Positions 1 to 58,711 of a DNA stretch of 58,711 nt are shown here, one piece after another (the first letter of the stretch is position 1; every line of letters begins with the position of its first letter). Made by a program: the position numbers and the translations under genes. The notes below the pieces were generated by a model, which searched no databases, had not been told where the DNA came from, and saw only the letters and a list, made by a program, of their open reading frames with translations. The DNA is from an uncultured virus (IMG/VR IMGVR_UViG_3300037067_001693) (lineage: Duplodnaviria > Heunggongvirae > Uroviricota > Caudoviricetes), in IMG/VR virus record IMGVR_UViG_3300037067_001693, one strand, 5' to 3'.

Positions 1-1
1 T

Positions 2-586
2 TCTGTAGCACCGGGAGGAGTATATAAAACTATCCAAGAAATAAATAAATATAATGGGATACTTGGGGAGAAGAAGGCAGGACGTTCTATTGCGGCACCA
101 CCAAGTAATATCTTAGAAGAATGGATAACACCTACTACTGGTAATTACCAAGAGTGGTATACTGGCAATTTTCCTTATTGGTTTACTATAACTTTTCCTT
201 TTGGAAGTTTTAGTGATGGTAGTTCAAATCAAGAATTACGAACATCTGAATCGTTAAGTGTGCGATATTCTCCTCTTGGTACTTGTTGCTATTATCGTAA
301 TCATATGATTATGGGTAATGAGAATTATTATGTTTATACGTTTGATGGAAGTATTATTGAAGATTTATATGTACTTCCTGTTATTAATTCAGAATGGAAG
401 GGCATAATAGATCAATCTATACTTCTATTAAGTAATGATACTGATTACTATTGTTGGTATAATGGAGATTTTTTTCATAAAGAAGAATTATATTCCTTAT
501 TTAATGTTCCCAGTACAGCAAAAGAAATTCGTAGTATATTTTATATACCTAATATCAATAACGATACTACAATAGTGAATTTATAG
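2..586 (+). CDS. 5'-truncated putative virion/tail protein
   Basis: The frame of ORF 260..586 is open back to base 2, so the gene starts before the window; it lies in the virion gene block. Confidence 0.6.
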   Translation, partial: SVAPGGVYKTIQEINKYNGILGEKKAGRSIAAPPSNILEEWITPTTGNYQEWYTGNFPYWFTITFPFGSFSDGSSNQELRTSESLSVRYSPLGTCCYYRNHMIMGNENYYVYTFDGSIIEDLYVLPVINSEWKGIIDQSILLLSNDTDYYCWYNGDFFHKEELYSLFNVPSTAKEIRSIFYIPNINNDTTIVNL

Positions 587-594
587 GAATCAAA

Positions 595-1131
595 ATGTCA
601 TCTTTAGGAATCAGATTAAACACAAAAAATATAGGTATTTCGCAATATGCAGATCTTACTATAAATAGTCTCTGCTGTTTTAATGGTGTATTGCTTGCGG
701 GAACAACAAGTGGAATACTGAAGCAATCTGGAAACAGTGATAATACGAGTACAGATATTCTTGCTTTTTTCCAGACTCCTTCAGTAGATTTAGAAAGTAA
801 TCATAATAAGGTTATTAGGTATATAGATATTGATGGTGATACTGAGGGTGATATTGACATAGCGGCAGTTTATGATAATGATAAAGTAACTGCAAAAAGA
901 CTCGATTCTTTAGGTGTACTTGATCAAAAAACCACTAGAATTTATACTAATCATGAAAACTATGGTAGGTCTGTTGGTGTAGAAGTAAGAAATGTAAATG
1001 GAAGTGACTTTACCATTGATTCTATTGATTGTTTGGTTAAAGTATATAAGGTAACAAAGATAACAACAGCTACTCTTGGTAGAGCCAAATTAACGCTATC
1101 TGCACTTACAATAAGTGCGACATCTGTTTAG
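595..1131 (+). CDS. putative virion structural protein
   Basis: 178 aa, beta-rich composition, AGGA RBS, tightly packed in the structural operon. Confidence 0.55.
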   Translation: MSSLGIRLNTKNIGISQYADLTINSLCCFNGVLLAGTTSGILKQSGNSDNTSTDILAFFQTPSVDLESNHNKVIRYIDIDGDTEGDIDIAAVYDNDKVTAKRLDSLGVLDQKTTRIYTNHENYGRSVGVEVRNVNGSDFTIDSIDCLVKVYKVTKITTATLGRAKLTLSALTISATSV

Positions 1132-1142
1132 GAGGCATTAAT

Positions 1143-2333
1143 ATGTCGGGCGAATTAAACACTATTTTGTCTGTTGCTAGTAGTAATGTTGCAGGCGGAG
1201 GAAACACTGCAATAACATTAGTAAACGAAAAATATGATCAGATGGTTATCTATGCGAACGATGCGTGGATAAGAGTATACGCTTTACTTGATGCACTTAG
1301 AGTTCTTGTTACATCGCCATCTTTTCCTACTGTTGATATTGAGTATGAAAATGTAGATGTTAATCTTAACTATGATTTAGTGGATAGACCATCCCCTCCG
1401 TCTGATAGTGATCTACAATTTAACGAACCCGCAAGACCTGTTTTAGGTAGTATGTTGGAAATGCCTACTTTTTACTTACCAGGAACATCTATTGCAGTCG
1501 CTAAAGATTTATTTATACAGAGAGTTAATGAAAGACTTCTTAATGGATCGACAGGTCTTGATACTACTGTTGAACAAGCTATTTGGGATAGAGCAAGATC
1601 ACGACAAGAATTAGTAAACCAAAAACTTTATACTGAAACAGAGACATACTTTTCTTCTCGTGGATTTAATCTTCCTAATGGAGCAATGTCCGGCAGATTG
1701 AATGAAATAGCGATAGAAATAGTAAGGAATGATAGTTATCTTAATACAGATATTCTAACAGAACAGGCTAAACTTGCCCAGGCAAATGAGCAATTTATGT
1801 TAAAAGAAGCATTTGCTAATGTACTTAATACTGAAAATATGTATGCAGAAAATATTCTTAGAACTAATAAGAACACAACAGATGTTTTTATCGCAAAGGT
1901 AGAGGAGTATAAAAATGCTATCTATGGTCAAGTTGCCAGAATAGAGAATGTTGTTAAAGTCTATGTAACTAAAATTGAAGCTTATAAAGCTGATATAACT
2001 GCGGCAAGTCTTGATCTGGATGCACAAGTTAAAACACTCGAAGCAAATATTAAGCAATCGCAGATTAAGATGGAACTTGCTTTAAAGGAAGCTGAACTTT
2101 CACTTGAAACTGCTAAAATTCAGTACGGGTTGCAGGTGGAGTCACTAAAGGCTGGTAGTCAAGTAGCTGCACAGATTGCTGCAAGTGCTCTTTCTAGTTT
2201 CAATACAAGTGCAAGTGTTGGTTTTAGTGCAGGTGCGCAAGTTGGGTTTAGCGGAAATCAAAGTGAAACCTTTGATAGAACAAAGGAACTTACTACAAGA
2301 TCTATAGAGGTCAGACTTTCTGAAGCAGAATAA
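1143..2333 (+). CDS. putative virion protein with coiled-coil C-terminus
   Basis: 396 aa, GGAGG RBS, heptad-rich C-terminal half, position among tail/ejection genes. Confidence 0.55.
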   Translation: MSGELNTILSVASSNVAGGGNTAITLVNEKYDQMVIYANDAWIRVYALLDALRVLVTSPSFPTVDIEYENVDVNLNYDLVDRPSPPSDSDLQFNEPARPVLGSMLEMPTFYLPGTSIAVAKDLFIQRVNERLLNGSTGLDTTVEQAIWDRARSRQELVNQKLYTETETYFSSRGFNLPNGAMSGRLNEIAIEIVRNDSYLNTDILTEQAKLAQANEQFMLKEAFANVLNTENMYAENILRTNKNTTDVFIAKVEEYKNAIYGQVARIENVVKVYVTKIEAYKADITAASLDLDAQVKTLEANIKQSQIKMELALKEAELSLETAKIQYGLQVESLKAGSQVAAQIAASALSSFNTSASVGFSAGAQVGFSGNQSETFDRTKELTTRSIEVRLSEAE

Positions 2334-2344
2334 GGGAGTATATT

Positions 2345-3046
2345 ATGCGCACAGCTGAATATGTTGAAAATAGTATTGCATCGTTTGATAATCTAGTTAA
2401 ATCTATAAGGGATGTTAATGCGCAGCGAAGACTATCTAAGGATAAGTTATACACAGATGTTAACTCTATGCATTATGGTCCTGGTGGCGCTATGGACAGG
2501 GTTGCTACTATGCAATATGGTACTGGAGGTTCTGCAGATAGGATAGCATCTATGACATATGGTCCTGGTGGTATGTATGACAGACATTTTGCGTCAGGAG
2601 AAAAGGTAGCTCAAATGCAGCAACCATTGTGGAGTGCTGAAGCTAACTTGAAAAACGCACAAGCAAGAGGTACTAACTATAATACAGATCTTACATCATG
2701 GATTGCTGGACTTAAAGATACTGAAGGTAACTCTTTACTTGGTAGGCAGAAGGGCATTGAGTTTAATGTACTTAGAAGTGCAAATCCTAATCTTCCTGGT
2801 TCTAGTATTGCTTCACCGACTGTTTCTATTGCTAAGCCAAGTCGTCCAGATTGGTACACAGGAAAACCAGTTACTGACTTATATAATGAGTTGGATAAAG
2901 AAAACGCTAAATGGAAACCTTTTGGTGAGGAAAGTCCTGCTATGAACTGGATGTCTAGACGTGTCAGAAATATAGGTGAGGCACCTAGAAGATTTCTTAA
3001 TGAAGTTGCTGCTCCAGTAGCAAACTGGTCAGGATGGAGTCGGTAG
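2345..3046 (+). CDS. putative internal virion (ejection) protein with 14-aa repeats
   Basis: 233 aa, G/A/M-rich, three MxYGxGGxxDR repeats, precedes the large ejection-like protein. Confidence 0.5.
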   Translation: MRTAEYVENSIASFDNLVKSIRDVNAQRRLSKDKLYTDVNSMHYGPGGAMDRVATMQYGTGGSADRIASMTYGPGGMYDRHFASGEKVAQMQQPLWSAEANLKNAQARGTNYNTDLTSWIAGLKDTEGNSLLGRQKGIEFNVLRSANPNLPGSSIASPTVSIAKPSRPDWYTGKPVTDLYNELDKENAKWKPFGEESPAMNWMSRRVRNIGEAPRRFLNEVAAPVANWSGWSR

Positions 3047-3058
3047 TAGGAGAATATC

Positions 3059-6000
3059 ATGTCAATGCTTGAAGAATTGATGAAACCTAGTCCTATTGTC
3101 TCGCATGTTCTCGGACAAAGAATAGCAGAGCAAGATAGGATTGCAAAAGAGCGAGGTGCTTATCTTTCTGATCCTGGAAATGTTGAGCGCATCCTATCTC
3201 ACTGGGCGCATGGAACTCTTCCTGAAAAAGCAGGTGCAAAGATTCCTGTTGGTGCATCATTAGATAAGATTGAAAAAGCAATGCCTGATGATGATCCAAG
3301 GAAAGGTTTGGCTTCTAAGATATATTACGATTCTGCTAATATCATTGCAGCAAATCCTGGTATGCATCCAGCAGAGGCATTGTCAAGAGAATACTGGAAT
3401 AGAACATCAGCTTTAAATGCTGATGATAAGTTATATCATTATATTAGAGAAAAGAAATCTAATTTACTCGGTTCTTCTGATGTGGCAATTGCACCTGGCT
3501 ACGAGAAGTGGGCAGCAGATCCTAAGCAGACAGAGAACAAATGGGAATGGACTAATCCTCTTGTCTCCGCTGGATTCGGCGCTGGTATGTCTTTGCTTGG
3601 TGCAGGAGTTGGTGCGCTGGCAGGCAGTGTTGCAGGTCCTGCTGGAACTGTTGCGGGAGGAACTGCTGGGCGTACTATAGGGGCAGGTATTGCAGGATGG
3701 TTAGCAAAGACACTCGCAACAAAAGCAGGTTCTACTTTACTTGGAACGGCAGGTAAAGCAGCATTAACTGCGATTCCCTCTTTTGCTGTTTTCGACACAG
3801 CACATAATATTCTTAAAGAAACTGACTGGGCAAAGGAAAGACCTATTACCAGTATGCTAGTTGCAGGTGCTGCAGGTGCAGGTGTTGATGCAGGATTGTT
3901 GAAAGCAGGTTCAAAATTGCTTACTAACTTTAAAGGTAGTTGGGATGCTTTAAATACTGCTGGTGGTGATGTAATAAAAGATCCATCTATAAAGAATCTT
4001 CTTAGTTTTGAAGGTAAACGTGCAGATATTGCTAGAGATTTAACAAGTCTTTGGGATAGAGAATTTGCTTCAACTGAGATGAAAGCAGCTGTTCCTAAGT
4101 TTGATGAGGTAATGACAAAACAGTATCTTGATAATACAGCAAAAGGCATGTCACATGCAGACGCCACTGCTGATGTGTTAGAAACAAGATACGCAAAAGA
4201 TGCTGTGACTAAAATGACAAAGATTGAAGATGACGCTATTAGTCATAGTGTCGACTATAATCGTTTACTTGGAGAACGTGTAACTCCTGGGATGTCTGCA
4301 GAAGAAGTAGCAAAAACAGGCCAGAGTATTTTAGACGAACTTCGACTTACAAAAGGTGCTTTCTCTCCTGAACAGTTGTCAAGAGAGAACGTATCTGGAT
4401 ACAGTACTTTAATTCCTAAAGATAGAAATTTTAATCCTATAGGCATTGTGCAGGAGATGTCTGCAAATGCAAAGAAGTTTGATGCGTTGGCAGAAAAGCA
4501 TGTGTATGACTATGAAAATCCACTTGCCTATGAAACCATGTCTAAGAAAGAGTTGCTTGGAAGAGTGCAAGAACTTAACACAGCGAAGACACAGGGTATT
4601 TTAGACGATGCTACACACTCTTTATATATGACCCCTTTAGAGACTGCAATACGTAACAAAGGTATTCTTCCCCCTAAAGACAGATCTTTATTTGAATTCA
4701 AAGGTAACAAAGTAGAAACACCTGAATTTATTACTAAACTTACTGATGAGTTAACAGGCGCAATTAATGCAGGAGATAGTGAGAGATATCGTGCTGCGTT
4801 GGGTCATTATATGCTTAATGGTAATGGCAAACTATCAGGTGAGGTTGTGTCTAAACTTGAGGCGATGACTAATACTGATAGTTATCGCAAGATGGTGCAG
4901 ACTGAACTTGACAGTACAACTAAAGAAGTACTTAAGTTGACACAAGGTGATACTGCTGGCTTAAAGAAAGCCATCGCAAACGATATTAAGAAAGGTGCAG
5001 ACTCTGCCGCTATAATGTCTAAGTACGGTAAACTTGGGTTATGGTCAACTGTTCCTATTATTGCTGGTAGTGTGTTACTGGGTGGACCGGGAGTTGAGAC
5101 ATCAGAAGCTGGCGTGATTCCTGATATGATTGCTAAGCAGGCTATGAAGGCACTTAATCCTAAGGTGACAGAAGAAGTCTTAATGAAGAGTATGATGGAA
5201 AAGGGTTATCATTCTACTATATTAAACGAAGCAAAGGATGGAATTACTGCTTATCAAAAATCAATAAATTTCTCAGATCTTCATGGAAGGATGCCTAGTC
5301 CTTTTGAGGATCTTCAAGTGAAGAAGGGATTTAGTCGTTTTCTGTCTACGATAATGACACCTCAAGCTGTTGCACAATTTCTCTTTAAACCTTTTTCTAG
5401 TGCAAGTCCTATTATTGCAGCAAAGACTACAACTGCTTTAGGTATTACGGAAGCATCCAAAATTGCAGTTTCTAATATGCTTAAAGGTATAACATCTTCG
5501 AGTAAAGAAATTAGGGAAATATATAAACCAGTTGTCGAGCGATTTCAGGTTCCTCTTCGTGAAGTTAGTGATCTTAATAATCAATTATCTTTGTATGATA
5601 AGATTCTTTCTGGTAAGTATAAGAATTCAGAGGGAGGTACAATTGATAGACTTAGTCGCGAAATAAGAAGAGGATCAAAACTTGATGAAGAAGATTTGGC
5701 AATGATTGCAGATTTTTCAGCAAAAAGAGACAATGTTCAAAAAAGACTTAGCAGTTATGATGATACACTTAAAGAATATAATACGATTCTAGATGGACTA
5801 GACAGAGAAGTTGCTAGACAATTTCCATCTGCAAGAATATTCTTTGCTGCTAATAATTCAGGTATGGATGCTGCAGATCCTTGGGTTAAGCAATTCCTTA
5901 ATCACAATGAAATGCTTGCTGCAGCAAAGATTAAGAATATGCTCGGGCAATACAGTGAAAGAGCAGTAGCGTCTGGAATGGATGTTATTTCTAGTAAAGA

Positions 6001-7408
6001 CTTCATGCATTATGTTGCACATCCTGATACTGATTTTAAGTTGTTACGTAGTATTACTAACGATCTAGACTCAACTGTCGGGCATGGTATTGATATGTCA
6101 GCGTTTCATAGGAGAGGATTTAATACTCGCCCTATGATGCCAGATATTCACTATGCTATGGATAGGTATATTCCAGATGCTAATATGAGAATTGAAATGG
6201 CATCTTTCTGGAAAGAGTGGAGACCATTTTTAGCACAGGCAAGAGCAGCTGGTAATTTAGGTGCTGTAGATTACCTTGAGAGTGTTGCCAAAGGTTTTAG
6301 TCCTGTTGATCAGTTTGGAAGTTTAAACAAGCTTGCAATGACTGCACAGATGTTTGAAGCAGCTAGACTTATTTCACTGAGTCCTTCTGTCGGCTTTAAG
6401 CACGGGATGAAGGTTATGGCAAATATTGCACTTAGTGGGTTTGGTAATGCTTTTGAAAATCTTCCTAAAGCTGTTCCGATATGGAAAGATCTCAAAATGG
6501 CAGAACTTCTTAAGAAGGCTCCTGCTAACATGAGAGCAGATTTGGCTAAAGCACATATCGGAGCGCAGAATCTATATCTTACTATTAGTGATATGTTACC
6601 ACAAACGCAAGCTAGAAATATTGTTGAAGAGGGATTAATGTGGTGGAACAGTAAAGCTAACTTTATAGTAAATAATGTTGAAAAAGCAGATAGGGCATTT
6701 TCATTTGCGTCTGCTGTTTCAATGGCTGCTAAGCAAGGAATGACTCCTGCGCAAGCAAGTTATCTTGTGTATGATACTATTCTTAAAGCCAACTTTCTTA
6801 GTGGTGTACATAATCCTAGTTGGTTAAGAGATCCTAAAACAAGACTTTTATTCCTGTTTCAGGGTACTCCGTATAAGATATTTGAGCAAAGAATGATTAC
6901 TGCTGTAAAGGGTGGAGGGGCTATTGCAGATGCTACTAAAGAGTTGATGAGACAGTTAAAAGGTGACATAGAAACTGGTGCAAGAAATTTTCAGGTTGGT
7001 TTAATTAAAGATGCTTTGTTAGCTCCTAAAGATCTTAACGGAAAGTCGTATGCAGGGCAGTTAATGCGAACTATTCTTACTGCAGCAGCTGTAGTAGGTG
7101 CTGGTAAACAACTTGCTGATGTTAATTTAGGTGCACAAGTGTTTCATGTTCCTTTTACTAGAGCAACAGATACTAACGTAGGTCTTGCTATGAATCCTGC
7201 AATGGGAGCTGCTTACAGTACATTAATGAGTAAGGATGACTCGACCAATGCTGTTGTAGAATTCTTTAGTAAATGGTTAGGTTCCGGTATTCTTCCTGCT
7301 TCTGTTTATAAGGCGGTGAGATTATCTAAGAATGATATTCCAGAAATATATAAAGATAGTAAGTTTCAATATTTCTTTGGCATACCATCTGTTAAAGATG
7401 TGGATTAA
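3059..7408 (+). CDS. large internal virion / DNA ejection protein
   Basis: 1449 aa, Ala/Gly-rich hydrophobic segments (GAGVGALAGSVAGPAG), helical, in the usual podovirus ejectosome position. Confidence 0.6.
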   Translation: MSMLEELMKPSPIVSHVLGQRIAEQDRIAKERGAYLSDPGNVERILSHWAHGTLPEKAGAKIPVGASLDKIEKAMPDDDPRKGLASKIYYDSANIIAANPGMHPAEALSREYWNRTSALNADDKLYHYIREKKSNLLGSSDVAIAPGYEKWAADPKQTENKWEWTNPLVSAGFGAGMSLLGAGVGALAGSVAGPAGTVAGGTAGRTIGAGIAGWLAKTLATKAGSTLLGTAGKAALTAIPSFAVFDTAHNILKETDWAKERPITSMLVAGAAGAGVDAGLLKAGSKLLTNFKGSWDALNTAGGDVIKDPSIKNLLSFEGKRADIARDLTSLWDREFASTEMKAAVPKFDEVMTKQYLDNTAKGMSHADATADVLETRYAKDAVTKMTKIEDDAISHSVDYNRLLGERVTPGMSAEEVAKTGQSILDELRLTKGAFSPEQLSRENVSGYSTLIPKDRNFNPIGIVQEMSANAKKFDALAEKHVYDYENPLAYETMSKKELLGRVQELNTAKTQGILDDATHSLYMTPLETAIRNKGILPPKDRSLFEFKGNKVETPEFITKLTDELTGAINAGDSERYRAALGHYMLNGNGKLSGEVVSKLEAMTNTDSYRKMVQTELDSTTKEVLKLTQGDTAGLKKAIANDIKKGADSAAIMSKYGKLGLWSTVPIIAGSVLLGGPGVETSEAGVIPDMIAKQAMKALNPKVTEEVLMKSMMEKGYHSTILNEAKDGITAYQKSINFSDLHGRMPSPFEDLQVKKGFSRFLSTIMTPQAVAQFLFKPFSSASPIIAAKTTTALGITEASKIAVSNMLKGITSSSKEIREIYKPVVERFQVPLREVSDLNNQLSLYDKILSGKYKNSEGGTIDRLSREIRRGSKLDEEDLAMIADFSAKRDNVQKRLSSYDDTLKEYNTILDGLDREVARQFPSARIFFAANNSGMDAADPWVKQFLNHNEMLAAAKIKNMLGQYSERAVASGMDVISSKDFMHYVAHPDTDFKLLRSITNDLDSTVGHGIDMSAFHRRGFNTRPMMPDIHYAMDRYIPDANMRIEMASFWKEWRPFLAQARAAGNLGAVDYLESVAKGFSPVDQFGSLNKLAMTAQMFEAARLISLSPSVGFKHGMKVMANIALSGFGNAFENLPKAVPIWKDLKMAELLKKAPANMRADLAKAHIGAQNLYLTISDMLPQTQARNIVEEGLMWWNSKANFIVNNVEKADRAFSFASAVSMAAKQGMTPAQASYLVYDTILKANFLSGVHNPSWLRDPKTRLLFLFQGTPYKIFEQRMITAVKGGGAIADATKELMRQLKGDIETGARNFQVGLIKDALLAPKDLNGKSYAGQLMRTILTAAAVVGAGKQLADVNLGAQVFHVPFTRATDTNVGLAMNPAMGAAYSTLMSKDDSTNAVVEFFSKWLGSGILPASVYKAVRLSKNDIPEIYKDSKFQYFFGIPSVKDVD

Positions 7409-7498
7409 GAATCGTCCAATTATTGGGTGAATCTTTAAATAAATAATCAAGTACCGTCCAATGTTTGGTCGGATCTTACATAAATGGAGGACAGTAAA

Positions 7499-7852
7499 AT
7501 GATAAAGCTCAAACATACTAGCACGGTTTCTATCTCTACAGGCACAATCTCAGCGAGCGGATCATACACTACTGAAGCTTATGACTGTCAAGAATTACAA
7601 GGATTCTTTTCGTTGCAATGGACAGTTACAGGTGATGGTACTATGAAGGCAGAGGTTTTAGTATCTAACGATGGATCAACCTTTTTAGAAATTGATTCAG
7701 ATATTACTTCTGCACAAACTAAATCTACTGGCACAAGTGGAGTAAATATGGTTGACTTTGAAGTTACTCCTTGTAATCAGTTTAAGATTAAGTTTACCGA
7801 AACTGGTACATCTAATTCTATTACGGTAGTCGCAAGACTTAAATCTTTTTAA
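7499..7852 (+). CDS. small beta-sandwich virion protein
   Basis: ORF 7484..7852; GGAGG RBS favours the ATG at 7499; T/S-rich. Confidence 0.5.
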   Translation: MIKLKHTSTVSISTGTISASGSYTTEAYDCQELQGFFSLQWTVTGDGTMKAEVLVSNDGSTFLEIDSDITSAQTKSTGTSGVNMVDFEVTPCNQFKIKFTETGTSNSITVVARLKSF

Positions 7853-7864
7853 GGAGGCGTATGT

Positions 7865-8800
7865 ATGAAACCTTTTGCTTGGAACAGTCTTGCAAGATTA
7901 TTAAAGAATGCACATACCTGGATTGGTCAGCAGACGTTCACGAATATTAATGTCACTGGAGGTGCAATAAGCGGCGTTTTAATAACTGACGCACCTTTTG
8001 CAACTTCTACAAATCCAGGTGTGAGCGCAGCCACAACCACTGCCATTGTCGATGCTAACAACGGTGTCCTGATAACTACAAATGTCAACAATGCACAGAC
8101 GATAGGAAGTCCCACAGTAACTACAGCGGGGAAGAGATTCACAGTTATAAACAACGACACATCTTCTTCTTCTATTATCGTCAACGGTATCACCCTTGTT
8201 GCTGGCAAAGCTCAGACTTGGGTATGGGACGGTACGGCGTGGGTGGAAATTGATCTCGGAATCACATCTCTTCCCGTTCTCGTAACTCAGGGCGGAACCG
8301 GACTTGCTACCATCACCGACCACGGTATTATGCTTGGATCAGGGACGGGTGCAGTTACCCCTACAGCGGTTGGCGCGACGGGTGAAGTGCTTATCGGCCA
8401 GACAGGGGCAGATCCAGTATGGTCAGCAAATCCAAGCGTTACAACCTTAGCGGCTACTGTTTTTAGTCCCATAACCTCTGTCAACGTCGATTCTTCAAGA
8501 GCCATCCTTGCTGCCGAGATGAGAGGACAGACCCTTCTCGTTACCGGAGCATATACACCCACCTTACCTACCGCAGTAGCAGGATATAACTGCATCGTAG
8601 AGGCGACTACCGCAGCGGTGTATTCACTTGATCCTGTTACGGGGACAGACGTTATTGAACTTAATGGGACTTCTCTCGCAGCAGGAAACAAGGCAACCTC
8701 AGATGGTTCTAAAAGAGCCAGAATGGTTGTCAAGTGCTACGCTGCCGGAACCTATGTTATCACATCTGTAAATCATGTAGCGGTTGATGGGGGTGCGTAA
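7865..8800 (+). CDS. tail fibre protein
   Basis: T/A/G/V-rich; LPVLVTQGGTGLAT...GEVLIGQTGADPVW fibre-type motif. Confidence 0.65.
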   Translation: MKPFAWNSLARLLKNAHTWIGQQTFTNINVTGGAISGVLITDAPFATSTNPGVSAATTTAIVDANNGVLITTNVNNAQTIGSPTVTTAGKRFTVINNDTSSSSIIVNGITLVAGKAQTWVWDGTAWVEIDLGITSLPVLVTQGGTGLATITDHGIMLGSGTGAVTPTAVGATGEVLIGQTGADPVWSANPSVTTLAATVFSPITSVNVDSSRAILAAEMRGQTLLVTGAYTPTLPTAVAGYNCIVEATTAAVYSLDPVTGTDVIELNGTSLAAGNKATSDGSKRARMVVKCYAAGTYVITSVNHVAVDGGA

Positions 8801-10644
8801 TGAGTAGGGAAGAAGGGAATCCCATAATCAAAGGTCCGACCGCCGTCACTCAGGCCAACATGAAGATATCCGCTGTTGACGGTACAGCCTTTGTGGACTT
8901 CTCTGCTTCGGCGTTCTCTGCTGATAATATCCGCAATAATGACTTCGTTGAGATATTCGACTCGGCAAAGAGGAAGATAGGCGGGTTTATCAAGGCAGCG
9001 GGAACGGGGGAGACATTTGGATCTGAACTTATTACAAATGGTGATTTTTCCAGTGTCAGTATTATTTTTGGGACACCTTCGGGATCGTTCGCAGCAGGGG
9101 ATATGGTGTCGGGGGGGACGAGTTTAGCCACAGGCACATTTGTTTCAGTTGGTGGAGGCATCCTTGTCTTGTCTGGTGTATCAGGAACTTTTGCAGCAGG
9201 AGAGACAATCACTGGTGTTCCTTCGGGAGCCACGGGGGTGATAACAATCCAACGCCCCACAGGGTGGACAGTAGATGCCTGTACACCAACTATTGTAGCG
9301 GACGGTCAAGTTGGTACTTGTTTGTCATTATTGGCTACCTCTACCGGAGGAAGTGGAGGGGTTCTACGGCCGGTCTCAGTAAATAATAAAGGGTTATATA
9401 TAGAATCGGTTTACATAAAAAATGGTTCTGCTGCAAGTAAAACACTTTCTTTCTGGTTAGCCCCTACGCATGGGAATATAATTCTCTATGCAACGGGGGC
9501 AGCGTGGAGTTTAAGAACAGCATACAGAACCATAATACAGGGTAATGGCAATATTTATGCGGCTTATTATGGCTCGTCTGAAAATGGAAAGGATGTATTG
9601 GTTGATGAGTTTTCCTTCAAACAAGTCCTCACCCCCTCCTCCACCGGCGTAACCATCACCAACGCCCCCGGAGGCGCAACCTATAATTGGGGAGTCAAGG
9701 ATGCCAATTTCAACTATAACGATGCCTCAGGCTACACCTACCACATAATCTCCCGTCAGGCGTATGGGACGCTGATACTCAATCAAGAGACGGTAAGCGG
9801 CACCCTCCATCTCGCCACAGTAGATGGTGGGGCAATGTTCTTCCACGACTCAGTGGACTTCTCCACCTACGCTGGCGACGATGCAGGTGTTACCCCCTAT
9901 GAACTGGTATTCGAGGACGCTGCGGGGAAGTGCGCTATGGCCTATGCAGCGGCGCAGGGTGGCGGGGAGAGTTTGGATAGTGAACTCGTTGCTAACGGAA
10001 CTGCATGGACTGGCGCAACTGGTACAACTCCCCCCACCGGATGGAACACAGCATCTGGGAAAGTTGGTGTGCATACAATAACGGATAGTGGAGATGGGGC
10101 ACCATATGATGTATGCCTCAAACTCGAAACCAACAACCCTGTGCAAGTATATCCAACTACATATTGCAACAGCACTGTAAGTGTCGGAGCTTTGTATAAA
10201 GAATCAACTGCGTATAAGAAAGGTACGGCTCCTATTTGTTATATCAGCATAGGAAGCACCTCTGGCGGTTTTGATTATCATAACAATGCGCACAATAACG
10301 CGGCGTGGGCCACATACACCAAAAATTTTACTGCAAAAACTACAACAGCAAGTGTGGGATTAGTCGGAAGTAACGACCAAAATACTGCTGGATTGTTCAG
10401 TTTGTTCGATACAGTATCGTTAAAGAAATACCTCGACATCCCAACCACCGGCCTCCATCTCGTCTCCGCTATGGGCGGGACTACCCGAAACATGAAGTCA
10501 GTAGATGCGGGATTTGACAGCAATCAAATTGTTAAAGTTCGTGTCTATCGCACTGGACAAACAGATACCACAGCAGGTGCTTTACTTGATGACGCAGGGT
10601 TATTCCTGCTTGATGACGCAGGTGCAATTTTAACAGAGGACTAA
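8800..10644 (+). CDS. tail fibre / receptor-binding protein with two tandem carbohydrate-binding-like modules
   Basis: Internal duplication: ELITNGDFS...DEFSFKQ and ELVANGTAW...DTVSLKK, resembling CBM4/9-like jelly rolls. Confidence 0.6.
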   Translation: MSREEGNPIIKGPTAVTQANMKISAVDGTAFVDFSASAFSADNIRNNDFVEIFDSAKRKIGGFIKAAGTGETFGSELITNGDFSSVSIIFGTPSGSFAAGDMVSGGTSLATGTFVSVGGGILVLSGVSGTFAAGETITGVPSGATGVITIQRPTGWTVDACTPTIVADGQVGTCLSLLATSTGGSGGVLRPVSVNNKGLYIESVYIKNGSAASKTLSFWLAPTHGNIILYATGAAWSLRTAYRTIIQGNGNIYAAYYGSSENGKDVLVDEFSFKQVLTPSSTGVTITNAPGGATYNWGVKDANFNYNDASGYTYHIISRQAYGTLILNQETVSGTLHLATVDGGAMFFHDSVDFSTYAGDDAGVTPYELVFEDAAGKCAMAYAAAQGGGESLDSELVANGTAWTGATGTTPPTGWNTASGKVGVHTITDSGDGAPYDVCLKLETNNPVQVYPTTYCNSTVSVGALYKESTAYKKGTAPICYISIGSTSGGFDYHNNAHNNAAWATYTKNFTAKTTTASVGLVGSNDQNTAGLFSLFDTVSLKKYLDIPTTGLHLVSAMGGTTRNMKSVDAGFDSNQIVKVRVYRTGQTDTTAGALLDDAGLFLLDDAGAILTED

Positions 10645-10657
10645 GGAGGACATAACA

Positions 10658-11131
10658 ATGGCTAAAGTCTCTACATACACAGAACTCACAGCAGGACAAC
10701 TTAACAATACCGCCGACTATTTCAGCGTTTCGGATGCAGGAGCTGCGAGTAAAAAGATAAATTTAGCAAGTATGGTCTATGCCTATACCGATTTGGGCAC
10801 AGCTACACCTTCCACGATCCTGTTTGCGGATATGACTACCATCCCTCATACATGGTGCGCTAACCATAGTTCAGATCAGACAGTGACATTTGCAGCTCCT
10901 GTAGCCGCTGATGTAGGGAAACATTTCACCATTAGCAAAAATGGTACAGGCGCAGGCAAAGTGATCATGGATCTCCCTTTAGGGGTATATGCAGTTGCGT
11001 CTGGACAGACTACCTCCGATGGTGGGACAGTATCCCTGGCTGGTAGTGCATATGGGAGTATGACTTGGAGAGTTAATTCTGCAACTGTTATCCAGCTGGT
11101 GTGTGGCGATGGATCGCTCACATTTGCATAA
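10658..11131 (+). CDS. tail fibre-associated protein
   Basis: 157 aa, AAGGAGG RBS, T/A/G-rich. Confidence 0.5.
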   Translation: MAKVSTYTELTAGQLNNTADYFSVSDAGAASKKINLASMVYAYTDLGTATPSTILFADMTTIPHTWCANHSSDQTVTFAAPVAADVGKHFTISKNGTGAGKVIMDLPLGVYAVASGQTTSDGGTVSLAGSAYGSMTWRVNSATVIQLVCGDGSLTFA

Positions 11132-11141
11132 GGAGGACTAA

Positions 11142-12524
11142 ATGGGAACTAAAGTAATGGGCGGTAGTAGTGATTTTATAGGCGGTAATTTCATTACCAA
11201 TTCTCGTCTTGGTGTATTTTCCGGTTCTACCAATGAAAACGTAGGCGCAGACCTTATAGCCAACGGAACATTCTCAACTGACACGGCAAACTGGACCGCC
11301 GTAGATTGTACTATCGCTGCTATTGATGGCGGTGATGCTGGTAAGTGTCTTGAGATAACCATGACAGGCGGTTCTCTTCAATACGCCAAGCAGGCACTTA
11401 CCGTTGTTGCGGGGCATACCTATCGAGTCGCGGTAAAACGCAAATCTGGAACCAGTGGGGCCGGTTTCGGAGGGCTGATGGTCTATGAAGGGGCTACTCA
11501 GATCGGTGTATCTTACGGGAACACTACGGATAGTTTTGCGGATTGCGAGTGCTACTTTAAACCTCTCACCACATCCGTTGATGTCTGGATTGTTAAGAAC
11601 AACGCCACCGCAGGAACAATGTTGTTTGACACTTGTATCTGTTTCGAGAAAACTCCAGCTTATATTGCAGCAGATGTTCAGGCTATGGAAGATTGGACTA
11701 AATATTCAGGAGCCAACTTGTACAGAGAATCGGTAGGCGCGAATACTCTCGGAGGCACGTTCTATTCTATCAAAGGCTCTCCTACAGCAGCAGGGAGGAT
11801 TTACTGGAATGGTGGAGGCTTGCAGGCAGATCCTAATTTTGTTGCCCGGTTTGCAGGAAAGACAATTACAATAGGATGCTATCTTAAAACCTCTACAGCA
11901 AATCATCTTGCCCTTACTATCAATGATGGAAGCGACCGAGATTCTGCTTGGATTCATCCGGGAGACGGAACCTTCTGGTGGGCGGAGATGCCATACACTT
12001 TTGCATCTGATATTACCTACGTTAAGCCTTTCGGGATTAAGGTCATTCAGACATCAGGCGATTGGTATATGACTCAGCCTATGGGAGTATTTGGAAAGAC
12101 TATCGGTATAGGAAACTTCCAACCCATCCCCGGTGAAACCATCTATTTCTCGGCTCACCAGAACGCCAAGACTCATGCTGGTGCAGGGGTTTATAGTGAT
12201 TTGGACTTCACGGATATCTCGGTTGAAGTCGATTCGTATCTTGTCATTCCCAAAGGTGTCAAGAGAGTATATTTTAGGGGTTCGTGCATGGACTCTGGAT
12301 CTGCTGCTGGCGCTTCCTATATGTCCTTTAGGAAGAACGGAGACAGCGGAAACAACGTAGATGCTACTATAAGCTGCGGTGGTCTTGCTAATTCACTTTA
12401 TGCTTACTCGGCTCCCATGTGGGTAACTGTAGATGCAAACGGGATTTATGAATACAAGATTGAGGCTACAGGAGCGGGAACCTTAACCACAGGCACGATG
12501 TACTACATGGGAGTGATGTACTAA
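11142..12524 (+). CDS. tail/receptor-binding protein with carbohydrate-binding-like domain
   Basis: DLIANGTFSTDTANW...LTVVAGHTYRV...FDTC CBM-like pattern. Confidence 0.55.
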   Translation: MGTKVMGGSSDFIGGNFITNSRLGVFSGSTNENVGADLIANGTFSTDTANWTAVDCTIAAIDGGDAGKCLEITMTGGSLQYAKQALTVVAGHTYRVAVKRKSGTSGAGFGGLMVYEGATQIGVSYGNTTDSFADCECYFKPLTTSVDVWIVKNNATAGTMLFDTCICFEKTPAYIAADVQAMEDWTKYSGANLYRESVGANTLGGTFYSIKGSPTAAGRIYWNGGGLQADPNFVARFAGKTITIGCYLKTSTANHLALTINDGSDRDSAWIHPGDGTFWWAEMPYTFASDITYVKPFGIKVIQTSGDWYMTQPMGVFGKTIGIGNFQPIPGETIYFSAHQNAKTHAGAGVYSDLDFTDISVEVDSYLVIPKGVKRVYFRGSCMDSGSAAGASYMSFRKNGDSGNNVDATISCGGLANSLYAYSAPMWVTVDANGIYEYKIEATGAGTLTTGTMYYMGVMY

Positions 12525-12528
12525 TAAT

Positions 12529-13176
12529 ATGGCAACCGGAACTCTTATACATGGTTTCCAGAATAGCGGGCAGTCTTTGTCGGATATTACCCTGACTGGT
12601 CCTACTCCCATATCTTTCTCTGGGTCTGGTCTGCGTAAACTTCAATTACGTCCCAATCTCATCCAGAAAGCCAGTAAGTTTCTTGGAAAACCTACGGAAG
12701 TGTATCGTGGAGTCAATGTTGGCTACTCGATGCCTATTTATAATAGCGATGATGAAGAACTGTTTTTCCGATGTAGGATTCCTTTTCGATGGGATGGTAC
12801 TACAGATCCTCAGTTCGGAATGTGCGTATCTCTATCAGCAGGTGAAACCGTAGGTGATTACTTCAAGTTTCAACTTGGATGGCAAGTTTCCGCAAAAGGA
12901 AATGTAATATCTGAAACAGTTTCTACGTCAGTATCTGAGCAGATAGTAATTACAGGAAGAAACGATGCATATGATACGTACTTTATTTTCTTTAACTTCG
13001 ATGCAAATGATGTGAGTAATCCATTAGAGGCCGGAAATATGTTACAGGCACGGATCAGGAGAATTGACGCTACCGATCCCGATGTGTCTAATGAGATAAT
13101 CATCTGGGACTGGGCCGCTATATGGGCCGTTGATAAAGCATACTCAGCATGGGCAGTAAGCGTTAATGATACGTAG
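12529..13176 (+). CDS. putative virion protein
   Basis: 215 aa beta-rich ORF in the tail block. Confidence 0.45.
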   Translation: MATGTLIHGFQNSGQSLSDITLTGPTPISFSGSGLRKLQLRPNLIQKASKFLGKPTEVYRGVNVGYSMPIYNSDDEELFFRCRIPFRWDGTTDPQFGMCVSLSAGETVGDYFKFQLGWQVSAKGNVISETVSTSVSEQIVITGRNDAYDTYFIFFNFDANDVSNPLEAGNMLQARIRRIDATDPDVSNEIIIWDWAAIWAVDKAYSAWAVSVNDT

Positions 13177-13600
13177 CGATATACTTAAATGGCTTCTTGT
13201 TTTTCTATGTGTGGTGACTATGGGACTACTTGACGATATATTTGGCAAAGATATAAAAACTCAGGTTGCTGTTCCTAATATGGTAGGAACAGTAGGATGT
13301 GTAACTAAGTCCTTATATGATGCTATGATGTGGAAAAAGAAATATGGGGATGATGTGCAAATAGCTATATCGAAGATAGATGCTGTAAAGGATGTAGATC
13401 ATGCACAGGCTATTGCTACAGTAAAAGGTAAGTACACCCCACTCACATCTCATGAATATGACGGAGTTGTAAGACCTTGGACTATGCATTTTCCAGAAGC
13501 TAAACCATATAGACATGTGACTGTCGATCAATTTCTAGTTGAACAGAAAGATAACCTAGATCCAGATACACTAATATACTTAAATAGAATAAGAAAGTAA
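13166..13600 (+). CDS. hypothetical protein with N-terminal hydrophobic/signal segment
   Basis: ILKWLLVFLCVVTMG N-terminus; overlaps the previous stop. Confidence 0.5.
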   Translation: MIRSDILKWLLVFLCVVTMGLLDDIFGKDIKTQVAVPNMVGTVGCVTKSLYDAMMWKKKYGDDVQIAISKIDAVKDVDHAQAIATVKGKYTPLTSHEYDGVVRPWTMHFPEAKPYRHVTVDQFLVEQKDNLDPDTLIYLNRIRK

Positions 13601-13634
13601 TACAATTCCACCAATAAATCTGAGGAGTCGGCAC

Positions 13635-14063
13635 ATGGTTAGAAAAGAAGGATCAGTAGTAGTTGGTGTTCTTACATTTGGTTTCCTGGCTATAATGGTC
13701 GGAGCAACGGTGTCTACCCCCGTTGTCGTGCAGGAACCATTGATTACCTGGAATTTATTTCTCACGGCTATTATAGTACCAATCGGTCTATTCATCCTGT
13801 TTTTTGCCATCAAGAGGCTATTCTCAGCACGGGACAAGAAGGATGACGAGATTAAAACCCTCCTCGATCAGAGAGATCTGGAGCGGCAAGTCGCCATTAA
13901 GGAGAGATATCAATCCTTCTCCGAGACACTGTGCAGGATTAAGGAGAGGGTAGAAGAGATAGCCGAAGCACAGACTGATCGGGTCACATGGAACCACTGT
14001 AATGATGTTCATAAAGAGATAAGGGAAGAGTTTCGTGCTATTCGAAATGGAGGATCACACTAA
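13635..14063 (+). CDS. membrane protein, possible holin/antiholin
   Basis: Two TM segments then a coiled coil; directly upstream of the endolysin. Confidence 0.5.
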   Translation: MVRKEGSVVVGVLTFGFLAIMVGATVSTPVVVQEPLITWNLFLTAIIVPIGLFILFFAIKRLFSARDKKDDEIKTLLDQRDLERQVAIKERYQSFSETLCRIKERVEEIAEAQTDRVTWNHCNDVHKEIREEFRAIRNGGSH

Positions 14064-14506
14064 TGTCTCTCAAGGAAATGCTTACTATTCATGAGGGGCT
14101 GAAACTGAAACCTTATAAGTGCCCATCTGGGTTCAATACAATAGGAGTAGGACACAATTATGATGCAAACCCACTACCTAAAGATATACGAGAATACCTT
14201 GAGGAACACGGAAAGATCACGCCAGAGATGGTTGACAGACTTTTGGATTCCGACATTGCTGTGGCCTTGGGATCTTGCAAACGATTGTATCCTAGCTTTG
14301 ATGGATTTTCTGAACAAAGACAGAACGCACTTATTGACTGGATCTTTAATATTGGAGAAGGGACAGCCCAAAAGTTTCAAGTTACCAATCGGGCTATCAA
14401 CGAAGGTAGGTGGGTCGATGCTGCAAAAGGAATGACGAATAGTCGATGGTACAAACAAGTAGGCAAGCGAGGTGCGGAAATCGTACTGATGATTAAGGAG
14501 GGTTAA
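14063..14506 (+). CDS. endolysin, GH24 (T4-like) lysozyme
   Basis: HEGLKLKPYKCPSGFNTIGVGHN catalytic-region motif; SRWYKQVGKR C-terminal motif. Confidence 0.9.
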   Translation: MSLKEMLTIHEGLKLKPYKCPSGFNTIGVGHNYDANPLPKDIREYLEEHGKITPEMVDRLLDSDIAVALGSCKRLYPSFDGFSEQRQNALIDWIFNIGEGTAQKFQVTNRAINEGRWVDAAKGMTNSRWYKQVGKRGAEIVLMIKEG

Positions 14507-15061
14507 ATGGCTGAGGAACGAAATGTATTTCAAAAGATAGGCGATGCAGTTGTTGACTTTGCCCCTGGTATAGCTACAGTGTTGGCAGCCACAGGTATAG
14601 GAGCACCTATAGCAGCGGCAGTAGGGGCTGTTGGCGCTTTAGGTAAAGCCTTCGGCCTTGGTTCTAATGCAAAACCGGAAGAGGTCTTGGCTGTTATATC
14701 CGCAGACCCGGAAATCAGACTAAAAGCTATGATAGCTGAAAACGATTTCAAGGTGAAAATGCGTGAACAGGACATAGAAGAACTTACCGTTCAGCTGCAG
14801 GATATTCAAAGCGCAAGGGAACGAGAAAAATCTGTTAAGGACAACGTAAATCAGATTCTTGCTTACTCAATAGTGGGAGGGTTCCTTGCAATGGTAGGGG
14901 CTACTCTACTTGGTTATGCTAAGGTGGATAGTGTTCTTGCTGGAACCCTTGTTGGTTATCTTAGTGCGAAATGCGAACAGGTATTAGCCTATTATTTTGG
15001 AAGCAGTAAGGGAAGTCAGACTAAGACAGATTTACTTGCAAAGGCAGAGCCGATTAAGTAA
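14507..15061 (+). CDS. putative holin
   Basis: DIQSARERE, TM helices and YYFGSSKGS motif typical of phage holin-like proteins after lysozymes. Confidence 0.7.
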   Translation: MAEERNVFQKIGDAVVDFAPGIATVLAATGIGAPIAAAVGAVGALGKAFGLGSNAKPEEVLAVISADPEIRLKAMIAENDFKVKMREQDIEELTVQLQDIQSAREREKSVKDNVNQILAYSIVGGFLAMVGATLLGYAKVDSVLAGTLVGYLSAKCEQVLAYYFGSSKGSQTKTDLLAKAEPIK

Positions 15062-15659
15062 TTTCATTTAATTGGAAACATTTCGGATGCCACTTTGACC
15101 ACTCCCATACGGCCTGTAAGAGTTTGCTGGGAGTGGTGATGTAGTTTTCTAAGAATATTACACAGTATCCTTGGCAGGCAAGTTCTGAAATATATCCAGG
15201 CGCAACAAATTGCCCAATTAGTGTCATGACAAGTTGCATACCATCTTCGGTACGTAGTATCTTCTCCAGCAGTCTGATTATTCCTGCACCTTGAGAAAAG
15301 TCAGGATTAATTGGCTTAGGTACTTCATTTTCGTAAGAAGCGCCGCATTTGCAGTAAAATACTTTTGCTCCTCGGTCTTTCCAGTATCTATCAACATGCC
15401 ACTCATGCCAGCAAATCCCAAGCCACTCCGCTACCTCCCTGTTCATCTGTTCGGTGGTAACAATTCGTAGCCTTTTCATTTCGTCATCTGACAGGTCTGA
15501 TATTCTTATTTTGCTGTTCGTCTGCTCTACTGTTGGCATACGCGTACCTCTTATCCTTCCACATCCCTCGCAAGGGTGAGATATATGGTTCAGACACCCT
15601 TTATGCGCGCAAGGTTCTCCGTCTTTAAGGGGCTGCTCTACTGTTGGGTTAGTGGTCAT
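15054..15659 (-). CDS. hypothetical protein with Cys/His micro-domain
   Basis: DGEPCAHKGCLNHISHPCEGCGR motif; GICWHEW...CKCG. Confidence 0.6.
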   Translation of the reverse strand: MTTNPTVEQPLKDGEPCAHKGCLNHISHPCEGCGRIRGTRMPTVEQTNSKIRISDLSDDEMKRLRIVTTEQMNREVAEWLGICWHEWHVDRYWKDRGAKVFYCKCGASYENEVPKPINPDFSQGAGIIRLLEKILRTEDGMQLVMTLIGQFVAPGYISELACQGYCVIFLENYITTPSKLLQAVWEWSKWHPKCFQLNEIT

Positions 15660-15883
15660 GTTTCCGCAACCTCCTTTTTGAAAAATTCTTTTATTCCAGA
15701 TAGTACTTTTTTGTCATTAGCTTCCATATTTACAGTGTCCAAATCGGGCCATGACAATCCGGTTTCCTCTATTAACTGCTCTGCCGCTCCCGTATTGTAT
15801 CCTTCTACTAAGATAACCGCAGATAACAGTATTCCAGACGTAAGCCCATTCCTGAAATCCACAGAATCACTATTTTTAATCAT
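15656..15883 (-). CDS. hypothetical protein
   Basis: Likely start MIKNSD after GGAGGG RBS within ORF 15656..15970. Confidence 0.5.
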   Translation of the reverse strand: MIKNSDSVDFRNGLTSGILLSAVILVEGYNTGAAEQLIEETGLSWPDLDTVNMEANDKKVLSGIKEFFKKEVAET

Positions 15884-15884
15884 A

Positions 15885-16190
15885 TCACTTCCCCTCCTTC
15901 TGTTCCAGATACTCCGCCACCAGACCACAGGATTCGAGGCGGAAGAGCCAGCTGGAATATGTTGCATCATATTCGGGAGCGAGTACCATCATAGAAGGCT
16001 CAAACACCCTATACGCATACTCGAAGAAATCCTCCCACTCCCCATTCTCGACCAACTTATCTTTCAGAGCCGCAAAGATAAGAATATTTTGCTCTTCAGG
16101 GTAAAGTCTGTATTCTTCGGCCAGTATGAGTTCTACTTGAGGGCAGTATTCAGTCAACCGCTTTCTCTGATCGTCGGTTGGTGGTTTCAT
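15885..16190 (-). CDS. hypothetical protein
   Basis: 101 aa, AGGAG RBS, tight packing. Confidence 0.55.
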   Translation of the reverse strand: MKPPTDDQRKRLTEYCPQVELILAEEYRLYPEEQNILIFAALKDKLVENGEWEDFFEYAYRVFEPSMMVLAPEYDATYSSWLFRLESCGLVAEYLEQKEGK

Positions 16191-16394
16191 AATCTAGTCT
16201 CCTTTAACACTATGTAAATTATAACAACTACAGCAACTATGTTCATAACAACTATAATGGTTCCGGCAGTCAGTTCGTTCATAAATACCCCTTGACTTTC
16301 AATACTATAAATATCGAAATGATGGAGCCAATTAAAGCTCCGAGAATAACAGCCCCAATTGCTCCGCTATTTGTGCTCCAAAACTTATACCATC

Positions 16395-16766
16395 TCATAT
16401 CTCCACCTCCCACTGTGCACACAAGGCCCGAAGGATCGCCTCGGTGGGGGTTGCACCTTCAAATATCTTACAATCTATTGTGCATGTACATATATTTCCA
16501 TCTTCAAAACGTGATTCACTTAAAACGTAATCATCTTCTAACATACCGACCAGACTCCTCTTCTGAGCCTCCGGGTTGGAGTCGTCTATGGTGCGGGGAA
16601 GCCAGATAGCCTCGCCACACGCATGGGAGTGAAAGTGGCGTGTCCCTACGAGCAATATTTCTTTGCTGTGTAGAAATGTATAACGGTCTCCAGCTCTCCA
16701 CTCCCCCATCCTCTCCCGAAAGAAAGGTTGCAGAGCTATGTAGTATTTCAGTAATTCAGGGTTCAT
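16395..16766 (-). CDS. hypothetical protein
   Basis: 123 aa, AAGGAGG RBS, ATPTEAILRAL C-terminal motif. Confidence 0.55.
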   Translation of the reverse strand: MNPELLKYYIALQPFFRERMGEWRAGDRYTFLHSKEILLVGTRHFHSHACGEAIWLPRTIDDSNPEAQKRSLVGMLEDDYVLSESRFEDGNICTCTIDCKIFEGATPTEAILRALCAQWEVEI

Positions 16767-16890
16767 ATGTCCTCCTTATTGCCGCAGGTCTTACAAGTAA
16801 GCCTTATGCCACCATCGCCACCTTTGTACCATTCACTCAGCACAACGTTTTCACTCCCGCATTGGCAGATGATTTCAAAGTCTTTTGTTT

Positions 16891-17283
16891 TCATCCCTTC
16901 TCTCCTTTCCTCTCCTCCAACCAGATGCGAAGATAAATCAGGGCATCGGTGGTTAAATCTGCCAAGTCTTTTAGAATATATTCCACATGAACAGGTTGTC
17001 CCAACTTCATTAACTGCAAGGACGTAAAGTGCTTCATCATCGCATCATCGAAAAGATCGTTGCTTTTCAAATGATCTAACACCTCAGCCATTGAAGGGGC
17101 GGGAATACCTGTCCATCTACAATCCCCTGTTTCACGTAAAGCGTATTTCATGTCACCACTAAAGAAATACCACGTTTTCTCCGTCTCCATCACGATCCCC
17201 GCTTTCACAAGTGCTTGGCAGGGTTCAAGGGTGCCGTAGTTATCAGGATTCATTGATACCCTCCTTCTGTAATTTACTTCCAC
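16891..17283 (-). CDS. hypothetical protein
   Basis: CQALVKAGI...IPAPSMAEVL; real start may be the internal MNPDNY. Confidence 0.5.
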   Translation of the reverse strand: MEVNYRRRVSMNPDNYGTLEPCQALVKAGIVMETEKTWYFFSGDMKYALRETGDCRWTGIPAPSMAEVLDHLKSNDLFDDAMMKHFTSLQLMKLGQPVHVEYILKDLADLTTDALIYLRIWLEERKGEKG

Positions 17284-17381
17284 AATAAGGACAGAAATTC
17301 AACAGCGGAGAATCACCATTACATAAATGATATCCTTCTTTCCAGGCAGAGCAGAAACACCAATCCTCTTTTTTATTCATC

Positions 17382-18092
17382 TTATTCCTTCTTCTGCCCA
17401 AGTGCTTCACGGGCGATTTCCTGCATAACATCGCAAGAATCTAACTCATTGGTATCAGAACAGTAGATTCCGTGCGTTGCTATCTTCTCCAACGCTCCCC
17501 GAAGGCGTATAGCCTCATCTTTCCAGCTTTCAAGACCATCAGCTTCGTGCCTTGCCGTTGCTTTCCATGTTTCTACATTTTCCCGAAGACGCTGGTTCTC
17601 GGCTAACAACTGCTCGCACATAGCAACCGTTTCTGAGCGGCGTTCTTCTAACTCCAGCACTCGCTCTTTAAGATGTTTGTTCTCGGTTTCATACTCGATC
17701 CACTTAGTTTCTGCTTCTATCTTGGCGTTGGTCAGGGCGTCCATGTAGGAAACTTCGGCTTCCAGTTTAATAACTCTGGTAAGCGTCGCATCATACAAAG
17801 TTTTATATTTACATACCTCTCCTCCATTGCTTATATCCTCTGCTTCCAGTTTCCGAATTTTCTCCTTGAAGGCGTTGCATTCCTTTGTAATCGCAGCCTC
17901 AAGCACGTTGCATTTATGGAGTTCCTCCTCCATATCTGCTATTGTCTGTTTGAGGGCGTCGATCTCTACATCCTTCCTTCTCAACTCATCTGCAGTACTT
18001 CTGAGGTCGTTTTGCACCTCCGGGTCTAGATCGTTGGGATATTTACTGTCTATCCATGCCGCTACTGTTTCGAGCTTACACGCTGTGTTCAT
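17382..18092 (-). CDS. coiled-coil hypothetical protein
   Basis: 236 aa, heptad-rich; LEKIA...IAREAL end. Confidence 0.55.
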   Translation of the reverse strand: MNTACKLETVAAWIDSKYPNDLDPEVQNDLRSTADELRRKDVEIDALKQTIADMEEELHKCNVLEAAITKECNAFKEKIRKLEAEDISNGGEVCKYKTLYDATLTRVIKLEAEVSYMDALTNAKIEAETKWIEYETENKHLKERVLELEERRSETVAMCEQLLAENQRLRENVETWKATARHEADGLESWKDEAIRLRGALEKIATHGIYCSDTNELDSCDVMQEIAREALGQKKE

Positions 18093-18195
18093 TTCCTTCC
18101 TCCTTATTAAATCCTCTGCTCGTATGCACTCACCGCAGTAGACTGATACGAGTGGCTATCTTGAATTCTCGAAGCTACTAATTACCACTATCATA

Positions 18196-18471
18196 CTACA
18201 CATTAAGAGCAGAGGAGTTTAATTCTTCTTCTTTGTGTCTTATAGCCATTGTTGCTAATGACTGATACATCGAACAACAAATAGGTATAATGCCTTCTGT
18301 TGCTGACATCTGAGCAAACCATAACTGATACCCTTTTTCATCAAACTCAAAAGATACCTCATAGATGTCATCATATATCTTTCTTGCCCACATCACAGTG
18401 GCAAGTCTACCTTCTATCGCCATGCGTATCTTTGGTTTTTGGTCTCTTAAAATAATAACAGGATTTATCAT
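18196..18471 (-). CDS. hypothetical protein
   Basis: 91 aa, overlaps the upstream gene's stop (ATGA). Confidence 0.5.
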   Translation of the reverse strand: MINPVIILRDQKPKIRMAIEGRLATVMWARKIYDDIYEVSFEFDEKGYQLWFAQMSATEGIIPICCSMYQSLATMAIRHKEEELNSSALNV

Positions 18472-19712
18472 CCGTGACCCCCAGTATCGTCCAAATATTG
18501 ACCGGATCTTAATGTTGCATCCCAGTGATACCAGATACCAGACTCACCACGAGGTCCTTTAAATGCTCGTCTTACCTTACCAGCACGAACTGCAGTTTCT
18601 ATTACGTTATTAAACTTATTGTTGTCAATGTCTCTCCATACTAACGATAATAGACTTTTCTCATCAATAGTCTTTCTTGCTCTTATTATTTGCAAAACTG
18701 AATCAGTCTCACTAGTAACAACTGATTTTCCTATTGCTTTAAAAGCGTTTCCCATTTGTATTTCAGCTTCTTCAATGTCATCAATAGCACTTTGTAAATG
18801 TTTCCACTCTACTGCTAAACTATCAGATGTAGATGCGGCTATTAGCATAGACAACTTTAATACATACATAGGTTTTCTTGAGTACCACCCATTAAAAGAA
18901 GGATCTTTACATACTCTATCTGGGTTTGTTTCTTCATATTCATTATACCAGTCATCCCACTTTTTGATGCAATCAGGAGACATTGTATACTGTCCTGATA
19001 TTCTACTGATAACAAACAGATCCTTTATTAACTTGTCCTTAAGTATTTTTTCTTCCTCTGTCTCAATCGGTCTTGGTACTTTTTTCTTTTTCCTGTCTGC
19101 CCAAATAAACATTATTCTTGAAGTTAAGCCACCTCCAACAGCTGTCGGGGGTAGAGAGCTGGCAAGGGAGTCCGGTGTTGTTGCCGCTAATAAATTGATA
19201 AATACAGATGGAACAATATTGGAGCCTGAATTTTTCGTGCGATATTTCCATGGAAGCTCCTGGCAATCAAAAAGATCTGTTAGAAGAACTAACATCTTTG
19301 TGTTTTCCTTCTTCTGCCCAAGAAAAGACTCAAATTCTTTTGAGAAGATACATAAGGAGCTATGCTTAAACGTAGAACCATCAGGCATTAATTCATCAGT
19401 AGCTCCTGATTCTAAGTCTTGAAGCATGGCTTCTTTTGTCGAAGCATCTGCACTTGTTACTATCTCAGGTATCTGCGCTAACATTTGCATTGCATAACTG
19501 ATTGCTTGGCTCTTTCTTGCTATTCCTGGTTCGGCTACAAACACAACGTAGATATTGGGAAAGATCTTAATCCTACCAAGGGACAGATGCGCTTTCTTCC
19601 TCAGGGCTGAGGCCAGTACTGAGTACGCTGCCCACTTGTCGAATATCCGAGCCGGTTCCGTGTTCGTCTGATATATCATATAGGCTTCTAGCCAGTTGTC
19701 CAAATGTCGCAT
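18468..19712 (-). CDS. DUF3987/YfjI-like P-loop protein (putative primase-associated helicase)
   Basis: NIYVVFVAEPGIARKS degenerate Walker A; LTDLFDC; LLAATTP; GGGLTSRIMF. Confidence 0.7.
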   Translation of the reverse strand: MRHLDNWLEAYMIYQTNTEPARIFDKWAAYSVLASALRKKAHLSLGRIKIFPNIYVVFVAEPGIARKSQAISYAMQMLAQIPEIVTSADASTKEAMLQDLESGATDELMPDGSTFKHSSLCIFSKEFESFLGQKKENTKMLVLLTDLFDCQELPWKYRTKNSGSNIVPSVFINLLAATTPDSLASSLPPTAVGGGLTSRIMFIWADRKKKKVPRPIETEEEKILKDKLIKDLFVISRISGQYTMSPDCIKKWDDWYNEYEETNPDRVCKDPSFNGWYSRKPMYVLKLSMLIAASTSDSLAVEWKHLQSAIDDIEEAEIQMGNAFKAIGKSVVTSETDSVLQIIRARKTIDEKSLLSLVWRDIDNNKFNNVIETAVRAGKVRRAFKGPRGESGIWYHWDATLRSGQYLDDTGGHG

Positions 19713-20046
19713 TACTTTCTCTCCCGATATGCTGGCCCTCTATGCTACGTAATTTCTTTATAGCGCAGTTAAGTTCACTTATTAAGTCATCGCAGTTAAA
19801 ATAAACGTCTCCACTAAAACCTGTTAATGCTTCGAAGTTTACTATAACAGGAATGATAAGCACGATGTAAGATCTTATTGTAACAAAACCCTTACCATTT
19901 ATATCTTGTCTTATATCTATCCTATTTGCGTTACTCACTACTGCATAGATAGAATTATAAGGAACTTCTATTGCAATCTTTTCTCGAATTTGTTGCATTA
20001 AGACTCGGCTCTTCTGATAACTTGTTGTTATATAGATGTAAGTCAT
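19573..20046 (-). CDS. hypothetical protein
   Basis: Likely start MTYIY after GAGGAG; 3' end overlaps the next gene. Confidence 0.4.
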   Translation of the reverse strand: MTYIYITTSYQKSRVLMQQIREKIAIEVPYNSIYAVVSNANRIDIRQDINGKGFVTIRSYIVLIIPVIVNFEALTGFSGDVYFNCDDLISELNCAIKKLRSIEGQHIGRESNATFGQLARSLYDISDEHGTGSDIRQVGSVLSTGLSPEEESASVPW

Positions 20047-20059
20047 AATTCTCTCCTCG

Positions 20060-20536
20060 TTATACATTATTGAGAAGTGCAAACTCACCAAACAGTTCGG
20101 TTGCTGCGTTATTGTAAGTAATAGCAGCTTCTATTTCAGTTAGAAAGTATCCTAAGTTGTAATGAATACCATCTTTTTTGATTTGCGCTTTGTATTTTTT
20201 CGGTGATCCTCTGTGTTTGTCGTAGCATACGCCTTTACTGTGATTTGTGGGTGATACCTTATTCATACTATTCTGACTTCTTGTACAGTTACGCATATTA
20301 CTTTTTTGGTTATCATAACCTTTACCGTTTTTATGGTCTACTTCCATTTCATCAGGAGTTCGCATTATTTCTCTGTGCATAGCCAGATGTTTTGTTTTAT
20401 TCCATCTATAAGCGTACCACGTATAATCAGTTTTGTTAACATACCAATTAAACTGATTCAAATACTCAAAATCCTCGTCATCAACAAGAACTACACGGTT
20501 TTTTATGTTTGTTGCTATTTCTTTCATATTACTCAC
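20060..20536 (-). CDS. HNH-AP2 homing endonuclease
   Basis: VDDEDFEYL, MHREIM, VDHKNG...DNQKSNMR HNH core, LGYFLTEIEAAITYN AP2 domain. Confidence 0.9.
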   Translation of the reverse strand: MSNMKEIATNIKNRVVLVDDEDFEYLNQFNWYVNKTDYTWYAYRWNKTKHLAMHREIMRTPDEMEVDHKNGKGYDNQKSNMRNCTRSQNSMNKVSPTNHSKGVCYDKHRGSPKKYKAQIKKDGIHYNLGYFLTEIEAAITYNNAATELFGEFALLNNV

Positions 20537-20553
20537 CTTGAAACTGTTAGTTA

Positions 20554-22920
20554 TTATAAATTTTTAATTCGCCATGACGGAATCCAATCTTCCATCTCTC
20601 CCCATGTTTGACCTATCTTAAAATCAGTATCAATAATGAAGGTTTCGTCATTTATCTTCAAAGGAATTCGCATACACTCAATCATTCTTTGTGAACACTC
20701 TTCTTCCTGTCCCTTCTTACATGCAACGTACATAGCGTCATGAAGTTGCATAAGCAATCTATACTGACTTCCATACTTATTATAGAAATCAAGCATTGCT
20801 GTATTGAGAAGATCACCTACTGTTGATTGTGGTTTGAATGAATAAGCACTTCTAAACAGATCATCTCCCCACCGTCCAAGAAATCTATGCTTCCTTCCAA
20901 GGAGGTTGGTTAATGTTCTACTCTCTCTTAGCTCTGCTTGAATCCTCTGATACCAAACTCTAAGAAGAGGATCGGCTCTATGGTAGAGCTCCATTAACTG
21001 CTTGGCTTCCTTCATCTTAATACCAAGACGAACTGCTAGAACTGCTGGTCCAGCAGCATAATTCGAGGCATGTCTGATGGTTTTTCCAACTTTCCTTTGT
21101 TTATCAGTAATATTAGCAAAGGGAATACCAAACATCTCACTAGCTGTTATCCTGTGAATATCATAAGGTTTTCTTGCTTCTCCTACTAACCCATAGGATT
21201 CTTTAAACATTCTCTTAAGTCTATTATTTCCAGTAAGGTATGATACAGCAACAGCTTCAGCTTGAACATAGTCACCCTGAATCATTGTCTCATCATCTTC
21301 AATTCCGTACATTTTCCTTGCTATCGCAGGAATATTCTGAAGATTTCCACTTCCATAGGGTAGTATAATAGACTTTGAAGAACTCCATCTGCCGAAAGAC
21401 TTTCTTCCTTCTTCATCTGTTGAACTTCCTGTAATATTGTAACTGGTATGTACAGTATCTTCTGGAGACAGCTCAATACTCAAGAATGAAGATTTAAGTT
21501 TACTCCATTTCTTATACTCTAAGATCATATTGAAGATAGGATTATCAGGTTCGATAATAGAAATCTTCTTTAAAGCTACAGCATCAGCAGATACTACTCT
21601 TGGATCGTTAACTGATTTCCTTTTCTTGTACTGAATTGGAAGACCCAAGTCTATGTAAAGAAGTTGTTGTAACTGCTTTGGGCTGTTATAGTTGATCTCC
21701 TTACCAACCAGTGTGTTTAACTTTAATTTCGCTTCTGCTGCATTTGTTGTTGCCGTTGCCTTTAACTCTTGCTGTTTATTCTTATCAATCCTCATTCCTT
21801 GAAGTTGCATCATAACAGAAAGTTCAATCAAAGACATCTCAAAATCGAAAGTATTTCTTACTCCGAGTTTTTCCATCTCTTTCTGTAAGACAGGAACAAG
21901 AGCGTGAGTGTTGCACACATCGCCAGCATTGTATAAAGATCTGTTATCCTTAGCTTCACCTTTCCACGGAGCAACATCTAGGCAAAGCGAAGCAAGAAAT
22001 CCAAGATCCCTTGGACACTCCGGCCAGCAAGCATGAGCTGCAATCAGTGTATCAAAGAAATGATTCTTAATGAAGATATGATTGTTATACCACAGAACAC
22101 CCTTGTCATAAGCACCATTCTGCATAACGACTGGTTTTTTCTGGACTAAATAATTAAAGGCACTCCATAGTTTTTCTTCATCCCTCTCAGGCATTGTCGG
22201 AGTTCTACCATTGATTATTCTAACACTAACTCCAAAGTCAGAACTGTGTGCAACACCAAGAATATCTATGTGAGTGCCGGGTTGTAAGGTTTCGATATCA
22301 GCAGAGATGTAGTCTATATTGTTGTCATCAGCTACTTCATAACAGTAATCAATAAACTTAGCAGGACTGATGTCAGCAATCAGTATCCTATTGTCATCAG
22401 GAATTGTTGAAAACTCCGAGTGCCTTTTGGCTTTCCTAAGGTCCATTACCGTTGGAAAGAGAAGTTTCCATTCATGATTCAGCGCCATAGGATGATAAGT
22501 CGCAATGACTTTAAATCCTTCTGCAAGCGAGCACGGAAGAATATATCCTCTAAATTCAGAGATCTTCTTCTCTCCGGTCAAGGCCCAAAGTGCAGTGTTT
22601 CCAAGCGCAACTACTACGTTAGGTTTGTTAAACTCTATTTCTGTTTTAAGTTGTTGTATCCATTCCTTCAATTTAGGTTTGGGTATAGTACATTTCTTAT
22701 CTTCAAAGAAGAATGAAATCTTATTTGCGGGAGGCCGCTCTCTGGCTACATTGGTGACCAGGCATTCATACCGAGTAATACCTGCTTGACTCAGTACCAT
22801 GTCTAGCGTCTTTCCAGCTGCTCCTATAAAAGGAACACCCTGAAGTTCCTCTTCAGCTCCTGGGGCCTCCCCAACTAACATTATTTTTGCATTAGGCGGA
22901 CCTACAGTACGGCAAATCAT
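20554..22920 (-). CDS. polA: family A DNA polymerase with N-terminal family-4-like uracil-DNA glycosylase and 3'-5' exonuclease domains
   Basis: UDG motifs GEAPG..EE..G.PF.G.AG and TYHP; exonuclease ADIET/NGAYD/YNAGD; polymerase motifs GRWSS, NLQNIP, DYVQAE, RKVGKTIRHASNY, QLHD. Confidence 0.9.
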   Translation of the reverse strand: MICRTVGPPNAKIMLVGEAPGAEEELQGVPFIGAAGKTLDMVLSQAGITRYECLVTNVARERPPANKISFFFEDKKCTIPKPKLKEWIQQLKTEIEFNKPNVVVALGNTALWALTGEKKISEFRGYILPCSLAEGFKVIATYHPMALNHEWKLLFPTVMDLRKAKRHSEFSTIPDDNRILIADISPAKFIDYCYEVADDNNIDYISADIETLQPGTHIDILGVAHSSDFGVSVRIINGRTPTMPERDEEKLWSAFNYLVQKKPVVMQNGAYDKGVLWYNNHIFIKNHFFDTLIAAHACWPECPRDLGFLASLCLDVAPWKGEAKDNRSLYNAGDVCNTHALVPVLQKEMEKLGVRNTFDFEMSLIELSVMMQLQGMRIDKNKQQELKATATTNAAEAKLKLNTLVGKEINYNSPKQLQQLLYIDLGLPIQYKKRKSVNDPRVVSADAVALKKISIIEPDNPIFNMILEYKKWSKLKSSFLSIELSPEDTVHTSYNITGSSTDEEGRKSFGRWSSSKSIILPYGSGNLQNIPAIARKMYGIEDDETMIQGDYVQAEAVAVSYLTGNNRLKRMFKESYGLVGEARKPYDIHRITASEMFGIPFANITDKQRKVGKTIRHASNYAAGPAVLAVRLGIKMKEAKQLMELYHRADPLLRVWYQRIQAELRESRTLTNLLGRKHRFLGRWGDDLFRSAYSFKPQSTVGDLLNTAMLDFYNKYGSQYRLLMQLHDAMYVACKKGQEEECSQRMIECMRIPLKINDETFIIDTDFKIGQTWGEMEDWIPSWRIKNL

Positions 22921-23213
22921 TAGATTCTTTTGCCTCCGTGTCTGTACTCTCTGTTTCTGTTTATTTCCATCTTCATGGTAACAACCTTATCAAGGTCAAT
23001 ATGTAAATGCTCAGCCATATCAAACACCCTGATTAAAACATCTGCTATCTCTTCTTCAAAATTGCGTAGGTTGTTATTTCGGTATCCTTCTAAAGCCTCT
23101 GATACTTCTGAATGTATTAAGCAAAGAAGTTCCGGGATAGATCTATCTTCATCCCACCAACCTTTTGAGTTTGCAATAGCATGGCACTCAACTGCGTATT
23201 CTTTTAAGGACAT
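22920..23213 (-). CDS. MazG-like nucleotide pyrophosphohydrolase
   Basis: LIHSEVSEALE...EEEIADVLIR...KMEINRNR.YRHGGK. Confidence 0.8.
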   Translation of the reverse strand: MSLKEYAVECHAIANSKGWWDEDRSIPELLCLIHSEVSEALEGYRNNNLRNFEEEIADVLIRVFDMAEHLHIDLDKVVTMKMEINRNREYRHGGKRI

Positions 23214-23253
23214 CTTTGTCTCCTTCCAGTTCCGTCAAATAATCGGACGATTC

Positions 23254-23529
23254 TTATTTAACCAATATAATCTTAGATTCTGCTTCTTTCTCTTCCTTTC
23301 CCGGATTACTCACATCAAAAGGTTCCCCACAAGTAGCGCAAGCAATTCCTTCTTGTGTCAAAAGGTACTGCGGTTGACCTGCTGGACTAAGTAATCGGGG
23401 AATAAATCTAACTTTCATCTGAGGTAAGAAGCAGGTATTTCCACATGCTGTACACTCCATTACTTTTAAGTTACTAATGTTGATATTGAGATTCATTTGA
23501 TCAGCCATTTTTGTCTTTCCTCCATTCAA
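23254..23529 (-). CDS. zinc-ribbon protein
   Basis: CTACG...CATCG. Confidence 0.6.
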   Translation of the reverse strand: MNGGKTKMADQMNLNINISNLKVMECTACGNTCFLPQMKVRFIPRLLSPAGQPQYLLTQEGIACATCGEPFDVSNPGKEEKEAESKIILVK

Positions 23530-23686
23530 TTAAGCCATACACGGCAAGTCCAGTATAAATCGTAAATAAAATTCCTTGAGCAGGAATATCTTTATAGAAG
23601 TCAACCACTGCCCAATACGCATTTGTAAAGAACCAGATGTAAAAACAAGCTATTTTCTTCTTAATATTAAGAACAACACCAATCAA
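23501..23686 (-). CDS. small PnuC-like membrane protein (start uncertain)
   Basis: IGVVLNIKK..CFYIWFFTN..W...YGLIEW pattern. Confidence 0.55.
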   Translation of the reverse strand: MIGVVLNIKKKIACFYIWFFTNAYWAVVDFYKDIPAQGILFTIYTGLAVYGLIEWRKDKNG

Positions 23687-23716
23687 AGCTAGGATTGTTA
23701 ATACAACTGTAAAGCA

Positions 23717-23902
23717 CTAAACATTTCTAAGTTCCTTAATAATATTATAAATAGAATAAGGTAGAAAGGTCAATTTAATAAAATCCCATATACTCTTAGG
23801 TATGCGAACAGCACAAGCTGAGTTAAGTAATGCAGCCATAGTGGATTGAATTGCATACAAAAGTAAAAACGATAATATATTTTCTGTTGTTAACTCAAAC
23901 AT
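23717..23902 (-). CDS. small membrane protein
   Basis: 61 aa, hydrophobic; GAGG RBS. Confidence 0.45.
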   Translation of the reverse strand: MFELTTENILSFLLLYAIQSTMAALLNSACAVRIPKSIWDFIKLTFLPYSIYNIIKELRNV

Positions 23903-25229
23903 TCCTCTTCTCCAGCCATTTCTGCATCCTTGTCACTACAGAAGCGTAGGATTCAATAGCTTTCTCAGACCCCATTGCAAGCATCTTAAGATCACACGCT
24001 GCCTCAATCACTGCTCCCGAACCCATAAAGGGATCCAAAATATACTGACCAGGATGATTAGTTCTTGTTAAAAGTTCTTTAATAAGTAAAGTAGGTTTCT
24101 CTGCTTGGTGTGTCTTTTCGGATGGTAGAACTGGGTCACATTGAATCCAATCAATTCTTCCTTCTGTCACCAGTTTAGATTCTGGTTTTCTTGCAAACAG
24201 GATAAACTCATATGCTGATGATGGCCACATTGAAGGCTGGTTACATTGACCACTTTCTCTTTTTATCCAGATAATAGGACGTTCTCGCACTATCCATCTT
24301 GCTGCAGTCATAACATCTTTGAGCCACCAAAAGTGAGATGGGGCGCAGAATATGTATATGTGTCCTGTTGACTTTGTTACTCGATAAGACTGTACAGCCA
24401 GTTCTGCAAGAAGTGCCTTAGCATACTCTTCTCCGTCTTCGTACTTAACTCCGGATGTTATGTTGTCTCCGCCTGTTTCTCCAGCAATTCCCATAGCAAT
24501 ATCAAAGATGTCAATTCCATAAGGAGGGTCTGTTAGAACTGTATCAATGATACCATCTGGCAATCCAGCAAGATACGATTCCATAGGTCTGTTAACAATA
24601 ACAAATTCTTTTGCTTCTTTAATAGTAGATTCATATTTTATCAGCCCGTCGAGTTGCTGACTAACCTTTTCCATGTTCTTTAGAACACTCTTCATCTCAG
24701 ACTTCGTATCGCACTTACCAAGTTCGGGCATTACTTTAAGAGCGGCGGCAAGTATCAAATCTTCTGCTGTGGATGCTTTGCTTTTACCAAGAAGTTCAGC
24801 AGTGTCTTTAACTCCCCATCCCTGTTTCTGCCCCTCTTTAGTGACACCTGGAATCGCTTCTCCGTAAAGTTCCTGCTTAAAGCTATGTAGTTCAGCAGCA
24901 GCAAGGACCTCTTCAGCTACGGTTAATGCCTTCCTTTGTACATTTTCCTCTAACTCCATCTCCCGCATCAGCATATGATCAATTGCATCTACGTAGCATA
25001 CTTTAACAGGAATATCAGCAATCATACAAGCAGCAAGCCTACGTCCACCAGCAATTAATTCGTTGTTTTGGTTAATCACCACTGGTTGCAGCTGACCAAA
25101 CTTTTTGATTGATTCTGCAAGTTTTTCTATCTCACCGAGTTCTTTTCTAATGCGAGGAAGTTCATCCTTTACTGTAATAGCAGTTGGATCAAGTGTAAAT
25201 ATTTTAGATTCATCAATTCCAGTTAACAT
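23895..25229 (-). CDS. ParB/Srx-like N-terminal domain fused to an N6A/N4C DNA methyltransferase
   Basis: LAESIKKFGQLQPVVI...LIAGGRRL...EENVQRKAL; TDPPY; HQAEKP; LDPFMGSG. Confidence 0.85.
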   Translation of the reverse strand: MLTGIDESKIFTLDPTAITVKDELPRIRKELGEIEKLAESIKKFGQLQPVVINQNNELIAGGRRLAACMIADIPVKVCYVDAIDHMLMREMELEENVQRKALTVAEEVLAAAELHSFKQELYGEAIPGVTKEGQKQGWGVKDTAELLGKSKASTAEDLILAAALKVMPELGKCDTKSEMKSVLKNMEKVSQQLDGLIKYESTIKEAKEFVIVNRPMESYLAGLPDGIIDTVLTDPPYGIDIFDIAMGIAGETGGDNITSGVKYEDGEEYAKALLAELAVQSYRVTKSTGHIYIFCAPSHFWWLKDVMTAARWIVRERPIIWIKRESGQCNQPSMWPSSAYEFILFARKPESKLVTEGRIDWIQCDPVLPSEKTHQAEKPTLLIKELLTRTNHPGQYILDPFMGSGAVIEAACDLKMLAMGSEKAIESYASVVTRMQKWLEKRNV

Positions 25230-25248
25230 TATTTATTACTCCTGCTAG

Positions 25249-26073
25249 TTAAAGTTTTATTGTAAATGGAAGGTTTTTACACACAAATCCTGCTGCTCCT
25301 TTATGTCCACCACCTCCGAATGTCTTAGCAATTTGACCAACATCAACAGTTTCAGAATACATTGATACTGTAAATTGCTCACCGTCATGAATGTAGGCAA
25401 TACAAAGTGGATATTGATGGAATCTATGCCCAAAACCTCCTGACCCGAACATAAATTGATTGCAAGCGTAAGCACCATGACCGCTTATTTCAGTTTCGTA
25501 ACCAAAAGATTTACAAAGATCATTACAATAATTATCACGGTATGCCACAGCAGTGCAGCCTGAATCTATAATAGATGACACATAAAAATTATCTTGTAAT
25601 AACAACTCCCATAGTAAACTTTGCGGGCTAGTATCATTCTTAACTTTCATTCCTTCATAAAATTGGAAACATTCTGGTTTTAATTTTAATGCCCACTTAT
25701 CATAATCTCCTATTAACTGAACACTCAGTGGCATGGTTTCCATAGGAAAGTAGAACATCCATGCTAATTCGCAGCCTGAAAACTTCTTATCTTCAAAGTT
25801 TCGTAATCCCGTTAGATACTGATACGGATAATCTTTAGCTGTTGCATGGTGATCTATCCAAACAACAGAATTAGAAAGCTCAACAATATTTAACATAACT
25901 TCTGGTGGATAACTGAAATCAACAATTATGACATCTTCACCTGCAAGTTTTGTTAAAGGTGCTGTGTCCTTATAGTCGGTTTCGTGAAATATTATTTCTG
26001 TGCTACCAAAATACTTTTTTACGATCGCTGCTGCACATTTGCCATCCAGATCGTTATGATGTATACAAATCAT
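25249..26073 (-). CDS. DHH/DHHA1 family phosphoesterase
   Basis: HHNDLDG, IVDFS, WIDHH, GGGGHKGAAGF. Confidence 0.9.
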   Translation of the reverse strand: MICIHHNDLDGKCAAAIVKKYFGSTEIIFHETDYKDTAPLTKLAGEDVIIVDFSYPPEVMLNIVELSNSVVWIDHHATAKDYPYQYLTGLRNFEDKKFSGCELAWMFYFPMETMPLSVQLIGDYDKWALKLKPECFQFYEGMKVKNDTSPQSLLWELLLQDNFYVSSIIDSGCTAVAYRDNYCNDLCKSFGYETEISGHGAYACNQFMFGSGGFGHRFHQYPLCIAYIHDGEQFTVSMYSETVDVGQIAKTFGGGGHKGAAGFVCKNLPFTIKL

Positions 26074-26078
26074 AGTTA

Positions 26079-26390
26079 TTACTCCTCCGCCTCCAATGTA
26101 AGATTATCGTCATCAAACAACACTGCATCATCTTCAGGTGTTTCTTCTGCGACCTCCGATGGTTCATCCTTTAGAGCTCTTAAAGCTTTAATATCTTTCT
26201 GCTTAATACCAAGAAGTTTCATTAGCACTTTCTCTTCTTCTGTAAGTACTAACAATCCTTGTTTCTTAGCAGAGGGTTCTTCGGTGTGAGAAAGATCAGA
26301 TGCTCTTTTAAATCTATAACCAGCAACAAAGGCAAGTCTTTCCTCTTGCGACATCTCGTTATAGTTAGGGTAGAGTTCTTCGAGTTTCAT
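26079..26390 (-). CDS. hypothetical protein with acidic tail
   Basis: 103 aa, tight packing. Confidence 0.55.
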   Translation of the reverse strand: MKLEELYPNYNEMSQEERLAFVAGYRFKRASDLSHTEEPSAKKQGLLVLTEEEKVLMKLLGIKQKDIKALRALKDEPSEVAEETPEDDAVLFDDDNLTLEAEE

Positions 26391-26590
26391 CGTTGTACCT
26401 TTCCTGGTTGATAAGAATCGCTTGCTTCGTAAAAATCAAACTTTTGAAAATGTACACAAGCAACGCAAACTCTTGCGCCTTGCCCAAAGATGTGAGGCAT
26501 TGCTGTGTTGGTTAATGACTTATCTTTTTCTACTGTCATTTCCTCATAGAAAGCACAGAAAGGTTTGTGGCAAGGGCGCAAGGTTTGCAT
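26387..26590 (-). CDS. small Cys-rich protein
   Basis: CHKPFC...CVACVH. Confidence 0.5.
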   Translation of the reverse strand: MQTLRPCHKPFCAFYEEMTVEKDKSLTNTAMPHIFGQGARVCVACVHFQKFDFYEASDSYQPGKVQR

Positions 26591-26860
26591 TTAATTCTCC
26601 TCTTTTTCCAGATATATAACATGAGCAGCCAAAAATACAATAGCTCCATAAAGCTCAGAAATTGCTCTTGCAACTGGAAGATTCTGGCTTTCGTGTATTT
26701 TCTTTACTGCCTGCCCAAGTTGAAAGGATTTAAAATGTTCTTCGATCCACATGATAGGCTGATCGTCGAAAGGTTTATCATTAGCATGACGTTCCTTTCC
26801 CTTACCCTTTGAGGCCTGAAGAAAGGCCTTATCCAATACTTCTGTTAAGTTTTTATACAT
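26591..26860 (-). CDS. conserved-looking phage hypothetical protein
   Basis: QASKGKGKERHA...FDDQPI...GQAVKKIHES...ELYGAI. Confidence 0.6.
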   Translation of the reverse strand: MYKNLTEVLDKAFLQASKGKGKERHANDKPFDDQPIMWIEEHFKSFQLGQAVKKIHESQNLPVARAISELYGAIVFLAAHVIYLEKEEN

Positions 26861-26882
26861 TGTGACTTACTCCTTTAAATTG

Positions 26883-26979
26883 AAAGAGGGCTCACCGTGG
26901 ACTTTAAAGGCTCAGCGTTGCCTAGGCACTGAATTCGTCCTTTGGACATACTTACCTCGCACCGTCTATTGCCCTCTTT
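26883..26979 (-). ncRNA. putative structured RNA
   Basis: AAAGAGGGC/GCCCTCTTT closing stem with internal stems in an intergenic gap. Confidence 0.35.
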
Positions 26980-27101
26980 GATTTAATACAATGTCGTGCA
27001 GGATTACTGCGTTTGCCCGCAGTTAGCGTTTGACCGTCACTCCTGCCAGTTTCTACTACTGTAGTGATCTAACGGAACACACTAACAACATTACGCTAAT
27101 T

Positions 27102-27605
27102 TTAGTACATCGAAGATTTAGTAACCTTCTTTACATCATTGAAGATCTTTCCTTCCCACTCTCTGGTAGCAATAGTAAGATCAACTTCGAGACCAAGCCA
27201 AGTCTGCTCAGTCAACGCAGCAATGATGATCTCAGGCGTGGACATATCAACACCAATAGCAGCAGAGAACTGTTTCAGCATGTTGATCTTGCTCTGTCTC
27301 TTTGTTGCCTTTCCAGACGTGTTCATCTCACTCTCATCACCGGGGCGAGGCAGCCAGTTACGATAAAACACTGTAGACCCGTCTACACCAGTCTCGCCAT
27401 CAGACATCAGGCCACCGTTGTCATGAAGTACGAAAGTCCAGGAAATAGCCTGTTGTGCGGGATCAAACTTAACACTGGTTGACGCAGCGTGGTATGTGCC
27501 AGCGGGGATGAGAGGATCGGGCTTGTACTCATCATCTATGTTAAAATCTGTATCAATCTTTAATCCCTGATTTTCTTCGCTTAAATCTGCAAAAGGATCT
27601 GTCAT
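27102..27605 (-). CDS. putative single-stranded DNA-binding protein (DUF669-like)
   Basis: LIPAGTYHA...REWEGKIFNDVKKV; follows an AAA ATPase as in Sak4-SSB modules. Confidence 0.6.
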   Translation of the reverse strand: MTDPFADLSEENQGLKIDTDFNIDDEYKPDPLIPAGTYHAASTSVKFDPAQQAISWTFVLHDNGGLMSDGETGVDGSTVFYRNWLPRPGDESEMNTSGKATKRQSKINMLKQFSAAIGVDMSTPEIIIAALTEQTWLGLEVDLTIATREWEGKIFNDVKKVTKSSMY

Positions 27606-27697
27606 TTTAAATCTCCTTAGTATGTTGTGTTATGTTTAAGAATCGTCCAATTGTTGTACCAAACTGCCGCGTGTTCTTTGTCTTTAGTCTTTGGCCT

Positions 27698-28459
27698 TTA
27701 TTTCTTTATTATCGTCGCTTTAACCTCCTTTACTTTTTCTCCTTTAATGTAAGCCATTACTTCATTATAGTCATTATTCATGATATCTGGAAGTAACCGC
27801 TGCTTTCCGCTTATTCTTGATCTTGCTTTATTCCAACCTACAGGAACAGTCTGCACTACCCATCTAACATCTCCGTCCTTTTTAATTGTGGAGCAATAAT
27901 ATACTTCATCGAAATAGCCAGGAATTTTAGTTGAAAGTTGTCCAGTAAGCATTGGCTCAACTCCTACAATGTTTCCTGTGTCTTCATCCTTGATTACGTT
28001 AAGATGTGCGATAAAGACTATATTAGCATTCATATCAAGGATCTGCCGAAGTCTGCCTTCCATCAGATTCTTAACCATTCCATAGTGAACTTGCCACAGA
28101 GGTCCACCGGCGGGATTTCTCTTCGGGTCAAGCTGAAGACTTCGTTCCATAGCTAAATCTGTCATTGCAGAAAGGTCATCTACCACAACAGTTTTGTATT
28201 TGCCTTCTTTAACATCTGCTTTAACTCGCATTAAAGCCTTCTCGAACTCAACCCAACCTATTGGGGACATGGAGAACTGATCGTAATCAAATTTAAGTCC
28301 TCTGTAACCTACTATTCCACCTGAAAAGTCGAATATGTATCCTGGTGTAGGAAAAGTACTTGCAAATATCGACTTGCCAGTTCCTGGATCACCTACGCAC
28401 ATTACTTTTAAGAACTCAGTATCCACTGTTACATCCATAGCGCTTGGCAATTTAAACAC
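27698..28459 (-). CDS. AAA_24/Sak4-like ATPase
   Basis: GDPGTGKS Walker A, TVVVDDLS Walker B, FIAH, PGYFDEV. Confidence 0.8.
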   Translation of the reverse strand: MFKLPSAMDVTVDTEFLKVMCVGDPGTGKSIFASTFPTPGYIFDFSGGIVGYRGLKFDYDQFSMSPIGWVEFEKALMRVKADVKEGKYKTVVVDDLSAMTDLAMERSLQLDPKRNPAGGPLWQVHYGMVKNLMEGRLRQILDMNANIVFIAHLNVIKDEDTGNIVGVEPMLTGQLSTKIPGYFDEVYYCSTIKKDGDVRWVVQTVPVGWNKARSRISGKQRLLPDIMNNDYNEVMAYIKGEKVKEVKATIIKK

Positions 28460-28802
28460 CTTCTTTCTTTATTTTATTCCAAAGACATTTCTCAGGGTGA
28501 AAAAGATCTAACCTTCCATCGTAGTCTCTACAAGCAGATGGTCTCTTCTTGTAGATACCACATCCATTAACAGTTAGATGCTGACAAGGACTGTAAACAA
28601 CTATCCAGGGCATAAAACTTCTGAAATGTAACTCCATACCTCTAACATTCTGATAAAATTCAGCATAGCCTGGACCCTGTAGTAGAGGTAAATTAACATA
28701 TTCACAGCAGTATTTACACTCGATGCATAATCTGGATTTTTCATCCAGTGACTTTAAGTCGATGGAGATTTGTCCGTTAATTGGACGATTCTTTTTCGCC
28801 AT
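28452..28802 (-). CDS. YkgJ-family CxxCxxCC zinc/Fe-S protein
   Basis: CIECKYCC...CQHL...CGIYKKRPSACRDY. Confidence 0.85.
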   Translation of the reverse strand: MAKKNRPINGQISIDLKSLDEKSRLCIECKYCCEYVNLPLLQGPGYAEFYQNVRGMELHFRSFMPWIVVYSPCQHLTVNGCGIYKKRPSACRDYDGRLDLFHPEKCLWNKIKKEGV

Positions 28803-28805
28803 TGT

Positions 28806-30122
28806 TTACCTTTCAATAGTTTCATACTCTTTAATCCAGTCGATTATTGATTCTGAGAATCCGTCAACATGAATCCACTTGCCATACCCAACTCCATTTC
28901 TAGCAGATGCGACATTAATTATGTAAGCATTTCCAGAAGGATCAGGAACATGATCATGACTCTGCTCGTCAGTAAATACTATTAACCTATCTACATCTTT
29001 AATCTCAGAATAAACAGCATTTACTGCTTTACCAAGATAAGTAGATCCATGTGTTTGACTACCAACAATAATATCTCTTAAAGCAAATCCTCTTCTTGAA
29101 GGAACTTGCACAACAGATTGTGAGAATGTTAATATAGTAGCTCTTTCGCATAACTCTCTAAGAACCATTGCTACTCCGCAAGCAGCATCCATTCTGGTAA
29201 GATTTGACTTTGAAGATAGTTTATCCTCCATACTACCAGACACATCTACCAGAACAACAGTGTGTCCACTAAGTCTTTTTGTGTCTTTGATGCACTTAAG
29301 CATTGCAGTCTCAAGATAAGGTTCGAGGTCAAGAGCATATCGTGCGGCTGCGATAAAGCGATAAGGAAGGATTCGTTCTGTGTTAATATCTTTAATTGCC
29401 TCAATAATTAAACTTGTAGTAACACCAGCCATCTTCATATTACGAAGATTTCTAAGCAGCGCAAGTCCACCAAGTTTACCCTGCGAAAGAAGGCGTTCCC
29501 ATGTCTCTTTCTTGTCAGCACCAGAAGACAACTGAACTTCCCATGTGTCAGGAGATTCAAGAGTACCAGCAATTAATTCTTTCCAGACCGCTGCTTGTCC
29601 AATTGATTCTGGTTTTGCGTGGGAAAGAAACAATACATCTTTAAGTTTTATTTTATCGTCTCGATTATACTTAGCTAAACTATACGCAGTAAATTTGGTA
29701 AAGGCTTTTGCTAATCCTTTCTTTATCTGTGCAGACAAAGGACATCTACCATCTTTCCAATAGATAGCCAAAAACTCTGTTAATTCATCAGGTCTTTGTA
29801 TTACTCTATTAAGAACCATAGCAGTTTCTTTATATCCTTGTCTAGCCAATTCTCTGGCAAGAAGAAGAGGAACATGCCGAAGTTTGAATTTCTCTCTTGC
29901 TTCTACTGCCAGTTCAGCAACTTTGTTAGGATCGACTTCTTTAATCAAAGAAGCAATTCTTGAAGCAATGGTTTCTCCATCCTCATAAAACTCTCTTTCC
30001 CAAAGCATACAGGAACACACTGATCTTCGAAGCATTTGATAAGCATTTACGTGAAGTGATGCTTTTGCTCCTTCGTGAGTGTAAACAGGAATTGCTTTTG
30101 CTGCGGTGTTGATCTTCGCCAT
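28806..30122 (-). CDS. rsr: Ro60/Rsr TROVE-vWA RNA-binding protein
   Basis: THEGAKA, FYEDG, QRPDE, LAKY, TWEVQLS, ALLRNLRN, LPYRF (TROVE); VLVDVSGSM MIDAS, VFTDEQ, DGFSE (vWA). Confidence 0.92.
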   Translation of the reverse strand: MAKINTAAKAIPVYTHEGAKASLHVNAYQMLRRSVCSCMLWEREFYEDGETIASRIASLIKEVDPNKVAELAVEAREKFKLRHVPLLLARELARQGYKETAMVLNRVIQRPDELTEFLAIYWKDGRCPLSAQIKKGLAKAFTKFTAYSLAKYNRDDKIKLKDVLFLSHAKPESIGQAAVWKELIAGTLESPDTWEVQLSSGADKKETWERLLSQGKLGGLALLRNLRNMKMAGVTTSLIIEAIKDINTERILPYRFIAAARYALDLEPYLETAMLKCIKDTKRLSGHTVVLVDVSGSMEDKLSSKSNLTRMDAACGVAMVLRELCERATILTFSQSVVQVPSRRGFALRDIIVGSQTHGSTYLGKAVNAVYSEIKDVDRLIVFTDEQSHDHVPDPSGNAYIINVASARNGVGYGKWIHVDGFSESIIDWIKEYETIER

Positions 30123-30154
30123 GTCTAAATTTCCTTTCTAAAGTTTAAGAAGTT

Positions 30155-30231
30155 AAATGAGGGAACAATCAATTTCAGGAAGCCTTTCGGCCTTCTTAAC
30201 AGGAAGTACCTGAAATTTTCGCCACTCATTT
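30155..30231 (-). ncRNA. Y-RNA-like RNA 1
   Basis: AAAUGAG-UGGCGAA-AAUUUCAGG-UACUUC...CCUGAAAUU-GAUUGUUC-CCUCAUUU; ends pair; adjacent to the Ro60 gene. Confidence 0.75.
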
Positions 30232-30237
30232 CTTTAA

Positions 30238-30308
30238 AACGTAACTCCGGAGGTTTGCACTTTCTGCTCGGTCTGAGCGTACACAGTGCCTCTCTGCAGA
30301 GTTACGTT
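30238..30308 (-). ncRNA. structured hairpin RNA within the Y-RNA array
   Basis: Perfect 10-bp closing stem AACGUAACUC/GAGUUACGUU with nested stems; lacks the GGCGAA and UACUUC motifs. Confidence 0.5.
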
Positions 30309-30321
30309 ATTATGCTGAAGG

Positions 30322-30412
30322 GCAGGGGAACAGGCAACTAAGGAGTAGCCAAGTTTGATCTTGGCAACCATTGCTGGTCTTAACCGAAGTATCCATAGTT
30401 TACGCCACCTGC
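30322..30412 (-). ncRNA. Y-RNA-like RNA 2
   Basis: GCAGG-UGGCGUA-AACUAUGGA-UACUUC...UCCUUAGUU-GCCUGUUC-CCCUGC with two internal hairpins. Confidence 0.75.
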
Positions 30413-30428
30413 TTTAAATCTTAAATAA

Positions 30429-30493
30429 TGCTGAGGAATAAACGATTACAGTATTTTTCGCCAAAGAAGTAACTGTAATCTTCGCCATCAGCA
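30429..30493 (-). ncRNA. Y-RNA-like RNA 3 (minimal)
   Basis: UGCUGA-UGGCGAA-GAUUACAGU-UACUUC...ACUGUAAUC-GUUUAUUCC-UCAGCA; contains GGCGAAG. Confidence 0.75.
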
Positions 30494-30498
30494 AGTTT

Positions 30499-30629
30499 TG
30501 GTAGATCGGGTGGGACTCGAACCCACGGTCCAAAGTTTGTTTGAAGTATCCATAACCTTCGCTACCTTTCGGAGAATAAGCGGTTAAGGTCTTTTTGGTC
30601 TTTTGCTCTACCAACTGAGCTACCGATCT
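30499..30629 (-). ncRNA. tRNA/Y-RNA chimera A (tRNA body with CCA; anticodon arm replaced by a permuted Y module)
   Basis: Acceptor AGAUCGG/CCGAUCU-A-CCA, D arm GCUC-AGUUGGUA-GAGC, T arm GUGGG-UUCGAGU-CCCAC; insert CCUUAACC-GCUUAUUCU-CC-GAAA-GG-UAGCGAA-GGUUAUGG-AUACUUC. Confidence 0.8.
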
Positions 30630-30639
30630 AAATACTGAA

Positions 30640-30764
30640 GAAAGTGGACAGGAATCGAACCTGCGTCTCGTCATCCTAATTGAAGTAACCCTATTCTGCG
30701 CCACCTTTCGGGGAAAAGTCGAATAAGGAAATTTTCGCGTGCTAACCACTACACCACCACTTTC
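30640..30764 (-). ncRNA. tRNA/Y-RNA chimera B
   Basis: Acceptor AAAGUGG/CCACUUU, D arm GUGU-AGUGGUUA-GCAC, T arm GCAGG-UUCGAUU-CCUGU; insert CCUUAUUC-GACUUUUCC-CC-GAAA-GG-UGGCGCA-GAAUAGGG-UUACUUC; no encoded CCA. Confidence 0.78.
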
Positions 30765-30766
30765 AT

Positions 30767-31021
30767 TTATTTCAAGTTAAAATACTTCGTTTTTGACAGA
30801 CTTTCGTTATCCTTCCAATCTCCCAAGATCTTTCCAAGCACCACAATAATTGCCTGAAGAGCTTCCTTTTCGTGAGAAAGTATGGAAGCCTTATCTGCTA
30901 CCATCCTACTAAGGGAGGTCATTGCACTGATCTGACCTTTAGCAGTGTTACGTTCTCTTGCCCATCTTTGGGCTTTGGTTAAGGTAAGTTTAGCCATTAT
31001 TCTTCCTTTAAAACATCCCAA
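30767..31021 (-). CDS. hypothetical protein
   Basis: Probable start MAKLTLTK; immediately upstream of the RNA array. Confidence 0.5.
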   Translation of the reverse strand: MGCFKGRIMAKLTLTKAQRWARERNTAKGQISAMTSLSRMVADKASILSHEKEALQAIIVVLGKILGDWKDNESLSKTKYFNLK

Positions 31022-31935
31022 TGACTTACATGAAATCCTTCTGTGATAACGTCATCAAGTTTTCCACCCTGATCACAGAGTTTAGTGTACGTACAAGGTC
31101 CGTATTGATAGCACGAGTCAAAATTAACTGGCCATTTGTTTGCGTCAATGCTTGTTGTGATGTCAAGTGCAGTATCAAGAAAAGACTTTTTCCACTCAAC
31201 TAAATCCTTGTCATTATATATCTGAGGAATTCTTCCAAAGTCCGTAGTTACATCTCCATACTCTCCGGTCTTCTTATTTTTGTAAGCACTAACATAAGCA
31301 AGTCCAACCAAACACCCTTCTGCAGGAAACTCCAAAGCATGCTTTCCAGCATAGGAATACCCAATTAACTGCCCTGACCTGTTAAGTCTCGATGCTTGCA
31401 TTGAAAGATTCTGACTTGTGGTCTTAAAGTCAAGAATCCAATTAGCAAAGTTCATTTCTACTTGAAGATCAAGGCGACCAGTAAAGTACAGTGCAGAATG
31501 ATCTCCCCTATCCATAATGTAGTACAGTATCTGCTCTTCGTCATCATTATCAGGTTTGATTTCTAATTTGAACTTAGCTTCAGTATTGATTATCTTAATG
31601 TATTCTTCATCTTTCTGATAAAAGGAAAGATAATGAAGAAGGGCTGTACAAGCAGCATCAAAGGTACGATAATCAGGAAGAAAAGTTTTCTTTGTTGTTT
31701 CCTCATCCCACTTCTTCTTACCAAGCTCAAGAGCAGCTGAGATTGCGAGCTCTTTATCAGCCCAACCATTCTCTTTGATATATTTATAATAGCCCTCAAG
31801 TATTCCGTGCCACGTTACTCCGTAGCGTATTGCACTTGATCCAAAGTTTGACTGAAGTCCTCTGATATGCTGCCAGTAATATTTGCGCTTACATGTTCTA
31901 AAACAAGATGCTTTTGTATTGTCAAGTTCGGGCAT
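30997..31935 (-). CDS. PD-(D/E)XK nuclease (Cas4/RecB-like exonuclease)
   Basis: FRTCKRKYYW, GVTWHGILE, TGRLD, ILDFKTT, QLIGY, C-terminal CYQYGPCTYTKLC; start MPELDN after GGAGG. Confidence 0.85.
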   Translation of the reverse strand: MPELDNTKASCFRTCKRKYYWQHIRGLQSNFGSSAIRYGVTWHGILEGYYKYIKENGWADKELAISAALELGKKKWDEETTKKTFLPDYRTFDAACTALLHYLSFYQKDEEYIKIINTEAKFKLEIKPDNDDEEQILYYIMDRGDHSALYFTGRLDLQVEMNFANWILDFKTTSQNLSMQASRLNRSGQLIGYSYAGKHALEFPAEGCLVGLAYVSAYKNKKTGEYGDVTTDFGRIPQIYNDKDLVEWKKSFLDTALDITTSIDANKWPVNFDSCYQYGPCTYTKLCDQGGKLDDVITEGFHVSHWDVLKEE

Positions 31936-32621
31936 TAGTTTACCTCCTTTATCGTGTAACCAAAGGGAACCATCCCCGCTATGATGTCTTCCCAATGGGA
32001 ATAAACTCTTGATCCTTTGGTTATCGGCGCATAAGGTTCGGTTGGTGCGAAATCAAAGCCACTGTCTCGTTTTTCGTAGTACGTATTCCATTCGTCGCCC
32101 GTCCCGCAGTCAAGGTGGTCATAATATTCTTTCCTCTCGTGATAGTCGGGATGTTTTTCAATGAAGGCAGTTATATCTTTGTCGTACTGTTCCTTGGCAA
32201 TCAGGTATTCTGCGTATTTCTGGTCAGCATCTTCAATATTACGATGAGCCTCTTTTGTAATAGCGTCCCATATATTCGGTGAAATTGTCTTTTGGTACTG
32301 GTCTGAATATTGCGGGTAGAGGAAATTATCGAAGTCAACGATTCTCAACCCGCACTTATTGTGAGAATAATTCCAGTTGCGTATAAATTCCCACATTACC
32401 GCCCCGGCCTGAAATCCGGTTATTCCTCCCTGCTTTGATTTGTTCATCCCCCCTGCTGCTGCTATCGAACCTGCGGCCAAGGCGTGACAAATTGTTCCGT
32501 AGTCGTGACCGTAATCATTCAAGAGGCGATTCAAGAACCCTGGCAATTCTTCCAAGGTGACTTTCTTAGCATCCTCGTACCATTGCTTATGAACTCCGTC
32601 ACTCTCATTAATTTGTACCAT
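31935..32621 (-). CDS. hypothetical protein
   Basis: 228 aa; HDYGTICHA, GGITGFQAG motifs. Confidence 0.6.
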   Translation of the reverse strand: MVQINESDGVHKQWYEDAKKVTLEELPGFLNRLLNDYGHDYGTICHALAAGSIAAAGGMNKSKQGGITGFQAGAVMWEFIRNWNYSHNKCGLRIVDFDNFLYPQYSDQYQKTISPNIWDAITKEAHRNIEDADQKYAEYLIAKEQYDKDITAFIEKHPDYHERKEYYDHLDCGTGDEWNTYYEKRDSGFDFAPTEPYAPITKGSRVYSHWEDIIAGMVPFGYTIKEVN

Positions 32622-32833
32622 TAAGACACCTCCGGTCCAATAGCCTCTGGCGTTATTTCTTCTCTGTTGAGTTGCATAATTACTTCACCAATTGACTTAC
32701 AATCACCAGACCAGCCTTTGCCTTCTACATAACCACATAAATCATACTTATAAGGATTTTTTTCGTACCTTAATACGATGTATTGATCTGTAAATTCTTC
32801 TTGTAATTTCTGGAAAGCTTCATCGAAGGTCAT
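32621..32833 (-). CDS. hypothetical protein
   Basis: 70 aa, AGGTG RBS, TAATG coupling. Confidence 0.5.
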   Translation of the reverse strand: MTFDEAFQKLQEEFTDQYIVLRYEKNPYKYDLCGYVEGKGWSGDCKSIGEVIMQLNREEITPEAIGPEVS

Positions 32834-32877
32834 GATTTATTTCACCTTTCTTTTTAGACTTGTGCGGATATTATACC

Positions 32878-33014
32878 AGTTATACTATTAAAGCAGGGGG
32901 TGTGATAGGATTCGATACCTATATGATACATTTCTCTAGCGCTAAGCTGTATCCACTCTACTGGAGATGCGCGTCTTTATTCTTACGCCACGCCACCCCT
33001 TTAATAGTATAACT
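32878..33014 (-). ncRNA. tRNA-like RNA enclosed by a 16-bp perfect inverted repeat
   Basis: AGTTATACTATTAAAG/CTTTAATAGTATAACT; inside: GGGGUG/CACCCC, GCGU..ACGC D-like arm, GAUACA/UGUAUC long arm, AUAGG-UAUCGAAU-CCUAU T-like arm. Confidence 0.55.
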
Positions 33015-33089
33015 AAAGGAAAGGGAAAGGGAATCAAGGAGGATAAGGAGGTAGGCCGAAACCTCCAAGATTCCCTCTCCAGGCCATAA

Positions 33090-33485
33090 TTAGATCAGGC
33101 CCAGCTTTTTCATCAGAGGCTCAGCAAGAGCTCGTTCCTTTTCAGACAGACCAGCGAACTTATCAAGCAGGGACTTTTTGGTAATCTTCTCACCAGCCGG
33201 GGACTTTGTGGTCCAATCACCCTTGGCAAGAGCTTCGGCAGTCTTCTGGATGTACTCAGCAGCCTCAGCAGCTGATTCGCAACCTGCAGCGGAATCGCCC
33301 AATTTCTGGCTGAAGCCATGGAGCATAGCTTGATGTTTGATAGCATCAGAATAGGTATTGATGTCAAACTTCATAACCTTATCACCAGCCGTGATGACAA
33401 GTACATCACCTTCGAAGGTTTTGGAAATCTTTTTAACCCTAGTCGCTTTTACAACGGGTGCTACAACAGCTCCTTCTTCACTCAT
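33090..33485 (-). CDS. hypothetical protein
   Basis: 131 aa, AAGGAG RBS, followed by a GC hairpin. Confidence 0.65.
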   Translation of the reverse strand: MSEEGAVVAPVVKATRVKKISKTFEGDVLVITAGDKVMKFDINTYSDAIKHQAMLHGFSQKLGDSAAGCESAAEAAEYIQKTAEALAKGDWTTKSPAGEKITKKSLLDKFAGLSEKERALAEPLMKKLGLI

Positions 33486-33520
33486 TTTGTTCTCCTTTAT
33501 TTGTAGTTAAGATTTGTTCA

Positions 33521-33790
33521 TTAAATGGACGGTCCTTTGTCATTTAAATCAAGTTCTGGCTGAATGTCTTCAGCCCCCATTTCGCCTAAACTAAGTCCCT
33601 CCCTTCTCTGTATTTTTATGTATTCACTTAGTACGTCTGCAATCAGACTCCTAATGTTTACTCCTTTCCTCACAGCATCCATCTTGAGCAGCTTATACTC
33701 ATTAGGATCAAGTGAAGCATTAAATCTTGTTTTTTCCATCAGAAGCTCCTTTTGCATTTTTGTCCAACCTGTATCAATTGTTATAAACAT
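33521..33790 (-). CDS. putative ribbon-helix-helix DNA-binding protein
   Basis: TRFNASLDPNEYKLLKMDAVRKGVNIRSLIADVLSEYI CopG/Arc-like pattern; true start probably downstream of 33790. Confidence 0.6.
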   Translation of the reverse strand: MFITIDTGWTKMQKELLMEKTRFNASLDPNEYKLLKMDAVRKGVNIRSLIADVLSEYIKIQRREGLSLGEMGAEDIQPELDLNDKGPSI

Positions 33791-33817
33791 GATACATCAA
33801 ATGTTTTTAGAAGTCAA
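33789..33817 (-). promoter_or_regulatory. sigma70-type promoter
   Basis: TTGACT-17bp-TATCAT on the minus strand. Confidence 0.55.
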
Positions 33818-33853
33818 GAAAAAGTTTTCGAGAAACACAATTATTTTTTGTCT

Positions 33854-34636
33854 TTAATCCCTTCTCATCATCGCTTCAAGTTCATTAATTTCTTCCTTTG
33901 TCAGTTCCTCTCTGGCTTCCATCCTCTTGATAAACTGAATAAGCCTCATTCTGTAATCATCAGATCGTCCTTCCCAATCTAAGAACAGTCCGAGAACCTG
34001 AGTAAGGGGAAGCCAGTATCCTTTTCCTGCATACTTAACGCATCGGAGTGTTGAGGACACGGGGCAGTGGATGTTCTTTATTCGCAGCACCTTAGCTTCC
34101 TCATCATGCATAAAGTCAGCATCAACCAGCACTGTGTTAGGTCCAGTTATAGCTGCACGAACTACAGTAAAGTCGAAACTAGATAGAATCTCTTCCATTG
34201 AGCCCATTGTAACTACTCTTCCTTCTTTCACAGGTTTAATTAACTGGATACCTGGTACATGCCTGAACTTACCTTTCTTCGTAATCTTGTATGTGATAGC
34301 AAGTTCGTTCTCGTGTCTGATTTCAAGTTCTTCTTTTTCAAACATTTGTCTGGCTTTTGTAAAGTCAGCATCAGTTGGGCAGTACACATCAACGTCTCCA
34401 GGAAGATTCTTCTTGTCTACCCGAGGAGAAGCACACCATCTGGCATAGCCCCCACAGATAAAGCACTCTGTTCCTGCACTCTCCAGTCCATGAAACAATC
34501 TACTAATAGCATCAAATCCTCTCAGTAGTTCTACAGTAACAAAGCCTTCTTGAGAATAGTACCTTGGCTCTTTCTCCTTTTCTTTCTGTTCTTTCTTAGT
34601 CATGTTCGGGTTTGTATCGAGGTGCTTTGTGTCCAT
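33854..34636 (-). CDS. Pol-beta superfamily nucleotidyltransferase (poly(A) polymerase/CCA-adding head-like)
   Basis: FICGGYAR, GDVDVY (DxD), SFDFTV, R..KY..KGY. Confidence 0.7.
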   Translation of the reverse strand: MDTKHLDTNPNMTKKEQKEKEKEPRYYSQEGFVTVELLRGFDAISRLFHGLESAGTECFICGGYARWCASPRVDKKNLPGDVDVYCPTDADFTKARQMFEKEELEIRHENELAITYKITKKGKFRHVPGIQLIKPVKEGRVVTMGSMEEILSSFDFTVVRAAITGPNTVLVDADFMHDEEAKVLRIKNIHCPVSSTLRCVKYAGKGYWLPLTQVLGLFLDWEGRSDDYRMRLIQFIKRMEAREELTKEEINELEAMMRRD

Positions 34637-34654
34637 TTTAGTCTCCTTTGTTAA

Positions 34655-35074
34655 TTACACAGTAAAGAATTCCTTCTCTTCTGCCTCAGTCAATCCTTCC
34701 AAATTATCTTCAATCTGTTCCTTCTTATATCCGTCCTTAAGCATCAAAGTAATCATCCTTCTTCTTTGAGGATCAATCACAACCTCTTGATATGTTCCAT
34801 CAACGTCCTTGATTAATCCCTTTAAAGTAGCCCGATCTTTCCTCTGCACTACTACCCAAAAACGAGAGTCCTTTCGCGTCTTGAAGATATTAAGTTGAGA
34901 TGCGTGAATTGCTTCAGCCATCGCGTAACCAACTTTCTCTTCTTCCAATTCATTGGCGAACGCAGTTTGCTCTTTCTTACTCAGAACTTGGATCATTAAA
35001 GATTGTCCAATCTCTAATTTAACTGCCTCTGCGAACCATGATTCTGACATACTACTCATTAGTTTCCTCACCAC
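34655..35074 (-). CDS. hypothetical protein, paralog of 44503..44874
   Basis: C-terminal RRMITLMLKDGYKKEQI helix-turn-helix-like segment. Confidence 0.55.
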   Translation of the reverse strand: MVRKLMSSMSESWFAEAVKLEIGQSLMIQVLSKKEQTAFANELEEEKVGYAMAEAIHASQLNIFKTRKDSRFWVVVQRKDRATLKGLIKDVDGTYQEVVIDPQRRRMITLMLKDGYKKEQIEDNLEGLTEAEEKEFFTV

Positions 35075-35390
35075 ACATAGAATTCATTTCTTGCACACTA
35101 GTTATTACTGCTTGATTAAACTCTTCTAGTGATTTATTTTGGTGTTTTAAGCTTGCATACACCATTTCTTTCCACCAGTCCGCACATGTATCTAGACTAC
35201 CGCAACAAGCAGTATTTGCTATTAGTGCCCACATAGGATGTGAGTTAGCTTCTAAGCACTCTTTGCAGTATACACATGATATTGGAACTCCTGGGACACA
35301 GCATACACCTATGGCTATGTTGGTATTGCAAGACTCACAAATTAGTATAGGTTTTTCCGGCATAAGTTTCTCCTCACATTGCTGAAACAA
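35052..35390 (-). CDS. Cys-rich hypothetical protein
   Basis: CESC...GVPISCVYCKEC. Confidence 0.5.
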   Translation of the reverse strand: MFQQCEEKLMPEKPILICESCNTNIAIGVCCVPGVPISCVYCKECLEANSHPMWALIANTACCGSLDTCADWWKEMVYASLKHQNKSLEEFNQAVITSVQEMNSMCGEETNE

Positions 35391-35757
35391 CAGTTAAATA
35401 CAAATGGACTAAATCCTCTTTACTCTTTGTGAGTAGAAATTCTTTGCAGCATCCACAAGCCGCGCAAGACCTTCTGCTAGTAGAGTCAATTACAATCCCA
35501 ACTTCAGTTGTTCTAACAGATACCAGACCTGTGCCGTCAAGGGATGGAAGCATTTTAAACACTACTTCTGTAGTGACTTCGCAGGTCTTGCATGAATAAA
35601 TCACTTTTAAGTTATAAGGTTTAAGTTTATTTGACGGCCTGAGTTCCTGTTTTGGAGCCAATCTGTCTCGACGTTTAGGTGGGTCCAGTTTACCTATTAA
35701 GGCCTCTAATAACGCTTGTTCCTCATCAGACAAAAGGGACATATCAAGATCTTTCAA
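35374..35757 (-). CDS. zinc-binding hypothetical protein
   Basis: CKTC...CGCC; GGAGG RBS. Confidence 0.5.
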   Translation of the reverse strand: MKDLDMSLLSDEEQALLEALIGKLDPPKRRDRLAPKQELRPSNKLKPYNLKVIYSCKTCEVTTEVVFKMLPSLDGTGLVSVRTTEVGIVIDSTSRRSCAACGCCKEFLLTKSKEDLVHLYLTVVSAM

Positions 35758-35891
35758 TGGCTGCTACCTCCTTAGATTATGTGAGCAAGGGCAAATAATG
35801 TCAAAAATACTATCAAAATATACACAGTGTCAAAGATTAGCTTCCTGATTTCTTTGTTCATTTTAGTATATCTCCTAGTGAGTTCGTTAAA

Positions 35892-36140
35892 CTATTGAAG
35901 CATGTAGGTAGGTTTATCAAAATTTGGAGATTCAAATACTTCAATTAACATTCCAATACTTTCATGTAGTGTTTCTTGGTAAGCATCTACGACTAAAGAA
36001 AAGGTAGTTCCACTGTTTCCTTTTTCATTTTTGATGTCCTTGCATGTAACTATTATAACCTCCGAATATCCCGCAGCATTTAACAGATTCTTTGCTTCAT
36101 CCAGTACTTTCTCTGCGGCATCTTCATCTTCTTTTGTCAT
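35892..36140 (-). CDS. hypothetical protein
   Basis: 82 aa, ATGA overlap. Confidence 0.5.
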   Translation of the reverse strand: MTKEDEDAAEKVLDEAKNLLNAAGYSEVIIVTCKDIKNEKGNSGTTFSLVVDAYQETLHESIGMLIEVFESPNFDKPTYMLQ

Positions 36141-36370
36141 CTTTCAATTCCCTCCTTATCCAAATAAGGTTTAATTCTGAAATGATTTAGGCAAGACACT
36201 GCCCTTCCCATCTGACCTTTGTCGTAGTATCCTTTAAACTTCTCAAAAGCATATTCTGACGACAAAGGATAGACATACTCTTTTCCGTTAAGTTCAACAG
36301 TGATCTCCCATACTCCAAAAAAGTCAAGGGAGGTACCTATCAGGAGCAACTTAGGTTGTGGTCTCTTCAT
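36137..36370 (-). CDS. hypothetical protein
   Basis: 77 aa, tight packing. Confidence 0.5.
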   Translation of the reverse strand: MKRPQPKLLLIGTSLDFFGVWEITVELNGKEYVYPLSSEYAFEKFKGYYDKGQMGRAVSCLNHFRIKPYLDKEGIER

Positions 36371-36554
36371 CTTTCAATCCTTTCTCAGTTCTCCTTTTAA
36401 GTATTTGCTTAGCGTTGTGTACCTCATGCCACCGATAATTTGCCTCGTCGTTGGTACACTTACGATAAGTTAGAGTTGCTGCTCTTTTAACTAATTCTTT
36501 AATTCTCTTCGTTACCATGTTTAAGTTCCGTCCAATTATTGGTCAATCCTTAAC

Positions 36555-36887
36555 TCAAGTTTCAAAGTCTGCAATTATAACAGCTCTTCCTTTCGCAGGT
36601 AGTGAGGTTTGGGCACTCTTCCTTTTCACTGGTATCTTCTTCATAGGCAGGGCCACCGGGGAGTTTGTCTTGTTCAAATTCATATTGTTTTTCGCTGTCA
36701 GTTTTTCTACTACTTCGGCAATACATAACATAAACCTCTTTTTAAATCTTCCTGTTGAAGTAATTGATTGTTTTGTATTTTCTTTATTACTACTACCCGA
36801 AGTAAATCGCATATACACTGTTTTTTCACGATACTGATATTGATCAAACTTCCAAAGCTTAACTAAATAGCTCATTTTATCCTCCAT
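36555..36887 (-). CDS. hypothetical basic protein
   Basis: 110 aa ORF. Confidence 0.45.
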   Translation of the reverse strand: MEDKMSYLVKLWKFDQYQYREKTVYMRFTSGSSNKENTKQSITSTGRFKKRFMLCIAEVVEKLTAKNNMNLNKTNSPVALPMKKIPVKRKSAQTSLPAKGRAVIIADFET

Positions 36888-37186
36888 ATCTCAGCAATAG
36901 CAAATCCAGTTGGTACGATCTTTCCAGTCTCCTCGAACCAGCCTGTTGCCAGTGCATCATTAGCAACCTGCTCATTTTCACTCCACCTCTTAATGAGTAC
37001 TTCATCAGGTTCCAGTTTAACTCCAGGAATATTACAGGTTAAGGTAGCAAAGGGCTCTAAGTTAGCAAGTTCAATAAGTCGGATTACTGTTGCTTTCCCG
37101 TCTAAGTACTTGTCAACGTAAATAAATACTTCGTATCTCTTTCCCCATGCATTAACCTTAAATCTTTTACCTTCAAGATCTTGCAT
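36872..37186 (-). CDS. DUF4313-like protein
   Basis: EPFATLTCNI...EVLIKRWSENE...TGKIVPTGF. Confidence 0.6.
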   Translation of the reverse strand: MQDLEGKRFKVNAWGKRYEVFIYVDKYLDGKATVIRLIELANLEPFATLTCNIPGVKLEPDEVLIKRWSENEQVANDALATGWFEETGKIVPTGFAIAEIWRIK

Positions 37187-37781
37187 TTAACCCTCCTTAA
37201 TAATTAGTTTCCTCTTTTCATCTGTACTTATCCTGCCTGTTTTTAGGTATTTGTCGTAATCGGATCTACAATCATTTTCATTGTTGTAAGGTCCAATTCT
37301 ACAACTTCCATCTTTAAAGTAGAAGTACCATCCATACGCTGTCTGATCAATACCTTTTGCTAGATCTATACCAGTTATCTGAGTACCTGTTTCAAGAATC
37401 GACATAGTTGGCCTCCATTCTTCAGCACATTCTGAACAGCTTCCTTACTGTTAGCTGTTGTTTTGAAGCCAAGATCACATTTAAGCTTTTCGTTCTTTCC
37501 GCCTTCAGCCTCAGTGATACGTTTGACATTTCCTTTGTCGTCGACACCATCTTCAATCGAGCGCCGAGGTACTTGGTTGTGCTGGCACGAGTCAAAACAA
37601 TAATTAAACATCTTTCTTTTCCTCCTTGAATTTAAGTAAAATACTTTCTGGCAGTTCAACACCTTTTAAGATATAAACTGCTCCGTTAACAGGACTGTAT
37701 GGTGTTCCATAGATGTACCTGTCATACTTACTACCTGTGCACGTTTCGTCTTTCTTGAGAATAGCTTCCATTTTAGTCTCC

Positions 37782-38024
37782 TTATTTAATCCCACAGTAT
37801 GACTTCAACACACCTCTGATCCTTTTAGCATCAGGGTGTCTCCAATGGCTGATGTTGTTTAAGATGTAAAGACACTGAACTCTTAACTCATCACCGGAAT
37901 ATCGCAAAGCGGCACGGCAGTAGTTAACTGCGTAGTTGAGGGAAGTGTTATAACTCTTCTCATCTTCCAGTATGTCTCTGATCGCATCAGCTACTTCGTG
38001 GTCTTGGGGCTTAGGTGTTTTCAC
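37782..38024 (-). CDS. hypothetical protein
   Basis: RVQCLYILNNISHWR motif. Confidence 0.55.
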   Translation of the reverse strand: MKTPKPQDHEVADAIRDILEDEKSYNTSLNYAVNYCRAALRYSGDELRVQCLYILNNISHWRHPDAKRIRGVLKSYCGIK

Positions 38025-38664
38025 TCTACCACCTTATTCCTTTCTTCCCGCACGGCCAGCTTCAAATTATGTCGCCGTACAAGTCTGGAGACAGCGGGCA
38101 TATCAGTAGCAATACCCAACTTCCTGGCCCTCTCAATAAGGGAGTCTGTCTTAATCAAAGGCATCTTTCCATTCCTGCGTTTTCTGATGACTTCATCATC
38201 AGCATCTTGAATTGCTTTTCTCCACACTTTTATCATTTTATTACCTCCTCTTTTGTAGGTTTAAGATTCGTCCAATTGTTGGACAAACCTTTGTGTTGTT
38301 TAGCAGAGTGAAGATGTTATCATGCTTTCTTCCTACTCAAGCGTAACCACCCAAATAGACCTGCCCACTGTGAGGCAGCTTCAACGAATCCACGAGGGTC
38401 TATTAGTAGTACCACTCTTTCGTTGCCACATTCTTTTTCACGTGTTTGCGCGCACACTGATCAATACAAGGTAGCATTAGGATGGCAACTCCATTCACAT
38501 CTTCACTCTTTCAAAGAACACAATTTATCTCAAACCTCTAATAGCAGCAAACCTCATTATCTGTCTTTTATCATACTGCTTTGTAATCTTCTCAAGCAGT
38601 CTGATGAACCTTATTCTCTTGCTGCTAGCTTTAAGTTTTGCTTGTCCCATATCGTAAATCTCCA

Positions 38665-39762
38665 TTATATAACGTAGGCACGTTCTAGGGGTTCTGTGCT
38701 TGCGTAAACCTTATTAGCTAAAATAGCATATTTAATAGTTTTAACAAACTGAATAATATCTGTATCTATTTTAACTTTTCCTTTCTCTGTGTATGAGTAA
38801 GTACTCATCAAATCTAAGCAAGTAACAACCAAATGTCTTGAGGAAAAAGTCAAGTTTACGTCTTTGTTTATAGCATATCTTAATACATCTAAATCAAGTA
38901 ATGCTGATCTGAATTTACCTTGGTACGTGTTATCAAAGTTTTGTTCGTACGTATTTCTCTTTATTTCATGTTTAATTTCTTCATTAGTCATAGGCCCGTT
39001 ACCGTGCCTTGTTTGGTAAGCTCTGGTAACAAGAAATACTTCTGGATTGAATCCCATCTCTACTATATTTTTAAGTCCGGTATTTGCTCTTGTTACGTGA
39101 GGAAAGAATCCTATACTCTGATCTAAGAGCAAACCTTGCGAACCTTCAAATATAATATTATCATAGTAAGAAACATGTGGAAATCCTGAAGTTGGTCTTA
39201 TTGCTGCTGTGTCAACTAATTCTTTGCAAGTAGAAAGAAACTCTTCGGCGTCATCATTAGTGTATTTATAATACTGCTTAAGCATTTCTAACTTTATTTT
39301 AAGAACTGAAGGATAGTATAAATCCTCAAACAATAAGGAAAAATGATCCTCCTCACGTTGAAAAGTTTGTCCTACTCCCACTCCACAGCTTCCATGCTGA
39401 GTGTCATGATTAAGTATTTTATTCCGCATCTTCTCATATGGCGTAGTGATAGGACAGCGTAAATCTATATAAAGTGTAGGACTTATTCCCTTACTATTTA
39501 ACACACTAAGTTCATTAAGAATTCCCACTGGATCAACTGTGCAGTAGCTTGACCAATACGTATTAAACCCTTGAAGTGTACCGCTGCCAAAGTTTGAGAA
39601 TACGTGGTCAAGTCCATTTTCAAGCATTACATGATGACCTGCTTGATGACCACCACTAAACCTCACCACCAGTGGATTTGAGGACAGGGAGCATAGCCAA
39701 CTGACTACTTTACCTTTACCCTCATCCCCAAACCCACAACCTATAACAGCTTGACATTTCAT
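38665..39762 (-). CDS. adenylosuccinate synthetase-like protein (divergent PurA)
   Basis: GFGDEGKGK, RFSGGHQAGH, GSCGVGVG, FEGSQG, TRAYQTRHGNGP. Confidence 0.85.
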   Translation of the reverse strand: MKCQAVIGCGFGDEGKGKVVSWLCSLSSNPLVVRFSGGHQAGHHVMLENGLDHVFSNFGSGTLQGFNTYWSSYCTVDPVGILNELSVLNSKGISPTLYIDLRCPITTPYEKMRNKILNHDTQHGSCGVGVGQTFQREEDHFSLLFEDLYYPSVLKIKLEMLKQYYKYTNDDAEEFLSTCKELVDTAAIRPTSGFPHVSYYDNIIFEGSQGLLLDQSIGFFPHVTRANTGLKNIVEMGFNPEVFLVTRAYQTRHGNGPMTNEEIKHEIKRNTYEQNFDNTYQGKFRSALLDLDVLRYAINKDVNLTFSSRHLVVTCLDLMSTYSYTEKGKVKIDTDIIQFVKTIKYAILANKVYASTEPLERAYVI

Positions 39763-40610
39763 AGCATCATTTCTTCCTTTTTGCTTGTTACTGCACTGTT
39801 ATCTTGTTTTGCTGAAACAACGGGACAAACTACATTTATGATGATGGAAGCCACATCTTCTCGATGATCAGCTATGATAAGATTGTCCTGCAAGAGCTGC
39901 TTCCAACCTTCCATGACAGATCTTCTGCTGCCCGATCCAGTTTCCTTAATGTGGATATGATAGCAGTCATATTTCAGCATTGCTTTTTCAAGCAGTGCTG
40001 TTGTTGAGTAGTTCTCATACTGTCCATCTCCCATCATCTTTTTAAGAAACCTTTCTGGAACACTAGGAAGAACTGGTTCATCTCCGATAGTGAACAGAAA
40101 TCCTTTCTTGTTTCTTTTAGTTAAAGAATCTATCTCGGTATGAAAGGCCGCAAAGTACCAAGCCAGCATGTAGCTTTCTCCAGCATTACCACCACCCCCA
40201 CCTTCCAGCCAAATAGTAGTCAGCCACTTATCAAGCAACTCATCACTTGATTCAAACTGGCCTACCTGAAGTGGTGCGCTGTCACACTCATGATCTCCAA
40301 TACCGAGGAAAAGTATTTGGGGATCAGCAATACCTGATTTGATAATAGAGTCCATTATGTGGGGTAATCCCTCCTTAACAATGAAGTGAGGAACTGAGCC
40401 CATAGATCCTGTTACATCAAGTGCAATGACCAGTGGTAAAGATTCAGGATGCTCTGCAGAGTCTCGGGATTCCCTTACCCTTACACCATACGGATTCATT
40501 GCCGAGTTAATATTTCTAGCAGTGAATATTTCCTGTGTAGACTTTGTTTCGTATCCAAGACTGGTTGCTCTTACTGATCGTGATACTGACGAATATATTC
40601 CTCCTCCCAT
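39759..40610 (-). CDS. vWA domain protein
   Basis: LDVTGSMG MIDAS, GIGD, EGGGGGN..ESY, FTIGDE; start MGGG after GAGGTG. Confidence 0.85.
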   Translation of the reverse strand: MGGGIYSSVSRSVRATSLGYETKSTQEIFTARNINSAMNPYGVRVRESRDSAEHPESLPLVIALDVTGSMGSVPHFIVKEGLPHIMDSIIKSGIADPQILFLGIGDHECDSAPLQVGQFESSDELLDKWLTTIWLEGGGGGNAGESYMLAWYFAAFHTEIDSLTKRNKKGFLFTIGDEPVLPSVPERFLKKMMGDGQYENYSTTALLEKAMLKYDCYHIHIKETGSGSRRSVMEGWKQLLQDNLIIADHREDVASIIINVVCPVVSAKQDNSAVTSKKEEMML

Positions 40611-40611
40611 A

Positions 40612-40953
40612 TCACACCTCCCCGAACAGGTAATTGTATCTTGCTTCCGCAATTTCCAGTTTAATTGTTTCGTTTCTGATTTTTACACCCAACTCAATGT
40701 CCTTTGCAACATAGGCCGGGGCATCGAAATCACTTGCCACCATAAGACTCATTGAGTTCTCAGGAGAAAGATCAAGCATATTCTCCTGCTCACGCTTCAT
40801 GCGGCTGATCGCTACTCTGAGGTCTTCGACCTGCCTTTTGTAAAGCAATTGTGCATCCTCACCAATTGCTTCAGCACGATCTTCTCTGATCTTCTTGTTG
40901 TTTCTCTTCAGTGACGATAAGAACGCTCCTTCAACCTTTTCTGCTTCTGACAT
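40612..40953 (-). CDS. helical protein coupled to vWA and PurA-like genes
   Basis: 113 aa; first gene of a tightly coupled three-gene unit. Confidence 0.6.
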   Translation of the reverse strand: MSEAEKVEGAFLSSLKRNNKKIREDRAEAIGEDAQLLYKRQVEDLRVAISRMKREQENMLDLSPENSMSLMVASDFDAPAYVAKDIELGVKIRNETIKLEIAEARYNYLFGEV

Positions 40954-41222
40954 AATCTTTCTCCTTTATTTAAAGTAGATTCATAATGAATCCCAAGAAG
41001 ATTCTATTTAATAGAATCTTCCTCGAACACATTACTTTATTTTAAATGCACTCGAATCAAAACACCAAACTTCTTAAACACATCAAGGGCGACTTTGTCG
41101 TTGAGATATTGTTCAATCTCAGAGCACTTCTTGATTTCCTCAGCCACATGTTCTTCCCCGCCAGCCTGACCTTGGATAATAATAGTACCATTTCGTCGTA
41201 TAGCCATTTCCTTCCTCCTTTA

Positions 41223-41411
41223 TTATTTAATTTGAAATCCAAGTCTCTTTAAATACCTGATGAAAGCGTTGATAACTGAAGGCTCAAGATATACCATATC
41301 TGTAGGATGCCCTGAGGCCTTATCGTTTGCGGCAAGGCACACCTGCCACCCATCGTAGTCAACATACAGTCCATCGCCAAGATAGTCTTCATTAGGCCCA
41401 TTTTCAGCCAT
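41223..41411 (-). CDS. hypothetical protein
   Basis: YLGDGLYVDYDG...VYLEP motif; GGAGG RBS. Confidence 0.55.
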   Translation of the reverse strand: MAENGPNEDYLGDGLYVDYDGWQVCLAANDKASGHPTDMVYLEPSVINAFIRYLKRLGFQIK

Positions 41412-41621
41412 CTCAAACCTCCTTTCAAGAGTGTGCTAAGCCATCTTTTTCAATTCCTACCACCAGCCCATCAAACTCACACATTAAGGCTCCCAATCCC
41501 CACTCTATCCATCTATCATCAGGCTCCTTTTTGTAGCGTTTGACTAACTTAACCATTGAGTCATACTGCGCTTCGGTTACTTCCGCGCTAACATAAGGTT
41601 TTGTACCGATGTTAAGCTTAA

Positions 41622-41927
41622 TCATTTCAACGCCTCCTTCCATTCAGGCGTTCCTGCCCATATGGGAGTAAACCTATTATGAAACTGATCTCTGTGCTGT
41701 TTTCCTGTAAAATACCAAGGAAACATGTTGCACTTAGGACAAGTGTATTCACAAACAGCGCCTGTTACAGGAAAAGTATGGTTTTCCTCTTTGTAGTTAA
41801 ACTTGTTCCAATGTTTGGTGCTTAAGCAATTACAGTGCAATACGCACAATCTTCCCTTATCATCCCGAAACAGATTAACCTTGGACAGGGGAACTACAAC
41901 TCCTTCATAGATTTTTGTTTTCTTCAC
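41622..41927 (-). CDS. hypothetical protein
   Basis: 101 aa, GGAGG RBS, CPKC. Confidence 0.45.
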   Translation of the reverse strand: MKKTKIYEGVVVPLSKVNLFRDDKGRLCVLHCNCLSTKHWNKFNYKEENHTFPVTGAVCEYTCPKCNMFPWYFTGKQHRDQFHNRFTPIWAGTPEWKEALK

Positions 41928-41974
41928 TTTAATACCTCCTTATTCTAGCATTACGAACGTAGTCTACTGTCATA

Positions 41975-42166
41975 TCAAGACCTTCCAAACTTCCACGCAG
42001 CTCCACGTCCAGCAAGCCACTTTGACGCTTGTCGTTTACAAGGCTTTACTTTTCGCGTTTCTTCTGTTCCTCCAAGTAACTCATTTGCTTTATCACAGGC
42101 TTTGAGGAATTTTGGATCTGCGTCCTTTAGGAAATTAACAACCTTACCTTCATTGATCTTTCGCAT
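41975..42166 (-). CDS. hypothetical protein
   Basis: DPKFLKAC...KRQASKW..GRG.AW motif. Confidence 0.55.
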   Translation of the reverse strand: MRKINEGKVVNFLKDADPKFLKACDKANELLGGTEETRKVKPCKRQASKWLAGRGAAWKFGRS

Positions 42167-42440
42167 AATTCATACTCCTTTCTTAGGGTAAACTGAATTT
42201 TGGTTATGTTAGCTATACGTCTGTATCTTACTTTACATCTGTAATATTATGCGTAATAATACCACACGCTACACAAGGTCCGTCATGACCTAAAGTGCGG
42301 GTGCACAAAAACAAAGGACCACTAGAATATTTCGGAGCTACTATTGGTTTAGTACAGAATTCATTATCTTCTCTGCTGCAGTATTTGCACATCATACTCT
42401 CCTTTCAAATAAAGATTTGTCCATTTATTGAACGATTCTT

Positions 42441-42621
42441 AATTTCAGGACAGGGTTCGATACCTGCACGGAACAGTTTACAAATCATTTGTGTCTTAAG
42501 AACACGATTCGTCCGTCCGATGAGCCATTGAAGACGGTAGGTTGCGTTTGCATCTCGGCTGCTTAGCCCTTACTCGTCCCTGTTCCAGACTCCTTACGTC
42601 TAGCTTCCGCCACCCTTATTC
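42441..42621 (-). ncRNA. tRNA-like RNA with ~100-nt structured insert
   Basis: D-like GUGGCGGAAGCUAGACGU, stem GGAACAG/CUGUUCC, T-like GCAGG-UAUCGAAC-CCUGU; bracketed by two 29-bp palindromes. Confidence 0.5.
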
Positions 42622-42655
42622 AAGAATCGTCCAATAATTGTACAAACCTTTAAAT

Positions 42656-42838
42656 TTAAATCAACTCAAATTTGCGCACAGCGTCTTTAAACACCTTAAT
42701 CATAGCATCTTTATCAATAGTACACTTTATCCCGTATTTTTGCTCTACAAATTCTACTAACTCTATTAATCCTTCGCTATATAGGTACTTTACGCCTCTT
42801 AACTCCGTCATCATATGATACAGGAATTGTTTATTCAC
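42656..42838 (-). CDS. hypothetical protein
   Basis: 60 aa downstream of tRNA-Pro; AAGGA RBS. Confidence 0.45.
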   Translation of the reverse strand: MNKQFLYHMMTELRGVKYLYSEGLIELVEFVEQKYGIKCTIDKDAMIKVFKDAVRKFELI

Positions 42839-42856
42839 TACAATATCCTTCAGATT

Positions 42857-42933
42857 TGGTCCGAGTAGAAGGATTTGAACCTTCGACCCTCTGGTCCCAG
42901 GCCAGATACGCTACCAGACTGCGCTATACTCGG
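42857..42933 (-). tRNA. tRNA-Pro(UGG)
   Basis: Cloverleaf: CCGAGUA/UACUCGG-A-CCA, UCUGG-CCUGGGA-CCAGA, GAAGG-UUCAAAU-CCUUC. Confidence 0.92.
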
Positions 42934-42958
42934 ACAATATTTCCATCATGTTAAACAA

Positions 42959-42987
42959 ACTATAACATATTTAAAGGTAGAAAACAA
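42959..42987 (-). promoter_or_regulatory. sigma70 extended -10 promoter for tRNA-Pro
   Basis: TTGTTT-17bp-TATAGT with TGn, about 25 bp upstream of the tRNA. Confidence 0.55.
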
Positions 42988-43023
42988 CCAAAATATTCCA
43001 GTCAATACAAATCATTTAATGAC

Positions 43024-43935
43024 TTAAACATCCCAATTATCCCTAATTCTTGTTACCTTAGGCATCCGAGGAGCGTCAATACTGCCATACTTTTGGTACT
43101 TAACAGTGCAAACTCTGCCGAGGTAGGAATGCCTATCATCCCATATTTTCTTCTTTTCTGCATCGTTAAAGCCCTTCCCGCACGCTGCCTTAAAGGGTTT
43201 AGACCACCGAGTTGATAAAAGAACAAACATACCTAATGTGTCTTTAGGGTACTTATTTTCTTGATGTGACGACCTTTTACTCAGTCCCTGTGCATCTACT
43301 ACCTTCTCGTTGAGATTCTCCATCGCTTCTTCCAAGCCAATGATCTCAGCATCACACTCCTCAAAGGGTTTTCTTTTGAAGATGTTCTGCTCGCGCAGGG
43401 TACATCTACCCTCTTTGTATCTTCCTTCAAGTGATCTGATCATCGCTCCTTCGTAACCGAGCTCAACCATCTCTTTCTCATAGATCAAGACCTCAGCAGC
43501 ATTAGTCAGCAGTCTTTGCTCCAATACAACAATTCTTGGATGGTACAGATAAGGTACTGACTTTAACCACCTTTCATAGTAAGATAAATCACCAAATCTC
43601 CAGTTATCAAACACGTATAGTCGAAAGTCAGGCTCACCATCGAATCTTCTAATAGGTCCTGATGTCCTATGGAATACATCATCATCTTCATTTTCCTTGA
43701 AAGGGGAGCCTACAATAATCTCCCCATCATGCCCAAAGAATGCAGGGTTTCGTAGCGCCGTATCAATAAAGCGATTAGAGAAAGGTTTCATTGAGGACGT
43801 TCTTCCTCCCCTTTCATCCACTATACAGCGGAAGCCGTCCAGTTTCGGACTGCCAACGAGAGGGTATTTAAGGGTCTGGAGGTCTGCGTCAGTTATAGGG
43901 TCGGTCGGGGCCTTTTGAACTCTTTTAATTAACAT
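43024..43935 (-). CDS. ATP-dependent DNA ligase
   Basis: SPKLDGFRC (motif I), DGEI, YVFD, YEGAMIR, KRKP, VKYQ...PRMP. Confidence 0.92.
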   Translation of the reverse strand: MLIKRVQKAPTDPITDADLQTLKYPLVGSPKLDGFRCIVDERGGRTSSMKPFSNRFIDTALRNPAFFGHDGEIIVGSPFKENEDDDVFHRTSGPIRRFDGEPDFRLYVFDNWRFGDLSYYERWLKSVPYLYHPRIVVLEQRLLTNAAEVLIYEKEMVELGYEGAMIRSLEGRYKEGRCTLREQNIFKRKPFEECDAEIIGLEEAMENLNEKVVDAQGLSKRSSHQENKYPKDTLGMFVLLSTRWSKPFKAACGKGFNDAEKKKIWDDRHSYLGRVCTVKYQKYGSIDAPRMPKVTRIRDNWDV

Positions 43936-43937
43936 AT

Positions 43938-44183
43938 TTATCTTCCTTTCTTTCTACTGTGCATTTGCTGAACAACTCTCCAGTTAACTTTTTCAGACTC
44001 TTTTCTGTCTCGGTGGAACTGCTCAGTTATTCTATCTAATGCCTCTAGAGCATCAGATTCAGGTGCTGTAAATGTGTACATTTCTTCGCCACTCGCAAGG
44101 CAAACTGATACCGTAGTATCTGTTGATGCTATAATGTCTGATGGAGCGAAGGCGATTACTCTTTTATAAGTATTACTTTGCAT
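43938..44183 (-). CDS. hypothetical protein
   Basis: 81 aa, tight packing. Confidence 0.5.
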   Translation of the reverse strand: MQSNTYKRVIAFAPSDIIASTDTTVSVCLASGEEMYTFTAPESDALEALDRITEQFHRDRKESEKVNWRVVQQMHSRKKGR

Positions 44184-44192
44184 AGCACACCT

Positions 44193-44519
44193 TTACTTAA
44201 GTATTCCCTGCAGTTCCTTAACTGCAACATAAGGTTCATTTCGCTTAATCAATTCAACAGTCTTAAATAATTCCTGAGACATTGCAATACTATCCTTTTG
44301 TACATACTGTAAATAGTCATCATGAGTTATTGCTGCGTTGTTAATATGCTTTAATATATTCCCAATACCTTCTTGAATAAGAAGCAGTTGTTCAATAATT
44401 CTATCCTTCCTTCTCTTAGCATTGTGAAGATTGTGCTTCTGCGCTGCCATATAATACAAAGCAGCATCACTCATCTCATCAAAATTGCCTGTGTTTGGCA
44501 TATTAAACTCCTTCATCAT
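44193..44519 (-). CDS. hypothetical protein
   Basis: 108 aa, helical. Confidence 0.5.
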   Translation of the reverse strand: MMKEFNMPNTGNFDEMSDAALYYMAAQKHNLHNAKRRKDRIIEQLLLIQEGIGNILKHINNAAITHDDYLQYVQKDSIAMSQELFKTVELIKRNEPYVAVKELQGILK

Positions 44520-44874
44520 CCGACATCTCAGAGAGTGTCTTCATAATCTCCTCTTCCGAAATTCCATCAGCCTCCATTAACATCCTAATTCTTATCTTTT
44601 CAGAAGACTCTTTAACAACAGGCGTCATCACACCATCCTCTAAAAAGTAGCAGGTCTCTCGGCCTCGAGGGAATAGTTCAATAAACATTTGGCCTTCAAT
44701 GTTTCTTTTTCTGATGCCTACTAAGTCAGCAAGGAAAGGGGGAAGTTTTCCTCTTTTGTAAAACATAGAAGTTCTCTTTGATTCCTGGTCCTCAACCGAG
44801 CTGCACGAAATCAAGTAACTCTTCTTCGAGTTTCCATCTTTTGCTTCTTCAAGAAATTTCTCAAGGTGGTGCAT
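44503..44874 (-). CDS. hypothetical protein, paralog of 34655..35074
   Basis: C-terminal RIRMLMEADGISEEEI; AAGGAG RBS. Confidence 0.55.
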   Translation of the reverse strand: MHHLEKFLEEAKDGNSKKSYLISCSSVEDQESKRTSMFYKRGKLPPFLADLVGIRKRNIEGQMFIELFPRGRETCYFLEDGVMTPVVKESSEKIRIRMLMEADGISEEEIMKTLSEMSDDEGV

Positions 44875-44902
44875 ATTGCTAATCTCCTTTGTTATTAATA
44901 GG

Positions 44903-45101
44903 TTGTGTTCCTTAGAAGATTAGCTATCCTTTACTATAAGTCCTTGAGTATAGTCAGCACACATCGTAGGAGGAAAGCAGTGGCAGCCGTTCTCCGGCCA
45001 GGACTGCTGAGCAATGGGACCTCTGAATAATGCATACTATATACCTTATAGTGCTTTAACCAAGGCTGCTATTGCAGATAGCTAATCTTTAAAGAACACA
45101 A
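44903..45101 (-). ncRNA. putative ~200-nt structured RNA
   Basis: Long terminal inverted repeat TTGTGTTC..AAGATTAGCTATC / GATAGCTAATCTT..GAACACAA and internal hairpins; strand inferred from context. Confidence 0.45.
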
Positions 45102-45629
45102 AATTTACTTACCTTGCCTTACGACTCTAAAGATGAAGCCCTTAATTAGTCTAATACACAGTCAGTATCAAAAATCACCACTTGTCATATCGGCGAACCA
45201 TTCCTTAATTCTGCACCAGATACACAGGGACACGCCGTCTGACATGACTCTCAGCATGGTAGTACCTGCGCACTCATAACAAATACTTTCACAATTCCGT
45301 AACCATCTTATCTCTGATTTTGTGTCAGTCATCTCTAGTCTCCTTTCGTTTTGTTAGTGTTTAGGGTCGCCGGGTGTTTAGTTAAATTACATTACTTGTA
45401 TTTTTTGCTTTCTTAACAACAGTAACACATGCAGGAAGATCCTCCACCGATACTATAATATTGATGCCGCCTAAATAGTCAATAGGAAGTAACTTCTCAC
45501 AGATGTCATGAGTAGCCAAGAATTCTTCTTTGCTCTCATATTGTGTTGTTTCTTTTCCGTCAAAATAAGTAAACATCTTTAGTTTACCTTCAGGTTGCGA
45601 ATCGGGGTTTGATTCCCATTGTTTGAGTT

Positions 45630-45658
45630 ACTATACCACACCTATTGTTAGTTGTCAA
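45630..45658 (-). promoter_or_regulatory. strong sigma70 promoter
   Basis: TTGACA-17bp-TATAGT with TGn extension. Confidence 0.75.
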
Positions 45659-47285
45659 TAAGTTAATGTTAGCATTGTAAAATATTTTAATTACTGTAAT
45701 TCGTGAATCCGTGAATTACCAACCAGTATGTAGTGACCTGTAAAATAGTACAATCGTGGGATGTAACCCGTATGTCGTAATCGGTATTACTAGGCCAATC
45801 GCTAGCTGAATCCAGTCGTCTCTATTAAGTATTCTTTTGTCAGTTCCGTCCAATCATTGTACGGTTCTCATATGTATCGTATTATAGTCTGTGTTCTTCT
45901 TAGTCTTCTTTTTATTATAATTTTTTTTTTAAAAGGACTAACAGTGAACTGATTAAAACCTAAGGACTTACCAATTATAACTACCTGAATACAGAAGACT
46001 GGAAATGACAATGGTAACCCAAGAAATACTGATTACGACATACGACATACTACTCACTAATTACAATATTTTACTACGTTTACTGACACAGAAATACCTC
46101 AGCCCTTTCCCTAGCAACTGAGGTCTTTCCTCAGATCTCTTTGTTCAGTTATTGCTCAATTCCCTGATAACACTGTCAACTGTGAAGATCGTCTCTTGCG
46201 CGAGTGCGACTGTCTCCTCATCGCAGTCTTTGTCTAGTAAAGCTTCCATTGCCAGCATAACCACCTTGTCTGCCTGTGCTCTTAGTTCTTCCATTTTAAG
46301 TCTCCTTTCAAAGTATACTAACCAAGATGTAAAATCCTGCGAAGATTGCTCCGATCAGTAACCATTCACCGAGTACGCGTCTAATCATCCCTCATGTCTC
46401 CTTTGCTCTTTTAAGTAATCTTCGATCGAGATACTCCTGACCTTGCCGCGTCTTGCTTTTCTTGGTTTGTAGTGAGTACTGACATTCTTTGGGATTGACT
46501 CCTTCACATCGAAGGTGATGCATATCTCAAGCCTCGTGATGTTGGGAGGGTTGAAGATATGATCTCTGTCCTGCCACCTCTTCTTAGGCATAGCTGTCTC
46601 CTTTCTCAATACTTGAATAATCGTTTAGGTATAGTGAATCCTCGCTTATCCTGAGTGTCCGCTGGCAAAGTCACAAATCCGAAGTTTTGGCAGTTCTTTA
46701 TTTTGATCCGAGTATCATTGGGAATAATCCACTGCTCAAGGATTAGGTCAGCTGAAAGGATTACTTCCTTCCAAGGTCCGTTAATCTTACCCCAGGGTAA
46801 TGTGTCTAAATGTAACATCTTGTTGTCTCCTTTCTGAGATTACGCTATTATTATAGTTTACTTAATATCCAGCGTTGGACTTAACTGATAAGACCGCCGT
46901 ATATAGCGAAACATCCTTATGTCTTTCTTGGCATATGGCAAAACGATTCTTGGTTATACGTTTCAGATACGTCCATTAATTGGACGATACTGGGTGTTTG
47001 GAATTATGCTTTCCAGGGAGGGCAGAAGTGTTATAGATATTCGTAAGGGAAACCGTTTATTAGTAGATAGTAAACAGCAAAATCTGCTTTTTCCTGCGCG
47101 GTTAGATCGTCGTGTGCAGTTATGCCATTATGTACTTTGTCTACTGCATATTTAAACTGTGCAGCGGTTTTTGTTATATTGTTTCGCATACATCTCCTAA
47201 CTTCAAATGTAAGGTTTTCTGATTGGTCTCTGTCCATCTTTCTGCCTCCTTGAATTATGCCCTCCACAATACGCCTCCCAGTTTG

Positions 47286-47783
47286 TTAGCCTGCATCCTC
47301 GACCATTGTCTCGAATTCTTCGAGTTTGGTCTTTTGCTCCGCTGTCATAGGCAGTCCTAAAAGCTTCATGGCTGCCAGTTGTTTGTAATCGAACGAGGTC
47401 TTCAGCTCCTTGACTTTGGCCTTCATCAGGGCGGTCTCGGGGTCTGCTGATGCGTTCACTCTTGCTGGACGAGTTCCTTCATTGATGTGCTTTTCGAGTT
47501 CCCGTCTTTTATTCAGGCAATCAATGCGATAAGCATCTTCCCCTTCCGGCGTCTTCCGGTAGTCGGATTTTTTGATGCTGGTGGTACAATCCTGGAGGTC
47601 GTCAATGAATCCCTTGAGGCAAAACAGTTTTACCTCGTCCGGGACACTACTGACATCATATCGCCAATATGCGAACTGATAGCCTCCAAAAGCTGTCACG
47701 ATCATGTTAACAATATCATAAACATGACTGGCCTTTTTTCGTTCTGCAATAACCTGCGCTGCTACTTCCGCTGTTTGTTCCAT
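47286..47783 (-). CDS. hypothetical early protein, distant paralog of 33090..33485
   Basis: Start MEQTAE after AAGGAG; LKGFIDDLQDC resembles LHGFSQKLGDS. Confidence 0.55.
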   Translation of the reverse strand: MEQTAEVAAQVIAERKKASHVYDIVNMIVTAFGGYQFAYWRYDVSSVPDEVKLFCLKGFIDDLQDCTTSIKKSDYRKTPEGEDAYRIDCLNKRRELEKHINEGTRPARVNASADPETALMKAKVKELKTSFDYKQLAAMKLLGLPMTAEQKTKLEEFETMVEDAG

Positions 47784-47878
47784 AATTCGTCTCCTTATCA
47801 ATATAGATGATATGGGAGGCGTATAACGGAAAGCATAATTCATTTAATCCTGACCATTACAAACCTGCCAAAAGTTTG

Positions 47879-48103
47879 TTAGGGTATAAATCTAAAATCG
47901 TTTATTTGATATTCTGCTATGCCTGTGCCGTTGCGTTCGGCTAATTCAAGGGCGAATTGATTGGCTCGGTCTAGGAGTTGATCTGAGGTCAGATCACACT
48001 CCCAAAAAGGAATAACCATACCAATAGTGTTTCCATTTTTTGCTATCAACGATATTGATATGACCACGTCTGCTTCAATTTTTTCCATTGCGTCTGCCTC
48101 CAT
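47879..48103 (-). CDS. hypothetical early protein
   Basis: First ORF downstream of the sigma54 promoter; GGAGG RBS before MEKIEA. Confidence 0.45.
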   Translation of the reverse strand: MEADAMEKIEADVVISISLIAKNGNTIGMVIPFWECDLTSDQLLDRANQFALELAERNGTGIAEYQINDFRFIP

Positions 48104-48293
48104 ATTTCACGGCAGGTTTACAATGATCAGGATTTCTCATTATGTACCATATACTATTGCAGGTGATATGGATTATCAAAGAGTTTGCAAACATGAAACC
48201 ATCGTATCATCCAAACAACTGGAAGGGTGCAACATCCACCGATTAACCATGTCTGCCGCCGGGTATGTGATACCTCCCGGTTAATCATATACA

Positions 48294-48311
48294 TTGCAAT
48301 CGCTGTGCCAA
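48294..48311 (-). promoter_or_regulatory. sigma54 (-24/-12) promoter
   Basis: TTGGCACAGCGATTGCAA matches TGGCAC-N5-TTGCW. Confidence 0.7.
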
Positions 48312-48347
48312 CAGCTCCAATGTGCCGAAATAAATAAAACGTAATAA

Positions 48348-48360
48348 TATCAACAGGTTA
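48348..48360 (+). promoter_or_regulatory. IHF binding site
   Basis: TATCAACAGGTTA matches WATCAANNNNTTR, with an A-rich tract 5' of it. Confidence 0.6.
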
Positions 48361-48403
48361 CAATGTTATGTCAGATGTGACATAATAAATATACCATGTA
48401 CCT

Positions 48404-48456
48404 CGACATTATTGTCGAATCTGTATGTCGAATAACGACGTTATTGTCGAATCTGT
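48404..48456. repeat. tandem 21-bp repeat with palindromic core (candidate enhancer sites)
   Basis: CGACATTATTGTCGAATCTGT and CGACGTTATTGTCGAATCTGT, 32-bp period. Confidence 0.7.
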
Positions 48457-49071
48457 GAGCATACATGACTGGCCAATGGTCAGTATATGACTGCCGGTCA
48501 GTGGTCTGGATCAGGTTCGGTGTGTACTGGTTATGCAAACCTTGACATATGTAATGCTTGGCATATGCAAACCTTGGCATATGTTAAGAATGGCATAATG
48601 GAGTATTCCGCCCATTGGAGGACCCCCATGAGCCCCCATACCATCCCCTGACCTGTTGAAAGACGAGTGCTTCTTTACACAAAGTAAGTTTTTTAACTTG
48701 CCAATAACTTGAACCAATCATCCAAGAACCTATTGGTGCAGCCAACCATCAAGATTGATCCAAATATTGGACGAATCTTGTTTGAAACCTAATTCCAGCG
48801 ACCCTCAATCACTATTGAAACTCAGAATAGACCTGCCGATCTACACAGAAAAGTTGAAATTTTAACTTGGATTAGTTTACCTTTGTTGAATAATGTTAGA
48901 ACGAAAACGGTCGTCCGTGTTAAAACGGCCATTGGGATACGTGGAACGGGTAATCGTGTCACCACGGCCAACGTCGTGACCCACGGCGGGTGTTTTAACG
49001 GCATATCAACGCCACTAAAATTATAAGGTTGTCTAAGTTGTAAAATAAATGGATATTCTAACATTATTCTC

Positions 49072-49100
49072 TTGACTTCTTCAAAATAAAGTTTTATAGT
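49072..49100 (+). promoter_or_regulatory. sigma70 promoter for the rightward operon
   Basis: TTGACT-17bp-TATAGT, about 45 bp upstream of the first gene. Confidence 0.75.
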
Positions 49101-49145
49101 GCTATTATAAATGAAGTAAATAATTTTAGTATTTACTGGAGTTTG

Positions 49146-51134
49146 ATGGGCATTGCTTCTACCATAGTTAAGAATCTCGCATCCGAAACCGCGCCGACCT
49201 TTGGTAAGTTTGTCGAAGAACAACCGGGTCTGTTCTCCAAACTTGCTGATGTGGTAAGAGGGACTAATTTTGGTAAGATGGACTCGAGGCAGTTGCAGAA
49301 GACCTTGTTGAACAAAGGCGTGACTGTTGATGAGGTCGGGGATACTTTGGGTGGTCTGTCTGGTATGGTTACGAAGGATCAGGTCTTGGGGAGGATTGGT
49401 GAGAGAGGAATTAAGTTTGAGTATAAGATTCTTGGCGCACCAGAAACAAACAAAAATCCTGTCTCGTCAGAAACACTGGATAAAAAGTTTGAGGAATTCT
49501 TTGCAGATGCGTATAGTAATCTTAAATCTGTTGGAACATATAGTGATCTAGAAGCACAACAGTTTGCGCAAAAACAAGCAAGACATAATATAATGAGATG
49601 GAAAGATATTAATTATCCTACAGAATATACTGAGCCAACCCACTTCTCCACCTGGGTCGCCCCCGGAGCCAAAGAGGGATCTTATCGGGAGATGTTTGTT
49701 ACTGCCCCGTCTTTAACAAAAGAAGTAATTAATCCGCCTACACGTGTAAGACTCGGTTTCCCAGAAACAGAACAAGTTAATCAAGTATGGTATGACGGTC
49801 ATGCCGCCTACAACAACATCCAGAACCCCGTGGTCCGAATTCGCTTTAATGATCGTATTATAGGCGGTGACAAGTATGCCTACCAACAAGTTATTGACGA
49901 TATCGCAGACTACAACAGAAGAAATCCTGATAAAGATATTTGGTACCACGGTGGAGATATGCCAGATGCTAGAAACATGGAATCGGGATTTTTTACTAAG
50001 AATATCAATGATGCCATTGACTACGCAAAGGCAAGTGACAGAACTGGAGGAAAAGGTGAAGCCTTTGTCTATGCAGTAGACAGAAATAAAGTTAGACTTG
50101 GCGGGGATATTGATAATCCTCATCTACTCGAGCCCGCAAGGTATGAGAGGGTTTTTGATATTAACAAACCTTCAAAGGGAAAGAAGATCCTCTTTGTTGA
50201 GGAGATTCAGGGTCCGGGTGGGGATCAGAAATATTCCTTCTTAGGACCAAATACTGACGGATCAAAATGGGGTTCTACAGTACATAAGTTTGACACTAAA
50301 GAGGAAGCTGTTCTTGCTGCCAAGAAGATAGGTGTTAATCCATCTGAGGTAGAAAAAGTCATTGAAGGTGAACAAGGTAAGATGCCCCCTGCCCTCCAAG
50401 AGCGTATCTACGACATCGGAGTTAAACGTATCCTGGCCTATGCTAAAGAGAATGGGTATGATGGAGTTGCCTGGACGCCGGGGAAGATGCAAGCGGATCG
50501 GTATTCTTTGTCTAATAAAATAAGTCAATTAACTTATTGGAAAAATGCAGATGGTACTTTTGATCTGGGGATGAAAACACTCGAAGGCAAAACAGTTCCT
50601 GGTATTCCTTCTAAAATACCTCCTGATGAACTTACTCAGTATGTCGGAAAAGATACTGCAAAAAAGATATTATCTGATGAGCTTACACAACCTGTTGGTA
50701 AGGTTGGAATGAGGGAGGGCGGTATAATTAAAGGTCTCGACCTCGAGATAGGTGGAGAGGGTCTAAAGAGTTTGTATGATGTCAGGATTTCTTCTTTGTT
50801 TAAGAAGTATGGGAAGGCTGAGGTTGGGGAGATTAATATAGGCAATACTGCGAAAGAACCTGCTAGTGGTAATGTCATAGGAAAGAAACTTGGCATTCCT
50901 GAAAAGGATATTAGTAACTGGTGGCGAACGTTAAGTCAAGATGACCGAGATAGTCTAATTGAAACTTACTATGCTGAAGGTGTTAAGGTCCCCTACATCC
51001 CTATAACCCCCTCCACTCCAAGTCGTTATCCCATCTACAGCCTTGCCCCCCTGTTCGCAGCGGGTATTGGTGCTAATCAGTTTGGTCCTAAGTACTTTAA
51101 CAGGAACCAACCTGCACAACCAAGGGGGTTCTGA
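49146..51134 (+). CDS. polyvalent-protein-like protein with possible ADP-ribosyltransferase-like insert
   Basis: PGAKEGSYREMF, ILFVEEIQ, KRILAYAKENGYDGVAWTPG; insert WYHG...FFT...AIDYA...FVYAV. Confidence 0.55.
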   Translation: MGIASTIVKNLASETAPTFGKFVEEQPGLFSKLADVVRGTNFGKMDSRQLQKTLLNKGVTVDEVGDTLGGLSGMVTKDQVLGRIGERGIKFEYKILGAPETNKNPVSSETLDKKFEEFFADAYSNLKSVGTYSDLEAQQFAQKQARHNIMRWKDINYPTEYTEPTHFSTWVAPGAKEGSYREMFVTAPSLTKEVINPPTRVRLGFPETEQVNQVWYDGHAAYNNIQNPVVRIRFNDRIIGGDKYAYQQVIDDIADYNRRNPDKDIWYHGGDMPDARNMESGFFTKNINDAIDYAKASDRTGGKGEAFVYAVDRNKVRLGGDIDNPHLLEPARYERVFDINKPSKGKKILFVEEIQGPGGDQKYSFLGPNTDGSKWGSTVHKFDTKEEAVLAAKKIGVNPSEVEKVIEGEQGKMPPALQERIYDIGVKRILAYAKENGYDGVAWTPGKMQADRYSLSNKISQLTYWKNADGTFDLGMKTLEGKTVPGIPSKIPPDELTQYVGKDTAKKILSDELTQPVGKVGMREGGIIKGLDLEIGGEGLKSLYDVRISSLFKKYGKAEVGEINIGNTAKEPASGNVIGKKLGIPEKDISNWWRTLSQDDRDSLIETYYAEGVKVPYIPITPSTPSRYPIYSLAPLFAAGIGANQFGPKYFNRNQPAQPRGF

Positions 51135-51135
51135 G

Positions 51136-51600
51136 ATGGGAAGGCCTAAGAAGGAATTAGATCTTGATATCTTATTCGATTTCGCTTCTCAGGGGATGAT
51201 CCAGCGAGATCAGGCTAAGGAGTTGGGTATCTCAGTCCCGACCCTCACTAAGCGAATTGCGGATATTCAAAGTAAACATGACCTTATACTACAATACAGG
51301 ACCCTTCAGTCTCTGCAACTCACTGAATTGCAAGCACGAGTGCTTGAGGCCATCACACCTGATAAGATAGAAGAAGCAGGGTTGAAGGATCTTGTATTGT
51401 GTTATAAGATTTTGAAGGATAAAGAACTGGTGGTCGAGGGAAAGCCTACCGAGATCAAGGGTCTTGTGGCTCACCTTATCCACCTTGAACAGCAGGAGAT
51501 GGCTTCTCAGCATGTTGCACAAATCCCAGATACCTTCGATGATGCTGAGTTCGAAGATTTGGAGAGGGACGGGGATAAAATACCGGAGTTAACGACTTAG
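51136..51600 (+). CDS. terS: terminase small subunit (putative)
   Basis: MGRPKKELD start, HTH QRDQAKELGISVPTL, EGKPTEI; upstream of terL. Confidence 0.65.
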   Translation: MGRPKKELDLDILFDFASQGMIQRDQAKELGISVPTLTKRIADIQSKHDLILQYRTLQSLQLTELQARVLEAITPDKIEEAGLKDLVLCYKILKDKELVVEGKPTEIKGLVAHLIHLEQQEMASQHVAQIPDTFDDAEFEDLERDGDKIPELTT

Positions 51601-51671
51601 AAGTTTAAAGGGCAGGGAGACTGACCTTATCTTTGGAGCGTCCTCTTGCAGGGCTAAAAGGAGATTAAAGA

Positions 51672-51959
51672 ATGGAAGATCATGCAGGATTGTTGGATGT
51701 TAGGATTAGGGCTATCCAAGAAGTAACTTATGAAATTTTGATTAAAGGTGCTTACAAGGCCACAAAGTTTCTTAGTCCTAAGATGACTGTTAAGGCGACA
51801 AGAAAGAGGTATGATAAGAAGATCTGGCATGATGAGAAACAGATGCAGATTATGCTTACTATTGGACCTCCTAACTATGAAGAGCGGGAGATGCTGAAAA
51901 GGGCAAAGAAGGTTAGCAGTGCACCTGTTGACTTAGTTATTAAACACGAAAAGAAATAG
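51672..51959 (+). CDS. hypothetical basic protein
   Basis: 95 aa, AAGGAG RBS; KATKFLSPK..VKATR..TIGPPNYEERE. Confidence 0.6.
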   Translation: MEDHAGLLDVRIRAIQEVTYEILIKGAYKATKFLSPKMTVKATRKRYDKKIWHDEKQMQIMLTIGPPNYEEREMLKRAKKVSSAPVDLVIKHEKK

Positions 51960-51993
51960 TTAAGGCATCTCCCTGCCTACTTAAAGGTGCATT

Positions 51994-52098
51994 ATGCTAG
52001 GATTTCCTAATAAAAGTGAGTTAATATTTGTGTTACTTACATTACTGTCATTTTGTCTGGCATCTGCTTTTATTATTTTGAACTTATTTAGGAACTAA
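51994..52098 (+). CDS. 34-aa single-TM peptide (not in the ORF track)
   Basis: MLGFPNKSELIFVLLTLLSFCLASAFIILNLFRN; AAGGTG RBS; stop abuts the terL ATG. Confidence 0.5.
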   Translation: MLGFPNKSELIFVLLTLLSFCLASAFIILNLFRN

Positions 52099-53583
52099 AT
52101 GACTGAACTGAATAAAGGAGTTCTGAAGAAGTTAGCAGAGTGGAAAAACAGTCCACTTCAGTTCGTCTCGGATTGTATCCAGGTGACACCTTCAGAGCAA
52201 CAGATTGAACTCCTCATAGCAGTTAGAGAAGGAAAACGTATCAGTGTGCATAGTGGTCATGGAACTGGAAAGGATGCCTCAGTGAGTTGGATAATCCTAT
52301 GGTTCCTTACCACCCGGCCCTTTGCTAAGGTTGTTTGTACAGCTCCAACGGCGCATCAGTTGGCAGATATTTTGTGGGCGGAATTGTCAAAGTGGCTTAG
52401 ACGATCTACCTTGGCAGATGAGTTTGTTGTACAGAAAGATAAGATCTTCCAGAAGGATGCACCGAAAGAGTGGTGGTGTAGAGCGATTTCTGTTAGTGCC
52501 AAGGCTTCTAAAGAGGAACAGGCAGAGACGTTAGCCGGTCTTCATGCTGACCATCTTTTAATAGTGTGTGATGAGTCAAGTGGTATTCCCGATCCTGTCT
52601 TTATCCCCCTTGAAGGTGCCTTAACCCAACCTGATAATAAGACTATCTTGATTGGGAATGTGACTAAGGGACAAGGGTATTTCTTTGATACCCACTATCA
52701 CAATGAAATTAAGAAGGACTGGATAAGACTTCATTGGGACTCTAGAAAGAGTACTAATGTTGACCCTGCCTATCCTGACTACATGGCAAGAAAGTACGGA
52801 ATTAACTCTAACATTTACAGAATTCGTGTTGAAGGATTACCTCCTCTGGCAGACGATACAACCCTTATTCCCCTCTACACTGCGGAACAGTGTATTGGAA
52901 ATGACTTTGAAGTGGCAGATGATGAACCCTTATATCTAGGTGTAGATGTTGCTCGGTTTGGGTCCGATGATTCCGTTATACTGCCAAGAAGAGGTAATCT
53001 TATCAGTCCTTGGGAACGCTTCAACGGTCTTAATACCATCTCCCTGGGTGGATTTATTCTGCAGTCTTACCAAGAGATGGAAGCTGCTGGATGCGCAATA
53101 GATGTTATAGGTGTTGGAGCTGGTGTTTCAGACTGGTTGTTTAAACACAATCTGCGAAACCTATATCAGGTAAATGTTACCGAGGCATCCATTGGACTAG
53201 AAAAGTTTGATCGTTTACGCGACCAGTTGTGGTGTGCAGTTAGAGATAAGTGTGCACTTGGTATTTACAGTTTTCCTGACATAAAGAACCCTGACGACAC
53301 AGAGTCTTTGGGACAACAACTGGCTAATGAGTTGGGATCTGTCAGGTATGACTTCAACTCCCACGGTGGTATTAAGGTGGAGTCAAAGAAGGAACTTAAG
53401 GCCCGAGGCATTGCCAGTCCGAATATCGCAGATGCACTTTGTCTGTCTGAATACTTCTCAAACATCTCAACTAAGGTGTTTAAAAAAGCGAAATCTGAGA
53501 AAAGTAAGGTAATTAGGCCTTGGCAATTTAACGGAAGTAAAGGATCTGGGCGAGTTCGAAGCCAGAGGTGGATGGCTATTTAA
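52099..53583 (+). CDS. terL: terminase large subunit
   Basis: SGHGTGKD Walker A, LIVCDES Walker B, LGVDVARFGSD nuclease motif, SPNIADAL. Confidence 0.95.
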   Translation: MTELNKGVLKKLAEWKNSPLQFVSDCIQVTPSEQQIELLIAVREGKRISVHSGHGTGKDASVSWIILWFLTTRPFAKVVCTAPTAHQLADILWAELSKWLRRSTLADEFVVQKDKIFQKDAPKEWWCRAISVSAKASKEEQAETLAGLHADHLLIVCDESSGIPDPVFIPLEGALTQPDNKTILIGNVTKGQGYFFDTHYHNEIKKDWIRLHWDSRKSTNVDPAYPDYMARKYGINSNIYRIRVEGLPPLADDTTLIPLYTAEQCIGNDFEVADDEPLYLGVDVARFGSDDSVILPRRGNLISPWERFNGLNTISLGGFILQSYQEMEAAGCAIDVIGVGAGVSDWLFKHNLRNLYQVNVTEASIGLEKFDRLRDQLWCAVRDKCALGIYSFPDIKNPDDTESLGQQLANELGSVRYDFNSHGGIKVESKKELKARGIASPNIADALCLSEYFSNISTKVFKKAKSEKSKVIRPWQFNGSKGSGRVRSQRWMAI

Positions 53584-53633
53584 GATCCGTCCAATAAATG
53601 TACGAAACTTGAAAACATAACAGGAGAGAGGCA

Positions 53634-53996
53634 ATGGCTGGCAAAATATCAGATTTCATAATTCAGAAACTAATGGCCTCGGAGCAGAAACCTCAGCAGT
53701 CACAGGAAATTCCCTCCCCTGAGGCTACTGCAGGTACTGCTCCGGGTCCTTCCCAAGGCCAACCTGCTATGATGCCCCCGCCTCAAGGTGGAGGTCAGGG
53801 TGGAGTTGATCCTTTGACTGACGAAATCGCTAAAAAACTTGCAATCCTGGAAGGTGATCCTGCACAGAAGTACCAGATACTCGTGCAGTTGATTCCGCAG
53901 ATTGCGGAAGCTTTCATGATGCGAGCGCAGCAGGAGCAGCAAGGTGGACAGGGTAGCGGGTATGATGTTCAGTCTGGTGGGATGGGACAGCCTTAA
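53634..53996 (+). CDS. Q/P/G-rich hypothetical protein
   Basis: 120 aa, low complexity, GGAGAGAGG RBS. Confidence 0.55.
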   Translation: MAGKISDFIIQKLMASEQKPQQSQEIPSPEATAGTAPGPSQGQPAMMPPPQGGGQGGVDPLTDEIAKKLAILEGDPAQKYQILVQLIPQIAEAFMMRAQQEQQGGQGSGYDVQSGGMGQP

Positions 53997-54052
53997 TAAT
54001 TGACCTTGTGTTGTCTCTTTTGAAACGGCGCTACCTGATTTGGTAAGGTAAT

Positions 54053-54442
54053 ATGACAGAACAAGATATACAAAAATTGAAGCAATCTTTAGGCAACAGC
54101 AGTAAACCACTGTTTGTAGCGCAGTTTTGCAGAAAGTGCAAAAGTACTAAGAAGATTGCTAATCATCATATTACCTATATACCAGAAAAGACTGCACCTT
54201 TGTGCTCGCATTGCCACGCTAAGATAACTGTGTTAAATACAGTAACATCTATTGTTACTGGTACTAACAAAGAGAATGATCTTGAACAGTGTAATATTAA
54301 CAGAAAGAAAGTCTGGAGATGGTTTCTTAGAAAAAGACGTACTATTTCTATCTCAGATGTTCTGGATTTTCTTTGTGTTGACTACGACTTTACAGATGAA
54401 CAGATTGATTATATTACCTATTCTGGCGCACGTTGTCTTTAA
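54053..54442 (+). CDS. HNH-like zinc-binding protein
   Basis: CRKC...HHITY...LCSHCHAK. Confidence 0.6.
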   Translation: MTEQDIQKLKQSLGNSSKPLFVAQFCRKCKSTKKIANHHITYIPEKTAPLCSHCHAKITVLNTVTSIVTGTNKENDLEQCNINRKKVWRWFLRKRRTISISDVLDFLCVDYDFTDEQIDYITYSGARCL

Positions 54443-54454
54443 CAGAGGTATAAG

Positions 54455-54649
54455 ATGCCATTCAAGATGGTTAAAAGAAGAGGCGGTTACACAGTGAGTT
54501 CACCCAATAGTGTTCACGGTAGAAACATGACTGAAAAGAACGCAAAGAGTCAGATTAAGTTGTTGAACGCTGTGGAACATAATCCTGAATTTGCTGCGAT
54601 GCTTAGGAAGGGTAAGGGAAAGTCTAGTGTTGCGAGGCCTACAAGCTAA
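54455..54649 (+). CDS. small basic phage protein
   Basis: MPFKMVK...AKSQIKLLNAVEH motif; TAATG coupling to the portal gene. Confidence 0.6.
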   Translation: MPFKMVKRRGGYTVSSPNSVHGRNMTEKNAKSQIKLLNAVEHNPEFAAMLRKGKGKSSVARPTS

Positions 54650-56745
54650 TGAACATTATTGATGATAGTGCAATAATTAAACAGGCTAATTCTGACGGAA
54701 CAGATGATGATGTAAAACTGTTGAATAAGATGATGGAGTGGCTTCACTCAGCAGAGACAACTACGTCTGAGTCTGATTGGCGTGAGTTGGCCAAAGAGTC
54801 TTACGATTTTTACAGTGGTAAGCAGGATACGCAAGAGGTTCTTGATCTTCTCGAAGAGCAGAATCGTACTGCTACTGTATATAACGAGACCAAGCCTAAG
54901 GTTGATATGCTGATAGGATTGGCATCTCAGAATCGTAAAGCACCTATGGTGTTTCCTGTTGAGACTAATGATGCTGCACTTGCAGAAATTGCTAATGGAG
55001 CTTTTAAGCATTTTAGGCGTACTGCAAGAGTTGCAAGGAATGAGATTGAATGTTTTGAGCATATGGCTAAAGCAGGACGTGCACTTCTTCATTTTTATAC
55101 TGCAGGCGATGATCCTTATGCACCTGAGATAAAGAGCAAGAGAATTCATGGAAGAGACTTCTGGCTTGATCCTCTTTCAGTTGAATATGATATGTCTGAT
55201 GCGAGGTTTCTATTTGTTGATAAATACTTTTCGAAGGATGATCTTGAATACTTTTTTCCGGATCTTAAAGCAGACGATATTAAGACGTTTTCTCAGGATA
55301 ATCCGGAGAGTCCATCGTTCTATTCGCAAGAACGAGATATGTATCGTGTCACTGAGTGTTGGTACAGGAAGATTGAAAAAGTCCATTGGGTTAAGAATCC
55401 CTTGACCAGACGAAGTGAACCACTAACAGTGAAAGAGTATGCTGACTTTAAAAAGAAGATTAAAGAAGGTATTACACTTCCTAATGGACAACAACTTCAG
55501 GCTGACCAATTTCCTTCTATTGAGAAGGTGAGAAAGACTATTCATTATGCAATCTTTTCTAATACAAAGGTGATTAAGAACGAAGCATCTCCTTATAAAC
55601 ATGGAGAATTTCCCTACATCCTTTTTGGAGCTTACAAAGACGACGATACAAATTGCTGGTTTGGTGCTATTGAAGCGATGAAAGATCCTCAAAGAGGGAT
55701 CAATGTCATGAGGAGACAGCTTCAGCATCTTCTTCAGACTGCCCCAAAAGGTATCTTCATGCATGAAGTTGGTGCAGTTATTGATATTGAAGGTTATGAA
55801 AACAGGTCATCCGAACCTAACTTTCATATGGAGTTAGCACAGGGAGCACTTACAAAGGGACAAGTCAAGTTCAGTGAACAACCTCAAATCAGTCCTGTCT
55901 ACGCACAGTTGATTAGTCTCGATACTCAGACAATGAAGGATGCATCTGGTATTCAAGACTCTTTAATGGGTCAACAGACCTCCTCCAGAGAACCTGGGGT
56001 GACGGTTAGGATGAGGCAAGAGACTGGTCTTGCTGTGTTGTTTATCATTTTTGATAATTATAGAGAATCGCGGATGCAGGCAGGACGACAACTTCTTTCA
56101 CTTATGCAACAGTATATAACAGACGAACAACTTATCCGAATCGAAGGTGAAGAAGGTGCAAAGCTTACTCAGATCAACTCACAGAAAGACCCCAACGCTC
56201 CTGGATTTAACGATATATCTGTTGGTAAGTATGACTTGGTCATTGATGAAGCTGTGGAAAACCAAACAATGCGTATGGCTACGGCGCAAATGCTTACTGA
56301 TTACAGCCAGAATAATCCCGGAACCATTCCTCCTGACTTGATTATGGAGTATTCCGATCTTCCATTAACTGCTATTACTAAGGTTAAAGAGTATAGTAAA
56401 ATGATGATGGAAAGAGAGGAACGTATTAAGATGGCATCTGTACAGGCAGATCAGCAATCACAACAGGCAAAGTTGGAATTGGAAAAGATGGCTCTGGATA
56501 TTAAGATTCAGATCGCGTCTATGGACGGAAATATTAAACTGCTAGTGGCTAGTCTTCAGAACGAAACACAGAAAGAAATTAGTGAAGATCAGTTGATTGT
56601 GCAGCATGGTGAACATTTGAATACACTGGAACACCAAAGAGAAATGCTTGATTCACAGTTGGGTGTGGGACATAAAGAACATCTTGATACTCTGGAACAT
56701 CAGAAGGAAATGCAGAGTAAAAAAGGAGGATCTGAAAATGTCTAA
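54649..56745 (+). CDS. portal protein (P22-like)
   Basis: FYSGKQ, YNETKPKVD, DMSDARF, VTECWYR, PYKHGEFPY, KDPQR..N, GKYDLVID; coiled-coil barrel; follows terL. Confidence 0.9.
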   Translation: MNIIDDSAIIKQANSDGTDDDVKLLNKMMEWLHSAETTTSESDWRELAKESYDFYSGKQDTQEVLDLLEEQNRTATVYNETKPKVDMLIGLASQNRKAPMVFPVETNDAALAEIANGAFKHFRRTARVARNEIECFEHMAKAGRALLHFYTAGDDPYAPEIKSKRIHGRDFWLDPLSVEYDMSDARFLFVDKYFSKDDLEYFFPDLKADDIKTFSQDNPESPSFYSQERDMYRVTECWYRKIEKVHWVKNPLTRRSEPLTVKEYADFKKKIKEGITLPNGQQLQADQFPSIEKVRKTIHYAIFSNTKVIKNEASPYKHGEFPYILFGAYKDDDTNCWFGAIEAMKDPQRGINVMRRQLQHLLQTAPKGIFMHEVGAVIDIEGYENRSSEPNFHMELAQGALTKGQVKFSEQPQISPVYAQLISLDTQTMKDASGIQDSLMGQQTSSREPGVTVRMRQETGLAVLFIIFDNYRESRMQAGRQLLSLMQQYITDEQLIRIEGEEGAKLTQINSQKDPNAPGFNDISVGKYDLVIDEAVENQTMRMATAQMLTDYSQNNPGTIPPDLIMEYSDLPLTAITKVKEYSKMMMEREERIKMASVQADQQSQQAKLELEKMALDIKIQIASMDGNIKLLVASLQNETQKEISEDQLIVQHGEHLNTLEHQREMLDSQLGVGHKEHLDTLEHQKEMQSKKGGSENV

Positions 56746-56797
56746 GTGCGGAAGTGGTGGAACGAAGAGTAAAGGTACTAAGAAACCAAGTAAATGA
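56738..56797 (+). CDS. 19-aa Lys/Gly-rich peptide (not in the ORF track)
   Basis: MSKCGSGGTKSKGTKKPSK with AGGAGG RBS, overlapping the portal stop. Confidence 0.4.
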   Translation: MSKCGSGGTKSKGTKKPSK

Positions 56798-56878
56798 ATA
56801 ATATAGGGGATAGGTTGATCACCGAAAACTGGAAATCCTACCAGCTTCCCCTCTAAAACTTTAGGAATATATTGGAGG

Positions 56879-57370
56879 ATGAATATGAAAGAAATTAAAG
56901 TTGGTTGTAGAGGACATATTGCACTGGTAGATGACGAAGATTTTGAATACTTAAATCAGTTTAATTGGCATCTTTTGAACGAGAAAAAAGGTAATTGGTA
57001 TGCTTATAGATGGGAAGGAAGTGAAAGAATTCATATGCATAGAGAGTTAATGAATACTCCTGTTGATATGATAGTAGATCATAAGAATGATAAAGGTTAT
57101 GATAACCAAAGAAAAAATATGAGAAATTGTACACATAGTCAGAATCACCAAAATCAATTAAGTCGAAATCCTAAAGGAAAAGGTGTTGGACTTGATAAAA
57201 GAGATGGTACTTACTATGCGTATATAAAAGGTAGTAAAAAGAAGCGCATAAGTTTAGGGCGTTTTAAAACTGCGATAGAAGCAGCAATTGCTTATAATAA
57301 AGCAGCAATAGAGTTATTTGGTGAGTTTGCAAGACTAAACGTAATAGAAGAGGGGGAGGGAATAGTATGA
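56879..57370 (+). CDS. HNH-AP2 homing endonuclease
   Basis: VDDEDFEYLNQFNW, MHRELM, VDHKN..GYDNQ, LGRFKTAIEAAIAYN. Confidence 0.9.
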   Translation: MNMKEIKVGCRGHIALVDDEDFEYLNQFNWHLLNEKKGNWYAYRWEGSERIHMHRELMNTPVDMIVDHKNDKGYDNQRKNMRNCTHSQNHQNQLSRNPKGKGVGLDKRDGTYYAYIKGSKKKRISLGRFKTAIEAAIAYNKAAIELFGEFARLNVIEEGEGIV

Positions 57371-58326
57371 GTTTTACAGCGGAAGAACTAATGACTATGC
57401 AGGATGAGGCAGAGAAAGAGTTGGCGGACTCTCTTGATGTAGTAACTAAAATTGATGCTTCTGTTAAAGAAGATATTAAAGTTGATGATAAGAAGGAGGG
57501 CGAAGATGACAAAGCAAAAGGTGAAGAAGGCAAAGACACCTCTGACGCCAAAGGAGACGTTGACACCAAAAAAGAAGAAGTTAAAAAAGAAGAAGTAAAG
57601 GTTGATAGTAAGAAGGAAGAGCTTCAGGATGACGAAGAGGTTCGTGAACTGCGAACGATTACAAGATCACAGAAAGCTGAACTTGATAAGATAACAAAAG
57701 AGTATGAAAGATTAAATAAACTTTTGGAGTCAAAGGGACTTGTGGATGAAGATGACAAGAAACTTCGTTCAGATGAAGAAAATGCTGCTCGTGTTTCGTA
57801 TGAAAAGCGACTAGGGTATTTAGGTGACATGCTAGAAATTATGAAAGTCAATCCACGTTATGAAGACGTGGAGACTGTTGTTTCTCAGAGACATTTTGAC
57901 GATATGATCACTGCGTTAGCTAAATATCATGTCAGTCAGAAGGGTGGAGACATAACTCAGGTTATGTCGGAAGTTGAAAGAGAGATATGGTCGTTGGCTA
58001 ACCCTTATTCTTACATGTATGCTATGGTTAAGAAATATCATCCTGATTATGTAAAAAGTGAGGATGAACCAGTTGCTAAGCAGAAAGACGAGAAGGTAGA
58101 TGACAAGAAGTCCGTTGACGAGAAGAAGTCTGAAGAGAAAAAGGAAGATGTTAAAGAGGATAAAAAGCCTAAGGATCAGGCAATGAGTCTTCAGGATCTT
58201 CCTGGCGGTGGTGGCAAAGATGGAGGCGGATGGACTTCTGCTAAGATTGATGCAATGGACGAAGATGAACTTTCAAAAGTCCCTAAAGATATTTACGAAA
58301 AGTATCTTAAGAACGACTTACCATAA
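57367..58326 (+). CDS. capsid scaffolding protein (putative)
   Basis: Highly charged D/E/K-rich, coiled coil, located between portal and capsid. Confidence 0.7.
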   Translation: MSFTAEELMTMQDEAEKELADSLDVVTKIDASVKEDIKVDDKKEGEDDKAKGEEGKDTSDAKGDVDTKKEEVKKEEVKVDSKKEELQDDEEVRELRTITRSQKAELDKITKEYERLNKLLESKGLVDEDDKKLRSDEENAARVSYEKRLGYLGDMLEIMKVNPRYEDVETVVSQRHFDDMITALAKYHVSQKGGDITQVMSEVEREIWSLANPYSYMYAMVKKYHPDYVKSEDEPVAKQKDEKVDDKKSVDEKKSEEKKEDVKEDKKPKDQAMSLQDLPGGGGKDGGGWTSAKIDAMDEDELSKVPKDIYEKYLKNDLP

Positions 58327-58338
58327 AGGAGATATACG

Positions 58339-58711
58339 ATGGCTGGAAATCCGAAAACTCAATTTCTTACAAGTGATGCCCTTACCAGGAAAAAATGGGC
58401 ACGAGATCTTTTCTCAGTACTGCTTCCAGCAACTGAGTTTAATGATCTTACTGGTAAAGACAGTAATGCCATTATTCAGATGAAGACGGAACTTGCTAAA
58501 GGTGAAGGTGATACAATTACCTTTGGTCTGCGACTTCCCCTGACTGGTGCAGGTGTGCAGGGTAATGATCCTGTTGAGGGAAATGAAGAGAAACTGATCT
58601 TCAAGAACTTTGCTGTGACTATTGAAGAGCTCAATCATGCTGTTGATACTGGCGGTAAGATGGAAGAGCAGAGAATTCCTTACGATCTTATGGTTGAAGG
58701 GAAGAATGGTC
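58339..58711 (+). CDS. major capsid protein, N4-gp56/DUF4043-like (3'-truncated; not in the ORF track)
   Basis: AAGGAG RBS; MAGNPKTQF...KKWARDL...ELAKGEGDTITFGLRLPLTGAGVQG...EGNEEKL, open to the window end. Confidence 0.85.
   Translation, partial: MAGNPKTQFLTSDALTRKKWARDLFSVLLPATEFNDLTGKDSNAIIQMKTELAKGEGDTITFGLRLPLTGAGVQGNDPVEGNEEKLIFKNFAVTIEELNHAVDTGGKMEEQRIPYDLMVEGKNG

What the first reader, a model, noticed from the sequence alone, without database searches (positions are those of the whole stretch)
30499..30764. tRNA/Y-RNA chimeras: tRNA bodies whose anticodon arm is a circularly permuted Ro-binding module
Seen: two adjacent minus-strand RNAs (30499-30629, 30640-30764) have canonical 7-bp acceptor stems, U8, D arms and GGUUCGA T arms; the first ends in ACCA. 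Neither has an anticodon loop. In its place each carries the module found in the three neighbouring stand-alone RNAs, but permuted: the pyrimidine strand (UUAUUC/UUUUC) comes first, then CC-GAAA-GG, then the URGCG(A/C)A strand, an 8-bp stem and UACUUC. Known: bacterial YrlA Y RNAs form the Ro-binding stem from their 5'/3' ends and carry a tRNA-like domain whose acceptor-like stem is closed by a loop. Inference: these RNAs have the inverse topology, with free tRNA ends and a capped Ro site. They could be matured by RNase P and CCA-adding enzymes and perhaps aminoacylated, tethering phage Ro60 to tRNA-binding machinery or acting as decoys for tRNA-targeting defence toxins. I do not know of this architecture being described.
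Basis: partly seen in the sequence, partly recalled or inferred. Interest (0 to 1): 0.93.

Follow-up and report, generated by a model that had tools for sequence, protein, structure and literature searches.

The report
Phage Y RNAs built in tRNA order
Next to a phage Ro60 gene lie two small RNAs that are the known tRNA-like "YrlA" Y RNA turned inside out, with free tRNA ends and a capped Ro60-binding hairpin where the anticodon loop should be, and the same design recurs in other phages including the gut phage crAss001.

Summary
Window 30499-30629 and 30640-30764 (minus strand) each have a paired acceptor stem, U8, a D arm and a T arm, but no anticodon loop. In its place sits a tetraloop-capped hairpin carrying the Ro60-binding motifs of the three neighbouring Y RNAs, in permuted order.

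It is not chance. I found 18 such RNAs in 15 loci. They sit beside Ro60/TROVE genes in 10 of 98 IMG/VR loci, 2 of 80 genome loci, and crAss-like phages including crAss001. In 96.7% of cells the proposed pairs form, against 39-48% for slid controls. All 8 acceptor pairs covary.

Most related loci carry canonical YrlA instead, with the T arm before the D arm, a closed acceptor hairpin and the Ro stem made by the RNA ends. The window RNAs are therefore a clean circular permutation of YrlA back to tRNA order.

CCA is encoded in 10 of 18, and position -1 pairs with 73 in 15 of 18. This argues for tRNA-like end maturation.

YrlA, its tRNA mimicry, and RNase P cleavage plus CCA addition of M. smegmatis YrlA are already published. 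I found no description of a one-piece tRNA-order form. Verdict: a real, new variant of a known kind. Its function is inferred.

The parts
30499..30629 (-). tRNA-order Y RNA 1 ('win1'): acceptor 30629-30623/30509-30503, D arm 30620-30605, 4-bp anticodon-stem top (AAAG/CUUU), T arm 30526-30510, A73 + encoded CCA 30502-30499; U at -1 (30630) can pair with A73
   Evidence: Sequence. Rfam tRNA 51.6 bits. Model R1 118.7 bits. Covariation.
30550..30589 (-). Ro60-binding module of RNA 1, capped: stem S strands 30589-30582 and 30557-30550 (7 of 8 pairs), pyrimidine strand, CC-GAAA-GG cap and UAGCGAA at 30581-30558
   Evidence: Sequence. Stem S and the cap helix covary across 18 RNAs. The motif resembles the GNCGAAN0-1G Ro motif of Chen et al. 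2014.
30640..30764 (-). tRNA-order Y RNA 2 ('win2'): G-1 (30764):C73 (30640), acceptor 30763-30757/30647-30641, D arm 30754-30739, T arm 30664-30648; no encoded CCA
   Evidence: Sequence. R1 118.9 bits. Covariation. Rfam tRNA gives only a 20.7-bit partial match.
30689..30728 (-). Ro60-binding module of RNA 2, capped: stem S 30728-30721 with 30696-30689 (8 pairs), GACUUUUCC, CC-GAAA-GG, UGGCGCA at 30720-30697
   Evidence: Sequence. Covariation.
30543..30548 (-). UACUUC motif of RNA 1 (RNA 2: 30682-30687). It directly follows stem S, is nearly invariant in all Y RNAs of these loci, and overlaps the conserved YUAY that Chen et al. place at the start of the V region
   Evidence: Invariant columns. 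Motif scan. Chen 2014 figure legend.
30424..30496 (-). Stand-alone Y RNA (YrlB-like hairpin): terminal stem, UGGCGAA, 8-bp stem, UUACUUC loop, UUUAUUCC
   Evidence: Fold z -4.27. The same motifs recur upstream of Ro60 in related loci.
30322..30412 (-). Stand-alone Y RNA 2 (UGGCGUA ... UACUUC ... UGUUCCCC)
30154..30232 (-). Stand-alone Y RNA 3 (UGGCGAA ... UACUUC ... UUGUUCCC)
   Evidence: Fold z -3.10..
28806..30122 (-). Ro60 / TROVE + vWA protein gene, 438 aa, directly downstream of the RNA array on the same strand
   Evidence: Pfam TROVE 2.2e-18 and vWA_Ro60 2.6e-8. PHROG 850 'RNA-binding protein' 2.3e-49.
30767..31021 (-). Upstream 84-aa ORF. Its stop codon ends 2 nt before G-1 of RNA 2, so the RNAs are probably cut out of a longer transcript
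   Evidence: ORF list. Sequence. No promoter-like site was found between the ORF and RNA 2.

Best explanation
The two RNAs are Y RNAs of the YrlA class, the Ro60-associated tRNA mimics, built in native tRNA order.

Topology:
- Canonical YrlA reads: Ro 5' strand, stem, V region, T arm, acceptor hairpin, D arm, stem, Ro 3' strand.
- Here the chain starts at the acceptor 5' strand and ends at the acceptor 3' strand, so the acceptor end is free.
- The Ro60-binding helix is closed by a tetraloop. It hangs from a short 2-5 bp anticodon stem where the anticodon loop would be.

Proposed working (inferred):
- The RNAs are transcribed with the upstream ORF and the downstream Y RNA array.
- RNase P cuts the 5' side, probably leaving nucleotide -1 because it pairs with 73, as in tRNA-His.
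- The 3' end is trimmed to, or completed with, CCA.
- The D and T loops form the tRNA elbow.
- Phage Ro60 binds the capped GNCGAA-type helix, so one RNA chain joins Ro60 to whatever host or phage factor recognises a tRNA body with a free CCA end.

Shown here: the architecture, its conservation and covariation, and its linkage to Ro60 genes. Inferred: processing, Ro60 binding and the tether role.
For: Architecture in the window.

Homology to canonical YrlA:
- The same motifs occur in the opposite order in most related Ro60 loci: URGYGNAG, an 8-bp stem, UUACUUC, CGAAAAUUU and YUKUUCC.
- R1 matches across junctions of tandem canonical units at 50-73 bits, against 94-133 bits for true tRNA-order members.
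- The Rfam YrlA model partially matches from the T arm of RNA 2 to the D arm of RNA 1, at 25.1 bits.

Conservation:
- 13 RNAs in 10 of 98 IMG/VR Ro60 loci and 2 in 2 of 80 genome loci.
- Also 4 crAss-like phage loci, of which 3 were added to the alignment.
- blastn finds the crAss form in 24 phage records, none annotated.

Covariation:
- 18 RNAs: 96.7% of 522 cells paired, against 39-48% for slid partners. 22 of 29 pairs show compensatory change. No shuffle of 500 reaches the observed values.
- All 8 acceptor pairs, including -1:73, are compensatory.
- The MAFFT alignment, not fitted to the model, gives 94.7%. fold_alignment returns the same 29 pairs.

tRNA body (n = 15):
- 27:43 and 28:42 both pair in 13 of 15 as printed. 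They pair in 15 of 15 if L015 and L068a are read with a 4-nt variable loop, which is my own reading of the sequences.
- The Levitt pair 15:48 is G:C in 11, A:U in 3 and G:U in 1.

Ends:
- CCA is encoded at 74-76 in 10 of 15, and in 0 of the 3 crAss forms.
- The window's own tRNA-Pro also encodes ACCA.
- The Rfam tRNA model reaches its gathering score on 10 of 18.

Precedent: M. smegmatis YrlA is bound by Rsr, cut by RNase P and given CCA in vivo (Chen 2014, section read).

A clade of 7 Ro60 proteins (support 99) carries only tRNA-order forms.
Against: - There is no direct evidence of expression or ends. The only RNA-library signal is a 249-nt contig at depth 2.4 covering 30617-30800 with 8 differences, which could be DNA carry-over.
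- Single-sequence fold energies are not better than shuffles (z -1.47 and -0.48).
- The strict GNCGAA motif is met in only 3 of 15. The rest are one letter off.
- L005 has a poorly paired acceptor (5 of 7) and a weaker stem S.
- 5 of 15 lack an encoded CCA, as do all 3 crAss forms.
- A variant strain in a DNA run changes the first C of RNA 1's CCA (place 30501).
- No RNA ligase, CCA enzyme or tRNA synthetase gene was seen among the window ORFs scanned.
- The three crAss members lay outside the training set. The other 15 trained the model.
Confidence: 0.8

Rival explanations
1. The tRNA-like bodies serve mainly as processing punctuation. RNase P and 3' tRNA-processing sites would separate the upstream mRNA, the Y RNA array and the Ro60 mRNA. 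The free acceptor end would then have no function of its own.
For: - RNA 2 begins 2 nt after the stop codon of the upstream ORF, and no promoter-like site lies between them.
- In L005, L006 and L085 the tRNA-order RNA is the first element of the array.
Against: - Punctuation does not need a Ro-binding helix inside the tRNA body, yet that helix and its cap covary.
- It does not explain an encoded CCA in 10 of 15.
- It does not explain retention of the Levitt pair and the D/T elbow residues.
- In L068 and the crAss phages the RNAs lie downstream of Ro60, not between an mRNA and the array.
Confidence: 0.1
2. They are ordinary tRNA genes interrupted in the anticodon loop by an intron or by an inserted Y RNA gene. 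Splicing would restore a decoding tRNA.
For: - The Rfam tRNA model aligns RNA 1 end to end, with the extra 64 nt at the anticodon.
- Environmental contigs carry true tRNA-Lys(UUU) genes that share 19-21-nt stretches with the D and T sides of RNA 1 (table 5c).
Against: - No anticodon loop can be restored. Only 2-5 bp of anticodon stem exist, and the flanking letters give no 7-nt loop with U33.
- No intron family matches even at E up to 10. From general knowledge, 64-80 nt is far below the size of the group I introns known in bacterial tRNA genes.
- The module is in permuted order relative to a Y RNA gene, so a simple insertion does not produce it.
- The insert itself is conserved and covaries in 18 RNAs.
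Confidence: 0.03
3. The finding is a mis-parse of two tandem canonical YrlAs. The real RNA would run from the Ro strand of RNA 2 through its T arm to the D arm and Ro strand of RNA 1.
For: - The Rfam YrlA partial match spans exactly that interval, 30605-30667, at 25.1 bits.
- R1 also matches across tandem canonical units elsewhere.
Against: - The acceptor 3' strand of RNA 2 (CCACUUU) and the 5' strand of RNA 1 (AGAUCGG) are not complementary. Each pairs perfectly with its partner in cis.
- Stem S also pairs in cis (8 of 8 and 7 of 8) and not in trans.
- Single-copy loci (L006, L020, L026, L028, L067, L104, L106) cannot be parsed as tandem units.
- The match is far below the YrlA gathering score of 69.
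Confidence: 0.02

Closest known systems
YrlA Y RNAs (Rfam RF02553; Chen et al. 2014, PMC4201824; Wang et al. 2018, bioRxiv 10.1101/312249)
   Same: - Encoded beside Ro60/TROVE on the same strand.
- GNCGAA-type Ro motif with a pyrimidine partner strand.
- Near-invariant D and T arms, the Levitt pair and a V region starting with YUAY.
- Accompanied by hairpin-type (YrlB-like) Y RNAs.
   Different: - Chain order is inverted. YrlA has the T arm before the D arm, an acceptor closed by a loop, and a Ro helix made by the 5' and 3' ends.
- Here the acceptor is open, often with an encoded CCA, and the Ro helix is capped by a tetraloop.
- The Rfam model does not reach its gathering score: 25.1 against 69, and no hit at gathering score in the 11 loci.
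[quoted passage not shown] 2014, section read)
   Same: - The end product has a free, 7-bp tRNA-like acceptor stem with CCA and is bound by Rsr.
- A similar class exists here: 11 of 95 canonical-order YrlAs carry NCCA directly after the acceptor 3' strand. One example is CcrColossus unit 2.
   Different: That product is two RNA pieces held together by base pairing. The window RNAs reach the same geometry as a single chain, because the Ro helix is capped.
Circularly permuted tRNA genes of red algae and an archaeon, and two-piece tmRNA from permuted ssrA genes (the former cited in Wang 2018; the latter recalled, no call)
   Same: They are precedents that tRNA-shaped RNAs tolerate circular permutation of their genes.
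   Different: Those cases end in a normal tRNA or tmRNA function. Here permutation toggles between a closed and an open acceptor end of a Ro60 cofactor.
b7a-tRNA, the Band-7-associated tRNA-like RNA of Burroughs and Aravind 2016 (known to me only through Wang 2018; the paper itself could not be read)
   Same: - It is a tRNA-order tRNA-like RNA in RNA-repair-type neighbourhoods, said to lie occasionally next to Rsr.
- In crAss001 a Band-7 gene (Gp91) lies about 1.9 kb downstream of the tRNA-order Y RNA in the same block.
   Different: - It is unknown whether b7a-tRNA carries a Ro-binding module. It is described as resembling an authentic tRNA.
- No Band-7 gene was found among the window ORFs scanned.
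- Identity with b7a-tRNA cannot be excluded or shown here.

Membership tests
YrlA (RF02553) | Encoded within a few kb of a Ro60/TROVE gene on the same strand | tested here: met
   The RNAs lie 377-642 nt upstream of the Ro60 start, on the same strand. The same holds for all 18 members.
YrlA (RF02553) | GNCGAAN0-1G motif for Ro60 recognition | tested here: inconclusive
   RNA 1 has AGCGAAG and RNA 2 has GGCGCAG, each one letter off. The exact motif occurs in 3 of 15 (L005, L028, L106). The family consensus is URGYGNAG, the same relaxed motif as in the neighbouring canonical and stand-alone Y RNAs.
YrlA (RF02553) | tRNA-like domain with conserved D and T arms and tRNA tertiary pairs | tested here: met
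   U8, A14, G18-G19 and the GGUUC T loop are invariant or nearly so. The Levitt pair 15:48 covaries G:C to A:U.
YrlA (RF02553) | Topology: T arm 5' of D arm, acceptor-like stem closed by a loop, Ro helix formed by the RNA's 5' and 3' ends | tested here: not met
   The order is acceptor 5', D arm, Ro module (capped), T arm, acceptor 3'.
YrlA (RF02553) | Rfam gathering score (69 bits) | tested here: not met
   The best match is 25.1 bits and partial. There was no hit at gathering score in the window or in the 31 other loci scanned.
YrlA (RF02553) | Binding by Ro60/Rsr | not testable with these tools
   Needs EMSA or co-immunoprecipitation.
tRNA (RF00005) | Cloverleaf body: 7-bp acceptor, D arm, T arm | tested here: met
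   RNA 1 scores 51.6 bits against a gathering score of 29. 10 of 18 family members reach the gathering score. RNA 2 gives only a 20.7-bit partial match.
tRNA (RF00005) | 5-bp anticodon stem with a 7-nt anticodon loop | tested here: not met
   Only 2-5 bp of stem top are present, followed by a 64-80 nt module. ARAGORN calls neither RNA.
tRNA (RF00005) | 3' CCA end, aminoacylation | tested here: inconclusive
   CCA is encoded in RNA 1 and in 10 of 18 members overall. Charging is not testable here.
tRNA gene with intron | An insert that matches an intron family and whose removal restores an anticodon loop | tested here: not met
   No intron family matches at E up to 10. No loop can be restored from the flanks.

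The most novel reading that the evidence does not exclude
The tRNA-order Y RNAs are chargeable. A main subgroup carries G-1 paired with C73. In one search this is 9 of 15 RNAs, and 6 of those also have an encoded CCA. From textbook knowledge, not tested here, this is the hallmark acceptor identity of bacterial tRNA-His.

If RNase P leaves G-1, as it does for tRNA-His, histidyl-tRNA synthetase could aminoacylate a Ro60-bound RNA. That would let the phage couple Ro60 to a synthetase, EF-Tu or the ribosome. Alternatively it could present a decoy acceptor end to host defences that attack or sense tRNA 3' ends.

More broadly, closed, RNase-P-opened and tRNA-order YrlAs would be three states of one switch, namely whether the Y RNA exposes a CCA end.
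Probability: 0.12. Interest if true: 0.9.

Novelty: new variant of a known kind. Interest (0 to 1): 0.68.

Why it matters
- The function of the tRNA-like half of bacterial Y RNAs is still unknown. The published view is that most YrlAs lack a free CCA end.
- Here is a natural, single-chain version with an open acceptor end. It is fixed in a whole clade of phage Ro60 loci and is present, unannotated, in crAss001, a cultured model gut phage whose TROVE gene is an early gene.
- This makes several questions directly testable: does a Y RNA need, expose or use a CCA end, and which tRNA-binding factor does Ro60 get tethered to?
- Both chain orders occur side by side, sometimes in one phage, along with an intermediate class with NCCA in the acceptor loop. 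This bears on how YrlA arose from tRNA, for example by permutation through tandem arrays rather than only from dimeric tRNA transcripts.
- Practically, these genes are missed by ARAGORN. The Rfam tRNA model reaches its gathering score on only some of them (10 of 18), and the Rfam YrlA model on none. A dedicated model would improve phage annotation.

Tried and rejected
- **Own genome:** The genome search 'own' is not held.
- **Papers not held:** Burroughs and Aravind 2016, the Sim et al. 2020 review and Sim and Wolin 2018. What they say about b7a-tRNA or permuted forms is therefore unknown to me.
- **DNA similarity:** blastn of the whole RNA array against isolate phages gave only a tRNA-Asn match in an Erwinia phage.
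- **Reads:**
  - Most small-share runs turned out to be other organisms' tRNA-Lys genes sharing the body of RNA 1.
  - One RNA-library contig covers RNA 2, but contigs cannot show ends or prove transcription.
  - There is no cover of 30544-30589 in the RNA runs, which says nothing.
- **Second-tier R1 matches** (L092, L004, L101, L002, L051, L032, L083) were inspected and rejected as tandem canonical YrlAs.
- **L015 4476-4583** was rejected as a member. It is a tRNA-like RNA with a long extra arm and no Ro motif.
- **Anticodon-like hairpin** (CUUCA, 7 nt, UGACG): considered and rejected. Position 42 covaries with 28 on the D-arm side, not with the CUUC strand (and inspection). This element corresponds to the V region of Chen et al.
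- **Gene context:** scans found no RNA ligase, Band-7, CCA-adding enzyme or synthetase among the window ORFs scanned.
- **Permuted input to the Rfam YrlA model:** not run, because it would need a joined sequence.

Full report
**1. Observation**

On the minus strand, directly upstream of a 438-aa gene with TROVE and Ro60-vWA domains (28806-30122), lie five small RNAs. The two farthest from the gene are the finding.

RNA 1 (30499-30629):
- A perfect 7-bp acceptor stem, U8, a GCUC/GAGC D arm, a GUGGG/CCCAC T arm with loop UUCGAGU, A73 and an encoded CCA.
- The Rfam tRNA model scores it 51.6 bits (gathering score 29), with 64 nt where the anticodon loop should be.

RNA 2 (30640-30764):
- The same body, with a G at -1 paired to C73 and no encoded CCA.
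- Rfam sees it only partially (20.7 bits).
- ARAGORN calls neither RNA.

Between the top of the anticodon stem and the variable loop, each RNA carries this series: one strand of an 8-bp stem, a pyrimidine strand, a CC-GAAA-GG cap, a URGCGNA strand, the other stem strand, and UACUUC. The three RNAs downstream (30424-30496, 30322-30412, 30154-30232) have the same motifs in the usual Y-RNA order, with a terminal stem made by their ends.

Folding energies of the single sequences are not exceptional (z -1.47 and -0.48).

**2. What the relatives show**

The window is a phage contig. It matches an IMG/VR UViG at 100%, and it encodes terminase, portal, DNA polymerase and primase.

I fetched Ro60 relatives from three sources:
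- 98 distinct IMG/VR loci. Some are near-duplicates from different samples, and 481 relatives exist of which only the best 80 of the second scan were kept.
- 80 genome loci.
- 9 representative isolate or uncultured phage records.

Reading the upstream regions showed that most loci hold canonical YrlA. The order is terminal stem, UGGCG(A/U/C)A, 8-bp stem, UUACUUC, V region, T arm, acceptor hairpin closed by a loop (often GAAA, GCAA or UUCG), D arm, CGAAAAUUU, stem and YUKUUCC. A rule-based scan found 95 such units in 85 of the 183 loci then held, with five duplicate loci not removed.

A minority have the window's order instead. Rules and a covariance model R1 built from 15 of them agree on the set:
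- 13 RNAs in 10 of 98 IMG/VR loci: L001 x2, L005, L006, L015, L020, L026, L028, L067, L068 x2 and L085 x2.
- 2 RNAs in 2 of 80 genome loci: L104 on a Clostridia MAG contig, and L106 on a 2.5-kb contig binned as an archaeon.

These score 94-133 bits. The next matches score at most 73 bits. Those I inspected (L092, L101, L083, L051 and L032; L004 and L002) run from the D arm of one canonical YrlA to the T arm of the next. This shows that the two halves are homologous between the two orders, and that only the joins differ.

**3. Members outside the training set**

R1 found the same design at 74-85 bits in crAss-like phages:
- cr106_1, PhiCrAssBcn17, crAss001 (MH675552.1 96450-96597, minus strand) and cr112_1.
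- blastn finds it in 24 phage records (20 Bacteroides phage records and 4 records of uncultured phages). None has an annotated feature there.
- In crAss001 it lies downstream of the TROVE gene Gp96, in a block that ends with a Band-7 protein, Gp91.
- A paper on crAss001 transcription lists the TROVE protein among the early genes and does not mention tRNA (0 occurrences of 'tRNA' in the main text).

**4. Structure support**

On the model-guided alignment of 18 RNAs:
- 96.7% of 522 cells form standard pairs, against 39-48% when partners are slid by 1-3 columns.
- 22 of 29 pairs show changes on both sides, and no shuffle of 500 reaches the observed values.
- All 8 acceptor pairs, including -1:73, are compensatory. 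So are 6 of 8 pairs of the module stem, 3 of 4 of the Ro/cap helix and 3 of 5 of the T stem.

Because such an alignment leans towards the model, I repeated the count on the plain MAFFT alignment of 15. It gave 94.7% against 41-48%, and fold_alignment returned the same 29 pairs.

Further tRNA features (n = 15):
- 27:43 and 28:42 both pair in 13 of 15 as printed, with five different pair combinations. They pair in 15 of 15 if L015 and L068a are read with a 4-nt variable loop, which is my own reading of the sequences.
- The Levitt pair is G15:C48 in 11, A15:U48 in 3 and G:U in 1.
- The cap varies in sequence and length (CC-GAAA-GG, CGC-UUCG-GCG, a 6-bp stem with GCGA, UC-GGAA-GA). That is what a mere closing hairpin should do.

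**5. Ends**

- CCA is encoded at 74-76 in 10 of 15 and in none of the 3 crAss forms. Chance would give about 1 in 64 per RNA.
- The window's genuine tRNA-Pro also encodes ACCA.
- Position -1 pairs with 73 in 15 of 18: G:C in 9, U:A in 5 and A:U in 1. The precursor therefore offers an 8-bp stem.
- From textbook knowledge, such a pair shifts RNase P cleavage by one position in tRNA-His. I did not test this.
- RNA 2 starts 2 nt after the stop codon of the upstream ORF, and no promoter-like site lies between them. This fits excision from a longer transcript.

**6. A third class links the two orders**

- In 11 of 95 canonical-order units the "loop" of the acceptor hairpin begins with NCCA.
- Examples are L031 (C-CCA followed by the same AU-rich leader and G that precede tRNA-order RNAs), L055, several alphaproteobacterial loci (UCCAU), and CcrColossus unit 2 (ACCA plus a 30-nt spacer).
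- These look like the M. smegmatis case, in which YrlA is bound by Rsr, cut by RNase P and completed with CCA, giving two pieces (Chen et al. 2014, section 8 read).
- The tRNA-order form reaches the same geometry in one piece.

**7. Evolution**

On a FastTree tree of 176 Ro60 proteins:
- Seven tRNA-order loci form one clade with support 99: L001, L005, L026, L006, L028, L085 and L104. Every member of that clade has the tRNA order.
- The other five are scattered.
- The fewest changes of state are 5, of which well-supported branches force at least 3.
- "Not tRNA-order" in that tree means only that none was found in the flank held.

L015 carries both orders side by side. The simplest route between the orders is through tandem arrays, the classic way to permute a gene. 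This is inference.

**8. Literature**

- Chen et al. 2014: I read the abstract, passages, sections 8 and 18, and Table S2. They define YrlA and the GNCGAAN0-1G motif and list 22 phages, all with the canonical model. They discarded hits overlapping annotated tandem tRNAs. The word stem 'permut' does not occur.
- Wang et al. 2018 preprint: I read passages and the Discussion. [quoted passage not shown] They favour an origin from dimeric tRNA transcripts and speculate that some YrlAs might be processed towards canonical tRNA shape.
- A 2025 paper on a Thermus phage Ro60 describes only hairpin-type Y-like RNAs (passages).
- A 2026 preprint on tRNA mimics mentions YrlA once.
- Full-text searches for YrlA; Y RNA + Ro60 + phage + tRNA-like; b7a-tRNA; Y RNA + circularly permuted + tRNA + Rsr; crAss001 + TROVE; and crAss / Y RNA / Ro60 gave no description of a tRNA-order Y RNA.
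- I could not read Burroughs and Aravind 2016, Sim and Wolin 2018 or Sim et al. 2020. Their b7a-tRNA, a tRNA-like RNA next to Band-7 proteins and sometimes next to Rsr, remains the main possible overlap.

**9. Verdict**

- It works like a YrlA Y RNA, but it fails the family's defining topology and the Rfam threshold. I therefore file it as a new variant of a known kind.
- Ro60 binding, RNase P and CCA maturation, and any charging are inferred.
- The boldest reading still open is that the G-1:C73-CCA members are histidine-acceptor mimics.

Noticed in passing
window 30234-30320 (both strands): An imperfect hairpin of about 85 nt lies between stand-alone Y RNAs 2 and 3. It gave spurious mir-515 matches on both strands (19 bits against a gathering score of 68) and has no Ro motif. 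It could be a processing element, a terminator or a further small RNA.
   Followed up: no
window 38665-39762 (-): An adenylosuccinate-synthetase-family gene (Pfam 9.5e-47), placed by PHROGs in the family of the PurZ-type enzyme. This hints that the phage may replace adenine by 2-aminoadenine in its DNA. No DatZ or MazZ partner was looked for.
   Followed up: no
L192 3428-3570 (PhiCrAssBcn17; same region in crAss001): A second tRNA-order-like RNA. It has a 7-bp acceptor (GGGGAUG/CAUCCCC), a T arm and a capped Ro module (CC-CGAA-GG), but no recognisable D arm. R1 scores it 36.5 bits.
   Followed up: partly
L187 622-800 (Caulobacter phage CcrColossus JX100810.1): The GenBank feature 'tRNA-Gln' (109217-109284) overlaps the 5' half of a canonical-order YrlA that Chen et al. 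list (109117-109288). That unit has ACCA plus a 30-nt spacer in its acceptor 'loop', so it is probably cut into two pieces.
   Followed up: partly
L031, L055, L004, L117, L126, L129, L136, L159, L163, L168, L171: 11 of 95 canonical-order YrlAs have NCCA directly after the acceptor 3' strand. This suggests that the RNase P and CCA route known from M. smegmatis is used in several lineages.
   Followed up: partly
L015 4476-4583: A tRNA-like RNA downstream of Ro60 with acceptor, T arm and a long extra arm but an odd anticodon region. The Rfam tRNA model scores it 38.7 bits. ARAGORN does not call it, and it has no Ro motif.
   Followed up: no
L085 1374-1480: A canonical-order Y RNA that carries a T arm but no D arm or acceptor, like the M. 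smegmatis YrlB described by Chen et al.
   Followed up: no
window 30507-30527 and 30608-30626: The D-side and T-side stretches of RNA 1 are identical over 19-21 nt to true tRNA-Lys(UUU) genes of other organisms in environmental runs. The 'type B' members (RNA 1, L026, L028, L085b) may therefore have taken their body from a tRNA gene.
   Followed up: partly
L193 4000-4148 (crAss001 Gp91): A Band-7/SPFH protein gene lies in the same block as the TROVE gene and the Y RNAs. This recalls the Band-7-associated tRNA-like RNA of Burroughs and Aravind.
   Followed up: no
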